64,000 nt of DNA. Origin: an uncultured Gemmatimonadaceae bacterium (GTDB lineage Bacteria > Gemmatimonadota > Gemmatimonadetes > Gemmatimonadales > Gemmatimonadaceae). This document shows, one piece after another, positions 1 through 64,000 of the stretch. A program made the translations under genes and the position numbers. The notes beneath the pieces were generated by a model. It was not told the origin of the DNA and made no database searches. It saw only the letters and a program-made list of their open reading frames with translations. The DNA lies in NCBI GenBank assembly GCA_963817955.1, contig CAWFQK010000004.1, positions 640,001 to 704,000 on the forward strand. Reading direction: 5' to 3'. Position 1 is the stretch's first letter, and each line of letters begins with the position of its first letter.

Positions 1-1476
<1,476 letters not shown>

Positions 1477-1477
<1 letters not shown>

Positions 1478-2028
1478 TACTGCAAGCTCGCTATATACGG
1501 AAGGTGCCGGAAGTTCTCTGCGTGATCCAATCCATACCCCACCAGGAACTCGTTAGGTGCATCGAACCCGATGAAACGCGTCGGATACCGCAGCTCGGTT
1601 GCCAAGTTCTTATGCAGCAACGCGCAAATTTCCAAGGAACGCGGTTTCCGTGCCCGGAGTATGTCCATCAGCCGGCTCAGGGTGCGACCGGTGTCGACAA
1701 TGTCCTCCACCAGCAGGATATGCTTTCCCTCGAGTTCGGTTTCCGGGTCGTACAACAAGCGGACGTTTCCGCTGGACACCGTGGAGTCGCCGTAGCTAGA
1801 GGCGACGAGGAAATCCACCTGAAGCGGACGCACTACTTCACGTACCAGATCACTGAGAAATATAAAGCTCCCTTTGAGGAGCCCTAGCATCAGCAGCTCG
1901 CCCTCAGGATAGGTGGTCGTGATTTCGGCGCCCAGCTCACGGACGCGCTCGGCAATCTGCTCTTTCGAGTACGCGATGCGGTCGACGGCGCGACCGAGCA
2001 GTCGCGGATCAGCGATTGATGTATTCAC
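1477..2028 (-). CDS. hpt: hypoxanthine phosphoribosyltransferase
   Basis: [16 protein letters not shown]-binding [14 protein letters not shown] and FLVGYGLD; canonical tilS-hpt-ftsH order; GTG start at 2028 assumed. Confidence 0.96.
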
Positions 2029-3313
2029 ACACGAAAGGTAACCCCGGTCGACCGGACCGGTCGGGTGCCACATCGCCGTGGCGCACTCCAGGAATCCAGA
2101 CGATCTGGTCCCCGGCCAACACTACGGGCCACAGGGCTCGTTCGTGTCCGGTAACCCCCGCATCCGACAGGAAATACTTCACCTTTCGTGGGGCACCTGC
2201 CCCGTGCGCGGTCATGACGTCTCCCGCTTGCCATGCGCGGATCGACAGCGGCTGATCCGTAGGCAGCCAGGCAGACCAGGAATCGGCACTGGATGGGCGC
2301 GCCGATGGTTCGAACCACCAGTCGCCCCAACGGGTTGCATTTGATAGCTCCAGCGTCGCGGCGGTCGCCTGGGCGCCTCCGGACGCGCGGAGCTGGAAGG
2401 CGTCGCGCGAGCGCGTCACCTGCCATCCCCCCGCGAGTTGCATTCGGGCCCCAACGCGCCCCTGCTTCGTGAATTCAGCCAAGCGCGCCGTGCCGCGACG
2501 ATCGAGGATCAACCCGGACCGAGCGGCAATGGCTGGCCACAACGCGGCCAATTCGCGTTCAGTGTGCTGCCCAATGGACGCCGCACATATGTCGAGTCCA
2601 TGCCCGTCGGCAACCACCCGCATCTCGACGGACGCCGAGACATGAATTTCGAGATCATCACGCCAACGCGCCGCCTTGCGCGCCACCGCGAGCAAGTCAT
2701 CCTCGATTGATGGGCGCACGTGGCGCAGCGCCGGCAGCAGATCGTGACGCACTCGATTGCGGAAGTACCGCGGGGACATGTTCGACGGGTCCTCCACCCA
2801 GGACAGTCCTTGAGCGCGGGCATATCGCGTGAGATCACGCCGTCTGGTACGCAGCAGCGGACGGACGATGTCGCTTTCAGCGTAGAGGCCGGCGAGCCCA
2901 CGCGCACCGGCGCCACGCAGCACGCGCATGAGGACGGTCTCCACTTGGTCATCTTCCGTATGTGCGGTGCAGACCGCGGCGCCTGTCGCGGCGCTGACCC
3001 CGCGCAGAAAGCGCCAGCGCGCATCCCGGAACTCGGCCTCGCTCGACAGCGCCCCTGTCGCCCGCCCGGTGACGCATTCGATGCCGAGCGTCGCAGCGAA
3101 CTCTTCAACAAGTGTTCGCGCAGCCGTCGCGGCCATGCCAGTGCCGTGGTCGAATGTCGCCACGGTCAGGTGGTCGCGCGAGACCGTGACCGCCGCGGCG
3201 TCGAGGAGAACCATGGAATCGAGGCCGCCAGAGACGGCGAGGACCACGCGCCCATGACGGTTGAGCGTGGCGCGAACAGATTGGCGAATCGACGTCGTCT
3301 CACGGATCGACAC
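2009..3313 (-). CDS. tilS: tRNA(Ile)-lysidine synthetase
   Basis: PP-loop AVSGGLDSM, AHTEDDQVET, RPLL and DPSN..RNRVRH. Start uncertain (3313 GTG or 3334 ATG). Confidence 0.93.
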   Translation of the reverse strand: MSIRETTSIRQSVRATLNRHGRVVLAVSGGLDSMVLLDAAAVTVSRDHLTVATFDHGTGMAATAARTLVEEFAATLGIECVTGRATGALSSEAEFRDARWRFLRGVSAATGAAVCTAHTEDDQVETVLMRVLRGAGARGLAGLYAESDIVRPLLRTRRRDLTRYARAQGLSWVEDPSNMSPRYFRNRVRHDLLPALRHVRPSIEDDLLAVARKAARWRDDLEIHVSASVEMRVVADGHGLDICAASIGQHTERELAALWPAIAARSGLILDRRGTARLAEFTKQGRVGARMQLAGGWQVTRSRDAFQLRASGGAQATAATLELSNATRWGDWWFEPSARPSSADSWSAWLPTDQPLSIRAWQAGDVMTAHGAGAPRKVKYFLSDAGVTGHERALWPVVLAGDQIVWIPGVRHGDVAPDRSGRPGLPFVCEYINR

Positions 3314-3416
3314 AATAAATAAGATAGTACACATATTGCTGGATAGCCGGTCACTGGAACGCCGTCGCCGCCGCGGGTATACTTCGGGTGCCGGTTCATC
3401 TGACAGGAGTGTTCGC

Positions 3417-3596
3417 ATGGAAACTCACGGTCCGCTTGGCACCCTTTGGGTCAGCCTGGCGCTCGGCTGCTTCTATATTGCGCTCCTCTGGTTGAATACA
3501 CTGCTCGGATTCTTGCTGACGCCGTTGTTCGTCATTCCGGCGACATGGGTGCAGGATCGGGTGAGTGATATGCGCCGCACGATGTCGCAACGCTGA
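3417..3596 (+). CDS. small hypothetical membrane protein (59 aa)
   Basis: CAGGAG SD about 7 nt upstream of ATG; long hydrophobic stretch LWVSLALGCFYIALLWLNTLLGFLLTPLFVIPA. Confidence 0.6.
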   Translation: METHGPLGTLWVSLALGCFYIALLWLNTLLGFLLTPLFVIPATWVQDRVSDMRRTMSQR

Positions 3597-3675
3597 GCCG
3601 ACGGCGAATGGATTCGCATGTGCAAGGACGGGGATGATTCCCCGTCTTTTTTTTGCGTCCCGTGTCCCGTGTCCC

Positions 3676-6564
3676 ATGTCCTGGCTCAGACGCGCTGTCC
3701 TGATCCTGATTCTCGTGCCGGCGGTGGCGAACGCCCAATTCACCGTGCGCACGTGGCTGCCCTGGCGCACCATCGAGACCCCGCATTTCGCGTTTCACTA
3801 TCCGAGGGAGCTCGACGCGTGGACGCAAAGTGTCGCGCTGCGCGTGGAGGCAATCGATTCGGCGGTGTCGCGGCTCGTCGGCTACACGCCGGCGCGTAAG
3901 ACGCACGTTGTCGTCGACGATCCCTATGAAACGCCGAACGGGTCGGCCTGGCCGTATCTCAACGGGCCGGTGATCAGCCTCTGGGCGACACCGCCCGATC
4001 CGCGCGATGACATTGGCGAGTTTCGTGTGTGGGGGGAAATGGTGGTGTCGCACGAATTCGCGCACATCGCGCACCTGACGCGACCTTCGCGGAACGCGTT
4101 TACCAGGCATCTGTGGCAGGCCCTGCCGGTGGACATCGGTCCCGTGGCCATGCGCGCGCCCCGGTGGGCAATCGAAGGCTACGCTACGTACATCGAAGGA
4201 CGCGTCACAGGATCCGGCCGGCCCCATGGCGCATGGCGTGCAGCCTTTCTCCGCCAGTGGGCGCTCGAAGGCCAGTTGCCGCACTACGAACAGCTCGACT
4301 CCTGGGGCGCGTATGCGGGAGGAGAGTTCGCCTATCTTGCCGGTTCGGCGTACCTCGAATGGCTCGTCGCCCACCACGGAGACTCGAGCCTCGTTCAGGT
4401 CTGGCGACGGCTCAGCGCCAAGCAGACACGCACCTTCGATCAAGCATTCACCGGCGTGTTTGGCGAAAGCCCACGCGCCCTGTATGGACAGTTCACCACG
4501 GACCTCACCGCGAATGCGCTCGCCGCGCAACGTCTCATTCGCGCGGCGGGTACGGACACCGGCGCCATCGTGCAACGGTTGTCGTGGGGCACTGGCGATC
4601 CGGCCGTTTCGGCCGATGGACAGCGAATTGTAATTGTACTTCGCTCACCGACGGAAGCCTCGCGCGTGGTGATCTGGGGTTCGGCGCCTGAACCGGACAC
4701 CGGGAAAGCGCGGCGTGATTCCCTGCTGCTCCGCGCAGATCCAGAAGATGTGCCAGCGCGCGCCATCTACCCCGCTCCCAAGAAGGTGCTCGCCACATTG
4801 CGATCGAACGGCGCGTCGTATGACTCACCGCGTTTTCTGCGCGATGGACGGGTGCTGCTCTGGAAGAGTACACCCGTTGGAAACGGCTCATTTCGTCCCG
4901 ACCTTTTCCTGTGGGATCCACGGCGTCACCAGGTACGCCGAGTGACGCATGGAGCGTCGGTCCGCGACGGCGACCCATCTCCCGACGGACGCACCGCCGT
5001 GGCCGCGCGCTGTCATTCAGGATGGTGCGATCTGGTGTCGGTTGATTTGAATGACGGTGCGGTTCGCGTCATCGCGGCCGGGAGTCCCACTCGTTCGTTT
5101 TACCGTCCTCGGATCCGGCCCGGCGGCCGGGACGCAATCGTGTCCGTCCACGACGGAGCATCCTGGCAGCTCGCGCTCGTAACGCTCGCCACCGGCGAGA
5201 TGAGACACCTCGCAACGCCATCCGGTGCGAACTGGTATGACGCCGCGTGGGTGAATGCCACGCAGGTTGTCGCGGTGAGCGAGCGTGGCGGCGTGGCGAA
5301 CATTACGAGCGTCAACGTCGACAGCGCCGAGACACGGGTGCTCACTGCCGTTACTGGGGCAGCCGTGGCGCCGGAACCGAACCCGCGCGACAGCAGCATT
5401 CTCTTCCTATCACTCTATTCGCGCGGCTACGATCTTCGGTCCGTGCCGCGTGGCGGAACCACCGATGCTGCCGTGTCATTGCCGTCGGAGTTGACGCCCG
5501 CTGCCTCACCCCCGCCGCGGCCCCGCCGAGAGTTTCCGGCGAACGGCGTTTCAGCGCCACAGCCCTTTGCGCTGACGCCGCGCCTCTTCCGTTGGATTCC
5601 TCAGCCAGAGTTCGACGCCGACGGCATGAGTCTGGGACTCGGTTTGGTGAGCAACGACATGATTGGACGAAGCGAGGTGATCGCCAAGTTTGCGCTCGGC
5701 GACGCCGCCATGTGGCGCGGCGGCGCGCTCAATACAAACTGGCGTGGGACGCGTCCTGCGATTCACGTCCAATTCTTCGCCGCCGAACAACGTCCGAGCG
5801 AAAGCCACTTGCCGGTAGCGCGGCCGATCGACCTCGATGCGCGGCTGAGCGGCGCCACGTTGGCCGTGGACGGCACGCAGCAATACGAGCGTTGGGCATC
5901 GCGGCTGCGCGCCGGCGGAAGCGTCGGCCAGGCAACGATGCTCGCGGCGCAGACGCCGTCGTCGGCCGAATCGTCGGCCATTCGCGCCCTCGTGTTCGCC
6001 GACGGCGCGCTGGCCTGGACCCAGCGCGGCGCCTTGGCGAGCGTAACCGAATCGTTCGGGGTCAACGCCACCGCCGGGCAGTCGTTCTCCAATCGCTTTT
6101 CGCGGGGCGTCGTGACCGCGAGCCTCTCATCGTCTGGCCAGCGCGCGTTTCCGCTCGGCGTCTCCGCGCTCTACGGTCGCACCAACGCCGACGCCCCGCC
6201 GTTCGAGCAGTTTGCGCTCGGCGGCGGAGCATCGCCGATCATCGATCGCGTGCTGCTCTCCCAACGCGTGACCATGCCAGCACTACCGACAGCCATGAGC
6301 GTGAACTCGTCGGTGTTCACATATCGGGCGACATTGGCCGCCGCGCCATTCGTGTGGTATTGGTGGGCGGGCAGCACGGCGGCGGCCGGCGAGCGGTTCA
6401 CCGCGTGGCAGCGCGTGGCCGGCCTGGAGTGGTCGGAGGCGGTCGGTCCGATCGCCATCGCCGGGACACCCGCGGCACGCATCCAGATTGGCGTCGGCGA
6501 GTCATTAGACGCGCCGTTCCGGCATCGGGTGCGGGCGTACCTGAACCTCGTCCTGGACCCCTAG
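3676..6564 (+). CDS. secreted multidomain protein: gluzincin-like peptidase domain + TolB-like beta-propeller + probable C-terminal outer-membrane beta-barrel
   Basis: Signal peptide [25 protein letters not shown] with downstream [21 protein letters not shown] repeats; amphipathic beta-rich C-terminus. Confidence 0.75.
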
Positions 6565-7878
6565 CGCATCACCGACGATCGGCGAGACCATCGGCCGGAA
6601 CTGTTCCGTTTCGGTCGATCCGGCCAGAGCGGCCGTGGACGCGAGGCCGCCGGTGATCGTGGTCAGGATGGAATCGAAGTAGCCGGCCCCCGCCTCACGT
6701 TGATGTTTCGTGGCGGTGTAGCCAACCGATTCACTCGCGAACTCCTGAGCCTGCATGCGGACGTATGCCGGCATGCCCTCGGCGACGTATGCTTTGGCAA
6801 GCTCGAACGTGTAGAGGTTGATGAGATGCCAACCGGCGAGCGTGATGAACTGGAACGCATATCCCATTGCCGCCAGCTCGCGCTGGAACTTGGCAATCGT
6901 GGCCGCGTCGAGATTGTGCTCCCAGTTGAACGACGGCGAGCAGTTGTAGGCGAGCGCCTTATTTGGATATTCGGCGTGAATACCCTCGGCGAACGACTTC
7001 GCTTCGGCCAGGTCGGGAGTAGCAGTCTCGCACCACACGACATCGGCGTATCTGGCGTACGCACGTCCGCGCGCCACGGCCGACCGCATCCCGCCCTTCA
7101 CACGATAGTATCCCTCGGGCGTCCGGTCGCGGGAAATGAACTCGCGGTCGCGCTCGTCAGCGTCGCTCATCAGCAGCGTCGCGCCCAGCGCATCCGTGCG
7201 CGCAATGATCACCGTCGGTATGTCGAGCACGTCGGCAGCCAGGCGGGCCCCGGCCAGCGTACGCTCGAACTGCGCAGTGGGCACAAGCACCTTGCCGCCC
7301 ATGTGTCCGCACTTTTTTTCCGATGCGAGCTGGTCTTCGAAGTGCACGCCCGCGGCGCCGGCCTCGATCATCGATTTCATCAACTCGAACGCGTGCAGCG
7401 GACCACCGAACCCCGCTTCGGCGTCGGCCACGATCGGCACGAGCCAATCGCGATCACCTTTTCCCTCGCTCCACTCCACCTGATCGGCTCGCAACAAGGC
7501 ATTGTTCAACCGGCGAACGAGCGCGGGCACCGAGTTACTCGGGTACAAGCTCTGATCCGGGTAGGTGTGTCCCGCCAGGTTGGCGTCGGCGGCAACCTGC
7601 CACCCGCTCAGGTAGATCGCCTGCAGGCCGGCGCGAACCATCTGGACGGCCTGCGCGCCGGTCATCGCGCCAAACGTCCGAACACTGGATCCAGAGTTGA
7701 GTAGTTCCCACAACCGATCGGCACCGAGGCGCGCGAGTGTATGCTCGATGCGCACCGAGCCGCGCAATCGCACTACCTCGTCGGCTGAATAGCCACGGCT
7801 GATGCCATTCCACCGCGGATCGTTCGCCCATTCACGGTCGATCGCACGACCTTCGTCATTCGCTCGCGTCACGTCCAT
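6505..7878 (-). CDS. aceA: isocitrate lyase
   Basis: [12 protein letters not shown], catalytic [24 protein letters not shown]. Confidence 0.98.
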
Positions 7879-7900
7879 CGCGTGTCCTCCGCTGGAGCGG

Positions 7901-9502
7901 CTAGTGGTTGTCGCGGTCGTTCAATAATCGGTATCCCGGTATGGTGAGGAATTCCTGGAATTCTCCGAGCACGAGGAGATCGAGCAAGGCCGACGCGTCG
8001 TCCCACCGTGCCCCCTCGCGGCCGTCGGCCTTCAGGGAATGGATGACACGATCGCGAATTTCCTTGTACCCCTGCGCACTCATCGTGCCGTCATCGGCGA
8101 TCGGCGATTCGTGCTGCACCCACTGCCAGAGCTGCGAGCGCGAGATCTCGGCCGTGGCGGCATCTTCCATGAGATTGTGGATCGCCACCGCGCCCTGTCC
8201 ACGGAGCCATGACTCGATGTATTGCAGGGCGACATCGACATTTGTTTCGATACCGGTGAGCGTCACGGCACCGTTCGCGATGGCAAAGTCGGTCAGCTGC
8301 GACGCGTCCACTTTCACATCATCGCGCAGGCGCTCCTTCTGATGCGGCTTGCTGCCGAGGACGCGGTCGAACACCTCGCGCGCCACGGGAACGAGGTCGG
8401 GGTGAGCGACCCAGGTGCCATCGAAGCCATCACCTGACTCGCGCTCTTTGTCCTCGCGTACCTTCGCCAGCGCACGCTCGGTGACGTCGGGGTCCTTCCG
8501 GCTTGGAATGAATGCCGCCATGCCGCCAATGGCATGCGCGCCGCGCCGGTGACAGGTCTTGACGAGCAATTGCGTATAGCTGCGCATGAAGGGCACCGTC
8601 ATCGTGAGCTGCGCGCGATCGGGCAGCACGCAGTCGGCGCGATGCCGGAAGGTCTTGATGACGCTGAAGAGATAATCCCAGCGGCCGGCGTTCAGGCCCG
8701 CGGAGTGCTCGCGCAACTCGTACAGGATCTCATCCATCTCGAAGGCAGCAAGGATCGTCTCGATCAGGACCGTGGCGCGCACGCTGCCGCGCGGGAGACC
8801 CAGCGAATCTTGCGCGAAGTTGAACACATCGTTCCAGAGCCGCGCTTCGAGGTGGCTCTCCATCTTCGGCAGATAGAAATACGGGCCGGTACCGCGGGCA
8901 AGCAGCTCACGCGCATTGTGGAAGAAATAGAGGCCGAAGTCGAACAGGCTGGCCGACACCGGAGCCCCGTCGACGATCAGGTGCGATTCCGTGAGATGCC
9001 AGCCGCGCGGACGGACGACGAGTGTCGCAATCTCCTGGTTCAGCCGATACGACTTGCCTTCCGGCGAGTCGAGCGACAGTTCCCGTCGTACGGCGTCCAT
9101 GAGGTTTGACTGACCGTCGACGACGTTCTCCCAGGTCGGCGACAACGCGTCCTCCAGGTCTGCCATGAAGACCTTCGCACCGGAATTGAGGGCGTTGATC
9201 ATCATCTTGCGGTCGACGGGCCCGGTGATCTCGACGCGTCGGTCATTGAGATCGGGTGGCGCTGGCGCAACGCGCCACCCGCCTTCGCGCACTACGGCCG
9301 TATCGGCTAGAAAATCCAATCGTTCGCCGCCACGGATTCGCACGCGTCTCTCGGCACGGCGCGCAAGGTTTGCTTCGCGCCTCGGGCCGAATTCGCGCTG
9401 CAGCCGCGCCACGAATTCAATGGCGTCAGACGTGAGGACACGCGCCGACTCACGGGTCGGCGCGGCAGCGATCGTAACGTCGTCGGCCGCGTGAATGGTC
9501 AT
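7901..9502 (-). CDS. aceB: malate synthase A
   Basis: [58 protein letters not shown]. Confidence 0.98.
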
Positions 9503-9751
9503 CGAAGGCTCCGATTGTGAGGGGAATCGATGGAGCCTCGAGCTAAATATATGCCAACGATTAGGACTATTTACCGACGACAGGTGAGCCCGTTCGACCT
9601 ATATTACGCCACCCTGCGCCGTGGGGGGGGCGGGGAGGGCAGCACCGGAGAAGTCAGGAGCGCCGAGTGGGCACGAAGCTCCACGTTCGGCCGCCACATG
9701 CGACGGGCGATTCAAACGAAATCGTCCACGCTACCACCAGGAGGACGGAAG

Positions 9752-11146
9752 ATGAAGTTTCACCGTGCTACACGGGTGTTGCTCGCGTCTGCGGTTCTCG
9801 CCATACCAGCCAGTGTATCGGCCCAGGCATTCGGGCTGAACGAAATTGGCTCCTGCGCGATCGCCCGGGGATTCGCCACGACGGCGTCCCCATGTAAGGA
9901 TGCCTCTACCATTTATTGGAATTCGGCGGCCGCAACGCGGCTCACCGGTTGGAACGTGACCGCCGGCGTCGCGTCGATCGCCGTCAAGGGCGACTTCCTG
10001 CAGGACACGACAGGGCGGAGTTGGGATACCGAAATTCCCACGGCGTACGTCCCGCACGTATTCGTCAACTATCATGCGCCCTCGAGCAGGGCCGCGTGGG
10101 GTCTGGGGTTTTACGTCCCCTATGGCTTGACGTCCCAATGGGGCTCGGATTTCCCTGGCCGATTCTCGGCGATGAAGGCTTCACTGAAGACCTTCTATAT
10201 ACAGCCGAACATCGCGTGGCAGCTCACACCGAAGTGGTCCATCGGCGGCGGGCCGATCGTTGGCCACTCAACTGTAGAGCTGATTCAGGGCATCGATCTG
10301 TCGACGCAGATTGCAGCGCCGAATACGACATTCGGCCAGCTCGGCATCGCGACCGGTACCGAGTTCGCCCGCGCCACATTGAAAGGCAGCGCCACGGGAT
10401 ACGGCGCGCAGGTCGCAATCGTCGGCCAACCGACGCCTGAATGGAGCATCGGCGCACGATACCTGTCGCCAATCACGTTCAAGTACGACAACGCCGACGC
10501 CACCTTCCAACAGATTCCTACGAATCTGGTCCTCGGCGGCTCGCTACAGCCGCCGTTAACGGTGGGCACACCGGTCGATCTGCTAGTGGCGGGCCAGTTT
10601 GCCGCTGGCGGCGCACTGGTCGCCCAGAAAGCGTCGACGACGATCACGCATCCGGCACAGTTTCAGGCGGGCGTCGCCTACTCAGGGTACCGGAACTGGC
10701 TGCTCGAGGGTGACTACGCTTGGGTTGGCTGGAACAGATTCAACACATTGCCGGTGCGGTTCGCCGGTCCGGCCAGCAGCTCGAATAGAGACCTGATCGA
10801 GGCCTACAACAACTCATCAGCCATCCGTCTGGGCGTCGAGTACACCATTCCCACGGACGGATGGAAGCTGCGCGCCGGCTTCGCCGGTGTGTCCAGCGCT
10901 GCCCCGGCGGAAACCGTGACGCCGCTCCTTCCCGAGCAGGACCGTAATTACGCGTCGTTCGGCGCAGGCATTCCGATCATGCACACGTGGACGCTCGATG
11001 CGACGTATTCGCACGTGTACACGCCGGGCGCCCGGGGCCGCATTGTAGAGCGCACGAGCCTCACGCAGACTGCGGCACAATTGAATACCGGCGTATACAC
11101 ACTGGCGGCGAATATTTTCTCGCTGACACTCAAGGCCAACTTCTAA
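9752..11146 (+). CDS. FadL/OmpP1-family long-chain fatty acid outer-membrane transporter
   Basis: GGAGG SD; signal peptide then AFGLNEIG, DASTIYWNSA, PYGL..W; terminal Phe. Confidence 0.88.
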   Translation: MKFHRATRVLLASAVLAIPASVSAQAFGLNEIGSCAIARGFATTASPCKDASTIYWNSAAATRLTGWNVTAGVASIAVKGDFLQDTTGRSWDTEIPTAYVPHVFVNYHAPSSRAAWGLGFYVPYGLTSQWGSDFPGRFSAMKASLKTFYIQPNIAWQLTPKWSIGGGPIVGHSTVELIQGIDLSTQIAAPNTTFGQLGIATGTEFARATLKGSATGYGAQVAIVGQPTPEWSIGARYLSPITFKYDNADATFQQIPTNLVLGGSLQPPLTVGTPVDLLVAGQFAAGGALVAQKASTTITHPAQFQAGVAYSGYRNWLLEGDYAWVGWNRFNTLPVRFAGPASSSNRDLIEAYNNSSAIRLGVEYTIPTDGWKLRAGFAGVSSAAPAETVTPLLPEQDRNYASFGAGIPIMHTWTLDATYSHVYTPGARGRIVERTSLTQTAAQLNTGVYTLAANIFSLTLKANF

Positions 11147-11165
11147 CCGCCCAGGAGAATCTCGG

Positions 11166-12416
11166 ATGTCTCGCACGCAAGCAGTGCTTCGCGGCGCCCT
11201 CCTGACGGGCGCAGCCGCCGTGATGGTCGCATGTGGTGAGGCTGGGACTGTCGTCAACCCGCCCGTAAACAACGCGATCTTCCAGAGCTACGTCGCACTC
11301 GGAAACAGCATTACAGCCGGTTACCAATCGGGCGGCATCAACGATTCCACCCAGAAGCTGGCCTATCCGGTGCTGCTGGCGCACCAGATGGGGACGCGGT
11401 TCGCATACCCATCGCTCAGCATGCCAGGGTGCGCTCCGCCGGTCAACAACTTTCTGGCCGGCACGCGCGTGACGCTCTCTGGGCAGCCGGCCTCGACCGC
11501 CCTCACCTGCGGGCCCGTCGGGGGTGCTCCGCGCAACCTGGCATCGGTGTCGGCGACGATCAACAACGTCGCTGTACCGGGCATCGCCACGGCCGATCCG
11601 TTCGCATCGGGGGCAACTGCGCCGAACAACAACGCGCTCATGCAGTTGTTCCTGGGCGGCGAAACGATGGACCGGAAGGCGCTCGACAATCAGCCAACGT
11701 TCGCGACGGTGTGGGTGGGGAATAACGACATCCTGGCACCGGCGCTCAACGGATTCCCGTCCACGGCGACGCCCGTGGCGACGTTCACGGCCAACTACGC
11801 CAAGATGATGAACGAGCTGATCGCGGGCGCACCGGGCCTCAAGGGTGTGCTGATCGGAGTGGTTCAGGTGGCGGCCGCCCCGTTGATGTTCCAGGCGGCG
11901 CTGATCCGGAGTCCTGCAATAGCAGCCGCAGCAGCTTCGGTGGCTGGGCGGGCGGTAACGCTGGATCCGAACACCTGCACGGCGGGGGTTGGAGATAACG
12001 CGCTAATCAACTTCCAAGCGTTGGCGGCAATCAAGTCGCGTCCGTTGGCACAGCCGGGCACGATCTACTGTTTCCCGGTACTCGGGGGCGGTGCCACCGA
12101 TCCGGGCGATGCCGGCATCCTCGACATCACCGAGCAGGCTACCGTGACCGCGCTGATCAACGGGTATAATGCCTATATCAAGGCAAAGGCAGACAGCATC
12201 GGATTCGGCTACTATGATCCGAACCCCCTCCTGGCGTCCCTCAAGGCCAACGGATCAGTCCCGGCATTTCCGAACCTGACGAGCGCTCAGCCGTTCGGGA
12301 TCTACTTCTCGCTGGACGGTGTCCACCCAACTGGGGCAGCACACCTGCTGATCGCGAACGACTTGATCACGTTGATCAACGGCAAGTTCGGCACGAGCCT
12401 CACGCCGGCGCAGTAA
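11166..12416 (+). CDS. SGNH/GDSL hydrolase-family lipoprotein
   Basis: Lipobox MVAC; block I YVALGNSITAG; block III GNND; block V SLDGVHP; AGGAG SD. Confidence 0.87.
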   Translation: MSRTQAVLRGALLTGAAAVMVACGEAGTVVNPPVNNAIFQSYVALGNSITAGYQSGGINDSTQKLAYPVLLAHQMGTRFAYPSLSMPGCAPPVNNFLAGTRVTLSGQPASTALTCGPVGGAPRNLASVSATINNVAVPGIATADPFASGATAPNNNALMQLFLGGETMDRKALDNQPTFATVWVGNNDILAPALNGFPSTATPVATFTANYAKMMNELIAGAPGLKGVLIGVVQVAAAPLMFQAALIRSPAIAAAAASVAGRAVTLDPNTCTAGVGDNALINFQALAAIKSRPLAQPGTIYCFPVLGGGATDPGDAGILDITEQATVTALINGYNAYIKAKADSIGFGYYDPNPLLASLKANGSVPAFPNLTSAQPFGIYFSLDGVHPTGAAHLLIANDLITLINGKFGTSLTPAQ

Positions 12417-12431
12417 CAGTAGTTCCGCGAT

Positions 12432-12476
12432 GAATAAGGAAGGGGGCGGGCCTCGAGGCCGCCCCCTTCCTTATTC
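12432..12476 (+). terminator. strong hairpin ending the fadL-SGNH unit
   Basis: 18-bp perfect inverted repeat GAATAAGGAAGGGGGCGG / CCGCCCCCTTCCTTATTC, 15 nt after the stop codon. Confidence 0.8.
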
Positions 12477-12522
12477 GTGGGTCCGTGAAATGAGTGGGCG
12501 AATTGATGGGTTCCCTGGGGCC

Positions 12523-12793
12523 ACAGAACAGCTTTTAACGCAGAGGTCGCAGAGAACTGCAGGAGAACTACAGAGAACTGCAGAGGAACACCGACCAAAT
12601 CTTATCCGGATGTCTTGGATGATGCCTTCGTGACGCTGGGTCCCGAAGCTGAGAGCTGAGATCAGCTGAGAGATGGGATCAAGAGATGGGATCATCCGAC
12701 TGGTGCATCGACTCTCGCGTTCCACCTCTACGCGCTTCTCTCTTGCAGTTCTCTTGCTGTTCTCTTGCTGTTCTCTGTGTCCTCTGCGTTAAG
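12523..12793. repeat. inverted-repeat-bounded element (AACGCAGAG/GAGAACTGCA family), copy 1
   Basis: The arms TTAACGCAGAGGTCGCAGAGAACTGCAGGAGAACT... and ...GTTCTCTGTGTCCTCTGCGTTAA face each other. Homologous, in the opposite orientation, to 43330-43620. Confidence 0.8.
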
Positions 12794-13020
12794 AAGTATG
12801 ACGTCCTGTCCTCGAGACGTCGGGAGTGGCGGGGTGACCTCGATGAGCCGAAGACCGAAGATGAAAGTCTCATTGAACACGCCATCGTATCAATTGTGAT
12901 ATCGCTACAATATGGTTTGGTGCAACAACATAGGCATTCTGATGTGACGAACGATATCACATGATTCTCCACACGGGCCCCATGCGTCACAGAAGGTCGG
13001 AATTCACCCAGATCGCGCCA

Positions 13021-13998
13021 ATGCCTAGCTACGAAACCGTCTTCACCCGCCAGGTCGGTATCGAAATTCCGATCATCTGCGGGGCGATGTACCCGTGCAC
13101 CAACCCGGAACTCGTGGCTGCCGTGTCCGACGCCGGGGCGATTGGAGTGGTGCAGCCGGTGTCGATGACCTACGTCTATGGCCACGATTTCAGGGAAGGA
13201 CTGCGTCTCATCAAGGAGCGCACCTCCCGCCCTTTTGGCATGAACGCTCTCATTGAGCAGTCGTCCAGGATCTACCGCGAGCGACTCGAACGGTGGGTCG
13301 ACGTCGCGCTCGAGGAGGGCGTCCGGTTCTTCGTGACCTCCCTCGGCAACCCCAAATGGGTGGTCGACAAGACCGCCCAGGTTGGCGGAATCGTCTACCA
13401 TGACGTCACCGAATCCAAGTGGGCTCGAAAGGCAATCGATGGTGGCGTGCATGGCCTGATCGCCGTGAACAACGTTGCGGGCGGCCACGCTGGACGGATG
13501 TCCCCTGAGGCACTCTACAAGGACCTGGCACCCCTCGGGCTGCCGATCATCTGCGCTGGCGGCGTTGGCGACCCGGCGACCTTTCGCCGGATGATGGACC
13601 TGGGATATGCCGGTGTTCAGATGGGCACGAGGTTCATCGCCACCACCGAATGCCAGGCCCACGCCGATTACAAGCAGGCGATCATAGATGCCGACCCCGA
13701 GGACATCGTCCTCACCGAGCGTCTCTCTGGAGTGCCTGTAGCGGTCATCAACAACGCCTACATCCGCCGCCTGGGAACCCGCGCCGGGCCGATCGCCCGG
13801 TACATGCTTCGGCACCGGAAGATGAAGTACTGGATGCGATCCATCTACGCGCTTCGGTCCATGCGACGTCTCAAAAAGAACGCCCTGAGCGCGACCGGAG
13901 CCGACGAATACTGGCAGGCAGGCAAGAGCGTGGCTGGCATCCACTCTGTGCAGTCCGCCCGCCAGGTGGTACAGGAGTTCGCGGCGGCGTTGGGGTGA
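13021..13998 (+). CDS. nitronate monooxygenase / FabK-like FMN oxidoreductase
   Basis: PIICGAM, ELVAAVSDAGAIG, AGGHAG, ICAGGVGD, GVQMGTRF. The start could be upstream (12961 or 12982). Confidence 0.88.
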   Translation: MPSYETVFTRQVGIEIPIICGAMYPCTNPELVAAVSDAGAIGVVQPVSMTYVYGHDFREGLRLIKERTSRPFGMNALIEQSSRIYRERLERWVDVALEEGVRFFVTSLGNPKWVVDKTAQVGGIVYHDVTESKWARKAIDGGVHGLIAVNNVAGGHAGRMSPEALYKDLAPLGLPIICAGGVGDPATFRRMMDLGYAGVQMGTRFIATTECQAHADYKQAIIDADPEDIVLTERLSGVPVAVINNAYIRRLGTRAGPIARYMLRHRKMKYWMRSIYALRSMRRLKKNALSATGADEYWQAGKSVAGIHSVQSARQVVQEFAAALG

Positions 13999-14023
13999 GG
14001 GGGGAATCCCGCGCCCCTCGCCA

Positions 14024-14788
14024 TCACCCCAGCAGCAAGAACGCGTCGTACAACGCGTGGGTCCAAGCGGTGATGCCAAACCCACGCGTCAGATACAACG
14101 CGCTGAACGCCACGCCGCTCAGCATTCGGAACACGAACGACTGGACCTGAAACTGGTCGCCGAACGGCCCGATGTAATGAAATGCCGAGAAGATGAAGGC
14201 ACCTACGATGGTCGCCAGGACCCCTGCCCCGCGGCGGCCGAATCCCAGCACGATGCGCGCTCCGGCCGCGAGCCCGGTTACGAGCAGCACGCGGAAGAAT
14301 AACTCCTCGTACAGTCCCGCCCCCAGAGAGAGCATGAGGCGAGTCGTCCAACTCGTCTGCTCCACCGGGCCGAGGCTGAGCGCGTGAAGCGACCCGAGGA
14401 GCTTGGCCGTGGTGACACCAACGACGATTCCGAACACGCCGGCCAGAATCGCCGATTCCGCAAGCATGGCGGCAAAGACCCACGGCCGCACGCCAGCGCG
14501 GCTGGTGCGCATGTCGCGCACGACCAAGCCAACGGCGAGAAGGATGATCGCCGCCATGAAGATCGCGGACCCATGGTTGCCGGCGACGGCGATGAAGGCG
14601 CTTCGCAGAATGACGTCGGCGCCATTGCGGACCTCGCCGCGCCCAGGCCGGGCGAGGAGTGACGCCAGCGCCTCGTATCCAACGAGCAGCGGGAGCGCGA
14701 ACAGAATGCTATAGCGATGCGATCGGCTCGCGGCAAAATACGAATCGCGGCGGACGGGCACGGCGGAACGAACGGCTGTGGCGGCCAT
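14024..14788 (-). CDS. CPBP (CAAX/Abi-type) intramembrane glutamic endopeptidase
   Basis: Multiple TM segments with GLYEELFFR, FSAFHY and WTHALYD motifs. Confidence 0.9.
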   Translation of the reverse strand: MAATAVRSAVPVRRDSYFAASRSHRYSILFALPLLVGYEALASLLARPGRGEVRNGADVILRSAFIAVAGNHGSAIFMAAIILLAVGLVVRDMRTSRAGVRPWVFAAMLAESAILAGVFGIVVGVTTAKLLGSLHALSLGPVEQTSWTTRLMLSLGAGLYEELFFRVLLVTGLAAGARIVLGFGRRGAGVLATIVGAFIFSAFHYIGPFGDQFQVQSFVFRMLSGVAFSALYLTRGFGITAWTHALYDAFLLLG

Positions 14789-14957
14789 GGTAGTTCTTAC
14801 GCCAGTGTGCGTCGAAAAGTTCTGGCTGAGGCAGACCGAGGGAGCGCCGCGCCTGAAAATGGTTGCGGAACCCGTGCACGAAAGGTAGGGTAAGAATGTG
14901 CGTCGCGAAGGTCGCGACCCGAAGTCATGTCGAACCCGAAACCCAGGAGGTGATCCA

Positions 14958-15002
14958 TTGTCTAACGGAACTCGCAACGGCAGGATCGCCGGAAGTCGCT
15001 AA
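14958..15002 (+). other. candidate 14-aa micro-ORF (MSNGTRNGRIAGSR) within a candidate small transcript at about 14900-15100
   Basis: AGGAGGTGATCCA at 14945-14957 sits directly before TTG; TAA at 15000-15002; hairpins follow downstream. Confidence 0.45.
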
Positions 15003-15062
15003 GCCTGCTCGCCTGAGCTTGGCCAACCGGAAGCCTGCTAGTTCCGGTAAAAAGAAACTGAA

Positions 15063-15095
15063 GAGGGCGGTCGTGGCGATGCCACGGCCGCCCTC
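15063..15095. terminator. probable bidirectional terminator
   Basis: GAGGGCGGTCGTGGC-GAT-GCCACGGCCGCCCTC hairpin, with an A-rich run upstream and TTTT just downstream; lies just after the dut stop. Confidence 0.75.
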
Positions 15096-15117
15096 ACCGT
15101 TTTCCGCCGCCCAGCCG

Positions 15118-15648
15118 TCAGTGTCCTGTACTACCGAACCCGCCGACGCGGGTCGTGGTGACCCCTACCCTACCCGACTCGATTGGCAGCACCTCATAGC
15201 GCGCGAGCACCATCTGCGCGATGCGCTCGCCGTGGACGATCTGGACGGCGTGTCCGGTGGAATTCCCCAGGATGACCATCCACTCGTCGGGATAGTCCGA
15301 ATCGATCGTTCCGGGCGCGTTGGGAATCTGGAGTCCTTTCTTGAAGCTGGTACCGCTGCGCGGCCGGATCTGCGCCTCCACCCCCTCCGGCAGGCGCGCC
15401 TTGAATCCGAGCGGAATCAGCGCGCGAACGCCATGCTCGAGAACGAACCGCGTGGCGTCGCCTTCCAGGACCGGAGCCGCGTCCCAGGTCCGTTGGCCAT
15501 CCGTACATTTCACCGACCGGCCGCTGAGATACGCACACAGATCGTAGCCGGCGGAACCGGGCGTGGCACGTGTGGGCGGCTGGGCATCGTCGTGGAGTAG
15601 CTCCACGATCAGAGCGGGGCTGCCGGCAGTAGGAGCGGATATGGTCAC
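15118..15648 (-). CDS. dut: dUTP diphosphatase
   Basis: SAGYDL, QIRPRSG, PGTIDSDY, GERIAQ, RVGGFGSTG. Confidence 0.96.
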   Translation of the reverse strand: MTISAPTAGSPALIVELLHDDAQPPTRATPGSAGYDLCAYLSGRSVKCTDGQRTWDAAPVLEGDATRFVLEHGVRALIPLGFKARLPEGVEAQIRPRSGTSFKKGLQIPNAPGTIDSDYPDEWMVILGNSTGHAVQIVHGERIAQMVLARYEVLPIESGRVGVTTTRVGGFGSTGH

Positions 15649-15753
15649 AAGGATGAGGCTGGGGTCAAAGGGTCACGCAAGATGCACGTCGAACCGCCAC
15701 TGAGGTAGGCCGGCGCTCTTGCCGGACTTTGATAGAGGGACGTAGCCTTGGTC

Positions 15754-18345
15754 ATGCTTTCCTCCCTTCGCTTTCCGGTCCTCGCGCTCCTCGCCGGCAC
15801 CGCCGCGCTTGCCTCCGCCTCGGCTCCAATCGACCCGCTGTTGGGACCCGGCGTATCGCGTCAGCTCGCCACCAGCCGTGCAGCGTTGCTCAGCGACATC
15901 CGCTATGACCTGCAGCTCGCGCTGCAGGCACGCGATACGGCACACGGCGCGGTCACGATCCATTTTACGGCACGCCGTGCCGCCGACGTGATCGTCGACT
16001 TTCGCGGGCCCTCTCTGACTGACGTCCATGTCAACGGCGCCATCGCGGCGATCATGTTCAACGGCGCGCATCTGCGCATTCCCGCGGGCGCCGTGCACGC
16101 CGGCGCGAATGAACTGACGGCGCGCTTCACGACGCCGATCGCGCCAGCAGGCGCCAGCATCATCAAATTCCATGACGACAAGGACGGCGCCGACTACCTC
16201 TATACGCTACTCGTCCCCTCCGATGCCAACCTGCTGTTCCCGTGTTTCGACCAACCGGATCTCAAGGCGCGGATGACGCTCACGCTCACCATGCCAGTGA
16301 CGTGGCGAGCGTTGGCGAACGGCGTCACGGAACACGTGGACACGACGAATGGCGCTGCCACCTATCGCTTCCGTGAAAGCGATCCGCTGCCGACGTATCT
16401 CTTTGCGTTCGCCGCCGGACCCTGGCACGAATTCACTGGCGGCCCCCGTCACACGTCCCTCTGGGTGCGTGAATCGCGCGCCAAGGAAGTGGAAGTCGAT
16501 TCGCTCCAGGCGCAAGTCGCGTCGGCGCTCACGTCGCTCGAACACTACTTCGGCGTGACGTATCCCTACCAGCAGTTTCAGTACATGCTGTCGCCCGCCT
16601 TTCCCTTTGGCGGTATGGAGCACCCGGGCGTCACGATGTTCAACGAGGAATCATTCATCTTTCGAGAGCCGCCGACGCTCAACCAACGCCTCGGACGGCG
16701 CGCCACGATCTACCACGAAGTGGCACACCAGTGGTTCGGCGACTACGTCACCATGAAGTGGTTCGACGACCTGTGGCTGAAAGAAGGCTTCGCCACCTAT
16801 ATGGCGGCGAAGATGCAGGATATCGAAGGGCTACCGAATCCGTGGATGTCGTTCTACCTGCGGAACAAGCCCGCCGCCTACGACGTCGACCAGACCCTCG
16901 GCACCACGCCGGTGTGGCAGCGGCTCGCGAACCTCGACCAGGCAAAGAGCAATTACGGCGCGATTGTTTACAACAAGGCGCCGGGCATCCTCAAGCAACT
17001 CAACTATCTCGTCGGCGACAGCGCCTTCCGCGAGGGATTGCACGAGTTTCTCGTCACCCATCCGTACGGCAACGCCACCTGGCAGGATCTGCTCGCGTCG
17101 ATCGGCAGAGCATCACATCGCTCGCTCGCCGACTGGGGAACGCAGTACATCCTCCGGCCCGGCATGCCGGTGCTCGAGCAACGGCTCGATGTGGCCGACG
17201 GCAAGATCGCGCGGCTGATGTTGATTCAACATCCCGCGCAGCGGCTGTCGGGGCGCGGCGTGTGGCCGATGCGCACCGAGGTTGTGCTGTGGTCGCGAGC
17301 AGGGTCGTCGTCGATTCCCGTCGAGGTCCGCGCCGAGACCACGTTCGTCGCGGCCGCGGCTGGACGCCCCGCGCCGGACTTCGTGTTCGGGAACGCGAAC
17401 GACAACGCATACGGTCTCGTCATGCTCGATGCGCGTAGCGCGCAATGGCTTCAGGCGCACATTGGCGAGGTCCGCGATCCGTTTCTGCGCGCCATGCTCT
17501 GGGGCGCCTTGTGGGACCTGGTGCGCGACGCGCGCCTCTCACCAACACAGTTCCTTGCCGCCGTCACCCGCGAGTTGCCGGCGGAACACGACGAGCAGAT
17601 CGCCTCCGGAATGGTGGGGCGGCTCTCGCGCACGACGTCAACGTATCTGTCGAACGAGCAATCAGCCGCACTGATCGGATCGATTGAGAATTTGCTGCTC
17701 GCGGGCGCATCGAACGCCGCCTATCCGTATGGTATTCGCAAGAGCCAGCTCGACGCATATATCGGACTGGCCCGCACACCGGCCGCGACAGCCCGGCTCA
17801 CGGGGTGGCTCGACAGCAGCACTGTGGCCGGCATGCCGCTCCGGCAGCCGACGCGGTGGTCCATCGTCACGCATCTCATCGAACGCGGAGCGTCGAATGC
17901 CGACGCGCTGCTCGCCGCCGAACAGCGGCACGATACGACCACGAGCGGACGTCGAAGCGCCTTCGTCGCCGGCGCGGCGCGGCCGGCGGCAGCGGTGAAG
18001 CGCGAGTACTTCGGCCGCTACTTCACAGATTCCACGCTGAACGAGGACTGGGCCACGGCGAGCCTGCGTGCCTTCAACGAGCCGGACCAGAGCGCGTTGA
18101 CGCTGCCCTATCTCGTGCCCGCGCTCGATAGCCTGCCCTGGATTCAGAAGAATCGCCGCATCTTCTTCCTCGGCTCGTGGCTGGGAGGATTCATTGGCGG
18201 GCAGCGGTCGTCCGACGCGCTCAAGCAGATCGACGATTTTCTCGCGCGGCGCCCAACGCTCGCGCCGGACTTGCGGCAAAAGATCCTGCAGACGCGCGAC
18301 GATCTCGAACGGACGGTCCGCATTCGCGCGCGGTACGCGCGCTAA
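15754..18345 (+). CDS. M1-family aminopeptidase (PepN-like) with signal peptide and ERAP1-like C-terminal region
   Basis: FPCFDQPDLKA, GGMEH, HEVAHQW..(18)..E (WLKEGFA), VYNK. Confidence 0.93.
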   Translation: MLSSLRFPVLALLAGTAALASASAPIDPLLGPGVSRQLATSRAALLSDIRYDLQLALQARDTAHGAVTIHFTARRAADVIVDFRGPSLTDVHVNGAIAAIMFNGAHLRIPAGAVHAGANELTARFTTPIAPAGASIIKFHDDKDGADYLYTLLVPSDANLLFPCFDQPDLKARMTLTLTMPVTWRALANGVTEHVDTTNGAATYRFRESDPLPTYLFAFAAGPWHEFTGGPRHTSLWVRESRAKEVEVDSLQAQVASALTSLEHYFGVTYPYQQFQYMLSPAFPFGGMEHPGVTMFNEESFIFREPPTLNQRLGRRATIYHEVAHQWFGDYVTMKWFDDLWLKEGFATYMAAKMQDIEGLPNPWMSFYLRNKPAAYDVDQTLGTTPVWQRLANLDQAKSNYGAIVYNKAPGILKQLNYLVGDSAFREGLHEFLVTHPYGNATWQDLLASIGRASHRSLADWGTQYILRPGMPVLEQRLDVADGKIARLMLIQHPAQRLSGRGVWPMRTEVVLWSRAGSSSIPVEVRAETTFVAAAAGRPAPDFVFGNANDNAYGLVMLDARSAQWLQAHIGEVRDPFLRAMLWGALWDLVRDARLSPTQFLAAVTRELPAEHDEQIASGMVGRLSRTTSTYLSNEQSAALIGSIENLLLAGASNAAYPYGIRKSQLDAYIGLARTPAATARLTGWLDSSTVAGMPLRQPTRWSIVTHLIERGASNADALLAAEQRHDTTTSGRRSAFVAGAARPAAAVKREYFGRYFTDSTLNEDWATASLRAFNEPDQSALTLPYLVPALDSLPWIQKNRRIFFLGSWLGGFIGGQRSSDALKQIDDFLARRPTLAPDLRQKILQTRDDLERTVRIRARYAR

Positions 18346-18643
18346 TACTGCTTTGTTAGTGATACCGCGGACGATTGCCGCGGATGACCGCGGATGACTA
18401 CCGCCCTCGATCGGGCGAACAGACCCACGACCATCGCCCCCCCAATGAAACGCGCGGCCGCGACAGCCGGCCCGAGCGAGGAGCCGTCGCGTAGCCGCGC
18501 GACTGACGACTGACAACCGTTTTACTGATGACTGAAGACAGTTACCCGCTGTCCCGATCGCTTGATCTCGCGTAGCGCGCAGGGCCACGTCTCAACGGTT
18601 CGCGCCGGTACCGCCGCCAGCGCTGAACTCGGACAGAGCAGTA
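18346..18643. mobile_element. MITE, copy A (298 bp)
   Basis: Ends TACTGCTTTGT...ACAGAGCAGTA are inverted and flanked on both sides by CTAA. The interior is homologous to 49671-50072. Confidence 0.8.
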
Positions 18644-18699
18644 CTAAGCGATCGGCGCAATCGACTGGCCATGGCTGATGGCCGATGGCCTCCTGGTGA

Positions 18700-19030
18700 T
18701 TCTTTCACTGCCTCCGCTGCTGCGGCGAGCGGCATGATCAAATTGGTCGGCAGGCCGCCGTCAATCAGCACAGCCTCGTGCCGCCGGGCGCTTCGGCCAT
18801 CGCGACCGCCGAAGCGAGCAACGGCTCCGTCGCGACACTGGCCTGCGGCCTCGTCAGCGAGCTCAAGTCCGGGACTGCCTTGAGCCGAATCTTCGCAGCG
18901 GCTGCGATGCCTTCCGTAGCATCGTCGAGCCGTTCAGGGCGGCGAACGAGACGGGGCGTGCCGCGACAAAATCTGCGCTGCGGCAGAGCGTCGCCAAGGT
19001 ACTGCCTTCACGGTATTTCGTATGGCCTTC
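18700..19030 (-). pseudogene. frameshifted remnant of an alpha-helical hypothetical protein
   Basis: IAAAAKIRLKAVPDLSSLTRPQASVATEPLLASAVAMAEA continues in another frame as HEAVLIDGGL. Protein-like, but broken by a frameshift near 18785 and by stops. Confidence 0.45.
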
Positions 19031-19127
19031 AGGTGGCCATGAGGACGCTGAAAAAGAACTGCACCACGGCGAGCGCCGGACGCGCCGGAGTAGGAAGCGA
19101 GCAACCGGCGTGAGACGTGTCGCGATT

Positions 19128-20390
19128 GCCGTCGGACGCGACGGAATGGTCGTCGGACGCGACGGAAACGTCGTCGGGAATGACGGAATGGTCGTCGGGA
19201 ATGACGGAATGGTCGTCGGGAATGACGGAATGGTCGTCGGAACCGACAGAGTCGTCTTCGGAAGAGGCGGTGCCTCGTTCCGACCGGTCGGTGTCTGCGT
19301 GAGAAGCGATGGTCTTGCCGGTCACGCGGGGAGTCCGTCCTCGACACGATGGCCTGCGCGCTTCACGATCGGGCGTGGGGCCTGCACAAGAGACGATTCC
19401 ATCGGCTGGGTCAGCTATCCCTGCTGTTACGTCAGCCATCCCTGCTGAACGCGAGCGACTGGGTCCTGAACGCCGAGCCATTGCCTGTGGACGCGGACCC
19501 ATTCCAGGTTGACCAGGATCTATTCCACGTCGACACGGGTCTATTCCACGTCAATGCGGGTGAGTCCCTCGTGGCATCGCGCGAGAGAGGTCTCAACGGC
19601 CGAGAGTCTGACGTTGACGGCGACGACTCCTCACGTGACGCCCGTCGATCCCTCCGGCACGGCGCGCAGTTGGTGGTGAGCACGCGGGCATCCGAGCTGA
19701 ACGAGCCGGAAAGCCTCCTGGACGGCCGCGAGTCCGATGTTGACTGCGAGGAGTTCGTGCTTGCACGCGAGCCGTTCGTGCTTGACCGCGCGCCGTGCCA
19801 TCTCACCACCGGCGAGTCACCCCTCGACGCGCGTGGGTTCCCCCTCAACCGGAAAGACTCCGACCTGACCGAGACGCACTCTCAGGTGGACGTCACGGCA
19901 TCCCAGCGAACGAAGCGAGGATTGTGGGTGGACGCGCGGGAGAGGGGCGTGGACGCGCGGGAGAGGCGTGTTGACGAGAGACGGTCCGGTGTGGCGCGAG
20001 CGGCATTCGGGCTCGACGCCGGGGTGTTCCCTCTTGACCGGAGCGACTCCCCCCTGAACAGCGGCTGGTGCGAGCTGGATGCGCGGGAGTCCCTGCTCGA
20101 TCGGCGCTCATTCCGTCTCGACCGCGAGGACTTCCACCTGCACACGCGTCAATTCGGTCTCGACCGCGAGGGATTCCACCTGCACACGCGTCAATTCGGT
20201 CTCGACCGCGAGGGATTCCCTGTGAGCAGGCGTCGATTCCCTCTGAACACGCGTGCATCCCCTCTTCACGCCGACCGATTCCTTCTCGGCACGGTCGCAT
20301 CCCCTGTGGGTAGCGATCGATTGCCTCTCGACATGGTCGCATCCCCTCGGGCCGCCGATCGATTGCTTGGCGCCGCCCGCTCGTCCCGCG
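19128..20390. repeat. 21-nt-period tandem array (heptad-coding low-complexity region)
   Basis: Three identical GTCGTCGGGAATGACGGAATG units at 19170-19232 with variant neighbours. ORF 19349-20449 reads as about 44 heptads (DQDLFHV DTGLFHV ... DREGFHL HTRQFGL). Confidence 0.85.
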
Positions 20391-20627
20391 ATGAGCGTAG
20401 TCCTATTATTAGTTCCGAAAACGAGGGGTCAGCGCAAGGGCCAATGTGACCGATTGACCAAGATCGACATGTTGTGAGCGTGTCAGCGTTAGGACTTAGT
20501 GGAGAAGTACGTCAGGCCCGCGTCCCCGAACCCGCGAGAATGTCATTGGAGCGCTTACGCAAGAACTGCGAAGGTCACCAGCATCAGGGCGTCTGGCTCG
20601 CACGCCGGTAAAGCGGCGACCGGTGCA

Positions 20628-20772
20628 GCGCGGATTGGGCTCCGGATGCTGACTGGCTGGATGTCGCTGGCTGCTCCGTAGTGGTCGGCCCGCCGGTACA
20701 GCGCGCGGATTGGGCTCCGGATGCTGACTGGCTGGATGTCGCTGGCTGCTCCGTAGTGGTCGGCCCGCCGGT
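20628..20772. repeat. 70-bp direct tandem repeat, period 75
   Basis: GCGCGGATTGGGCTCCGGATGCTGACTGGCTGGATGTCGCTGGCTGCTCCGTAGTGGTCGGCCCGCCGGT at 20628 and 20703; diverged partial copy at about 50475-50525. Confidence 0.9.
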
Positions 20773-20834
20773 CGGCGATAGTGGCCTGCGAGCCAGACAC
20801 CCTGGTGCGCATGCCCCGTATACTCACCACTCAC

Positions 20835-20945
20835 CACTGATAACTGATCACAGTCACCCGTCGTCCCGATCGCTTGCGCCAGCCCCCGCTCGATCATCCA
20901 CCGACTGCGCGGCAGTCGTCCGCGGGTATCGCCGACAAAGCAGTA
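20835..20945. mobile_element. MITE partial copy C (one end only, reversed)
   Basis: Reverse complement of the left ~120 bp of 49671-50072; ends GACAAAGCAGTA followed by CTAG. Confidence 0.75.
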
Positions 20946-21792
20946 CTAGCGATCCATTGACGTGACGGTGTCCGCGTCGGCGTCCTTCCGCGAGAGCCAC
21001 ATGGGCTGCACGACGCAGCGGTCGAAACTCGCGCCGCCGCAGGTGGAGCGCGCCGACCGCTGCACCGCTCGACGCACGATGTCGGGGTAGCTACGACAGG
21101 TCTTGGTTTCGCGGCCGTGCACGCAGCCGTTGTAATGCAGCAGCGCGTTCCGCCAGGCGCCGTCGCGGCTTTCTACGTCGAGAGCGTTTCCCGCCACCCA
21201 GCCGAGAATGAAGATGCCGTACTTGAGATTGGTGGAGTCGGTGTGGATGTTCGTTCCGAACTTGTGCCCCAAGGCACTGCTCCACGGCTGCGGAGACACC
21301 TGCATCAGACCAATGGCCCCGACGCTCGAGCGCGCTGATGACCGGAGTTCATCATTCTCGGTGAGCATCACGCCGAGGACGAGCGCCGGAGGTACTCGGC
21401 GCGTATACGCCTCTCGAACCGCGACGTCGGCGAGCGTCCGCGCGCGCAACTTGTCGACGTGCCCGGTGCGCAACAGATCCATGGCAAAGAGTTCCCGATC
21501 GCGCAGGAACTGAGGTGTCCTGAGTGCGAGCTCGGTGGACCCTTGCAGCCAAGGAGCGTGGAGTCGTGCAGAATCCACGTACACGTGCTGAATGATCTGC
21601 TCGCCGAGCGGCGCGCGGCTCACGTAGTACGGCCGAGATAGGGTTGTCGATACGACAATCGCCGCCACACAACCGATGGCGAGCGCGACCTGCGACCAAG
21701 TGGAGTTTTTCTGAGGAATGATCTGCCTCCTGGTGGCGACGGACGAGACGTGCAGTAAAAGCGACCCCGAGCGTAGGGCGCCCACGTCCATA
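20946..21792 (-). CDS. lytic transglycosylase (SLT domain) with N-terminal membrane anchor
   Basis: LVLGVMLTEN (catalytic Glu), SSVGAIGLMQV, NLKYG, ALLHYNG. Start uncertain. Confidence 0.85.
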
Positions 21793-22016
21793 GTCGTACC
21801 GGGCACAGCGGGAAACTGTTCCAATCCGCGCGCCCAATCTCATCCAAATGTTTAGCGGACAAGACCTTGTGTAATCAGGCTACACCCCACTGACGATCCA
21901 CGCAACCTCAGCCGTACATATCACATCCGACGGCGCGGCATCTTTCTTGTCCGCGTCCGTCGCTGGGCGCACGAAGCCGCGCGATTCCGAACGCGATTCT
22001 CACTCACTGACACCAC

Positions 22017-22829
22017 ATGGGAAGTTCTATCCCCTCGAGCCCTATCACCAGACCGCAGGAGCGTTCGCCGAGACCACGCCCGCCGCGCACCAATCGCAAA
22101 CGGCGCATGCGCCCCGCCAGCCGCTATGTCCTGCTCGGTGCGGTGCTCATCATGGTGGCGATCTTCGCGCGGATGATCGTGCACATCGCACGCACCGATC
22201 CGCGTGACGCACGCGCCATCGCCGAGCGCGAGTTACAGCTCAACACGTTGCAGCCTGGCGAACGTGTCTACCGCATGGTATCCGTGTTCAAGCGTCCGGC
22301 GATCGATTATTTCCGCGCCACGCGCGGCGTGCTCGTTCTCACCAACAAGAGGTTGCTCTACCTCGGTCTCGCGCCGCGCAATCTCCTCGCTGCGCCGGAT
22401 CTTCCGCCGACGTTCGAGGAACGCGACTTCCCCATCGACACCCTGGTGCACGTCTCGGCCGGACGAACTTTTTTCGGCATTGCGAAGGCAATCGTCATCG
22501 CGACTCCGAACGAAAGACTCAAGCTCGGCGTGCCATCAGGCGCGTGGCCGCAAGCAGAGATCATGATTGTGGCGATGGACGTGCGTCGCGACAAAGCGGT
22601 GGCGCTGAGCGCACTGCAGCGGCAATTCCTGGAGCGCGCCGAGGCACAGCGCCGTGCGGTGGAGGCCGCTCGCCGTCAGCCGAAGTTCTACACCGTCAGG
22701 CGCGGGGACGCACTCGGCAGCATTGCGACAATATGGAACACGACGCCGGACAAGCTGCGGGCATGGAATCGCCTGCCAACGAACACCATCAAGGTGGGAC
22801 AGACGCTGATGGTGAGGCCGGCGATGTGA
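22017..22829 (+). CDS. membrane-anchored protein with PH-like middle region and C-terminal LysM domain
   Basis: TM YVLLGAVLIMVAIFA; GVLVLTNKRLLYLG; LysM YTVRRGDALGSIA..WN..IKVGQTL. Confidence 0.85.
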   Translation: MGSSIPSSPITRPQERSPRPRPPRTNRKRRMRPASRYVLLGAVLIMVAIFARMIVHIARTDPRDARAIAERELQLNTLQPGERVYRMVSVFKRPAIDYFRATRGVLVLTNKRLLYLGLAPRNLLAAPDLPPTFEERDFPIDTLVHVSAGRTFFGIAKAIVIATPNERLKLGVPSGAWPQAEIMIVAMDVRRDKAVALSALQRQFLERAEAQRRAVEAARRQPKFYTVRRGDALGSIATIWNTTPDKLRAWNRLPTNTIKVGQTLMVRPAM

Positions 22830-22838
22830 GCGCTGGAC

Positions 22839-24182
22839 TCAGTTCTCGGCGTGTATCTTCGCCGCCCCGTCAAAGACCACGCGCCCGCGACACTCGCCGA
22901 AACCGATGCGCACCCGTCCGTCACCTTCACAGTGGCCGCGCATGATCACCTCGTCGCCGTCCTGAAGGAACGCACGCGTTTCGCCCGTTGGCAGTTGGAG
23001 CGGCTCAGTGCCGCGCCATGTCCGCTCCAGCAGGCAACCGCGCGACTCCGGCGCGACCCCGGACACTGTACCGCTCGCGAGCAGATCTCCCGGACACAGG
23101 TTGCATCCGTTGCTTGCATGATGCGTGACGAGTTGCGCGGCAGTCCAGTACATGTCGGTGAGGCTGCCACGGCTGACGGTAAACGGTGACATGTGTTCGT
23201 CGCGCATGCGCTGGGAGCTGATGGAGACCTCGAGCGTGACCGCAAAGCCTCCCTCGCGCGCATCACGCGCTGATGCAAGATACGGCAGCGGCGCCGGATC
23301 ACCGGCGGCACGCTCGAACGCGGCAGTGCGAAATGGCGCCAGCGCATCGAGCGTCACGACCCACGGCGATATGGTCGTTGCGAAGTTCTTGGCCAGGAAC
23401 GGGCCGAGGGGCTGGTACTCCCACGTCTGTATATCGCGCGCCGACCAGTCGTTCACGAGACACAATCCAAAGATGTGCTGCTCGGCCTCGTCGATCGGTA
23501 TCGGTGTTCCGAGAGCGTTGCCAGTCCCTACGAACACCCCAACTTCCATTTCGTAATCGAGCCGATTACTTGGACCGAACGTCGGAGATTCCTCAGTGGC
23601 TTCCCGGGTCTGTCCGCAGGGACGGCGGATGTGTGCGCCGCTCACGACAATGGATGACGCGCGTCCATGATAGCCGATCGGGACCCACTTGTAGTTCGGC
23701 AGCAGCGGATTGTCTGGACGAAACATGCGGCCGACGTTCGTGGCGTGATGGATCGACGCGTAGAAATCGGTATAGTCGCCGATGTGTGCCGGCCGTAACA
23801 GCTCCGAGTCTCGCATTGGTACGAGCACGCGTCGAGCAATCGACGCATCGCTGGCCAGCGGAGAGGCAACGCTCAGCAGAGCGCTGAGCTCGCGGCGCAG
23901 CGCACGCACGCTCGCCTCGCCCAATGCCATGAGGCTGTTGAGGCTCGACTCGCGACATCGGTCGGCAGCGAGCGCTGCTTCCCCTGCGAGCAGTCCCTCC
24001 TTGCGGCACGCGACCACATCCATGATCTGGTCGCCGATCGCGACCCCGACGCTCGCGGATTCACCGGCGCCAGCGCGCTTGAAAACGCCGAACGGCAGAT
24101 TCTGAATGGGAAAATCCGTCGCGCCATCATTGGCCGACTCCACCCACGAGCGCAGATCAGGTGCGTGCGTTGCGTCGAGCAT
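22839..24182 (-). CDS. fahA: fumarylacetoacetase
   Basis: DFPIQNLPFG, GDYTDFYASIHHA, PIGYHGRASS, NDWSARDIQTWEYQPLGPF, GDLLASGT. Confidence 0.96.
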   Translation of the reverse strand: MLDATHAPDLRSWVESANDGATDFPIQNLPFGVFKRAGAGESASVGVAIGDQIMDVVACRKEGLLAGEAALAADRCRESSLNSLMALGEASVRALRRELSALLSVASPLASDASIARRVLVPMRDSELLRPAHIGDYTDFYASIHHATNVGRMFRPDNPLLPNYKWVPIGYHGRASSIVVSGAHIRRPCGQTREATEESPTFGPSNRLDYEMEVGVFVGTGNALGTPIPIDEAEQHIFGLCLVNDWSARDIQTWEYQPLGPFLAKNFATTISPWVVTLDALAPFRTAAFERAAGDPAPLPYLASARDAREGGFAVTLEVSISSQRMRDEHMSPFTVSRGSLTDMYWTAAQLVTHHASNGCNLCPGDLLASGTVSGVAPESRGCLLERTWRGTEPLQLPTGETRAFLQDGDEVIMRGHCEGDGRVRIGFGECRGRVVFDGAAKIHAEN

Positions 24183-24184
24183 GA

Positions 24185-25063
24185 TTACGAGAGAAGCAAC
24201 AACCGGCGCAGGTCGTTCACCGGATCGCGGAACGAACACGAACCAAACGACGTCGCAAGGTGCTGGCGCATCCGTCGCAGGTGCGGCGCGGTGAGCACGT
24301 GTGTGCCCCAGCAGATCGACGTCGATGTGAAGTGCAGATCGTCATCATTCTGGAGATCGAGTAACTGCAGCGCGTCGTCGTTGCTCATGCCGTGCGCCAT
24401 GAACCCCGCAGCGAGGAAGAGTGTGATAAAACCAAACATCACGCCGCGCGGTGCGGTCTCCTCGTACGTCAGCGGATACTCGCCCCGTAGCGGATGATGG
24501 AGCCCGGCGGTGGCTTTGAACGCAACGTTCGCCGTGGTACACGCGCGAATGAATTGGACAACCTCGCCGGGCGACGGGAACGCCTCCGCGGTGACCCCAC
24601 CGGTGCGAATCTTCGCGCGCATTCCCGCGCGCGCAATGGCCGGGACGAGCGCCGGCGCCTGGCACGGTGCGATTTCGACATACATTGCCAAATCGCCCGA
24701 CATGCCGGTCGCGGCGGCAATGGCATGCTCGGTTTCGAGCTTGGCCTCGAGCGAGCCGATCCGCGCGCGATCGCGCTGCATTTCGTTGAAGGCGCGCGCC
24801 GCCGCGATGTCGCCCTGCACATCTTGGCCGACGAGCGCCGTCAACGGCCACACCACATCCGACGCTGTGCGCGACGCATCAAGCGCCTCCGTGAACTCTT
24901 CGAGCCGTGCGACTGGCACGACGAATCGGCCAAGCATCCAACTCGCGTCGTCGGCGCGGCAGAGGGAGTACTGGCGAACGGCAGCCGGCATGTCGAGACC
25001 CGCTGGAGGAAACAGACCCGCGTAGTCGACGATGCCGGCCAGCAACGCCCGCAGCGCACTCAC
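24185..25063 (-). CDS. conserved hypothetical protein (DYAGLFPP / KIRTGG / FKATAGLHHP family)
   Basis: Recognisable conserved motifs ending SFGSCSFRDP. The GTG start overlaps the SET gene stop; the stop lies 2 nt before fahA. Confidence 0.8.
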   Translation of the reverse strand: MSALRALLAGIVDYAGLFPPAGLDMPAAVRQYSLCRADDASWMLGRFVVPVARLEEFTEALDASRTASDVVWPLTALVGQDVQGDIAAARAFNEMQRDRARIGSLEAKLETEHAIAAATGMSGDLAMYVEIAPCQAPALVPAIARAGMRAKIRTGGVTAEAFPSPGEVVQFIRACTTANVAFKATAGLHHPLRGEYPLTYEETAPRGVMFGFITLFLAAGFMAHGMSNDDALQLLDLQNDDDLHFTSTSICWGTHVLTAPHLRRMRQHLATSFGSCSFRDPVNDLRRLLLLS

Positions 25064-25638
25064 CGCGTGAGCTTCCTCTTCGTCTTCACGATGGTCCCGC
25101 GGCATTTCGCCGCGCCGCACCGGCAGGCGTAGAAACGAAGATCCTCTTCGGTATACTTGGGGTCGTCTTCGAACTGGTAGTCGTAGACGAGCTCCGTGCC
25201 TTGTGGAATGCGTTTGATGGTTTCGATCCAGATGCGGCCGCGATCGATCACCGCTTCGCAATTCGGGTCACATGAGTGATTGATGAATCGCGTCTCGTTG
25301 CCGTCGAACGCCGCGTCCAGGCACGTCCGGCTGTTCAGAATGAACAGGAACGTGTGATGCCGCGTCATGGACTTGTCGTCGTAGCGACGATCCGATTCGG
25401 CGTTGGTGATCTTCTCACCTTTGTACTCGAGCACACGCGTGCCCTTGGGAATGTCCGCACTCGCGAAGGCGCCCAGGCCGTGGATCGGAGATCGGCGCAA
25501 CTGCACCCACTCGTTCACCGGTCCAACGCGGCCCGGCGGTGAGGGACGTGCGCGTTTGCGCGCCGTGACGCGCTTTGTGGCGGTGCGTCGCGTAGCGGAC
25601 GGCCGCTTCTTGGTCAATTTGGATTTCTTGGTCGCCAT
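25060..25638 (-). CDS. SET-domain protein-lysine methyltransferase with post-SET cysteines
   Basis: SPIHGLGAFA, RFINHSCDPN, ELVYDY, CRCGAAKCRG; basic N-terminal tail. Confidence 0.92.
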   Translation of the reverse strand: MATKKSKLTKKRPSATRRTATKRVTARKRARPSPPGRVGPVNEWVQLRRSPIHGLGAFASADIPKGTRVLEYKGEKITNAESDRRYDDKSMTRHHTFLFILNSRTCLDAAFDGNETRFINHSCDPNCEAVIDRGRIWIETIKRIPQGTELVYDYQFEDDPKYTEEDLRFYACRCGAAKCRGTIVKTKRKLTR

Positions 25639-25746
25639 CGGGGTCGGATGAAACGTGACGCGAAAAGTACACACGCCGAGCCCCGAAATGCGACACGAGG
25701 ACGCCATGAGTCGGCGTCCTCGTGTGCTGGGATTCGGTTCGATCGA

Positions 25747-26385
25747 TCAGAAGTCCAGGCGAAGTCCGGCGCTGAAGGCGATGTTATGCGCCGTTTGTCC
25801 GGAAATGCCGAGCCCGGTCGCGTCCTGAAAATTGAACTTGCCAATGTAGTCCTTGGCCAGAACGCGCAGCGCCATGCCCTTACTGAGCGAGAAGTCCGCG
25901 CCAAGACCGAGATTGCCGGCCAGATTGGTTGCCTGCGTTTGCAGGACCGACTCGGTGATGGTGTAGCGAATTGCGCCGACGCCCGCTTGCACAAAGGGTG
26001 AGAACGCCGTGGTGCCCGCCTTGGACGCTCCGAGATTGTACTCGAGCCCCGCGTCGTAGATGAGCATGTCGCTATGTCCCACGGAAACACCGCCAAGGAA
26101 CGGAATGCCCACGGTCAGGTCGGACGATGTATAGCCGACATTTCCGATGAGCGAGACGTTCGGCGCGAGCGACAATCCGACTTGCGTTCCATATATCGGC
26201 GCGGACGCATTGCTGATCGTGGTGCCAACAGGGCCCGTGAGATAATTGCCGAACACCATGTAGCCGACATACGGCGTCACGTGCAGCACGGTGCCGGAAT
26301 TTGGCGCCTGAGCAAGGGCGGCGGCGGCGGTGAAGGACATCGCGAGAGTAGCGATGCCGACGAGACGTTGATTGAGCCTGCGCAT
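25747..26385 (-). CDS. small outer-membrane beta-barrel protein
   Basis: Signal peptide, alternating amphipathic strands, PFVQAGVG, terminal ..GLRLDF. Confidence 0.82.
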   Translation of the reverse strand: MRRLNQRLVGIATLAMSFTAAAALAQAPNSGTVLHVTPYVGYMVFGNYLTGPVGTTISNASAPIYGTQVGLSLAPNVSLIGNVGYTSSDLTVGIPFLGGVSVGHSDMLIYDAGLEYNLGASKAGTTAFSPFVQAGVGAIRYTITESVLQTQATNLAGNLGLGADFSLSKGMALRVLAKDYIGKFNFQDATGLGISGQTAHNIAFSAGLRLDF

Positions 26386-26487
26386 GATCTGAGGAGCTGA
26401 AGGTGAACGACGGTGCGTCACATACCAGATGAAGGCATGGACGGGACCAGCGCACCCTTCAGGATCAACACGTTGCCGGCATTGCGT

Positions 26488-26901
26488 TTACGGGTCTCTG
26501 CTCCGCGTTCTCCCAGTATGCGTCGTCCGCATTTGCGGACGCGAAGGTGTCCTGGCGGGAAGGCAGAGCGGCAACGTTTCGCCAACGCGCCAGCCGTAGC
26601 ATGCCAGAGAAACGCGGCCCGCCGCATCCACGATCACACCCTCGCTTTGCAGGCGCATGCGCTGGGTAATGCCTGTAGCCGGCGCAGCGTGCTCAAGACT
26701 CAGCTTGCCTCGAGCATTGACGACACGATGCCACGGCACCGCCGATCCGTCGCGTAAGGCGTTCAGCGCGTAGCCGACGAGTCGTGCCTGTCCAGCGAGA
26801 TCAGCCAATCGCGCCACCGTTCCGTACGTGGTGACGCGACCTCGCGGAATCTGTCGAACGACAGCATAGATGTGGTCATATGCCGTCGCCGCGCGCGTCA
26901 C
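26488..26901 (-). CDS. alkyltransferase-like (Atl/YbaZ, MGMT-family) protein
   Basis: VRQIPRGRVTTYG, ARLVGYAL, VPWHRVVN (Trp replaces the active Cys). The GTG overlaps the upstream stop. Confidence 0.9.
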   Translation of the reverse strand: MTRAATAYDHIYAVVRQIPRGRVTTYGTVARLADLAGQARLVGYALNALRDGSAVPWHRVVNARGKLSLEHAAPATGITQRMRLQSEGVIVDAAGRVSLACYGWRVGETLPLCLPARTPSRPQMRTTHTGRTRSRDP

Positions 26902-27845
26902 GCCTGCGCGACCACGGCCTGCCCCGGCCACTGAACCGATCCGGCGACTGACGGTCGGCAGGACAGCCGCTCGCGAATCAATGCGCGCACAGTTTCCAGC
27001 TCCTCGCCCACCAATTCGAGTCGCGGCGGCCGCACCACAGCGTTCCCCTGTCCCAGCTCTGCCTGCACGAGCTTGATGAGCTGTACGAACTTTGGCACGG
27101 TGTCCAGCCGGAGCAGTGGCAGAAACCACTCGTACAGAGCACGTGCTTCGTCCGAACGCCCGGCGCGTGCCGCCTCGAACACGCGCACCGATTCAGCCGG
27201 CAGCGCGTTGACCAAGCCGGCCACCCACCCACTCGCGCCCATTGGGATGGACTCGAGAATCGCGTCGTCCATACCTGCAAAGATGACGAGGCGGTCCCCG
27301 TTCTGCTCGCGAATGGCAGTCACACGCCGGACGTCGCCGCTCGATTCTTTCACCGCATGCAAGTTCTCATGCCGCGCCAGCTCGCCCATCTGCGCCGCTG
27401 ACACATCCGTGCCGTACGCAATGGGATTGTTGTACAGCATGCACGACAGACGGGTGGCGCCAATCACGGCATCGAAGTGCGCCTTGCTCTCGCGCCAATC
27501 GCCGCGATACACATAGGGCGGCAACACCATCAGTGCGTCACACCCCACCGCTTCCGCGCGCTTCGCCAGTGCCACGCACTCCACCGTGCTCAGGCCGGCG
27601 ATACCGGCAATGAGTGGGACGCGTGCGCCGAGCGCCTTCCGGCAGCTCTGGAGAATGCTGATCTTGTCGTCGAAAGAGAGCGTCGCCGCTTCACCAAGTG
27701 AGCCGAGAGCCACGATGCCGCGGCATTCATGTTCGATCAACCAGCGAACGTGCGTCGACAGGCGGGCGTGATCGATGGAAAGATCATCGAGAAAGGGCGT
27801 GGTGATGGCCGGAAAGACGCCGTGCCAGTCAGTCTGCTGCATCAT
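26898..27845 (-). CDS. DapA-family protein, probable 1-pyrroline-4-hydroxy-2-carboxylate deaminase
   Basis: GVFPAITTPF, GSLGE, MLYNNP, AVKESSGD; hydroxyproline operon context. Confidence 0.85.
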   Translation of the reverse strand: MMQQTDWHGVFPAITTPFLDDLSIDHARLSTHVRWLIEHECRGIVALGSLGEAATLSFDDKISILQSCRKALGARVPLIAGIAGLSTVECVALAKRAEAVGCDALMVLPPYVYRGDWRESKAHFDAVIGATRLSCMLYNNPIAYGTDVSAAQMGELARHENLHAVKESSGDVRRVTAIREQNGDRLVIFAGMDDAILESIPMGASGWVAGLVNALPAESVRVFEAARAGRSDEARALYEWFLPLLRLDTVPKFVQLIKLVQAELGQGNAVVRPPRLELVGEELETVRALIRERLSCRPSVAGSVQWPGQAVVAQA

Positions 27846-29145
27846 CGCGTGCTCCATGGTGCGCGGCAGGTGCCGCCGTTTGAACGAGAAAGGTGGCGAG
27901 ACGCGCCGGCTGAATGGGCGGACGTACCGTATCTGCCCGGCGCCCCATGATGGATTCTAATGCGCCGCCGCAGATGCGGCCCTGACACGCGCCCATTCCG
28001 GCGCGCGTATACAACTTCGTTTGGCGGGCGCTCCAGCCGGGCTCGAGATCGCGTAGCCGCACGTCTTCGCAGCGACAGACGATCGTATCGGGACGCGCCA
28101 GAGAGAACAGCTCGGGTCGAAGCGCGAACGTGTCACGCAGTCGCGCGGCATAGCGCTGCAGCGCGGTGCGGCGCGACACGAGCGCCTCGGTTGGCGGACG
28201 GCCGGCCGCCGCGAGTCCGGCGATCTCACCTTCGACAATCGACAGATCGACACCGCCAATGCCCGTCGGCTCACCGGCGCAGTACACGTGCCGCACGCTC
28301 GTCTCCTGTCGGGCATCGACCTGAACGGCGCCCTGTTCGCACGCGCACCCGAGGAGGCGCGCGAGCTCGGAGGTGGGCACCAGCCCGAAGGCGGCGCACA
28401 ACACGTCGCACTCGAGGGTGCGCGTCGACGAGCCATCCGTTACCGTGACGCTCCGTACGCAGTCGTCGCCCTCGGCGGACGTCACCCACGTTCCCGCACG
28501 ATAGGGCGTTCCGATGAAGGCGGAGCGCAGTCCAACCGCCTGGGCGATGAGCCCTGGCTTCCGCCAGAGCGACGCAGCGAACCGGCGAACGGATTGTGCC
28601 CCTGCCTGTTCGGCGACGAGCGCCAAACGTGCGCCAGACCGAGCGAGCGACGCGGCGACGGGAAGCAGCAACGGTCCGGAACCGGCGATCACCACGCGTT
28701 TGCCGCGGAAGGTGGTGCCGTTCTTCAGCAACGCTTGCGCACCGCCGATGCCAAATACGTTCGGCAGCGTCCATCCCGGAAAGGGCAGAAACCGCTCGCG
28801 CGCTCCGGTCGCGATGATGAGCGATGTCGCCTGGATCTCCACTCCCGCTCCCTCATGCTCGGCAAGGACGCACCATCCGGCGCTGCCTTGCCACGCGTCG
28901 ACGACCGCCGTGGAACCAAGCATCACCGCGCCGCTCCGGTCGAGACGTCGCGCCCAGTCGCGCGCACGCCGCGGAACCGATGCATGCGGGCCAGACCGCC
29001 AGACTTGGCCGCCCCCCCCCGGTCTCAATCCTTCATCGACCATCACGACACGTGCGCCACTCTCTGCGGCGCACGCCGACGCGGCCATTCCCGCCGGCCC
29101 GCCTCCTACCACGAGCACGTCGCACGATCGTGGCGCGTCTGTCAT
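27829..29145 (-). CDS. FAD/NAD(P) oxidoreductase with BFD-like C-terminus (D-hydroxyproline dehydrogenase large subunit-like)
   Basis: VVGGGPAG, ATGARERFLPFPGWTLP, VCRCEDV, RAGMGACQGRICG. Confidence 0.87.
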   Translation of the reverse strand: MTDAPRSCDVLVVGGGPAGMAASACAAESGARVVMVDEGLRPGGGGQVWRSGPHASVPRRARDWARRLDRSGAVMLGSTAVVDAWQGSAGWCVLAEHEGAGVEIQATSLIIATGARERFLPFPGWTLPNVFGIGGAQALLKNGTTFRGKRVVIAGSGPLLLPVAASLARSGARLALVAEQAGAQSVRRFAASLWRKPGLIAQAVGLRSAFIGTPYRAGTWVTSAEGDDCVRSVTVTDGSSTRTLECDVLCAAFGLVPTSELARLLGCACEQGAVQVDARQETSVRHVYCAGEPTGIGGVDLSIVEGEIAGLAAAGRPPTEALVSRRTALQRYAARLRDTFALRPELFSLARPDTIVCRCEDVRLRDLEPGWSARQTKLYTRAGMGACQGRICGGALESIMGRRADTVRPPIQPARLATFLVQTAAPAAHHGARDDAAD

Positions 29146-29399
29146 AACGTGCCGCCCCCCCCACCGGTCACGATCTCCATGCCGTCGCGCACCTGGGTCA
29201 TGCACGCACGCTGATGCGGATGACCGTCAACGGAAACGCGGCATTCGTGGCACACGCCCATTCCGCACAGGGGGGATCGCGGCTCGCCCGATGGCGATTG
29301 ACGGAATGTGGTGATGCCGTGGTCGAGCAACGCCGCGGCAACCGTCACGCCGGCCTCGCTGGACAGCGTCGTGCCGTTGACACACAACGTAATCGTCAT
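29142..29399 (-). CDS. 2Fe-2S subunit of the D-hydroxyproline dehydrogenase-like complex
   Basis: TVAAALL, PLCGMGVCHEC, RAC; overlaps both neighbours. Confidence 0.87.
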   Translation of the reverse strand: MTITLCVNGTTLSSEAGVTVAAALLDHGITTFRQSPSGEPRSPLCGMGVCHECRVSVDGHPHQRACMTQVRDGMEIVTGGGGGTL

Positions 29400-30535
29400 C
29401 GGTGGGCTTCCGCGGGGGCCGATGCGAGTACCCTCATCGGCGCGTACGGTGCCGCGTCGATCGCCGTCGGTCGGCCGATCGCCTGGTCCACCACCAGGCG
29501 TGCGGTGGCCAGCGACGTCGTGATTCCCAGTCCCTCGTGTCCCGCCGCAACCCACCACCCTGGAACCGGTTCCCATCGGCCGATCAACGGCAGCTTGTCC
29601 GGCGCCGCCGGGCGAAATCCCGTCCAGCATCGGATGATCGAGAGATCACTAATGCGAGGCATGAACGCGGAAGCGCGCGCCAGCATACGGCGCAAGATGT
29701 CGTGATTGAAGGAACTGTCCCAGCCAACGAGCTCGCGCGACGAGCCGATCAGCACCTGCCCAGTGGAGCGCGGCTGCACGTTGAACGCCACGGATTCGGT
29801 GGTCATCACGTGTGCACTTGCGAGGTACCCGAGCTCTACGATCTGGTGGCGGCAGAACGCCGGGTAGCGGTCGGTGATCGCCAGGTGGCCCTTGCGCGGG
29901 ACGATCGGCAGGGCCGACAACAGTCGCGGCGCGGACGCGCCGGCAGCATTCACGATGACATCGGCATGGAACGTTTCTCCGCCGCACCGCACGGCGTGCG
30001 GGAGCGCTTCAAGCGCCTCGATGTCGTGTCGCACCACAGCCCCGCAGGTTGCCGCGAGGTGGAGCAACCGCAGCGTCACCCCGGGCGGATAGACTACGGC
30101 GTCCCCGGGCACGAGCAGCGCCCCGGCGAGATCGTTGCGCAGCTCGGGCTCTGCTTCCCGGAGCTGCCGGGCGTCGAGCAACTCCGTGGTTACTTGGGCG
30201 GCGGCGTAGACGATGCGCTTTGTACGGAGGGCCTCGACCTGTGCGTCGTCCTCAGCCACCCACAGCGTGCCGCACCGGTCCATCTCCGAGCGCACGTCGA
30301 GCTCAGGACCAAGAGTTTTCCAGAGGCGAGCGGCATACGCGGTGAGCGCGAGCTGCGGGGGCGAATCGTCCATGACAACGACGTGCCCCATGCCCACGGA
30401 GGTGGTGCCGGCCGACGGAAATGCTTGTTCGATAACCGTGACGCGCCACTCCTCGCGCGCGAACGCCGCGGCGCACGCCGCACCAACGATCCCCGCGCCG
30501 ACGATGATCGCCGAGGGGCGGTCGCCGCTGCTCAC
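29396..30535 (-). CDS. FAD-dependent D-amino-acid dehydrogenase (DAO family), catalytic subunit
   Basis: IVGAGIVGA, PRKGHL, WTGFRP, GHEGLGITTS. Confidence 0.88.
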   Translation of the reverse strand: MSSGDRPSAIIVGAGIVGAACAAAFAREEWRVTVIEQAFPSAGTTSVGMGHVVVMDDSPPQLALTAYAARLWKTLGPELDVRSEMDRCGTLWVAEDDAQVEALRTKRIVYAAAQVTTELLDARQLREAEPELRNDLAGALLVPGDAVVYPPGVTLRLLHLAATCGAVVRHDIEALEALPHAVRCGGETFHADVIVNAAGASAPRLLSALPIVPRKGHLAITDRYPAFCRHQIVELGYLASAHVMTTESVAFNVQPRSTGQVLIGSSRELVGWDSSFNHDILRRMLARASAFMPRISDLSIIRCWTGFRPAAPDKLPLIGRWEPVPGWWVAAGHEGLGITTSLATARLVVDQAIGRPTAIDAAPYAPMRVLASAPAEAHR

Positions 30536-31485
30536 GCGTCTCCGATACCCAACCGGAATGGATCGGCGGCATCGAAACGCAGCGTCGCCTCACCGGTCAC
30601 GAACGCCATGCCGCGAATGTGCGGAATGAGCTCGCCGGCGGGTCCGCTGGCGAGCCATCCGGTGAACATGCTTCCCGTGATGCTCTCCTGCCGCCACTCC
30701 TGGCCCAGCGGCAGCCGTCCACGCGCGTGCAGTGCCGCCATCACCGCCGACGTGCCGGTGCCGCACGGCGAGCGATCATACTCGCCGCCGGAACAGAGCA
30801 CGAAGTTGCGCGCATCGGCATCGTGACGCGTGGGCGGTCCGGAGATCTCGATGTGATCGACGGGTGCGGTCCCGGCGACGCCCTGCTCGTTGAGTTCGTC
30901 CTGAATGGCTTGAGTGACGCGCGTCAGCTCATCGACGTTCGATAGGTCGAGCGGCAGATCGAGGTGCGTGATGAAGAACCAGTTGCCGCCGTACGCAATG
31001 TCCCCCGTGACGCGGCCGACGCCTGGGACGTCGACGCTCACGTCCAGCGCGTGGGCTCTCGCCGCGACGTTCACGATCGTCACCGCGCCGTCAGCGTGGA
31101 GCTCCGCCGATACCGTCCCCACCGGTGTGTCGAAGCGTGCAATGCCCGGCGAGAGCTGCCCAAGGTACTCCAGGGTGCGCACCACGCCGATCAGTCCGTG
31201 GCCGCACATGCCAAGGTAGGTCTCGTTATTGAAGAACACGATGCCGCAATGCGATCCGTCGGACACCGGCGGCGTGAGCAACGCCCCGACGATGGCCGCG
31301 TGACCGCGCGGCTCGCAGACGACGGCCCGGCGAAGATGATCGTGCGACTGTCGCAACTCCTCGCGCCGTTCCTCCATGGTCGCGGCGTGCACAGCTGGCC
31401 ACCCGGCGATGATCACGCGCGTCGGTTCGCCTGCCGTATGGGAATCGATGACTCGAATGGAATCCGGAAGCACGGCGCTCGTCAT
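30532..31485 (-). CDS. proline racemase family, probable 4-hydroxyproline 2-epimerase
   Basis: IDSHTAGEPTR, EPRGH, both catalytic cysteines (MCGH and DRSPCGTGT). Confidence 0.9.
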   Translation of the reverse strand: MTSAVLPDSIRVIDSHTAGEPTRVIIAGWPAVHAATMEERREELRQSHDHLRRAVVCEPRGHAAIVGALLTPPVSDGSHCGIVFFNNETYLGMCGHGLIGVVRTLEYLGQLSPGIARFDTPVGTVSAELHADGAVTIVNVAARAHALDVSVDVPGVGRVTGDIAYGGNWFFITHLDLPLDLSNVDELTRVTQAIQDELNEQGVAGTAPVDHIEISGPPTRHDADARNFVLCSGGEYDRSPCGTGTSAVMAALHARGRLPLGQEWRQESITGSMFTGWLASGPAGELIPHIRGMAFVTGEATLRFDAADPFRLGIGDA

Positions 31486-32930
31486 GGGTTGATCTGCACG
31501 GTCTTGATCTCGGTGTAGAACTCGCGCGCCGCCGGCCCCTGCTCGCGCGTGCCGGAGCTCGAGCGTTTCATGCCGCCGAACGGCGCATGCGGATCCACAC
31601 CCGTGGTGTCGCCGTTCACGCGAACCATGCCGGCTTCGATGCGATCGATGTAGCTCAGGGCGCTGCGCAGATCACGCGTGAACAGCGACGCGCTCAACCC
31701 GTACGGGGTGTCGTTCGCCAATGCGATGGCATGATCGAGATCATCGGCGGTGAAAGAGACGAGTACAGGACCGAACAGCTCGCGCTGCGCCAGTGCGGAA
31801 TCGGCTGCCGCTCCGCGAACGATCGTCGGGGGCAGAAAGTAGCCGCGCGCGAATGCGTCGGTCGACGGGACGTCGCCGGTGTAGATGCATTCCGCATCCA
31901 TCGCGCCGAGCACGTCGCGAATGGATTGACGTGATTCGGCGCTGATCACCGGCCCAACCGCCGCCGCAGGGTCGGTGACCGGCCCGATCGGCAGTGCCGC
32001 CACCTGCGCGCGCAACTCGGCGAGGAACGCGTCTTCCACTTCGCGCGCCACGACCACGCGGCTCGTCGCGGTGCATTTCTGTCCCGCGTAGCGCATCGCG
32101 CCGCCCGCCGTGAGGATCGCCGCCTGACGCAGATCGGCGTCGGCCAGGACGATGGCGACGTTCTTTCCGCCCATCTCGGTCTGATAGCGAATGTTCCGAG
32201 TGGCCGCGGTCGCCGCCACGGTCGCACCGACACGGCCAGAGCCGGTAAAGCTCACGGCACGCACCTCGTCGGCCGACAGCAGCGTCGGCCCGATCACCGC
32301 CCCCGAGCCGAGCAGCACGTTGAACACGCCGCTCGGCAATCCCGCGGCCGCGGCACATTCGGCCAGCAGCACGGCACAGTGCGACGCCGATTCGGCGGGT
32401 TTCAAAATGACAGTATTACCAAACGCTAACGCCGGCGCTGCTTTCCACAAGGGAATGGCGAGCGGAAAATTCCAGGGCGTGATCAGCGCGACTGGTCCGA
32501 GCGGTTGGTGTACGCTGAATTGCAGCGCACCCGCCGTCTGCGCGGGAATGACCTCGCCCGACGCACGCACCGCTTCGCCGGCATAATACCGGAGAATGGT
32601 CACGCAGCGGCCGACCTCGCCGCGCGCTTCGCCGATTGGCTTTCCCACTTCGCGCGTCACCATCTGCGCAAGCGTGTCGTGCCGCTCGCCGATCACCGCC
32701 GCCCACTTGTACAGAAACTCGGCACGCGCGGGACCGGTCATCGTGCGCCACGCGTGGAACGCCGCCGCCGAGGACTGGGCGGCGGCCCGGACGTCGTCCG
32801 TCGTGCCGACGGGCACGTGCCCCACGACGTCGGCGGCGTCCGACGGATTGACGTCGGAGATCCAGTCGTCCGACGCACTCATCCGCTGCTCGCCGCCAAT
32901 GAAATGGCGCAGCTTCGCGGGCGCGGTCAC
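31482..32930 (-). CDS. aldehyde dehydrogenase, probable 2-ketoglutarate semialdehyde dehydrogenase
   Basis: ITPWNFP, FTGS, EMGGKN, GQKCTA, ELFGP, PFGG; GTG start at 32930. Confidence 0.88.
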   Translation of the reverse strand: MTAPAKLRHFIGGEQRMSASDDWISDVNPSDAADVVGHVPVGTTDDVRAAAQSSAAAFHAWRTMTGPARAEFLYKWAAVIGERHDTLAQMVTREVGKPIGEARGEVGRCVTILRYYAGEAVRASGEVIPAQTAGALQFSVHQPLGPVALITPWNFPLAIPLWKAAPALAFGNTVILKPAESASHCAVLLAECAAAAGLPSGVFNVLLGSGAVIGPTLLSADEVRAVSFTGSGRVGATVAATAATRNIRYQTEMGGKNVAIVLADADLRQAAILTAGGAMRYAGQKCTATSRVVVAREVEDAFLAELRAQVAALPIGPVTDPAAAVGPVISAESRQSIRDVLGAMDAECIYTGDVPSTDAFARGYFLPPTIVRGAAADSALAQRELFGPVLVSFTADDLDHAIALANDTPYGLSASLFTRDLRSALSYIDRIEAGMVRVNGDTTGVDPHAPFGGMKRSSSGTREQGPAAREFYTEIKTVQINP

Positions 32931-33115
32931 GGCTTGGCCACGGCCAGTCTGGCCGGTGACGCACCACGCTGTTCGCGCAGGAGCTCGCGTAGCGCCTCCA
33001 CAGCCATGCTCGCGATGGTCTGGCGCTGAATTGGAACAATGCCCGGCCGCGACGCAGTCGCACCGGGCACGAATGGATCCGATGGGGGCGCATCGGCCGA
33101 TACACGACGAGTCAT
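32927..33115 (-). pseudogene. internally deleted GntR-type regulator remnant (62 aa)
   Basis: IQRQTIASMAVEALRE resembles the first helix of GntR/FCD regulators, but no HTH follows. First gene of the operon; its stop overlaps the ALDH start. Confidence 0.55.
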
Positions 33116-33315
33116 CCTTACTCCACGGGTGGTAGCAGGTTCGGCTGGATACACTATCCTTGCGAACGCTTCGGGGCAAGCCGCGCGTATGTCCTTAGTT
33201 GTTCACAGTGGCCTCATGCCCTACCGTCAAGGCAGCCCACGTAGCATTCTCTACGGTCGTGCGTCCGCTGCGCTCCGCGTTCAGTTCCCCTCCCCAGCCC
33301 TCGACCTCAGCGATC

Positions 33316-34263
33316 ATGCAGCTTCCCGCTCCCACCGGCTCCACAACCGCGCGCGAAGCGCTGTTCGTCGCGCTCGGTATCGTCACGTTTGGCTTCATCG
33401 TGGTCATGATTCGTGCGCTACGCGCACGGGCAGCGAGCGGTGAACGCATAGCCACGCCGGCGCCGATCTGGGCGACGAGTTTCATTGCCAACTTTTTCGA
33501 CACGCTCGGCGTCGGCTCTTTCGCCACGTCGACGTCGATCTTCCGGCAGTGGCGCATGATTCCCGACGAGCGCATTCCCGGCACCCTGAACGTCGGCTAC
33601 GCCCTGCCCACCATCGCGCAGGCGTTCATCTACACGGCCATCGTCCCGGTGGACGGCACGACGCTCATTCTCATGATCGTTGCGGCAATCCTTGGAGCCT
33701 GGCTTGGCGCAGGCGTGGTGTCGGCCTGGCCACGTCGCCGGGTGCAGATCGGTATGGGCCTCGCGCTGCTCGGATTCGCGACGATCTTATTGCTCTCTCA
33801 ACTCAACATCACGCCCGCCGGCGGCAATCTGTCAGAGCTCACCGGCGCGCGACTCGCCGTTGGCGTGGTCGGCAATTTCATGCTCGGGGCGTTCATGACG
33901 ATCGGCATCGGTCTGTATGCACCCTGCATGATCCTCGTCAGCCTGCTCGGCATGACACCGACGGCCGCCTTCCCCATCATGATGGGCTCGTGCGCGTTCC
34001 TCATGCCCATGGCGGGCGTCCGTTTCGTACGCACCGGCGGATACGCGCCGCGGGCAATGATCGGCATGATGATCGCCGGACTGCCGGCCGTCCTCATCGC
34101 GGCCTTCATCGTCAAGACGCTCAATGTCACCGCGGTGAAATGGCTCGTGTTGGTGGTCGTGACATACACGGCCGTCAACCTGCTGCGTGCGGCCCGGCGC
34201 GAACGTGATCTCTCGGCGGCAGCGACCAGCGCGGAATCAATCGGGCTTGATACTGGAGTGTGA
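33316..34263 (+). CDS. TauE/SafE-family membrane permease
   Basis: About 9 TM segments; NFFDTLGVGSFAT, IPGTLNVG, GIGLYAPC, AFPIMMGSCAFL. Confidence 0.82.
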   Translation: MQLPAPTGSTTAREALFVALGIVTFGFIVVMIRALRARAASGERIATPAPIWATSFIANFFDTLGVGSFATSTSIFRQWRMIPDERIPGTLNVGYALPTIAQAFIYTAIVPVDGTTLILMIVAAILGAWLGAGVVSAWPRRRVQIGMGLALLGFATILLLSQLNITPAGGNLSELTGARLAVGVVGNFMLGAFMTIGIGLYAPCMILVSLLGMTPTAAFPIMMGSCAFLMPMAGVRFVRTGGYAPRAMIGMMIAGLPAVLIAAFIVKTLNVTAVKWLVLVVVTYTAVNLLRAARRERDLSAAATSAESIGLDTGV

Positions 34264-34343
34264 GCCGCCGCTCACGAGGTTGATGTCGGCCTCGGCGAGC
34301 GATAGCGATGAGGGCGAGTAGCTTCGTGAGCTCGCAGCTCTTC

Positions 34344-34384
34344 GTGTTCGACCGCCTGCGCAGAGAACGCTGGCGGTCGAACAC
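34344..34384. terminator. hairpin between convergent genes
   Basis: GTGTTCGACCGCC / GGCGGTCGAACAC 13-bp perfect inverted repeat. Confidence 0.55.
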
Positions 34385-34427
34385 TGATCAGGGCATGCGC
34401 ACCAGGGGATTCGACGTCGTCCATCGC

Positions 34428-34976
34428 TCAATGCGACGGCCGTCCGGTCACCATTTCAAGAATCTTTCTCTCGAGTGTCCCGGTTGACGTACACCGCACA
34501 TCGTCTCCGGATTGGGTGATGGGGTGTCCCGAGGCGGCAACCGTGGTCGACAAGGTCGTGGACGCCGCACCCGTCGACCGCGCCTGCGTGACGACAGACA
34601 GACTGATTTCGTAGGTATCGGCGCTCGACATTCCCTGGGCGCTGCCGCAATTGATGTACTTCGAGAGCGCCACCGTGCCGACGCGGCGGCGCAGCCTGTA
34701 GCTCGGGTTGCCGATCGTATGGGCCGTTGGATCAACCATACCAATGGGAATACCCAGCGAATCGAACACGACCGGCAAACGGCGCCATACCTGGTCGAGT
34801 GCCATTGGAACCGCCGCGTCCATACTTCCGCCGCTCGGTGTGGTCGTCATCGTCAGCATGCCGCCGCCGTCGACAAGTCGCACGGTTTCAACCGGCGCAG
34901 GGCCGCTCGCGGCCGGCGGATTCGAACTTGCGCAGGCCGTCGCTGCGAGGATTGAGCACATCATCATGCGTCGCAT
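34428..34976 (-). CDS. hypothetical lipoprotein
   Basis: MRRMMMCSILAATAC lipobox; cysteine pair (YINCG, CTSTGTLE). Confidence 0.7.
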   Translation of the reverse strand: MRRMMMCSILAATACASSNPPAASGPAPVETVRLVDGGGMLTMTTTPSGGSMDAAVPMALDQVWRRLPVVFDSLGIPIGMVDPTAHTIGNPSYRLRRRVGTVALSKYINCGSAQGMSSADTYEISLSVVTQARSTGAASTTLSTTVAASGHPITQSGDDVRCTSTGTLERKILEMVTGRPSH

Positions 34977-35103
34977 CATTACACTCGAGTGAACGGGACA
35001 ACCCGATGATATGCTGTCTCGCGGCTGGAGTCCAGTCGGACGTGTGCGCCGCATCCAGTATCCGGCCCTTGTGCCGCGAACCAGAATGGACGAGGATGCT
35101 CGC

Positions 35104-36105
35104 ATGAGTTCCTCCTCACGCTCGCTGGTCGTCGGCACCGCCACGGCCAGGAATAATAGCAAGGTCTCCGGTTTCCTCGATGTTCCGGATAGTTCCGATC
35201 CAGGCACGCGCATTCCCGTGACCGTCGTCACGGGCGCGCGACCGGGCCCGGTGCTCGCCCTCACCGCGGGAATTCACGGGTCCGAGCCGTCTCCCATCCT
35301 GGCGCTGCAACGCGTGCGCAAGGAGTTGGACCCCGCCGATCTCAGCGGAACGGTCATTCTCGTGCACATCGCGAACGTACCGTCGTTCACCCACCGTACC
35401 ATCTACCGTGGACCGTGGGATTGGAAGAACCTGAATCGCGTCTTTCCCGGGCGTGCCGATGGAACCACCTCGGAACGCATCGCGTACGCCATCACCACAG
35501 AAGTCATCGACCAATGCGATTGTCTCATCGACATGCATTCGGGCGACGGAAACGAATCGCTGCGGGCATATTCGTATTGGAATAACCTCGGCGTGGACGA
35601 CGTCGTGGACGCGCGGACCCGCGATCTCGCGGTGGCCTTCGGAATCGACCACATCGTGATCGACCGGGGACGCCCACGCGACCCTGCCGCGACGCTCTTC
35701 TGCTCGAACACGGCGCAAGCGCGCGGCAAGCCTGCGGTCACGACGGAAGCCGGTGGTGTGGGAGTTCCGACTGAAGACATGGTAGCACTCAACGTTGCCG
35801 GCGCCTTCCGGGTCATGCGACACCTGGGCATGCTGCCCGGCCCACGCCCCGAGCCACTGAATCCAGTGTGGCTCGAGCCCACGGAGGTGTTGATAAGCCC
35901 CGAGACCGGCATCTGGCTGCCGGCTGTGCATTGCGGCGATGATGTCGATGCCAATGCGTTGCTCGGACGCGTGACCGACTACTTCGGTGAGACGCTGGCC
36001 GAGATATGCGCACCTTTCGCGGGCGTGGTCCTTTATGTCGTCGTGTCGCCGGCCATATCGAAGGGCGAGCCCGTGGGCATGGTGGCAAGCCCGGTGCCCT
36101 CGTAA
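35104..36105 (+). CDS. succinylglutamate desuccinylase/aspartoacylase (M14) family
   Basis: AGIHGSE, NLNRVFPG, IDMHSG, TTEAG; biotinyl-like C-terminal domain. Confidence 0.88.
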   Translation: MSSSSRSLVVGTATARNNSKVSGFLDVPDSSDPGTRIPVTVVTGARPGPVLALTAGIHGSEPSPILALQRVRKELDPADLSGTVILVHIANVPSFTHRTIYRGPWDWKNLNRVFPGRADGTTSERIAYAITTEVIDQCDCLIDMHSGDGNESLRAYSYWNNLGVDDVVDARTRDLAVAFGIDHIVIDRGRPRDPAATLFCSNTAQARGKPAVTTEAGGVGVPTEDMVALNVAGAFRVMRHLGMLPGPRPEPLNPVWLEPTEVLISPETGIWLPAVHCGDDVDANALLGRVTDYFGETLAEICAPFAGVVLYVVVSPAISKGEPVGMVASPVPS

Positions 36106-38240
36106 GTCTTTCCACCCGATTGCCTCCCGTGCCGCGGCGCCAGCAGTACGCGAGCGTCGGCGGCCATGCAGCCGGAGGGAAACGCCATGAGCGGATTGAC
36201 GTCGAGCTCCCGAATGTCGGGAAAATCTTCCGCGAGCTGAGACAGACGACGGAGGACGGCCGAGAGCGCGTCGCGATCCACCGGCGGCTCGCCGCGCATG
36301 CCGGTGAGTCTGCGCGCGCCGCGAATTCCATCGAGCATCGCGCTGGCATCCGCGGCCGTAATGGGGCTGACGCGGAACATCACATCGCGCATGGCTTCAA
36401 CGAAGATGCCGCCAAGACCGAACATGACGAGAGATCCGAACTTCGCGTCGTGTGTGGTTCCGGCAATGGTTTCTCGTCCGCCTTCCACCATCTGCTGCAC
36501 CAGCACGCCGGTGATGCGCGCTTCGGGCACGCTGCGGCGCACATTACCGAGTAATTGATCGTAGGCCGTGCGCAGCTCCGCTTCGGATCGAATGCCGACC
36601 TGCACTCCGCCGACGTCACTCTTATGCAACACGTCGGGTGACACGATCTTGAGAACGAGCGGGTACCCGAAATCGCGCGCCACACTCAGCGCCTCGAGGA
36701 CGCTCGTCGCGAGGCGCGCCGGCGCGATCGGGATTCCGTACGCCGAGAGCAACTCGAGCGCCTCGATTTCCGAGAGGCGATCCCGGTCCTCGCCGAGGGC
36801 AGTGGCGACTATTCGGTCAGCCGCATCGCGATCGACGACAAGACGCTCGGCGCGGACGGTCGGCGTGTCGGCCCACTCACGGTGACGATTCAGCGCCGCC
36901 AGCGCACGCGCCGCTGATTCCGGAAAGATGTACGCAGGAATGCCCGATTGGTGCAGCTCGGCGCGACCTTCGGGTAGCCCTTCGCGACCCATCAGCACCG
37001 CAAGGACGGGCTTGTGAGGCGCCGTTTCCGCCGCGCTGCCGATGGCTTCAGCGACATCCGACTGCTTGATGCCGAACGGCGGCACGAAAATCGGGACCAC
37101 CGCATCGATGTTGGGATCGGCGAGCAATGCGGTGAGCGCGGCCTTGTAGCCGGCCGGCGTCGCCGAAGCGATCATGTCGAGCGGATTGCGGATCGATGCT
37201 TCGTCCGGCAGCAGCGGACGAATGGCGCGCACCGTCTCGGGGCTCAGGTCGACCACGTCGAGCCCGCAGGTCTCCAACGCATCGGCAGCGAGAATTCCGG
37301 GTCCGCCGGCATTGGTGAGTACCGCCGTCCGGCGCCCCCGCGGCAGCGCGCGCGCGCCGAAGCCCATTGCCATGTCGAACAGCTCCTCGATCGAGGCGGC
37401 GCGAAGGACACCGGCCTGGGTCAGGAGCGCATCCACCGCCGTGTCACTCGCCGCGAGAGCGCCGGTGTGGGACAACGCCGCGCGGGCACCGGCGCGCGAC
37501 CGTCCCGACTTCACCACGATGATCGGCTTCGTTTTCGTCAGCCGCGAGGCGGTCTCGAGGAACCGGCGCGGATTGCCGAAGTTCTCCACGTACATCAGAA
37601 TGACGCGCACCGCCGGATCGTGCTCCCACTGCACGAGCAGGTCGTTGCCACTCACGTCGGCCTTGTTGCCAATGGAAACGAACTGCGCAATGCCAATGCC
37701 GTACTCACGAGCGTAGTCGAGCACACTCACGCCCAGGGCGCCGGACTGCGATACGAACGCCGCGTGGCCGAACGCGGGCGTAGCGGTGGCGAACGTTGCG
37801 TTCATCGAGACCGCGGGATCGCGATTGATCACGCCCATGCAGTTCGGTCCCACCATACGGGTGCCGCTATGACGAACGAGGTCGACGAGCTGGCGTTCCA
37901 GCTCAGCGCCGGCGGCCCCCACTTCCTTGAATCCAGCGGAGATGACGACCAACGACTTCACGCCTGCCGCTACGCACTGTTCCGTCACGTCGAGCACGTG
38001 CTGCTTTGGCACGACGATGATGCCGAGGTCAATCGGATCAGGGATGTCGCCCACAGTGGGGTATGCTTTCACCGACCCAATGCAGCGCGCCGTTGGATTC
38101 ACCGGGTACACCGCGCCAGTGAATCCGTGGGAGATGAGGTTGGTGAGCATCTGATGTCCGATGGTCGCCGGACGACGGGACGCGCCAATGACCGCGATGG
38201 AGCGCGGAGCGAGCAGCGCAGTGAGTGATGGGTCGGACAT
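36033..38240 (-). CDS. acetate/acyl-CoA ligase (ADP-forming), fused alpha+beta
   Basis: SIAVIGAS, GPNCMG, SQSGA, SHTGALA (phospho-His), HKSDVGGV, ELDVNP; no GNAT domain seen. Confidence 0.92.
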   Translation of the reverse strand: MSDPSLTALLAPRSIAVIGASRRPATIGHQMLTNLISHGFTGAVYPVNPTARCIGSVKAYPTVGDIPDPIDLGIIVVPKQHVLDVTEQCVAAGVKSLVVISAGFKEVGAAGAELERQLVDLVRHSGTRMVGPNCMGVINRDPAVSMNATFATATPAFGHAAFVSQSGALGVSVLDYAREYGIGIAQFVSIGNKADVSGNDLLVQWEHDPAVRVILMYVENFGNPRRFLETASRLTKTKPIIVVKSGRSRAGARAALSHTGALAASDTAVDALLTQAGVLRAASIEELFDMAMGFGARALPRGRRTAVLTNAGGPGILAADALETCGLDVVDLSPETVRAIRPLLPDEASIRNPLDMIASATPAGYKAALTALLADPNIDAVVPIFVPPFGIKQSDVAEAIGSAAETAPHKPVLAVLMGREGLPEGRAELHQSGIPAYIFPESAARALAALNRHREWADTPTVRAERLVVDRDAADRIVATALGEDRDRLSEIEALELLSAYGIPIAPARLATSVLEALSVARDFGYPLVLKIVSPDVLHKSDVGGVQVGIRSEAELRTAYDQLLGNVRRSVPEARITGVLVQQMVEGGRETIAGTTHDAKFGSLVMFGLGGIFVEAMRDVMFRVSPITAADASAMLDGIRGARRLTGMRGEPPVDRDALSAVLRRLSQLAEDFPDIRELDVNPLMAFPSGCMAADARVLLAPRHGRQSGGKTYEGTGLATMPTGSPFDMAGDTTT

Positions 38241-38388
38241 CAAACCTCTGGTTAACCGGGCGGCGACATGCAGCCCGCGCGCAAGCTCGGTCGCAATGGA
38301 CTCGAGTGCTGTCGGCGAAGTAGTGATGACAATGTCAGGCGTTCTACGAACACACGGGCGCGATCTTGACCGTGCTGTCGGTCAACCA

Positions 38389-38889
38389 TCACCCACCGCG
38401 CGCAAGACGAACCGCGGCACCCACGAGGATCACCCCGAAGATCGCGTTTGCTCGTGCCAGCAGCGCCGCTCGTCGACGAAACGCCAGCGCCTGCACGGAC
38501 CCGGGCACGGCGCGTCCGGCACGCGGCCCATCGATGAAATCGTGCACGGCGCTGACGGTCACCATCACGACCACTGCGGCGAGCTTCACACCGAGGGCAT
38601 GGCCGAGCGCGGTGTTCCAGAATGCCGGCGAGTCGAACACGCCTTGCCAATGCAGCAAACCACGGTAGTGAAGGTTGATGATGCCCGTGACCACGAGCAC
38701 GCCGATCGACCACCAACCGGCGCGGCGAAAGGCGACTCCCAGTTGCTGAAAAAGCGCTTGGCGCAGCGGCGGCGGCTCAATGGAGCGGAGCACCGGCGCC
38801 CCGACGGCGCCGAGAAAGAACATGCCGCCGAGCCAGAGCATGGCGGCGAGCACGTGCACGGTGACGTTCAGGAAATACAACGCGGACAT
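38389..38889 (-). CDS. CopD/DUF4149-like membrane protein
   Basis: HVLAAMLWLGGMFF, TGIIN, KL....SAVHDF; four TM segments. Confidence 0.75.
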   Translation of the reverse strand: MSALYFLNVTVHVLAAMLWLGGMFFLGAVGAPVLRSIEPPPLRQALFQQLGVAFRRAGWWSIGVLVVTGIINLHYRGLLHWQGVFDSPAFWNTALGHALGVKLAAVVVMVTVSAVHDFIDGPRAGRAVPGSVQALAFRRRAALLARANAIFGVILVGAAVRLARGG

Positions 38890-38911
38890 GTGTGGTTGGA
38901 AGTGCGGTGTG

Positions 38912-39244
38912 TCAGCGAGTGCCCGGACGCGGCGCGATGACGGCGGCGATTACGAGGCGTTCATCGGCTGCGCGCATGCCATGTGGCTCATTCATGTCGT
39001 AGGCAATGATATCACCCGGCTTGACCGCGCGTTCGCCGTCTGCCCCCTCCACCAAACCGTGGCCTTCAATGACGAAGAGGAGCACGGTGGAGGGACTGGT
39101 GTGCACGGGCACTCGCTGTCCCGCCTCGATCCGGAAGATGACGACGCGCGCATCCGTGGCATCGTGGGCGAGAACGGTGGCCGGCTTCTGCGGATTGGAT
39201 GAGACTGCCTGGAGTGCGAGGGCCGACGCGTCGTAGACCTTCAC
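38912..39244 (-). CDS. cupin-domain protein
   Basis: GQRVPVHTS..VIEGHG, PGD..EPHG; GTG overlaps the upstream stop. Confidence 0.82.
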   Translation of the reverse strand: MKVYDASALALQAVSSNPQKPATVLAHDATDARVVIFRIEAGQRVPVHTSPSTVLLFVIEGHGLVEGADGERAVKPGDIIAYDMNEPHGMRAADERLVIAAVIAPRPGTR

Positions 39245-39471
39245 GCCGCGGTGACCGCTTCGCGTACGGCTCGTAGAAGGGCGTCGAGGTCTAGACCGTT
39301 GGCTTGCGCCGCCTGGGCAATGCTCAGACCGCCGCCGCAACAGGTGTCAACTCCAAAGGTATTGAGAACCGCAATCGCATCCGGGAACCGCGCGATCGTG
39401 TCGTTGACGGTCCAATCGGCGCTGATGTCAGTGACTTTCTGCAAGGATACTTCCTTATTGCGAGACGGCAT
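39241..39471 (-). CDS. stand-alone ScdA_N/DUF542 domain protein
   Basis: TVNDTIARFP..VLNTFGVDTCCGG..SI..A..GLD. Start uncertain. Confidence 0.8.
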   Translation of the reverse strand: MPSRNKEVSLQKVTDISADWTVNDTIARFPDAIAVLNTFGVDTCCGGGLSIAQAAQANGLDLDALLRAVREAVTAA

Positions 39472-39488
39472 TGCGAAAGGGCGCGGCT

Positions 39489-39720
39489 TTATTTGAGCGA
39501 CGGCCGTGAAGCTGCGCAGACCGTGTCGAGCTGACTGTCAGATAACGCAAACCACTCGCGCTGGTAATCACACACGCGCCGGACGATATCCGTTCCATCA
39601 AAGATCAAACAATTGTTGCCCTGGCATTCGTAGGCGGGCATGCGAGTCTCCCGTACGCGCCACTGGCGCCCGTCAGACCCAAGAAAGTAACGCTCACGGA
39701 CATCAGGAACGTATTGCGCG
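39489..39720 (-). CDS. small hypothetical protein (start unresolved)
   Basis: DGRQWRVRE..CLIFDGTDIVRRV..Y..EW..LSDSQL reads like a real conserved small domain inside ORF 39489-39947. Confidence 0.5.
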
Positions 39721-39901
39721 CCTGGAAGGCTCGTTGCGGCAGATGCAGGCTTCTCGGTGAGCAACAGAATGAGGGTGGAAAGCGCTACGAGGATGGATCC
39801 GGGGGAGTACGGGTAAACAAATAGCAATGCCCGTACCACAAATATGGCATCCAAACACTCGCCGCGCACCATGGATGATTTAGGGGGCGTTCGTAGTGGG
39901 A

Positions 39902-39935
39902 ATGCCGGCCCGGTGCCAGAGCACCGGGCCGGCAT
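39902..39935 (-). terminator. hairpin after hsp20
   Basis: 15-bp perfect inverted repeat ATGCCGGCCCGGTGC-CAGA-GCACCGGGCCGGCAT, 8 nt after the stop. Confidence 0.7.
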
Positions 39936-39943
39936 GGAATGAC

Positions 39944-40663
39944 TCACCTGATCTCGATGCGACGCCGATTGTGTTCAGCCTGCTTGGGCGCCGGCACCTT
40001 GATCTCGAGCACGCCGTCCTTGAACGATGTGTCGACATGCTCAGTGTCCGCGGATTCCGGCAATGGAATGGCGCGGTAGAACTCGCCGTACGTCCGCTCC
40101 GTTCTGTAGAAGCCTTCCCGGTCCTGTTCGTTTTCCTCCTGACGCTCTCCACAGATGGTCAGGATGTCGTTTTCAACTTCTACCTGGATGTCATCCTTCT
40201 TGACGCCGGGGAGATCGGCGCGGATCACGAACTTGTCGCCACTCTGAAATGTCTCGACCGTCGGGAATCGAAGGTCCGCTGACGTGACGAGGTCGGCAGG
40301 CAAGGTGCGCCCGAGGCCGCCAGTCAACATCGGATTCAGGCTCAGCCCGGTCCACGGACGGCCGAACCCGAGGTGCCCAAAGAGCTCATCCATGTCCTGG
40401 GCCATCCGCTGCATAACACGAAATGGCTCAGCCGTAAGGCCACCGCCAATGTTCTCCCGCAGATTGCCTTGTTCCGAGCGACGCGCCAGGTCGCCACGCT
40501 TGGGTTGGCGCTGTTCCCGACCCGTAGCGATGGAGCGCTCCTGATCACTCCGGCCGCTCTCCGTTCCGTGCACGTCGGTAGTGGAAGATGTTTGTTGCGT
40601 GCTGCCGGTCTGCTGCTGCGTTCCCGTTTGCCGCCCCTGGCCCTGCTGCGTCTCACGCGCCAT
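39944..40663 (-). CDS. Hsp20/alpha-crystallin small heat-shock protein with a Gln/Thr-rich N-terminal extension
   Basis: [41 protein letters not shown] before ATG 40663. Confidence 0.93.
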
Positions 40664-40801
40664 TGCTGTATCCCCCTGTGGTGTAGTCGCGGCGATCGAT
40701 GCGACCGCCGCGCCGTCTCGCAGCAACGGATGTGCCGACAACATCACGAGTCGTGGCGCGTAGCGTGCGGTGCTGCGACCATTCTCCCGCCGGAGTCTCA
40801 C

Positions 40802-43294
40802 GTGCCTGACACCCCCTACGCATTCGACAAGACGCTGTCGAGTGCGGTGCCTGCGACCGAACTCGAACCCACCGCCGCAGCCGCCGCGTCTCGCGGAACG
40901 CTCATGCAGGATCGGCCGGGGAGCATCACGGACGAGCAGCTCGCCCGGATGCACCGATATTGGCAAGCGGCCAACTATCTGACCATCGGGCAGATTTTTC
41001 TGCAGGACAACCCGCTGCTCCGCGAGCCCTTGCGTGCCGAACACATCAAGCCCCGACTCCTGGGCCATTGGGGCACGTCGCCGGGTCTCAACCTGCTGTA
41101 CGTGCACGTCAACCGACTCATCAAGGAGCGCGATGCCAAGTTTCTATATCTCGCCGGTCCCGGCCACGGCGGCCCGGCGCTCGTCGCGAATGTGTACCTC
41201 GAAGGGTCGTACTCGGAGGTGCTGCCGGAGATCACGCGCGATGTCGCGGGCCTGCGGCGGCTCTTCCGACAGTTCTCTACCCCGGGCGGCATTCCCAGTC
41301 ATGTCAGCGTGACGACGCCGGGCTCAATCCATGAAGGGGGCGAACTGGGGTACGTGCTGTCACACGCAGCGGGGGCGGTGTTCGACAACCCGGATCTGAT
41401 CGCGCTCGCCGTCGTCGGCGACGGCGAAGCGGAGACCGGACCGCTCGAGGGTTCATGGAAGCTTACGAGTTTCCTCAACCCGGCCCGCGACGGAGCGGTG
41501 TTGCCGGTCTTGCATCTCAACGGGTACAAGATCAGCGGCCCCACCGTGCTCGCGCGAACCAATGACGCCGACCTGCGCGCGCTGTTGCAGGGTCATGGCT
41601 ACGACGTGCTGTTCGTCGAGGGCGACGAACCGGCTGCGGTGCATCGCCAACTCTCCACCGCCCTCGACCAGTGCTACGAGCGCATCCGGACCATTCAGCG
41701 CGACGCGCGGCAGCGCGGCGCGGCTCACGTCACGGCGCGTCCACGCTGGCCGATGCTCGTCCTGCGAACACCGAAAGGGTGGACGGGTCCGGCCGTCGTC
41801 CACGGCCTGCCGGTGGAAGGTACGTTTCGCGCGCATCAGGTGCCGCTGACCAATCCGAAAACAGACCCGGCCGAGTTGCGCATGCTGGAAGAATGGATGC
41901 GCAGCTACGAGCCGGAGCATCTCTTCGACGACCGTGGTGCGCTGAGGCCAGAGCTCCAGGCGCTTGCCCCCACCGGCGACAGGCGCATGGGCGCCACGCC
42001 GCACGCAAACGGCGGCCGCATCCTCCAGCCGCTCGCGCTTCCTGATTTCCGCGACTATGCGCTCGAGGTCGGCGCGCCCGCCACGATGCGCGCCGAGTCC
42101 ACCAGGCGGCTCGGACAGATGACGCGCGACATCTTCGTTCGGAATCGCGAGGCATCGAATTTCAGAATCTTCTGTCCCGACGAGACGAACTCCAACCGGC
42201 TGGCGAACGTCTTCGACGTCGAGAATCGTTGCTTCGTCGGGCCGCACCTGGGAATAGACGACCACCTGGCCCCGGACGGACGCGTGATGGAGGTGTTGAG
42301 CGAACACCTCTGCGAGGGATGGCTCGAGGGATATCTGCTCACGGGCCGGCATGGGTTGTACGTCACGTACGAGGCGTTCGCGATGGTGTCGGCGTCGATG
42401 ACCGTGCAGCACGCCAAATGGTTGGAGGAGTCGTTGTGTCTGTCCTGGCGCGCGCCCGTCGCATCGCTCAACATCCTGCTGACGTCCACCTGTTGGCGAA
42501 ACGACCATAATGGGTTCAGCCATCAAGGACCGGGCCTCATCGACGTCATGTTGTCGAAGCGCGGCACCGTCGCGCGCATCTACCTGCCACCGGATGCGAA
42601 CTCACTACTCACGGTGGCCGACCACTGCTTCCGCTCGCGCAGCTACGTCAACCTGATCGTCATCGACAAGCAGCCCCAGTTACAGTGGCTGTCGATGGAA
42701 GACGCCATTGCGGGGGCACGACAGGGTGCGGCGACCTGGACGTGGGCCGGCACACCCGGATCAGATGGGGCGGACCCCGACGTCATCCTCGCCTGCGCCG
42801 GAGACACGCCGACCCTGGAGACTGTCGCCGCCGCATGGTGGCTACGCCGCCTGGCGCCCGAGTTGCGGGTGCGCGTGGTGAACGTCATCGATCTCATGAC
42901 TCTCTTTCACCCCGACGTGCATCCGCATGGCATGAGCCGCGAGCGGTTCGTGGAATTGTTCACGCGTGACCGCCCGGTGATCTTCGCCTTTCACGGATAT
43001 CAAAACGCTGTGCACCAGATCATCCACGGCCGCCCCGCCCCGTCGCGATTCCACGTGCGCGGCTTCAAGGAGCAAGGCACGACGACGACGCCGTTCGATA
43101 TGGTAGTCCTGAATGGCATCAGCCGCTTTCATCTGGCATCTATCGCCCTGAAGTACGCATGGCCGGATGATCCCAGGACGCCCGAGCGCATGGCCGAGTG
43201 CGAGCGTAAGATCCGGGAGGCAGTGGAGTACACGAGGGAGTACCTCGAGGACCCGCCGGAGATTCGCGATTGGACGTGGCAAGAGACAGGGTGA
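40802..43294 (+). CDS. xfp: xylulose-5-phosphate/fructose-6-phosphate phosphoketolase
   Basis: [50 protein letters not shown] + GTG. Confidence 0.96.
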
Positions 43295-43329
43295 CACGTG
43301 TCCGGCTACTCCCTTTAACGCAGAGCGGT

Positions 43330-43620
43330 AGAACAGCTGTTAACGCAGAGGTCGCAGAGAACTGCAGGAGAACTGCAGAGGACTGCAAAAGAGAACTGCA
43401 AAAGGGAACTGCAAATAGAGCACTGGAAAAGGGAACTGCAAAGAGAACGGGAAGCGTACGGAAGAGAGAAGCGCGTATTGGTGGAATGAACCGTGATTGC
43501 CGAGTCCACAATCATTCCGCTTATATCATCGATGATCCCGACCTGGGCGAAACCATCCTTCACGGTCCTCTGCAGTTCTCCTGCAGTTCTCTGCGACCTC
43601 TGCGTTAAAAAGCTGTTCTG
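43330..43620. repeat. inverted-repeat-bounded element (AACGCAGAG/GAGAACTGCA family), copy 2
   Basis: 44-bp perfect inverted repeat (43340-43383 / 43565-43608) with internal GAACTGCAAA-like short repeats. Confidence 0.88.
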
Positions 43621-43628
43621 TCGGCCAC

Positions 43629-43739
43629 AGAGATCCTTCGCTCCGCTCAGGATGACAGGCCGTCGCTCAGGATGACAGGCCTCGGCAAGAGATCCTTCGC
43701 TCCGCTCGGGATGACAGGCCGTCGCTCGGGATGACCGGC
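43629..43739. repeat. REP-like palindromic cluster
   Basis: Two units with period 59: AGAGATCCTTCGCTCCGCTC(A/G)GGATGACAGGCCGTCGCTC(A/G)GGATGAC. Confidence 0.8.
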
Positions 43740-43759
43740 TTCGCCCCTCCCGTGTCTCC

Positions 43760-44686
43760 CTACCCGACCGCCCGTTCCGGTAACACTGTTCCTTCCGCCC
43801 AGCTCACCGGCTCTGCGACGACCACCGGATGAGCAACGGAGTGCAGTTCCTCGGCCCAGTCCGCAATCCGCCGCATGACGTCCAGTTGATCCGCCATCAC
43901 AGAAAACTGATGGTCGACGTCTGGCAGGAACTCCGCGCGAATGCGGTCGCCGATCCCGAACGGCGCCATCGTGTCGCGGAATTGATCAGCGTAATTGTAT
44001 TCGACCAACGCATCGCCCGAGTAGAGCAAGCGGATGTGAACGCCTCGGTCCAGTAGCCGGCTGAGACCCGCCGCAAACTCCGCCCGGGTGGGAATGAAAT
44101 TGACGACCCCAAGCCGCGGCACCGCTTGCGCCGAGGGAGCGCCGACGGCGGACGAACGAACCCAGGAACGACCTGCTCCAACGCCCCGTTTCAGGAAATT
44201 CACAACCCGGGACGCCAGCTGCGGCTCGCCGAGCGCCCGGGCGTAATAGATCAGATGCGTTTTGAGAGTTGGGAAACGGTACGCATCGAACATCAGCAAG
44301 CCGGCCACACGCTCGTCGCTGAGCGCTGTAGCGTATCCATGGTAGGCGCCGGAACAGATCCCAAAGATCGCGAACCGACTGATCCCTGCCGCGGCCCCGA
44401 GGGCGTCCATTGCGGCGCGGATATCGGCCATGGCCTGCGCCTCGAACGTGTTCTCACCTGTGAGCCTGGCACTGTCCCCGTGACCAGCGAGGTCGATGCG
44501 GATCGACGCGATCCCGCGCGCCGCGAGATAGCGGGCCACTCGCACGTTGATGCGATGGGGACCAACGCGGTGGATGATGCCGGCGTTCAACAGGACGAAC
44601 CCAGTCTCTGCCAGCCCGCTGTCTGGCAACGCGATAGTTCCGACGAGGCCCTCGTTCGGACCAAAGGCCAGGGAATGCTCTTTCAT
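43760..44686 (-). CDS. alpha/beta hydrolase with Cys at the nucleophile elbow (GICSG)
   Basis: LNAGIIHRVGPHR, RIDLAGHGDS, GICSGA, DHQF; ATGA-coupled to the NRPS-like gene. Confidence 0.85.
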   Translation of the reverse strand: MKEHSLAFGPNEGLVGTIALPDSGLAETGFVLLNAGIIHRVGPHRINVRVARYLAARGIASIRIDLAGHGDSARLTGENTFEAQAMADIRAAMDALGAAAGISRFAIFGICSGAYHGYATALSDERVAGLLMFDAYRFPTLKTHLIYYARALGEPQLASRVVNFLKRGVGAGRSWVRSSAVGAPSAQAVPRLGVVNFIPTRAEFAAGLSRLLDRGVHIRLLYSGDALVEYNYADQFRDTMAPFGIGDRIRAEFLPDVDHQFSVMADQLDVMRRIADWAEELHSVAHPVVVAEPVSWAEGTVLPERAVG

Positions 44687-47493
44687 AGCTCCCCCTTGAT
44701 CTCCTCGAGCATGCTGCGAATGTCATCCGTCGGGACCGTGGAATCCGCCAGCATGTCATTGACGAGCCAGTTGATGTCGGATGCCGTCGTTCGCAGCGAT
44801 ACGTCGATCCCAGCTCGCTCCAAGTCCTGTCCCAACTTTGCCGTCTCACCGTCGGCGCGTCCCGTGAAGAGGCTGACCGCTGCTCCGCATTTCTCAAAGG
44901 ACCCCGCCGCCAGCTTGCCAAGTTGTTCTCTGAGCAACGGAGTCAATGGATGTCCGAGCGATTCAGTCCTGGCCTCCTCGATTGCACGTGCGGACAACTG
45001 GCCCTGCATCTCCCAGCGCCTTCCGTATTGCGCCTTCCGGGAGGCGACATGAGCGTTCGCTAATTCGTCGAGATACGCAGCCCCGTCAGTGATCGGCTCC
45101 CAGAGGACCAGCCGGTCCGGCGCACGATTCGCCCGCGCCGACGCCAAGGCGGCTAACGTCCCCCCGAGCTTCAATCCCAGCCACACGCTGCGCCGTGCGC
45201 CGCTGCGGCGCAGCAGCTCCTGGTGCGCCTGCAGGATATCCGACGTCCATCCGTCGATATCACCCAACGCATCGTCACCAGCGGAATCACCAGTTCCGAA
45301 GTAGTCGAATCGCAGCACGTGAAATCCGCTGGCCGCCAGGCGCTCGGCAAGAATCCTGAACACACGATGCGAGCGCACGGCTTCCTGGCCAAACGGATTG
45401 CAGAGGATGCAGCATGCCGACCCGTACTGCCCGCCAGCCGGCACGTGGTACAAGCCGACCATTTCCCGATCCGGCAAACCAAAACGAATCACGTTGACGT
45501 GCGACTCCGTGGTCGAGGACCGTGGAGTAGCCCGCGTAGTGCGGATAGGCACGGTGCGCGCGGCGGCGGTGCCGTTCGCCGTCGCCGACCGGTTGCCCTG
45601 GCGTGCGGGGTTCGCTTTCTCGAGAGCTGCAGCCAGCAGTGCGGTCGTGGAATTCTCGAATACGGTTTGCAACTCGAGCGCGACGCCGAACTGGGCCTCG
45701 ATCTGGGCGACGGCCGCGACCACCATGAGCGACGAAGCGCCCAGGTCGAAGAAGTCGTCATGCACCCCGACGTGATCGAGCTTCAGGAGCGCGCCCCAGA
45801 TCGTTGCCAGTCGCTTCTCCGTTTCGCTGCTCGGCGCAATGAACTCCTGCGTCCTCGATGCGTCATTGTAGTTCGGAACCGGCAACGCCCCGCGGTCCAC
45901 CTTTCCGTTCTGCGTGAGCGGGAATGCAGAGAGGAACATGAAATGGGACGGCACCATGTAGTCGGGCAGTCGTTCCCGTAAGAAGCGACGCATGTCGTCC
46001 GCTGACGGCGCGCTTCCATCGAGCGGAACGACATACGCGACCAGACGCTTGTTGCCGGGCGGCTGCTCGTGAACGAGCACCGTTGCCCCGCGTATGCCTG
46101 GCTGGCCGGCCAGCGTCGTTTCGATCTCACCAAGCTCGATCCGATACCCATGGATCTTGACCTGATTGTCGGCGCGACCCAGGTATTCGAGTATGCCGTT
46201 CGGGCGGTATCGCGCCAGGTCCCCCGTCTTGTAGAGACGTGCACCCACGCGTCCGGAAAACGAATCGGGCAGAAACCGTTCGCGCGTCAGCTCCGGACGG
46301 TTGAGATACCCGCGGGCCACGCCGGCACCGCCGATATAGAGCTCGCCCATCTCACCGATCGGCACGGGCTGGAGCGATTCATCCAACACATACAGCTCAG
46401 TGTTCGCGATCGGCCGTCCAATAGGTATGGAGCCGTTGGGCGGATCCTCGGGCCGTACCTCGTACACGCAGCATCCCACGACCGTCTCGGTCGGTCCGTA
46501 CTCGTTGATCAGACGTGTGGCCGGCGCCACGTCGCGCCAGAAGCGCAGACTCTCGGCGGTCAGATTCTCGCCGCCAATGATGAAAGCGCGCGTCATCCCT
46601 GGTGCGGCACGCGCTCCAATCCGTTGCGTGAGCAGCTCCAGGTGCGCGGGCGTAATCTTGACGAGCCCTCTCTGCCGACCGTCCTGCAGGGCCGCGATCA
46701 GACTCTGTGCGCCGACATCTTCGGGCAGCAGTTCCGCCCGTCCCCCGGCGAGCAGTGCGGGATACAGACTCGTGATGGTCAGGTCGAATGAGATCGAGGA
46801 GTGCACCGGCACGACGTCGCCGGCTCGAACGCCATAGGCACCAATCGCCCACCAGAGATAGTTGACCAGCCCATCGTGCTGAATCAACGCGCCCTTGGGC
46901 CGTCCCGTCGACCCGGACGTATAGATCACGTACGCGAGGTTGGTGGGCGTAGCCGCCGCAGAAAGGTTTGCGCGACTCTCCTGATCGATCGCGCCCCAAT
47001 GTGAATCCAAGCATATCAGCTTGTGCTTCACCTGTGGAAACAACGACTCGGCATTCGCGTCGGTCAGCAGGAGGTGCACGGCGGCATCTTCCACCATGAA
47101 GGCCAAGCGTTCCGCGGGGTACGTTGGATCGATTGGCACATAGGCCCCACCGGCCTTCCAGATGCCCAGCAGCGCAATCACCATCTGCGGCGAGCGGTGC
47201 ATCGACACGCCGACCAGTGTGTCAGGGCCGACGCCGCGGCGGCGCAAGTCGTGTGCGACCTGATTGGCGCGCTCATTGAGCTCGCGATACGTCAGCGATT
47301 GACTTCCGGATGTGACAGCGATCGCCAATGGCGCACGTGCCACCTGCTCCTCGAACAACTCGTGCGCGCACCGATGGGGGAATGGCGCGAGCGTCGCGTT
47401 CCACTCATCGATGACCCGATGGCGGTCCGCCTCGGTCAACGTAGCAGGAGGTGCACGGTACTCAGCACTCAGAGGATTCAGCTCCGTCTCCAT
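44683..47493 (-). CDS. NRPS-like protein: adenylation domain - PCP - alpha/beta-hydrolase-like domain; no C domain
   Basis: YVIYTSGSTGRPKG, SFDL, NEYGPTE, YKTGDL, RIELGEIE, NGKVDR; PCP DDFFDLGASSL; C-terminal CNPFGQE..RFDYFGTGDS..GLKLGG. Confidence 0.92.
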   Translation of the reverse strand: METELNPLSAEYRAPPATLTEADRHRVIDEWNATLAPFPHRCAHELFEEQVARAPLAIAVTSGSQSLTYRELNERANQVAHDLRRRGVGPDTLVGVSMHRSPQMVIALLGIWKAGGAYVPIDPTYPAERLAFMVEDAAVHLLLTDANAESLFPQVKHKLICLDSHWGAIDQESRANLSAAATPTNLAYVIYTSGSTGRPKGALIQHDGLVNYLWWAIGAYGVRAGDVVPVHSSISFDLTITSLYPALLAGGRAELLPEDVGAQSLIAALQDGRQRGLVKITPAHLELLTQRIGARAAPGMTRAFIIGGENLTAESLRFWRDVAPATRLINEYGPTETVVGCCVYEVRPEDPPNGSIPIGRPIANTELYVLDESLQPVPIGEMGELYIGGAGVARGYLNRPELTRERFLPDSFSGRVGARLYKTGDLARYRPNGILEYLGRADNQVKIHGYRIELGEIETTLAGQPGIRGATVLVHEQPPGNKRLVAYVVPLDGSAPSADDMRRFLRERLPDYMVPSHFMFLSAFPLTQNGKVDRGALPVPNYNDASRTQEFIAPSSETEKRLATIWGALLKLDHVGVHDDFFDLGASSLMVVAAVAQIEAQFGVALELQTVFENSTTALLAAALEKANPARQGNRSATANGTAAARTVPIRTTRATPRSSTTESHVNVIRFGLPDREMVGLYHVPAGGQYGSACCILCNPFGQEAVRSHRVFRILAERLAASGFHVLRFDYFGTGDSAGDDALGDIDGWTSDILQAHQELLRRSGARRSVWLGLKLGGTLAALASARANRAPDRLVLWEPITDGAAYLDELANAHVASRKAQYGRRWEMQGQLSARAIEEARTESLGHPLTPLLREQLGKLAAGSFEKCGAAVSLFTGRADGETAKLGQDLERAGIDVSLRTTASDINWLVNDMLADSTVPTDDIRSMLEEIKGEL

Positions 47494-47592
47494 CGCCGCT
47501 CTCACGTCAACGTGTCTTGAGCCATTCGAACGCAAATCCCGAACCATCATTTGTCTACAATCGCGTCAACGATCTCTGATGTCAGCGGCCCA

Positions 47593-48768
47593 TCACAGCG
47601 ACCAGGCGATGAGCTCTTTCATGACTTCATTGGCGCCGGCATAGATGCGCTGCACGCGGCTGTCGGTCCACATGCGGGCAATTGGATACTCGGCCATGAA
47701 CCCATAGCCGCCGTGCAATTGCACGCACTCGTCGATGACCCGGCACTGCATGTCGGTAAGCCAGTATTTGGCCATCGCCGCGCTCGCGTCATCGAGATCG
47801 CCGTTCATGAACCGAACAATGCAATCGTCGACGAATACGCGGCCCACCCGGGCGCTGGTCGCGCACTCCGCCAACTTGAATCTCGTGTTCTGCAAGTCGA
47901 ACATCGGGTTGCCGAACAACGCCCGTTCCTTGGCATACCGGACGGTCGTTGCGACTGCCTCTTCGGCCATGGCAACCGCTCCCACGGCAATGGATAGCCG
48001 CTCGAAGGGCAGTTGCCGCATCATCTGCGTGAAGCCGCGGCCCTCAACGGTTCCGAGCAGATTGGCCGCGGGGACGCGCACGTTGTCAAAGAAGATCTCG
48101 CAGCTATCCAACCCGTGCATCCCGACTTTCTCCAGCGGCCGTCCAACGGAATACCCCGGCAAGTCCTTTGTCTCGACCATGATGAGCGAGATGGCCCGCA
48201 TTGCCACCGCGGCCGGATTGGTCTTCGCGGCCAGGCACACGAGTCCCGAGTGCCACGCGTTGGTGATGAACGTCTTGGAGCCGTTGATCACGTACGAATC
48301 GCCTTCGCGCCGCGCCGTGGTCTTGATCCCCGAGAGATCAGATCCAGCGCCCGGCTCCGTCATCGCGATTGCACCCACGAGCTCACCGCGCGCCATGGGC
48401 GGCAGCCACTTCTGCTGCTGGGCGTCGCTCCCGTATGCCGCGATGTAGTGGCCGACGATGTTCTGCACGCCGGAGCCGAAGTTGATGCCCGCGCGCGCTA
48501 ACTCCTCTTGTACGACGCACGCGTGAGCGAACGTGCCTCCTCCGCCAATCCCCAGCGGCAAGTCCGGAAGCAACAAGCCAAGGCAGCCCGCATTCAGCCA
48601 GTCTGACGGATCGGGATGGTGCTGCTGGCGCCAGCGATCCTGTTGCGGCTCGAATGTCTGCTCGATGAAGCCGCGCACGGCATCGCGGAACAGGCTGACA
48701 TCTTCCGTCTCCCAGGGGGACTGATAGGCGTTCGCCGGCCTGAGGCTCCGTTCAACGTCAACTGTCAT
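47593..48768 (-). CDS. acyl-CoA dehydrogenase (long-chain type signature)
   Basis: IAMTEPGAGSD, NGSKTFITN, LPFERL, QLHGGYG, RVQRIYAGANE. Confidence 0.93.
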   Translation of the reverse strand: MTVDVERSLRPANAYQSPWETEDVSLFRDAVRGFIEQTFEPQQDRWRQQHHPDPSDWLNAGCLGLLLPDLPLGIGGGGTFAHACVVQEELARAGINFGSGVQNIVGHYIAAYGSDAQQQKWLPPMARGELVGAIAMTEPGAGSDLSGIKTTARREGDSYVINGSKTFITNAWHSGLVCLAAKTNPAAVAMRAISLIMVETKDLPGYSVGRPLEKVGMHGLDSCEIFFDNVRVPAANLLGTVEGRGFTQMMRQLPFERLSIAVGAVAMAEEAVATTVRYAKERALFGNPMFDLQNTRFKLAECATSARVGRVFVDDCIVRFMNGDLDDASAAMAKYWLTDMQCRVIDECVQLHGGYGFMAEYPIARMWTDSRVQRIYAGANEVMKELIAWSL

Positions 48769-48878
48769 CCGAGAAGATGCTCCATCGCACTAGAGGATTT
48801 CGCTGGTCCTTCCCATCGTTTGGGGGATGCTGTGCATGGGTCATGCTCTTGGGTACGGCAAGAACTTCGGCCAGGTTG

Positions 48879-49670
48879 ATGTCGACAATTTCCATGTCCA
48901 GTTGGAATGAATGGACACTCGCAGAGACATGTACGACGGCAGCGTGTACGCTGCAGAGCGACAGCGCGCACGTGTGGCGAATGGTGCTATCGGCTGCCGC
49001 AGCAGAGCGTTGGGGGCCGCTGCTCAGTCACGATGAGACGACGCGAGCCTGCGCATTTCGAAGCGCCGAGGCCCAACGACGATTCATCGCGAGTCACGGG
49101 ATGCTGCGCGCTATCCTGGGGAGCTACCTCGGTGTTCCAGGCCACGATGTTGTCGTGACAACGCAACAGTGGGGCAAGCCGATCGTTGCGTCGCCACTAC
49201 ATCCCGAGATCCAGTTCAACATGTCGCATGCGGCAGACGTCGGCCTGGTGGCAATCGGAATCGGCCCTGGCGTGGGGGGGGGGGTGGGGGGGGGGGTGGG
49301 GGTCGACATCGAGAGCATCGAACATTCGCCGGACTGGAACGGGCTACTCGATCTCGCGCTCTCGCCCGACGAACGGATGCATGTGCTCTCGCTGCCGCCG
49401 GCAAACCGACAGGCGGCCTTTCTGACGTACTGGACGCAGAAGGAGGCGTACCTGAAAGGAATCGGAGTCGGGCTGAAGCCGCACCCCGGCGAATTGGCCG
49501 TCGTCTCCGGTCCGGACCGGTCGGCGCGCATTCAGACATCGGGCAGGATTGGCCCCGATGCGGACTGGATTGTCACTCCCCTTCCCGCGCCCATGGAGGG
49601 ATACGTCGCCGCGTTGGCCACCAATACTGTGGTCAGGGAAATAGTGCTGCGGGCCTGCTCAGCGGCGTAG
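48879..49670 (+). CDS. Sfp-type 4'-phosphopantetheinyl transferase
   Basis: GKP, FNMSHA, VGVDIE, WTQKEAYLKGIG. Start uncertain. Confidence 0.9.
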   Translation: MSTISMSSWNEWTLAETCTTAACTLQSDSAHVWRMVLSAAAAERWGPLLSHDETTRACAFRSAEAQRRFIASHGMLRAILGSYLGVPGHDVVVTTQQWGKPIVASPLHPEIQFNMSHAADVGLVAIGIGPGVGGGVGGGVGVDIESIEHSPDWNGLLDLALSPDERMHVLSLPPANRQAAFLTYWTQKEAYLKGIGVGLKPHPGELAVVSGPDRSARIQTSGRIGPDADWIVTPLPAPMEGYVAALATNTVVREIVLRACSAA

Positions 49671-50072
49671 TACTGCTTCGTCAGTGATACCCGCGGATAA
49701 CCGCGGACGACTGCCGCGCAGTCGCGCGAATGATCGAGCGGGGGCAGGCGCAAGCGATCGGGACGACGGGTGACTGTGATCAGTCATCAGTGCGTGGGTC
49801 GTCAGTCCTCAGTGACTGAGGACCCCGACAGCCCTCGATCGGGCGAAGAGACCCGCGACCATCCACCACCATAAAGAACGCGCGACCACGAAAGCCGGCC
49901 CGAGCGAGAACCCGTCGCCTCGCCGCGCGACTGATGACTGAGCACCGCTTACTGATGACTGAAGACAGTCACCCGCCGCCCCGATCGCTTGACCTCGCGT
50001 GGCGTCGCCGGACCCAGCCGCAGAGGTTGGCGTCGTTACCGCCGCCAGCGCTGAACCTCGGACAAAGCAGTA
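49671..50072. mobile_element. MITE, copy B (402 bp)
   Basis: Ends TACTGCTTCGTC...GACAAAGCAGTA, flanked by GTAG/ATAG; homologous to 18346-18643 and 20835-20945. Confidence 0.8.
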
Positions 50073-50095
50073 ATAGCGTCCGTGGAGCGTGGCTG

Positions 50096-50308
50096 TCAGC
50101 CTTCCTCATCTCCTGGCGACGGCTTGTGATGCTTGTTCCCGCGCAACTCGCGGAGCGCCGGGTTGGTGCCGGCCTTCGGAATCATTGGCTGCTCGTGAGG
50201 GTTCGACTGCAGTTCCTGCTTGTCCTCTTCGTGGATGTGTTCGTCATCGGTCCGCATCTTGTGGTCGGTTACGCTGACGTCGCGTTGAGGATTGACTTTG
50301 CCGCCCAT
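50096..50308 (-). CDS. small hydrophilic hypothetical protein (70 aa)
   Basis: GAGG SD, ATG start, and a charged composition unlike shadow ORFs. Confidence 0.55.
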   Translation of the reverse strand: MGGKVNPQRDVSVTDHKMRTDDEHIHEEDKQELQSNPHEQPMIPKAGTNPALRELRGNKHHKPSPGDEEG

Positions 50309-50560
50309 GGCTCGCCTCGGTCTGATGTAGGCTACGAGGACGGGTCACGAAACATGCCCGGGCGATGGAGCGGGAGTTGAGGTCGACGCGCCAGGCATAG
50401 CTCGCTACTGGCAACTCGAAACGCGCGGATCGGAGCAATGATCGGGAGGCGGGCGTTGGACTCCGGGCTCTATTCTGGCCGGATGTCGCTGGCTGCTCCG
50501 TAGCGGTCGGCCCACCGGTCGGCGAGGTTCGAGTTTCCAGTTGTGAGTTATGCGTTGTGA

Positions 50561-50630
50561 GTGTCTCGTGTCCCGTGCCCCGTGTCCCGTGTCCCGTGTC
50601 CCGTGTCCCCCGCCCGTGTCTCGTGTCCCC
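50561..50630. repeat. 7-nt microsatellite (GTGTCCC)n
   Basis: About 9 degenerate units; shorter runs of the same unit at about 3657-3680 and 52435-52478. Confidence 0.8.
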
Positions 50631-50702
50631 CGCCAGCGCGTGGATCTTGCGTTACGTCCATCACCGTGAGGGCTTACATCTGTTTGGTCGGGGAGAGCGC
50701 GA

Positions 50703-50894
50703 ATGGAATCAGTGACACCGCCCACGGGCGGCCGGAAGCGAGAGTCGATGGAAGCCGCCGACGTCGAACACGACGTTGTGGACGAGTCGTCGGAATCGAG
50801 CTTTCCGGCGAGCGATCCGCCGGCTTGGGAGCCGCTGCACATCGGAGTCCCGGATAAGCACCCCGATCAGTCAGCGCCGGATCAACTGACGTAG
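50703..50894 (+). CDS. small acidic hypothetical protein with the VDE.S.ESFPASDPP motif
   Basis: DVVDESSESSFPASDPPAW is a widespread small-protein motif; GGAG SD. Confidence 0.72.
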   Translation: MESVTPPTGGRKRESMEAADVEHDVVDESSESSFPASDPPAWEPLHIGVPDKHPDQSAPDQLT

Positions 50895-50951
50895 AGCCGC
50901 AACGCCAACGGTGCAATTGCGCGGGCGCGGCGAGCAGAGACGAGCCGGACA

Positions 50952-51521
50952 GTGACTCGCGCGGTCTTCACGATCGGCCATTCGACGCGGACCATCGCCG
51001 ACTTCGTTGCGTTGCTGCGCGGGTCCGACGTGGCGATGCTCATTGACGTACGCTCATTTCCACGCTCGCGTACCGCGCCGCAATTCAACCAGGACGTGCT
51101 GCCCGCCACGCTCGCGGCCGAGGGCATCATGTACCGGCATCTGCGCGCTCTCGGCGGACGGCGTCATCATCGCAAGGGTGCACCGCCATCGGCAAATACG
51201 CTCTGGCGCGTGCCGGCGTTCCGCCACTATGCGGACTACGCAGAGACTGCCGAGTTTCGTGCCGGTTTCGACACATTGCTCGCGCTCGCGCGCGCGCACC
51301 GGTGCGCGATCATGTGCGCCGAAGCGGTCTGGTGGCGCTGTCATCGCCGCATCATCACAGACTATCTGTTGGCTCGCGGTGTTCCTGTAGAGCACATCAT
51401 GGGTCCCGGCACGGTAACGCCGGCAACGCTCACGCCCGGCGTCGTCGTGCAGGCAGACGGCACGCTGCGCTATCCGGCGCCCGACGAGGCAGTGGCAATG
51501 GGAGGCGGCGAACTAACCTGA
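50952..51521 (+). CDS. DUF488-family protein
   Basis: FTIGHSTR, IDVRSFP.SR..PQFN, LGGRR, MCAEAVWWRCHRR. Confidence 0.9.
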   Translation: MTRAVFTIGHSTRTIADFVALLRGSDVAMLIDVRSFPRSRTAPQFNQDVLPATLAAEGIMYRHLRALGGRRHHRKGAPPSANTLWRVPAFRHYADYAETAEFRAGFDTLLALARAHRCAIMCAEAVWWRCHRRIITDYLLARGVPVEHIMGPGTVTPATLTPGVVVQADGTLRYPAPDEAVAMGGGELT

Positions 51522-51678
51522 GGATGAATCCGGCACGGCCGCCCAACGATCTTACGTAAGGAGAACCCTGACTAACGGAAAATCCCTGCCCGGAACATCT
51601 TCCCGCACGAGTCTTGGCGCGGCGAGTCAGAGCCGACATCGCCCCATCAGGCGCGCGTACCGCGGCGGAGGTATCTAC

Positions 51679-51942
51679 ATGATCTCTCAGCAGCGTAGTC
51701 TGGCCGAGCTTGATGCCGGCGAACAAGCGCAAATTCAAATGGTGCTCTTTGATTCCCTTCGCTCGAAGTTCGGAGCCGCTGGGCTCATCGAAGGCATCGC
51801 ACTGAAATGCGTCAGCCGCGACTCAGGCAAGCTCACTCTCGTCATGCCCTCAGGCGACCAGATCGACATCTCGCGCGAACATGCCCGTTTCGTCGAGGTG
51901 AGTACGCCTGCACGACTCAGCGCCCCAGAACGACGCCCCTGA
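51679..51942 (+). CDS. stand-alone FeoA-like SH3 domain protein
   Basis: GGAGG SD; SLAELDAGEQAQI..GLIEG..ISREHARFVEV matches the FeoA pattern. Confidence 0.62.
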   Translation: MISQQRSLAELDAGEQAQIQMVLFDSLRSKFGAAGLIEGIALKCVSRDSGKLTLVMPSGDQIDISREHARFVEVSTPARLSAPERRP

Positions 51943-52420
51943 GCGTCACCGCTTGCGCGCTCGCTACTGCTGCGCGCAGATCGTGGTCGGACCTATACCG
52001 GCGGCGTCCGAGCTGACGCGTCTGGATTGCGATCGGAATCTCGTCGCCGCCGAACAGGTCGGGCTCGACGATCACGCGTTCCTCATCGAGCGTGACACGC
52101 CATTCGCCCAATTGATTCAGATCGTCCGACCCGGTGCAGAACGCGAGCGAGATGAGGTCGCCCAGGCGCACGAAGGTGTAATCCAGCTGTAGCTCCTCGA
52201 GCGACGCAGCCGTCATCAGCACAAGCTCATCGCGCAGCTCGGCCATTCGAGTCAGGAAGGGCTGCCAGTCAGGATCATGCTCGGCGACAGCGAGGAGAAT
52301 CGTGTCTCGCCGCGGGTGATTCCGCAGACGAACGCAGTGTGCCATGATCGCGCCGGCAAGCCGTGCGTGGTCCGACTGCGTGATGAGCAGCAGAGCGTCA
52401 GCTGAGCGGCGAACGATCAT
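51917..52420 (-). CDS. DUF3891-like protein, apparently internally shortened
   Basis: LITQSDHARLAG..AVAEHD N-terminus joins directly to PDW..DYTFVRLGDLISLAFC. Confidence 0.62.
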   Translation of the reverse strand: MIVRRSADALLLITQSDHARLAGAIMAHCVRLRNHPRRDTILLAVAEHDPDWQPFLTRMAELRDELVLMTAASLEELQLDYTFVRLGDLISLAFCTGSDDLNQLGEWRVTLDEERVIVEPDLFGGDEIPIAIQTRQLGRRRYRSDHDLRAAVASAQAVTLRGVVLGR

Positions 52421-52496
52421 GGGTGCGTGTCCGTTGTCTCGTGCCGCGTGACCCGTGTCACGTGTCCCCAGTCCCGTGAGAGACCCAGACAGCCGA

Positions 52497-53747
52497 TCAC
52501 GCGACGCGCCGGCCGCCAAGCGCCTCGCGCGCGAGGGCCGCGCATTCGGCGACGATCGTCGTCACGCCGAATTGCCGCGCGCCCATCCCCTCTCCCGTCG
52601 TGGGATTGAAGTATTCTCGAAAGCCTGAGCGCCGAACGAGGTGCGCCGTGCGATCGATGAGATGTGTGGCTTCGGCTTCGCAGCCGAGGCGAATGAGCCC
52701 GCGGAGAATGAACCACGTCGCGAACAGCCAGGTCGGACCGCGCCAGTAGCGTTCCATCCAGAGATAGCGTGTGTCGCCGGGGATGAAGCTCGGCTCCGTT
52801 GCGGCGGTGCTCGGAACCGGGTACCGGAGCCAGAAGCGTTCGGGATTCACCAAATGCTCATGAACCATTCTGCCCCCGATCTCGACGGGCAGGTTGGCGA
52901 TCGCCAGTGGCGCCAGGCCCGTCCACGTACTCACGCCGAGCTGTTCGCCATTGGGGCCCTGCGCGAAAAAGAATCCCGCCTTCGCATTGAATAGCCGTTC
53001 GACCAGCGCGTGCGTCAACTCCTCGGCCCGGCGCGCCGCGCCCGGGGCGCCAAGGCGCGCGAGCCCTTCCCAGCCGAGGATCCAGGCGGTGTTCACCAGG
53101 ACGTCCGTGGCGTGAAAGCCGCCGTCGGCAACGACGCGCCGATAGTTGTAGCCGCGCCGCCGGTTGAAGCGTTGGAGTGCGAGGAACCCCAGCTTCGGGT
53201 GGCTTCTCCAGCCGAGTGGCGCGTCGTACGTGGGGGACGCATCGAGCCCCGTTTCATCAGGTTGCAGAATTCCGATGAGGCCGTCAGCATCGGCGCGCTC
53301 GCGATCGAGATACTGGTGGAATCGCAGCAGCGCCGCGCGTCCCTCGTCGGCAAAGCTGGCATCGCCCGCGCGCTCGGCGACCTCGGCCCAGACCCACGCG
53401 AGCAGCGGCGGCTGAATGGTTGCCGTCTGGAACGCGTGACGATCGAGCATGTTGTACGTGAACGCGCGCATCAGCCGACAGGGCCCATGCCAGAAGGTGG
53501 TGTGCCCGATCAGACCCGATTGTTGTTGCGCTGCTGCGAGCGTCCGCAGCTCTCGCATGGCGCGACGAGCGTCGAACCGACTCCACGCGAGCGCATGGAA
53601 GCACGAGTCCCAGAAGAACTGGTCGGGATACTTGCTCGAGTCCGGACACGTGTAGCCGAACTCGACGCCGCGATCAGTGCGGCCCTCGCGCCAATTGCGC
53701 TCGAGCACAGACCTGGCGCCAGCGAATACTTCGGAATAGCGGTCCAC
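52497..53747 (-). CDS. GH63/MGH1-like (alpha/alpha)6 glycoside hydrolase
   Basis: KYPDQFFWDSCFHA, IQPP, ETGLDASP, YWRGPTW, GFREYFNP.TGEG.G. Confidence 0.88.
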   Translation of the reverse strand: MDRYSEVFAGARSVLERNWREGRTDRGVEFGYTCPDSSKYPDQFFWDSCFHALAWSRFDARRAMRELRTLAAAQQQSGLIGHTTFWHGPCRLMRAFTYNMLDRHAFQTATIQPPLLAWVWAEVAERAGDASFADEGRAALLRFHQYLDRERADADGLIGILQPDETGLDASPTYDAPLGWRSHPKLGFLALQRFNRRRGYNYRRVVADGGFHATDVLVNTAWILGWEGLARLGAPGAARRAEELTHALVERLFNAKAGFFFAQGPNGEQLGVSTWTGLAPLAIANLPVEIGGRMVHEHLVNPERFWLRYPVPSTAATEPSFIPGDTRYLWMERYWRGPTWLFATWFILRGLIRLGCEAEATHLIDRTAHLVRRSGFREYFNPTTGEGMGARQFGVTTIVAECAALAREALGGRRVA

Positions 53748-53974
53748 AGTGACGACGACCCGACTCGGACGCCGATCAGAAAAGCATGGATCGGGCCGCT
53801 CGTGGATGAAGCGACGAAACGCCCGGAGCGTTCTTCGCCGGGTTTGCTCGTCGCGATCTGTGACGCGCGCGATCGATCTGTGCACGCCGCTGTTGTAACC
53901 CTGCTGTAAGGCGCGGGAGCTACTGTGCAATTTGTCCCAACTCGCCCCAGGGTCCACGCCGATCCATCTGCTCG

Positions 53975-56419
53975 ATGCTCTGTTCCGCCGTTCGCCAATT
54001 CACGCGTCTTTTTCTCGTCCTTCTGCTCCCATTCACCGCCGTCGGTGCCCAATCGGCTGACGCGAGAGGGATCCATGGCCGCGTGGTGCACGCCGTTTCG
54101 GGGGCGGCGATTGCCTCCGCCATGGTCGACGTCGCTAACGTCGCCACCGGTACTCCGGTCGGCCGCGTCACCAGCACCGCCGACGGCACCTTCCGTCTCC
54201 CTGGACTCTCGTCCGGCCAGTATCGCGTGACCATCCGCGCGCTTGGGTTCGCGCCGAAGACGCTGCCGGTCGTCGTGCTTACGGCGGTGCGTCCCTATGC
54301 CGACCTCGGCAACGTGGCCCTCGCAGAGATCCCGCTCCAGCTCCAGACGCAGGCGGTTACCGCACAGCGCGATGAAGTGCAGATCCAACCAGACCGCACG
54401 ACCTATGTCGTGCGTGACATGCCCACGACCAAGGGAGGTACGGCGCTCGACGTTCTGCGCAATCTCCCCGCCATCGACGTCGACATCGACAACAATGTCA
54501 GCCTCCGCGGCAACACTGGCGTCGTGATCCAGATCAATGGTCGACCGAGCGCGCTCAAGGCCGCGCAGCTCGGCAACTTCCTCGAACAATTGCCGGCGGA
54601 CGCGGTGGATCACGTCGAGATCATTCCGAATCCGTCGGCGCGCGACGATGCCGATGGCGTGGCGGGTATCATCAACATTGTCCTCAAGCAGAAGCCGGAT
54701 GCTGGCACGAGTGGCGCGGTCACTCTCGGGGCGGGCACGACCGGCCACCTCGACGCGGGGACGAACGGCGGGTGGCAACACGGCCCGCTCTCCGCGTACG
54801 GCAGCTACTCACTGGTGCGAGACAACAATCCGCGCTACGAGGATGTCTTCCGTCGGGAGTTGTACAACACACCGACCACCTACCTTCAAGAGAACGGTCT
54901 TCGGACGCAGATTCCGCTCGTCCACACCGTCACCGGCAACGCCACCTACCAGCCGAGTGACCGCGACGAGCTCTCGGCGGATGCGCTGTACAGTCAGCGC
55001 CGCGAGTGGGAGAAGTACGGCATCCTGTACAACACGCTCGACCCTGCATTCGCGCTTGCGGACGTCACCGACCGGCACTCCCAGGACGTCAATCACGAGG
55101 GAAGCGCCGAGGCTGCGATGAGTTACAAACACGGCTTCGCGGCGAAGGGTCACACGCTGTCCAGCGACCTTCGGTTCGAGGAGCACTTCGAGGGCGGCCC
55201 CACGGACATTTTCGACCGCGCACTCTGGCCACTGGGCGCGCTGCCTACGACCACCCTCCAGCAGACGCGCACGGTGTGGACGCACTCGAGCACCACGTCG
55301 CTCAAGCTCGACTATGTGCACCCGCTCGGCAGCGACCTGCGCTTCGAAACGGGGTACAAAGGCGATCTCGAGCGCATTCGCACGACGCAGGACGTGCAGG
55401 TCTTCGACGCCGTGCAATCGGGGATGATCACCGATCCCACACAGGCGAGCGACTTCGCTTACGACGAGTGGGTGCACGACGCCTACGGCATGTTCGTCGC
55501 GCACCGCGGCCCGGTGCAGCTCCAGGGTGGTCTGCGCGCCGAGCACGCAGCCGCGACGTTCGATCTGCGCACTCGCGGCACACGCTACGACAACCCGTAC
55601 AACAGCCTCTTTCCGAGCGGGCTCGTCTCGCTCGCGGTCGACGACGCGGATCAGATCAAGCTGTCATACTCGACGCGCATTCGCCGCCCTGACGATCCCG
55701 ATTTGCTCGACCCGACTCCGCACGCGCTCGACGCGCTGAACATCTCAGTCGGCAATCCCTATCTGCGGCCCGAGTACATCCGCGCTTTCGAGCTGGGATT
55801 TCAGCGCACCGGCGATCGCGTGACGATGCAGCTGACGCCGTTCTATAGACATTCGCTGAACGCCGTCCGCGGGATTCGCACGATCGACACCGCTGGCGTC
55901 ACGACGCGCAGCTACGCCAACATTGCCACGACCGACGCCGCCGGCACGGACGCCACGCTGTCACTCGGCGGCGGAGGGCGGGTCAGCGGATTCATTGGCG
56001 GCACCGCCTTTCAGCAGCACAGTAATGCCGGCAATCTCGACCCGACGGTGTCGGCGAGTACGTTCGGCTGGAGCATTCGAACCAACACCGCGTTTCGCGT
56101 TTCGTCGACCGTCGATGCGCAGGCGCTCGTTTCCTACGTCGGGCGAACGACGGTCGAACAGGGATGGAACGCGGCGCGTACGCGCGTCAGCTTCGGCGTG
56201 CGTGACAAGCTCCTGGCCGATCGCCTGAGCCTCACGCTGCGCGTGATCGACCCGTTCAGCACCGCGCGCGAGTGCTCGGCGACAATCGATCCGGCATTCA
56301 CGCAGATCAACAACCGCACGCGCGTCATCCGCGGCCTGCAGCTCAGCGCCACGTGGACGTTCGGCCGGCCGCGGAAGAAAGGCGAGGACCAGATCGACCT
56401 CGAGACGAGCGGACCGTAG
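53975..56419 (+). CDS. TonB-dependent receptor-like outer-membrane protein with N-terminal carboxypeptidase-regulatory-like domain
   Basis: Signal peptide; plug region ALDVLRNLP..VEIIPNPSAR.DADG..GIINIVLK; GNPYLRPE. Confidence 0.9.
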   Translation: MLCSAVRQFTRLFLVLLLPFTAVGAQSADARGIHGRVVHAVSGAAIASAMVDVANVATGTPVGRVTSTADGTFRLPGLSSGQYRVTIRALGFAPKTLPVVVLTAVRPYADLGNVALAEIPLQLQTQAVTAQRDEVQIQPDRTTYVVRDMPTTKGGTALDVLRNLPAIDVDIDNNVSLRGNTGVVIQINGRPSALKAAQLGNFLEQLPADAVDHVEIIPNPSARDDADGVAGIINIVLKQKPDAGTSGAVTLGAGTTGHLDAGTNGGWQHGPLSAYGSYSLVRDNNPRYEDVFRRELYNTPTTYLQENGLRTQIPLVHTVTGNATYQPSDRDELSADALYSQRREWEKYGILYNTLDPAFALADVTDRHSQDVNHEGSAEAAMSYKHGFAAKGHTLSSDLRFEEHFEGGPTDIFDRALWPLGALPTTTLQQTRTVWTHSSTTSLKLDYVHPLGSDLRFETGYKGDLERIRTTQDVQVFDAVQSGMITDPTQASDFAYDEWVHDAYGMFVAHRGPVQLQGGLRAEHAAATFDLRTRGTRYDNPYNSLFPSGLVSLAVDDADQIKLSYSTRIRRPDDPDLLDPTPHALDALNISVGNPYLRPEYIRAFELGFQRTGDRVTMQLTPFYRHSLNAVRGIRTIDTAGVTTRSYANIATTDAAGTDATLSLGGGGRVSGFIGGTAFQQHSNAGNLDPTVSASTFGWSIRTNTAFRVSSTVDAQALVSYVGRTTVEQGWNAARTRVSFGVRDKLLADRLSLTLRVIDPFSTARECSATIDPAFTQINNRTRVIRGLQLSATWTFGRPRKKGEDQIDLETSGP

Positions 56420-56485
56420 AGGCGGGCGCGCGAGCGTCGAAGGCTCACACTGCCTGATCCCCGTCGCCTGATCCCTCGCCTATCT

Positions 56486-56575
56486 CGGCGCCTTCAAGGT
56501 GAATCCGAGCACCTGTTGAAATGGGGGCGTTCTTCTGCGCATGAACGTGTCGATGTAATGGTGCATCAGCCTCTG
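56486..56575 (+). repeat. collapsed duplicate of the 3' end of the 58894-61278 receptor gene
   Basis: Three joined blocks matching 61077-61103, 61196-61218 and 61255-61295. Confidence 0.85.
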
Positions 56576-57369
56576 CGGCGACGATAGGTCGCCGCGAGCA
56601 CCCCTGCACCAATCAGGATCATGAGTGACGACAGCAATTGTCCCATGCTGAATGGCCCGACGACGAACCCGAGTTGCACGTCCGGCTGCCGCGTGAACTC
56701 GACGAGGAAGCGGATGATCCCGTAGCCGATCAGGAACGCACCGCCGAGCAGGCCGGGGCGGTACCAGCCGCGCCGCGCGCTCCAGCGTTCGAGCATGGCG
56801 AGGACGATGAACAACAGCACTCCTTCCAGCAATGCTTCATAGAGCTGTGAAGGGTGCCGCGGGATGTGGAGTGGATCCGTCGGAAAGACCATCGCCCATG
56901 GCACGTTGGTCGCGCGGCCATACAGCTCACCGTTGATGAAATTGCCCAGGCGGCCGAAGAACAGGCCGGGTGGGGCGGCGAGCGCGATCGTGTCGGCGAC
57001 CGTCCAGAACGGAAGGTGGTGTCGCCGCGCAAACAGCGCGGAGGCGATCGTCATGCCGAGCGCCGCGCCGTGGAAGGACAGTCCGCCGTGCCAGACAGCG
57101 AACGCGTCGAACGGATGCGCCGCGTAGTGCGCCGGATCGTAGATGAACACGTAGACGAGTCGCGCGCCGAGAAGCATGCCGACCACCAGGTAGGCGACCA
57201 GTGAATCGACAGCGGCCTCGCTGAACGGCACCATGCCCCGGCGTACGCGCCGCCGCGCGATCACGATGCCCACGACATAGCCGATGATGTACATCACGCC
57301 GTACCAGCGAACGGCGAACGGCCCGGCCCGGACGATGTCGGGCGGGATGCGCGGGTATGGTATGGTCAT
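56566..57369 (-). CDS. lgt: prolipoprotein diacylglyceryl transferase
   Basis: VRWYGVMY, GARLVYV, GGLSFHG, GRLGNFINGELYGR, RHPSQLYE, EFTRQPD. Confidence 0.97.
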   Translation of the reverse strand: MTIPYPRIPPDIVRAGPFAVRWYGVMYIIGYVVGIVIARRRVRRGMVPFSEAAVDSLVAYLVVGMLLGARLVYVFIYDPAHYAAHPFDAFAVWHGGLSFHGAALGMTIASALFARRHHLPFWTVADTIALAAPPGLFFGRLGNFINGELYGRATNVPWAMVFPTDPLHIPRHPSQLYEALLEGVLLFIVLAMLERWSARRGWYRPGLLGGAFLIGYGIIRFLVEFTRQPDVQLGFVVGPFSMGQLLSSLMILIGAGVLAATYRRRRG

Positions 57370-57479
57370 TGGTAGTCAGTCATCTCCGCGGTCCGCGGTG
57401 CGCCGCGCTGTACACGCATCGCGACGCGCGGCGTTTCGAGGCGATGCCGGGAGAAGGCATTAGCGATTGGAGCGCCTTC

Positions 57480-57896
57480 CTAATCCGTTCGGTTGTTTCG
57501 TTCCGGCCACTTGACGCTCGGATCGAAGATACCCGCAGTGACCGGATTCGCCATTGCTTCGCGAGTAAAGCGCCGATTCAGATAGAACGCGGCAACGGCG
57601 AGCACGACCCCAAGTGGTATGATGAAGAGCGATGCGACCTGGCCGAATGTCATCATCGTCGCATGCCCGCCCGGCAGCGTTACCAGAATGTCGGGCACGA
57701 CTCGGCCGTAGCGGTAACGGCGCCCCATTCCGGTGAGGCTGACGAGGCCGAGGAGGCTCAGGGAGAGGCCAATGTTGATGGCGGCTCGTGAAGAGCTGAT
57801 TCGCGATTTCGCGGTTGCTTGAAGAACAGCCTCGGCGGCAGTGCGTGGCCGGGCGCGGTTTTGGTCGGACGACGGACGGGTTGGATCGAATGACAT
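57480..57896 (-). CDS. hypothetical membrane protein (2 TM)
   Basis: Two hydrophobic segments; start uncertain. Confidence 0.5.
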   Translation of the reverse strand: MSFDPTRPSSDQNRARPRTAAEAVLQATAKSRISSSRAAINIGLSLSLLGLVSLTGMGRRYRYGRVVPDILVTLPGGHATMMTFGQVASLFIIPLGVVLAVAAFYLNRRFTREAMANPVTAGIFDPSVKWPERNNRTD

Positions 57897-58119
57897 GACA
57901 GATGATGGGAGCCTTCGACAGCGCTGGCAAGAGCGGACCATACCCACACAGCTATTGACCCATCGCGATCAGTGCAGCCGCCCAATGCGAAAACACTCTC
58001 GCCTGCCCCTTGGCCTGGTGGCTAAATGATCACGCGTTCGTCGTTCGTCAACGCATCAAGCGTGACGGCCGAATTGCGGTCACGGCTTCCGATCTGCGCC
58101 GGCGAGAAATCGCTCGCGC

Positions 58120-58202
58120 TGTGACAGAACACCGCGAGAGACGCTGAAGATCGCCGTGTTGGCTCCGACGCCGAGCGCGATGAGCGTGATCACGCCCGCG
58201 GC
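58120..58202 (-). pseudogene. fragment of a MacB/ADOP-type ABC permease N-terminus
   Basis: VITLIALGVGANTAIFSV..GVL matches the TLALGIGANTAIFS signature; the frame stops soon after. Confidence 0.65.
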
Positions 58203-58422
58203 GCAAGACGCGTGGAGAGCGCGATCAACCACGGGGCGGTGCACCCGGCGTGCGTGGCAGCGATCGACGTCGCGCTGGATCGCCTGCATCAGGTGCCGCG
58301 ATCCTCCCTGTCCCAGGGCGAGCGCTCCGTCGATGCTCGCGCGCGGGCTGTGGTGACGCTGCAGGATCGCGCCGCGAGGGCGTCGCAGGCGGGTGCTTGA
58401 CCGGCCGGGTAAGTTCACGGAT

Positions 58423-58779
58423 ATGTTCAGGCCGCTCCGTCGCCGTTGGCTCGTGCTCGGTATCGCTCTCCTGCAGCTCGCGCTGCCTGGAGCGCTGTCG
58501 ATCGCCGACGGAGTACTTGCGCGCGACGAAGGCGCCGGCAGCCCGGTACACGTCGAGGACCATTCGTCCTCACATTGCCATCGTGCCCACACCGAGGATT
58601 GCGCGCTGTGTCGCACGATCGGCAGCGGGGCAACGGTGCCACGGCGCCTACCGCTTCCGCTCTACCTGCGGCGCCTGGTGTACGCATGGTCTACTGTCGC
58701 GATCGCGAGCGGCCGGCCAGGCGAACGCCACCAGCCGCCCTGTCGAGCGCCGCCCGCTCTGGTCCTCGGACTCGCCTAA
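58423..58779 (+). CDS. DUF2946-like exported leader protein with CxxC and C-terminal RAPP
   Basis: Signal-like N-terminus, H-rich HVEDHSSSHCHRAH, CALC, PPCRAPPA near the C-terminus; directly upstream of a TonB receptor. Confidence 0.78.
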   Translation: MFRPLRRRWLVLGIALLQLALPGALSIADGVLARDEGAGSPVHVEDHSSSHCHRAHTEDCALCRTIGSGATVPRRLPLPLYLRRLVYAWSTVAIASGRPGERHQPPCRAPPALVLGLA

Positions 58780-58893
58780 CCTCGCGCCGAAAGGCGCGGC
58801 GAGTTCGCACGCACATCCCCCATGCATCGCACGCCTCACGCTTCCGTGAGTCGCGACGGCGCATCCGCTTTGGACCAAGCACCCATACTTCCT

Positions 58894-61278
58894 ATGACCA
58901 CGCAATTCCGCCGCGTGGCGCGCTTCGCGCGCGCCACCGCGGTTGTCCTGGCGACCGCACTCGCCTGGGCGCTGGGCAATTCCACCTCCGCGCGCGCGGC
59001 CACGCTGGACCGCGCCAGACTCGCGACTGGCGACGTCAGCGGCACCGTCTCCGACAGCGCCTCGGGCCAGCCGCTCGCCGGCGTCGAGGTCACCGTTACG
59101 CAGACCGGGCGCACGATCGCCAACGCGCTATCCGACGACTTCGGCCGCTACACCGTGCACAACCTGCAGCCGGGCAACTACGATATCTCCGTGCACTTCA
59201 TCGGCTACCGGCCGTTGACGCGCGGGATCACGGTGCCGGTTGGCGGCGACGTGCCACGCACGGACTTCAAATTGGTGACCGTGGCGGTGAGCCTCACGGC
59301 CATGGAGGTTCACGCAGCCGTGCCGGTCGCGCTCGACACGCGCACGGGTGACCAGGTATTCAAGGAGAACGAATACCATGGCGCGCCCACGAACACGACA
59401 TCACAGATCCTCCAGCAATCCATGGCCGGTGCCGTGCGTGCGCCGACGGGCGAGGTGCACATCCGCGGCCAGCACGCCGAGTACACGTACTACATCGATG
59501 GCGTCCCGGTGCCTGCCGGCATCTCAGGCAGCCTCAATGAGCTGTTCGACCCGCAGGTGGTGAACCAGATCTCGTTCCAGACCGGCGGCTGGGACGCCGA
59601 GTACGGAAACAAGAACGCGGCCGTGGTGAACGTGCAGACGCGGATTCCGACCGGCGGCTTTCACGCGGACGGCTCGGGGTACGGTGGATCCTCCGGGGCC
59701 AAGGGCGGATCGCTCAACCTGAGCACGAACGAAGGCCGGCTCGGCGTATTCGTCTCCGGATCGTGGAGCGGCACCGACATGCGCCGCGAACCGATCATGT
59801 TCGACACGACGAACTTCACCCCGATCAACGTTCATAATCACGGCGAGGACGCGTTCGCGTTCGGAAAACTGCAATACTCCATCGGCACACGCGACGTCAT
59901 GAACCTGGACATCAACGTCACGCAGACCCGCTTCCAGATCCCGTTCGATACGACCGGCGGCGTCTTACAGGACGACCAGGAGCGCGACCGAAATGGCTTC
60001 GCGAATCTCGCATGGCGCCACCAGTTTGGCGATTCGACCGACGTGACCCGCGAGCGCGGTGAGTTGTTCGCGGGGGCGTTCGTGCGCTATGGGAGTCTCG
60101 ACTACTATCCGGGGCCAAGCGATCAACCGCAGTTCATCTTCTTCCCCGACACGACCCCGTATAACCTCCGCGAAGCGCGGAATTTCACGACCAGCGGGCT
60201 CAAGATCGACTACCTGTTCCGGCCGACGCACGCGCTCGAGACCAAGATCGGCGTGCTCGCGCAGGCTACGACGGGCCACGAACACTTCCAGACCACTAAT
60301 GCGCAGGGGCTAGCCGGCCCGGGATCGAACTCCGGCCTCACGGGCAGCGACGTGGGCGAGTACGCACAGATCGCCTGGACGCCAGTGGAAAAGTTCGAAC
60401 TGCGGACTGGCATGCGATACGACGCGCACACCGCACCGTTCGCCGGCACACGCACGCAGCTATCGCCCCGCGTCCGCTTCAATTTCTATCCGACACCGCA
60501 GACCTCATTCTATCTGTACTACGGCCGTCTCTTCATCCCCACCAACGTAGAAGACCTGCGCGCCATCACGAGCGTGGCGCAGGGAGGTACGACCGCCGAA
60601 CCAACCATCCCGGAGCGCGACAATTTCTACGAAGGCGGATTGATTCACCGGTTCGGGGAGGGTGGCTTGGTGGGCAAGCTCTCGGCGTACCACAAGGAGA
60701 GCACGCCCGGCATCGACGACAATACCATTCCGGGCTCGGCCATCGTCACGTCGGTCAACGTCGCGCAAATACACATCACCGGTCTCGAAGGCGTGCTCGA
60801 AGTGCGACCCAACGGGCCCTTCTCCGGCTATCTGAACGTGGCGCTCAACCACGCCTACGGACACGGGCCGATTACAGGCGGCTTCTTCCCGGCGGAAACG
60901 CCGCAGGGCAACTTCGACCTGGACCACGACCAGCGGCTCTCGATCGTCGGCAATGGCACGTGGTCGGCGAACCGCTGGTTCGTGAGCGGCACGACGATCT
61001 ACGGCTCGGGTCTGCCCAACGGACGCGACCCGTCGGAGGATCCGAGCGCGTACGGCACCGGGTTGTTCGACTGGAACGGCGCCTTCAAGGTGAATCCGAG
61101 CACGATCGTCAACGCCAGCGCTGGCTACTCGTTCATCTCGGCGCGCGGTGTGGTGCGGCCGCAACTCTACATCGAGAACCTGTTCGACAGACACTACCTG
61201 TTGAAAGGGGCGTTTTTCAACGGCGCGTCCGTGGGACGGCCGAGGAGCATTCAGCTGCGCATGAACGTGTCGATGTAA
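58894..61278 (+). CDS. TonB-dependent receptor
   Basis: Signal peptide, carboxypeptidase-regulatory-like domain, plug HIRGQH..YYIDGVP..TGGWDAEYG, C-terminal ENLFDRHY..GRPRSIQL. Confidence 0.92.
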   Translation: MTTQFRRVARFARATAVVLATALAWALGNSTSARAATLDRARLATGDVSGTVSDSASGQPLAGVEVTVTQTGRTIANALSDDFGRYTVHNLQPGNYDISVHFIGYRPLTRGITVPVGGDVPRTDFKLVTVAVSLTAMEVHAAVPVALDTRTGDQVFKENEYHGAPTNTTSQILQQSMAGAVRAPTGEVHIRGQHAEYTYYIDGVPVPAGISGSLNELFDPQVVNQISFQTGGWDAEYGNKNAAVVNVQTRIPTGGFHADGSGYGGSSGAKGGSLNLSTNEGRLGVFVSGSWSGTDMRREPIMFDTTNFTPINVHNHGEDAFAFGKLQYSIGTRDVMNLDINVTQTRFQIPFDTTGGVLQDDQERDRNGFANLAWRHQFGDSTDVTRERGELFAGAFVRYGSLDYYPGPSDQPQFIFFPDTTPYNLREARNFTTSGLKIDYLFRPTHALETKIGVLAQATTGHEHFQTTNAQGLAGPGSNSGLTGSDVGEYAQIAWTPVEKFELRTGMRYDAHTAPFAGTRTQLSPRVRFNFYPTPQTSFYLYYGRLFIPTNVEDLRAITSVAQGGTTAEPTIPERDNFYEGGLIHRFGEGGLVGKLSAYHKESTPGIDDNTIPGSAIVTSVNVAQIHITGLEGVLEVRPNGPFSGYLNVALNHAYGHGPITGGFFPAETPQGNFDLDHDQRLSIVGNGTWSANRWFVSGTTIYGSGLPNGRDPSEDPSAYGTGLFDWNGAFKVNPSTIVNASAGYSFISARGVVRPQLYIENLFDRHYLLKGAFFNGASVGRPRSIQLRMNVSM

Positions 61279-61420
61279 TGACGCATCAGCCTCTGAGTGC
61301 GCGGTGCTCATGAGGCTGATGCTCGAGCGGCGGTTGGGGCGCGCAGGTCGGCATACGACGCCCCATACCGTCACTCACGCGGCGGTGAGACCGCGAGCCG
61401 CGCCCGAACGAGGCGGGGGA

Positions 61421-62644
61421 CTATGCCGCGTGCCGCGCCAGCAACTCCCGAAAGGCCGCGAAGATCTTCCGCATGTTCGGCGCCTTGTACGGGAACATCT
61501 CCTGCGAGTCCATGTCGTGAACGACCATGGCCGTTCCCGCTTCGAAGATGAGCAGCTCGCCGTCCCGGGTCTCCGCGCAGTCGAGGGTGATGTACTCCAG
61601 CGACCCGGTGCGCTCGTACAGCGCGGCCAGCGCTGCCGCGTGTCGCACGGCGAACACTTCGTCGAACGACGCGAAGGCTCGTGCCTCCTCGTCGCGCTTG
61701 GCGGCGTCCTGATCCATGTCCGCGTTGACGTAGTGCAGCATCCAATGCGCTGCAATCGCGACGTGACAGAGGAACGGCTTCCCCTCCACCAGTGCCACGC
61801 GATACTTGCGATAGAGCCCGTCGTGGAGCCGGTAGTCGACGAACGGCGCAAAAAAGAATGTCGTCGCTGGATGCCGGTCGAGGTACCCAGCGATCTCCGA
61901 TGGGGCGTCGAGACGTTCCAGCCCATGACCACCGTGAGAGTCCAGTGGACGCAGCAAGAACGGGAACTCGGCTGGACGCGGCAGCCCCGGCACCGCGAGG
62001 CTCCCCTGCGCCAACGCGGCGACCTCGCCGCGCTCCATGAGGACCGTGGGCGGAATGCAGACACCCGGCGCGCCCTCCAGCAACCGCCAGAGGCGGTCCC
62101 GCTCCATGGATCGGATGCCCGCCGGCGCGAGCAGTACGGGACGAGGCCAGCTCGGAATCAGCCGATCCATCTGATCGAGAAACTCGGCGTTCGCATCCGA
62201 CTCGCACATCCCCACCATCGCGAGATCGTGCTCCGGCAGGTGGTCCGGCAGCGGCTGCCCGGGCAGCAAGTAGACCACGTCCAGCGTCACGTCGGAATGC
62301 ATCAGGAGGAAGGACACGGGAACGTTCGTCGCGATGTCGCCTGGCGCGACGAACAGCAACAGCCGGAGGCCGGGGCCGCTCCCCGTCGCCGGTGTCCGGA
62401 AGACCCGCTGCCGCCCAAGCGCTTGCGCCTGACGGGCCAGGCCTTTCTCCTTCTCTAATTTCATTTCGTAGATGAGGCCGAGGTCCAGCAACGCGCCCGC
62501 GTCCGACGGGTCGGCCGCGATGCGCTCCTCCAGCTCGGCGCCGAGTGCAGTGAGATCCTCGCCGTGAAAGACGCGATGGGCGAGCTGCGCCAGGCCGAGG
62601 ACGTGCGGCGGCCACGCCGACCCGGCCGAGGCCGTCGCGGTCAT
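61421..62644 (-). CDS. ATP-grasp (RimK/GshB-like) protein with a helical N-terminal region
   Basis: FPFLLRPLDSHGGHGL, FVDY, YRKYRV, LDCAET.DG.LLIFE; ATGA-coupled to the decarboxylase. Confidence 0.7.
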   Translation of the reverse strand: MTATASAGSAWPPHVLGLAQLAHRVFHGEDLTALGAELEERIAADPSDAGALLDLGLIYEMKLEKEKGLARQAQALGRQRVFRTPATGSGPGLRLLLFVAPGDIATNVPVSFLLMHSDVTLDVVYLLPGQPLPDHLPEHDLAMVGMCESDANAEFLDQMDRLIPSWPRPVLLAPAGIRSMERDRLWRLLEGAPGVCIPPTVLMERGEVAALAQGSLAVPGLPRPAEFPFLLRPLDSHGGHGLERLDAPSEIAGYLDRHPATTFFFAPFVDYRLHDGLYRKYRVALVEGKPFLCHVAIAAHWMLHYVNADMDQDAAKRDEEARAFASFDEVFAVRHAAALAALYERTGSLEYITLDCAETRDGELLIFEAGTAMVVHDMDSQEMFPYKAPNMRKIFAAFRELLARHAA

Positions 62645-64000
62645 GCGCGCCCGCCGAGCGCGAGCACCGCGTCGACCAGCGCGTCGACATCGCGCGCTTC
62701 GGTGCGATGATTGACGATGGCGACGCGGATGACCAGATGGCCGTCGATCTCCGTGGTGGAGGGCGCAGCAACACCCGACTCTTGCAGCTCCACGACGATG
62801 CGCGCGTTCAACCCGTCGGGGTCGTCGCCTCGGTGGCGGAAGCACACGATGTTCAACGCAACGGGCGCCATGAGCTCGAGGGTCGGCTCGGATGAAATCC
62901 GTGCCTCGAGCCGCCTCGCCAATGCGCACGTGCCGGCGATCGTCTCGCCGAGCTGATCGAGTCCATAGGTTCTGAGCGTGAACCACGTCTTGAGCGCTCG
63001 GAAGCCGCGGCTCAGGTCTACGCCAAAGTCACATGGCCAGGGGGAATTCGCGGCGAGCCCTCGCGTCTCCCGACGCATGTACGTCTCGGGCGCGGCAAAG
63101 GTGTCCTGGTGCTCCCGCGCATCCCGAACGAGCAGGAAACCCGCGTCATACGGGACCTGCGCCCACTTATGGAAGTCGAAGGCGAGCGAGTCCGCTCGCT
63201 CCATTCCCGCGACCAGCGGCGCCAGCGCGGGAGACAGCTTGGCCAGGGCGCCGAACGCGCCGTCCACATGGTACCAGAGGCCCTGGCGCTGAGCGACATT
63301 CGCCAGCCCATTCAGGTCATCGATGGCGCCGATGTCGACGCTGCCAGCCGTACCGACCACCATGAACGGGTGGAGGCCGGCGGCGCGGTCCTCGGCGAGG
63401 GCCGATTCCAGCGCGTTCAAGGGTAGTCGACCCGACGCGTCCGCAGGGATCAGCCGCAACGCCGAGCGCCCGAGTCCGGCGAGATCCATGGCCTGTGGCA
63501 CGCACCCGTGCACGGCGCTCGAGGCATACGCGACGAGCTCACCTGGCGCGGCCGTGCGCTCCATTCGCGCCAAGGTTGCATGTCGCGCAACCAGGACGGC
63601 CATGAAGTTTGCCATGGAGGAGCCGGTCACGAACAGCCCGCTGGCCGTGTCGGGAAATTCAAAGATCTCGCGCACCCAGCGGAGCATCTGCCGCTCGACC
63701 TCGATGGGCGCGTGGTCGCGTCCCCCCAGGTTCGCGTTGAGGCCGCCGGCAAGCATCTCCCCGAGCATTCCCGCGACGGTGCCACCGCCGTGCACCCACC
63801 CCATGAACGATGGATGAAGGTTGCCCGTGCTGTATGGAAGGATGTTCCGAAGAAATTCGTCGTGGACAGCCTCGAGCGCTGTTGGCTTCAGCGGGAGGGG
63901 CGCGTCGAACGCGGCTCGTACCTCGCGCGGAATCGGCCGCCAGACGGGACCTGCACGAAGACCCTCGACGTGATCCAGCATGTCGTCCAACATGCGGTGC
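62641..64000 (-). CDS. group II PLP-dependent amino-acid decarboxylase (5' end outside the window)
   Basis: HPSFMGW, GTAG..GAID, HVDGAFG, DFHKW (PLP Lys), SRGFRALK. Confidence 0.93.
   Translation of the reverse strand, partial: HRMLDDMLDHVEGLRAGPVWRPIPREVRAAFDAPLPLKPTALEAVHDEFLRNILPYSTGNLHPSFMGWVHGGGTVAGMLGEMLAGGLNANLGGRDHAPIEVERQMLRWVREIFEFPDTASGLFVTGSSMANFMAVLVARHATLARMERTAAPGELVAYASSAVHGCVPQAMDLAGLGRSALRLIPADASGRLPLNALESALAEDRAAGLHPFMVVGTAGSVDIGAIDDLNGLANVAQRQGLWYHVDGAFGALAKLSPALAPLVAGMERADSLAFDFHKWAQVPYDAGFLLVRDAREHQDTFAAPETYMRRETRGLAANSPWPCDFGVDLSRGFRALKTWFTLRTYGLDQLGETIAGTCALARRLEARISSEPTLELMAPVALNIVCFRHRGDDPDGLNARIVVELQESGVAAPSTTEIDGHLVIRVAIVNHRTEARDVDALVDAVLALGGRA

Follow-up and report, generated by a model that had tools for sequence, protein, structure and literature searches.

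Among the described systems closest to the locus analysed here are the exosortase-A-system-associated hydrolases 2 and 1, represented in NCBIfam by the hypothetical equivalogs TIGR03101 and TIGR03100, respectively. In both cases two adjacent genes encode α/β-hydrolases, one with a basic residue at the nucleophile elbow and the other with a Cys and a His, and both have an adenylating enzyme and a carrier protein as neighbours. A bona fide locus of the TIGR pair (L180) comprises a TIGR03098 ligase, a TIGR03099 PLP decarboxylase, an AsnB-like amidotransferase and PrsK/PrsR. In the window, a term used here for the whole 64,000-nt stretch of DNA that was analysed, hydrolase 2 is instead fused to an amino-acid A-PCP module, an acyl-CoA dehydrogenase (ACAD) replaces the decarboxylase, and the genome is without an exosortase. 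SyrC and CmaE, Cys-dependent aminoacyl transferases of the α/β-hydrolase fold from syringomycin and coronamic acid biosynthesis, provide a second parallel; as we understand them, their Cys nucleophile accepts an aminoacyl group from a phosphopantetheinyl thioester and then donates it. Unlike the window pair they are single proteins shuttling between two carrier domains, and we know of no dead partner domain described for either.

DltA/DltC/DltB/DltD and AlmE/AlmF/AlmG attach amino acids to teichoic acid and lipid A, respectively, by way of a carrier protein. To our understanding these systems resemble the one proposed here in loading a single amino acid on a carrier by a stand-alone adenylating enzyme and in grafting it to a surface polymer without a condensation domain, but their transferase belongs to the MBOAT or lipid A acyltransferase family and no flavoenzyme takes part, whereas a cytoplasmic Cys-hydrolase heterodimer is proposed here. 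Pfam searches of the window (ORFs of at least 110 aa) revealed no MBOAT (DltB) or AlmG-type family. An ACAD-fold flavoenzyme whose gene directly adjoins those for an A domain and a carrier is shared with the aminoacyl-carrier dehydrogenases, namely the prolyl-PCP dehydrogenases RedW/PigA/PltE and AnaB (4irn), as is a Glu at the LCAD/IVD-type rather than the MCAD position; the window ACAD, in contrast, matches LCAD far better (295-335 bits) than it does 4irn (138 bits), and we know of no ACAD-type oxidation of a carrier-bound Asn. Finally, the PF00975 thioesterase (TE) of type I/II NRPS systems occupies the same place at the end of a carrier line and replaces the hydrolase pair in sister loci, while the window displays a Cys in place of the Ser and a proposed obligatory second, dead subunit. 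The sequence-only reading that preceded this work did not recognise the architecture as a characterised pathway. Similarly, no account of the hydrolase pair or of the cassette was found in open PubMed Central or bioRxiv (for the off-loading query, titles and starts of abstracts).

The ORF list and a repeat scan revealed the compact four-gene unit, with repeats on both sides, that the sequence-only reading had described:

43760-44686, minus strand: α/β-hydrolase resembling hydrolase 1 (ORF of 308 aa)
44683-47550, minus strand: whole gene of the A-PCP-hydrolase 2 protein (longest ORF 955 aa)
45901-47355, minus strand: adenylation (A) domain of this protein, residues 66-550 (TIGR01733)
45622-45813, minus strand: PCP domain of this protein, residues 580-643 (PF00550)
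44683-45489, minus strand: hydrolase 2-like C-terminal domain, residues ~688-955 (GLKLG and TIGR03101 match)
47593-48768, minus strand: LCAD-like acyl-CoA dehydrogenase (ORF of 391 aa)
48777-49670, plus strand: Sfp/HetI-type phosphopantetheinyl transferase (PPTase), divergent from the ACAD gene (ORF of 297 aa)
43340-43608, left flank: MITE-like inverted repeat with 53-nt arms at 43340-43392 and 43556-43608
43629-43743, left flank: two 56-nt tandem copies, the left repeat region extending in all over 43340-43743
49751-49991, right flank: MITE-like inverted repeat with 41-nt arms, unrelated to the left element

All four reading frames are intact. The stop of the A-PCP-hydrolase 2 gene overlaps the ATG region of the hydrolase 1 gene by 4 nt, an arrangement that fits the translational coupling proposed earlier for the NRPS-like protein and its partner.

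The 955-aa protein, whose database copy begins at Met20 (47493) and has a length of 936 aa, contains Pfam matches to AMP-binding (residues 66-416), AMP-binding_C, PP-binding (580-643) and Hydrolase_4 (731-852). The A domain scores 466 bits against TIGR01733, above the curated cut-off of 317.4, and the PCP scores 50.6 bits against PF00550, with its attachment residue Ser607 located in an LGASSL motif and invariant in 37/37 aligned orthologues; the protein thus presents both elements that define an NRPS adenylation-carrier module. The ten specificity positions of the A domain read DLTKIGEVGK, which we take to be an Asn-type signature. This code, as DLTK[IV]GEVGK, is kept in 36 of the 37 non-self cluster representatives of the A-PCP-hydrolase 2 protein and in 48 of 49 ACAD-linked metagenome loci. 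Read from the code alone, the loaded amino acid would be of the Asn type, in line with the A(Asn)-PCP assignment of the sequence-only reading, whose A and PCP domains are both confirmed. PMC12283262 treats signatures of this type in its section on Asp, Asn and cyano-Ala. Pfam (E ≤ 0.01) identified neither a Condensation domain nor a PF00975 Thioesterase in the 955-aa protein, as had been claimed, and PF00668, the C domain, has no match anywhere in the 94%-complete genome. The cassette therefore lacks the combination of C domain and PF00975 TE that characterises a canonical NRPS assembly line.

GLKLGG in place of GxSxG in the C-terminal domain and GICSG in the partner protein both sit where they had been reported. 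In the hydrolase 2 domain, GLKLG is found at residue 792 with Lys794 at the nucleophile elbow, a position held by Arg in 77, Lys in 2 and Gly in 2 of 81 relatives, and the domain has no conserved His. In hydrolase 1, GICSG extends over residues 109-113 with Cys111 as the nucleophile, accompanied by the conserved His259; Cys and His are each present in 72/72 relatives. An alignment of 65 hydrolase 1 sequences revealed no conserved acid at the usual Cys-His-Asp triad place after strand 7, and the candidates for a third triad residue are Asp258 (55/65) and Asp124 (62/65).

The best NCBIfam match of the hydrolase 2 domain is TIGR03101 (E 1.4e-30; 106.7 bits, curated cut-off of 202.75 not reached; profile positions 13-248 of 266), and that of hydrolase 1 is TIGR03100 (E 5.9e-22; 78.3 bits, curated cut-off of 168.45 not reached). 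These matches bear out the suspected likeness to the exosortase-A-system-associated hydrolases. The bona fide TIGR03101/TIGR03100 pair of L180, which comes from a Janthinobacterium genome and scores 285 and 325 bits, carries WGLRLGA in hydrolase 2 and WGLCDGA plus a His in hydrolase 1, the GLRLG/GxC motif pair named in the sequence-only reading. The window pair shares with this one bona fide example the basic residue replacing the nucleophile (GLKLG), the GxCxG Cys with a conserved His, and the side-by-side genes, while being 24-26% identical to the true pair. Judged from sequence, TIGR03101 and TIGR03100 are distant paralogues of the window hydrolases, whose scores reach roughly half of the curated cut-offs; since the same Janthinobacterium genome holds both kinds of pair, the two constitute paralogous clades. 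The hydrolase 2 profile retrieves 5,241 clusters (50% identity) at E ≤ 1e-30, a family of thousands of clusters for which no biochemical study was found in open PubMed Central or bioRxiv. A protein atlas look-up of hydrolase 1 returned solely unnamed α/β-hydrolase clusters.

Several observations are consistent with the idea, raised in the sequence-only reading, that the two hydrolases form a single two-part enzyme. Of 80 genome loci, 76 have the hydrolase 1 gene right after hydrolase 2, while a contig edge cuts off the remaining four. Natural fusions with an N-terminal GxRxG and a C-terminal GxCxG motif account for 26 of 28 proteins of ~550-650 aa among the relatives, and one of these fusions folds with a pLDDT of 86.7 and a pTM of 0.89. 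The AF2 model of hydrolase 1 has a pLDDT of 87.4. Prediction of the complex between hydrolase 1 and the hydrolase 2 domain gave a score of 0.83 in all three runs, which share at least 68% of contacts with a partner pLDDT of at least 76, while the best of three control complexes scored 0.00. The 0.83 mark is reached by 116 of 157 solved complexes and by 2 of 215 mismatched pairs, counts that are only rough because our own alignments were used. The predicted interface comprises the invariant GTGDS and GxGDS loops of both proteins together with residues around His259, and the Lys/Arg of hydrolase 2 is absent from its confidently placed residues. Searches of the PDB by sequence revealed no similar complex (best 58 bits, generic hydrolases). 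The hydrolase 2 domain is probably a non-catalytic docking partner, and hydrolase 1 is proposed to be the catalytic subunit of an off-loading pair.

The ACAD contains PF02771, PF02770 and PF00441, all above their cut-offs, and can be aligned over its full length with 2pg0 (334.6 bits) and with human LCAD (295 bits). Its Glu256, within LPFERL, aligns with the Glu of LPQERL in LCAD, a position which we take to be that of the catalytic base in LCAD/IVD-type ACADs. With three domains and a Glu at a catalytic position, the protein is a member of the ACAD superfamily. Membership of the prolyl-PCP dehydrogenase clade was, in contrast, ruled out by the scores against the RedW model NF045652 (179.3 bits, cut-off 650), the PigA model NF053553 (160.7 bits, cut-off 500) and the solved prolyl-ACP dehydrogenase 4irn (138 bits). 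The ACAD sequence displays no feature pointing to a carrier-bound amino acid as substrate. Scanning metagenome contigs with the alignment of the A-PCP-hydrolase 2 protein yielded 80 loci, 49 of which encode an ACAD with 57-80% identity to that of the window. Among the 61 loci whose upstream DNA is long enough, 30 have it directly upstream (gap below 1 kb), and it is found in 22 of the 29 loci having at least 1.3 kb of upstream and at least 6 kb of downstream DNA; the seven well-covered loci without it include one that has the hydrolase pair (L094). The ACAD is the steadiest partner of the Asn-coded A-PCP, a new observation. Such a conserved ACAD plus Asn-loading unit predicts chemistry on carrier-bound asparagine of which we know no description.

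The loci of relatives show the distribution of the cassette. ACAD, A-PCP-hydrolase 2 and hydrolase 1 occur together in L001, L002, L004, L084-L088, L090 and L133, and in four of these (L004, L085, L086 and L133) a PPTase lies beside the trio, demonstrating synteny of the complete quartet. The sequence-only reading had asked whether the NRPS-like protein is a broken piece of a larger cluster; the fused form stands alone, and the A-PCP is the first module of a two-module line only in more distant relatives (L092, L095-L097 and L121). The PPTase itself contains PF01648 (ACPS; 52.9 bits) and PF22624 (AASDHPPT_N; 31.9 bits), both above cut-offs. The ACPS and the N-terminal AASDHPPT half identify it as Sfp-type and agree with the dedicated PPTase of the earlier reading, while the 133 bits obtained with the HetI equivalog model are below the cut-off of 370. 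A metagenome contig scan with hydrolase 1 alone returned nothing.

In relatives the cassette sits in polysaccharide or exosortase loci, a new observation that does not extend to this genome. The neighbouring genes encode exosortase EpsH and a DUF3485 protein in L122, WecG and Bac_transf in L126, AsnB and UDP-glucose dehydrogenase in L084, GNAT and GT4 proteins in L085, and DegT, GT4 and deacetylase proteins in L133, and a flippase is encoded in L137, L013 and L007; of the system, the Janthinobacterium isolate of L007 carries the NRPS-linked hydrolase pair only. The exosortase A (XrtA/EpsH) PEP-CTERM locus typical of the TIGR pair is absent from the window genome, where no exosortase (PF09721) was detected at 94% completeness, and Pfam searches identified no polysaccharide or PEP-CTERM genes within the 64-kb window. 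The idea of a glycan acceptor therefore comes solely from the relatives.

From the gene set, domains, motifs, conservation, gene linkage and predicted heterodimer described above, we propose that the cassette is a self-contained system that loads Asn, oxidises it on the carrier and off-loads it through a Cys thioester, a model for which we consider the chances evenly balanced. The Sfp-type PPTase would convert the PCP to its holo form, and the A domain would activate L-asparagine or a very close analogue and transfer it as a thioester onto Ser607. The LCAD-like flavoenzyme may then act on the tethered residue, in the simplest case with α,β-dehydrogenation yielding a dehydro- or imino-asparaginyl thioester; this is the least certain step, the tethered amino acid being a putative ACAD substrate. 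The fused hydrolase 2 domain, with Lys/Arg for the nucleophile and no conserved His, would dock hydrolase 1 and perform no chemistry, while Cys111 and His259 of hydrolase 1 would draw the acyl group off the phosphopantetheine arm into a Cys thioester, from which a nucleophile would accept it. For relatives this acceptor would probably be a cytoplasmic intermediate of a surface glycan or of an exosortase-linked polymer; in this genome it could be water. In this model, transfer rather than hydrolysis is inferred.

A broader interpretation, which we put forward tentatively as a possible though doubtful extension, is that heterodimers of an Arg/Lys pseudo-hydrolase and a Cys hydrolase form a distinct, ancient and widespread class of off-loading transacylases that attach thiotemplate units, be it one oxidised Asn or as much as a PKS-NRPS chain, to surface glycans or to exosortase-linked polymers. 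The ACAD and the A(Asn)-PCP would then constitute a conserved "decoration cassette" yielding an undescribed Asn-derived substituent. If the pair is a transacylase, it would provide a third general way to end a carrier-protein line, beside the TE and terminal C/R domains, and would give soil bacteria a link between NRPS/PKS chemistry and the polymers of their cell surface. No form of the system is smaller than the window quartet, which handles a single amino acid, lacks a C domain and brings a PPTase of its own, and which is for this reason convenient for in vitro reconstitution.

The off-loading step also admits a simpler description, in which loading and oxidation proceed in the same way but the pair is a plain thioesterase and water releases the modified amino acid (e.g. 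2-oxosuccinamate or dehydro-Asn), to be used by other enzymes or as a small molecule. In L122, L126 and L160 the same ACAD and A-PCP are followed by a TubC_N-docked PF00975 thioesterase in place of the pair, revealing that the release enzyme alternates between the hydrolase pair and a docked TE, a new observation that favours hydrolysis. The lack of an obvious acceptor pathway nearby and of an exosortase in the genome is in keeping with it, as is the fold search, in which the nearest structures are esterases and lipases (best 8b4u, E 1.4e-12, TM 0.55-0.62); sequence searches of solved structures gave best scores of 30.8 and 58 bits to generic S33 esterases/lipases and revealed no specific relative. 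However, an invariant Cys (72/72) in the place of Ser, combined with a dead partner dedicated to it, would be elaborate for hydrolysis, Cys α/β-hydrolases acting on thioesters (SyrC, CmaE, PhaC) are to our understanding transferases, and a defined acceptor is suggested by how strongly the system is associated with glycan loci in relatives. We regard plain hydrolysis as unlikely, although a serious contender to off-loading by transfer.

A different role for the flavoenzyme would follow if the ACAD left the tethered amino acid alone and made 2-enoyl-CoA from fatty acyl-CoA, and the Cys hydrolase N-acylated Asn-S-PCP with an acyl-CoA, giving an N-acyl-asparagine lipoamino acid with no need for a C domain. 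N-acyl-Asn starters are known elsewhere, as in the colibactin and xenocoumacin prodrug motifs, the best matches of the ACAD are LCAD-type acyl-CoA dehydrogenases, and neither gene nor genome contains a C domain. In contrast, the ACAD and A-PCP of the three loci that have only a TE would be left without an acyltransferase, and across loci the cassette has neither an acyl-CoA ligase nor an acyl-ACP gene as a conserved neighbour, leaving only a slim chance for N-acylation.

Slimmer still appears the chance that this genome acquired a glycan-locus module horizontally and that the cassette is what is left of it, stranded and with its role lost. Its position between dispersed repeats and away from glycan genes would suit a remnant, as would the Lys at a nucleophile position usually occupied by Arg and the result that G131, the only same-genus genome searched, has no match to hydrolase 2. 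G131 also has no match to the flanking phosphoketolase and only weak, partial ones (28-33% identity) to the ADP-forming acyl-CoA synthetase. Against decay stand the intact frames and the retained 4-nt overlap, the preservation of Cys111, His259, Ser607, the A-domain code and Glu256, and the recurrence of the stand-alone quartet in four other loci. Least probable of all is a SyrC/CmaE-like aminoacyl shuttle to a second carrier protein encoded elsewhere, which the Cys nucleophile in an α/β fold beside a carrier domain and the several carrier domains of multi-module relatives might suggest, but against which stand the single carrier domain of the cassette, the lack of a C domain in the 94%-complete genome and the failure of own-genome searches with the hydrolases to reveal a second A-PCP or hydrolase pair.

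The left-flank repeat is separate from the enzyme system. It belongs to a dispersed family with 136 genome matches, many of them copies of 300-500 nt with 68-89% identity, while the right repeat belongs to another, with ~8 full-length genome copies at 83-95% identity. Since these are two different genome-wide families, the repeats do not mark the cassette as one mobile element, and their interpretation as the ends of a single mobile unit was ruled out. A promoter and terminator scan gave results at or below shuffle expectation. Only 8 bp separate the start of the listed PPTase ORF from that of the divergent ACAD gene, and the domain matches of the PPTase set in at residues 54-82; because of both features, translation probably initiates at an internal Met near 48879.

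The cassette comprises four intact genes within window positions 43760-49670, listed here with the three co-oriented genes in order of transcription.

47593-48768, minus strand: acyl-CoA dehydrogenase (ACAD), 391 aa; first
44683-47550, minus strand: NRPS-like protein, 955 aa (database copy 936 aa, starting at Met20); second
43760-44686, minus strand: alpha/beta hydrolase (hydrolase 1), 308 aa, its ATG overlapping the stop of the NRPS-like gene by 4 nt; third
48777-49670, divergent from the ACAD gene: phosphopantetheinyl transferase (PPTase)

A Pfam search of the 955-aa protein identified AMP-binding, AMP-binding_C and PP-binding domains and a C-terminal Hydrolase_4 region (hydrolase 2), with neither a Condensation domain nor a PF00975 thioesterase. 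The motifs picked out by the sequence-only reading are exact, with GLKLG at residue 792 of this protein and GICSG at residue 109 of its partner. The A domain passes the NCBIfam amino-acid adenylation model TIGR01733 (466 bits; cut-off 317.4), and its ten specificity positions, placed by means of core motifs, read DLTKIGEVGK, which we take to be an asparagine code. The Asp/Asn/beta-cyano-Ala section of PMC12283262 handles the same ten-letter string and describes it as "also compatible" with the cyano-alanine of albicidin, itself formed from Asn in situ. As listed, the PPTase ORF and the divergently read ACAD gene start 8 bp apart (window 48777-48880), which leaves no promoter space, so the actual PPTase start is probably an internal Met ~100 bp downstream. 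Between its two halves the PPTase has a Gly/Val-rich insert (GVGGGVGGGVG), encoded by a G-rich direct repeat (window 49260-49300).

The most likely route is loading of Asn, oxidation on the carrier and off-loading via a Cys thioester. The PPTase would prime the PCP, the A domain would load asparagine and the flavoenzyme (ACAD) would oxidise it in its tethered state. The dead hydrolase 2 domain, which is joined to the carrier, would position hydrolase 1, whose Cys111 and His259 may capture the acyl group in thioester linkage and pass it to an acceptor.

With the hydrolase 2 domain as query, a scan of species-level genomes retrieved 265 relatives, the closest locus found being that of a Gemmatimonadaceae MAG (L001). 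In the best 80 of the 265, hydrolase 1 directly follows hydrolase 2 at 76 loci, the remaining 4 ending at a contig end. The nucleophile position of hydrolase 2 is occupied by Arg in 77 of 81 sequences, by Lys in 2 (one being the window's) and by Gly in 2, and no conserved His was found among them; the Cys and His of hydrolase 1 are invariant in 72 sequences of at least 240 aa. At E<=1e-30 a hydrolase 2 profile search returned 5,241 clusters (50% identity). Among the matches listed (159 domain matches, in 148 of 150 proteins) this position carries Arg in 145, Gly in 4 and Cys in 10, the last being taken as weaker second-domain matches to fusion proteins, in their hydrolase 1 half. L002 (Vicinamibacteria) has, besides the orthologous cassette, a second hydrolase 2/hydrolase 1 unit ~3.5 kb farther upstream (772-2327), apparently contained in one 448-aa ORF and positioned behind another A-domain gene.

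Natural fusions of the two, which carry GxRxG in the first half of the chain and GxCxG in the second, account for 26 of 28 proteins of ~550-650 aa in a protein search, and one was predicted to fold with a pLDDT of 86.7 and a pTM of 0.89. Complex prediction with the window's own hydrolases 1 and 2 scored 0.83 in each of three runs (at least 68% contact agreement; partner pLDDT at least 76), the best of three controls scoring 0.00. Of 157 solved complexes 116 attained this mark, as did 2 of 215 mismatched pairs; these counts are only rough since custom alignments were used. The model supports binding of the two hydrolases and does not itself show it; together with the fusions and the fusion fold, it suggests that they act as one body. 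The predicted interface has pseudo-symmetry: hydrolase 2 packs its invariant GTGDS loop against hydrolase 1 residues 37-48, and the counterpart GxGDS loop of hydrolase 1 faces His/Arg 41-45 of hydrolase 2. It also takes in residues 258-267 around the catalytic His. The confidently placed contacts do not include the Lys that occupies the dead nucleophile position. No similar solved complex was found by sequence search.

Across relatives, ACAD and A(Asn)-PCP form the constant part and the downstream enzymes vary.

Enzymes downstream of ACAD and A(Asn)-PCP in the window and in loci of relatives (L numbers)
Fused hydrolase 2 plus hydrolase 1: window, L001, L002, L004, L084-L088, L090, L133
TubC_N-docked methyltransferase plus TubC_N-docked PF00975 thioesterase: L122, L126
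AsnB-like gene plus TubC_N-docked PF00975 thioesterase: L160
Second C-A-PCP module ending in TE: L092, L121
Second C-A-PCP module ending in the hydrolase pair: L095-L097

That a thioesterase stands in for the pair in sister loci supports an off-loading role, and the pair terminates many multi-module NRPS or PKS-NRPS lines in Burkholderiales, Gemmatimonadota, Myxococcota and others. A PPTase adjoins the unit in L004, L085, L086, L122, L133, L148 and L160. The stand-alone MTS/PrmA-like methyltransferases and PF00975 thioesterases behind ACAD and A(Asn)-PCP genes, each with an N-terminal TubC_N (L122 8878-11400, L126 8866-11297, L117 8854-10191, L160 10532-11647), resemble a set of tailoring and release enzymes that act in trans by way of docking domains. 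Right next to the cassette in L002 (9733-11400, minus), L084 (10772-12433, minus) and L160 (8874-10643, plus) is a paralogue of AsnB-type asparagine synthase/amidotransferase, which fits either dedicated Asn supply or an amidation step.

The settings of relatives are mostly glycan loci, with exosortase EpsH, DUF3485 and polysaccharide deacetylase in L122, WecG and a priming transferase in L126, AsnB and UDP-glucose dehydrogenase in L084, Acetyltransf_6 and GT4 in L085, DegT, GT4 and deacetylase in L133, flippases in L137, L013 and L007, and PIG-L and Acyl_transf_3 in L160. These settings and the invariant Cys lead us to favour acyl transfer as the probable reaction of the pair. Because no acceptor pathway is in sight in this genome, release of a free product by hydrolysis of the thioester is a serious competing reading, to which we assign a real but minor share of the probability.

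The ACAD contains all three ACAD domains (Pfam) and aligns over its full length with Geobacillus ACAD 2pg0 (334.6 bits) and human LCAD (295 bits), far above its score against the prolyl-ACP dehydrogenase 4irn (138 bits). It is LCAD-like, with a Glu in LPFERL, presumably the LCAD/IVD arrangement of the catalytic base, and none in the IYAGANE stretch. Its sequence taken alone looks like fatty-acid metabolism, but gene linkage to an Asn-coded A-PCP says otherwise. A metagenome scan with an orthologue alignment gave 581 relatives, and in the best 80 of these an ACAD 57-80% identical to the window's is found at 49 loci. Among the 29 loci that extend 1.3 kb or more upstream and 6 kb or more downstream, 22 contain it and 7 lack it, one of the 7 being L094, which carries the hydrolase pair; in 30 of 61 loci with enough upstream DNA it lies directly upstream of A-PCP. 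The DLTK[IV]GEVG code is kept in 48 of these 49 ACAD-linked loci, as in 36 of 37 non-self A-PCP-hydrolase 2 clusters. We consider it improbable that the ACAD provides an acyl partner for N-acylation.

The neighbours of the cassette are unrelated (phosphoketolase, HSP20-domain ORF, DUF488, DUF3891, GH63-like hydrolase, TonB-type barrel, Lgt), and no polysaccharide genes were found across the 64-kb window. That the cassette is a stranded remnant is nevertheless quite improbable, as all reading frames and key residues are intact. The 4.53-Mb genome, 94% complete, holds one hydrolase 1 gene, and neither exosortase PF09721 nor condensation domain PF00668 was found in it. A second, weak hydrolase 1/2-like match (L083, G000:C2:20980-21462; E 2e-11 against the hydrolase 1 profile) lies inside a 552-aa ORF at another site in this genome.

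The window's pair shares descent and manner of working with exosortase A system-associated hydrolases 2 and 1 but, judged by sequence, these are real though distant relatives that fail the curated cut-offs: hydrolase 2 matches TIGR03101 best (E 1.4e-30; 106.7 bits, cut-off 202.75) and hydrolase 1 TIGR03100 (E 5.9e-22; 78.3 bits, cut-off 168.45). With these scores and no exosortase found in the genome, the pair falls outside both models. No genome among 151 from Gemmatimonadota, a tally including two flagged unpublished on which nothing else here depends, reached the TIGR03101 cut-off; the window's own genome scored best, and the sole same-genus genome had no match. A bona fide Janthinobacterium pair (L180, G152:C1:1232000-1250000; TIGR03100 325 bits, TIGR03101 285 bits) shares its locus, which holds a complete XrtA-type set, with PrsK, PrsR, TIGR03098 ligase, TIGR03099 decarboxylase, an AsnB-like gene and a methyltransferase. 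It is 24-26% identical to the window's proteins and bears out the GLRLG/GxC motifs named in the sequence-only reading, as WGLRLGA and WGLCDGA with the His kept. The same genome carries an NRPS-linked hydrolase 2 copy (109 bits), and XrtA-type and NRPS-linked pairs are therefore paralogous clades; the NRPS-linked pair there (L007/L179), separate from the XrtA-type set, adjoins a Polysacc_synt flippase gene.

By function, we take the nearest characterised ideas to be the SyrC/CmaE Cys aminoacyl shuttles and Dlt/Alm surface aminoacylation; to our knowledge neither has the dead partner or the flavoenzyme that set the window's system apart, and hydrolase 1 as a SyrC/CmaE-like shuttle is the least probable reading. 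No study of the hydrolase pair or of an ACAD and Asn cassette was found in the open PubMed Central and bioRxiv literature. New here are the linkage of the ACAD, the replacement of the pair by docked thioesterases in some loci, the single-chain fusions found in nature, a complex prediction run with controls and the occurrence of both paralogous clades side by side in one genome.

Repeats do lie on both sides of the unit (window 43330-43750 and 49740-50000), as first read, and belong to two different dispersed MITE-like inverted-repeat families. The left family gives 136 matches across the 4.5-Mb genome; many of them span 300-500 nt and are 68-89% identical. The right family has ~8 full-length members (83-95% identity), with partial ones elsewhere in the window. 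Transposon ends were rejected, since the two families differ and are genome-wide; the flanks reflect a repeat-rich intergenic setting. Further MITE-like copies occur at window 18400-18573 and 20822-20887. Genes for isocitrate lyase and malate synthase (window 6508-12413) adjoin those for a GDSL lipase and an outer-membrane transporter of FadL type, which suggests a block for the use of lipids and acetate.
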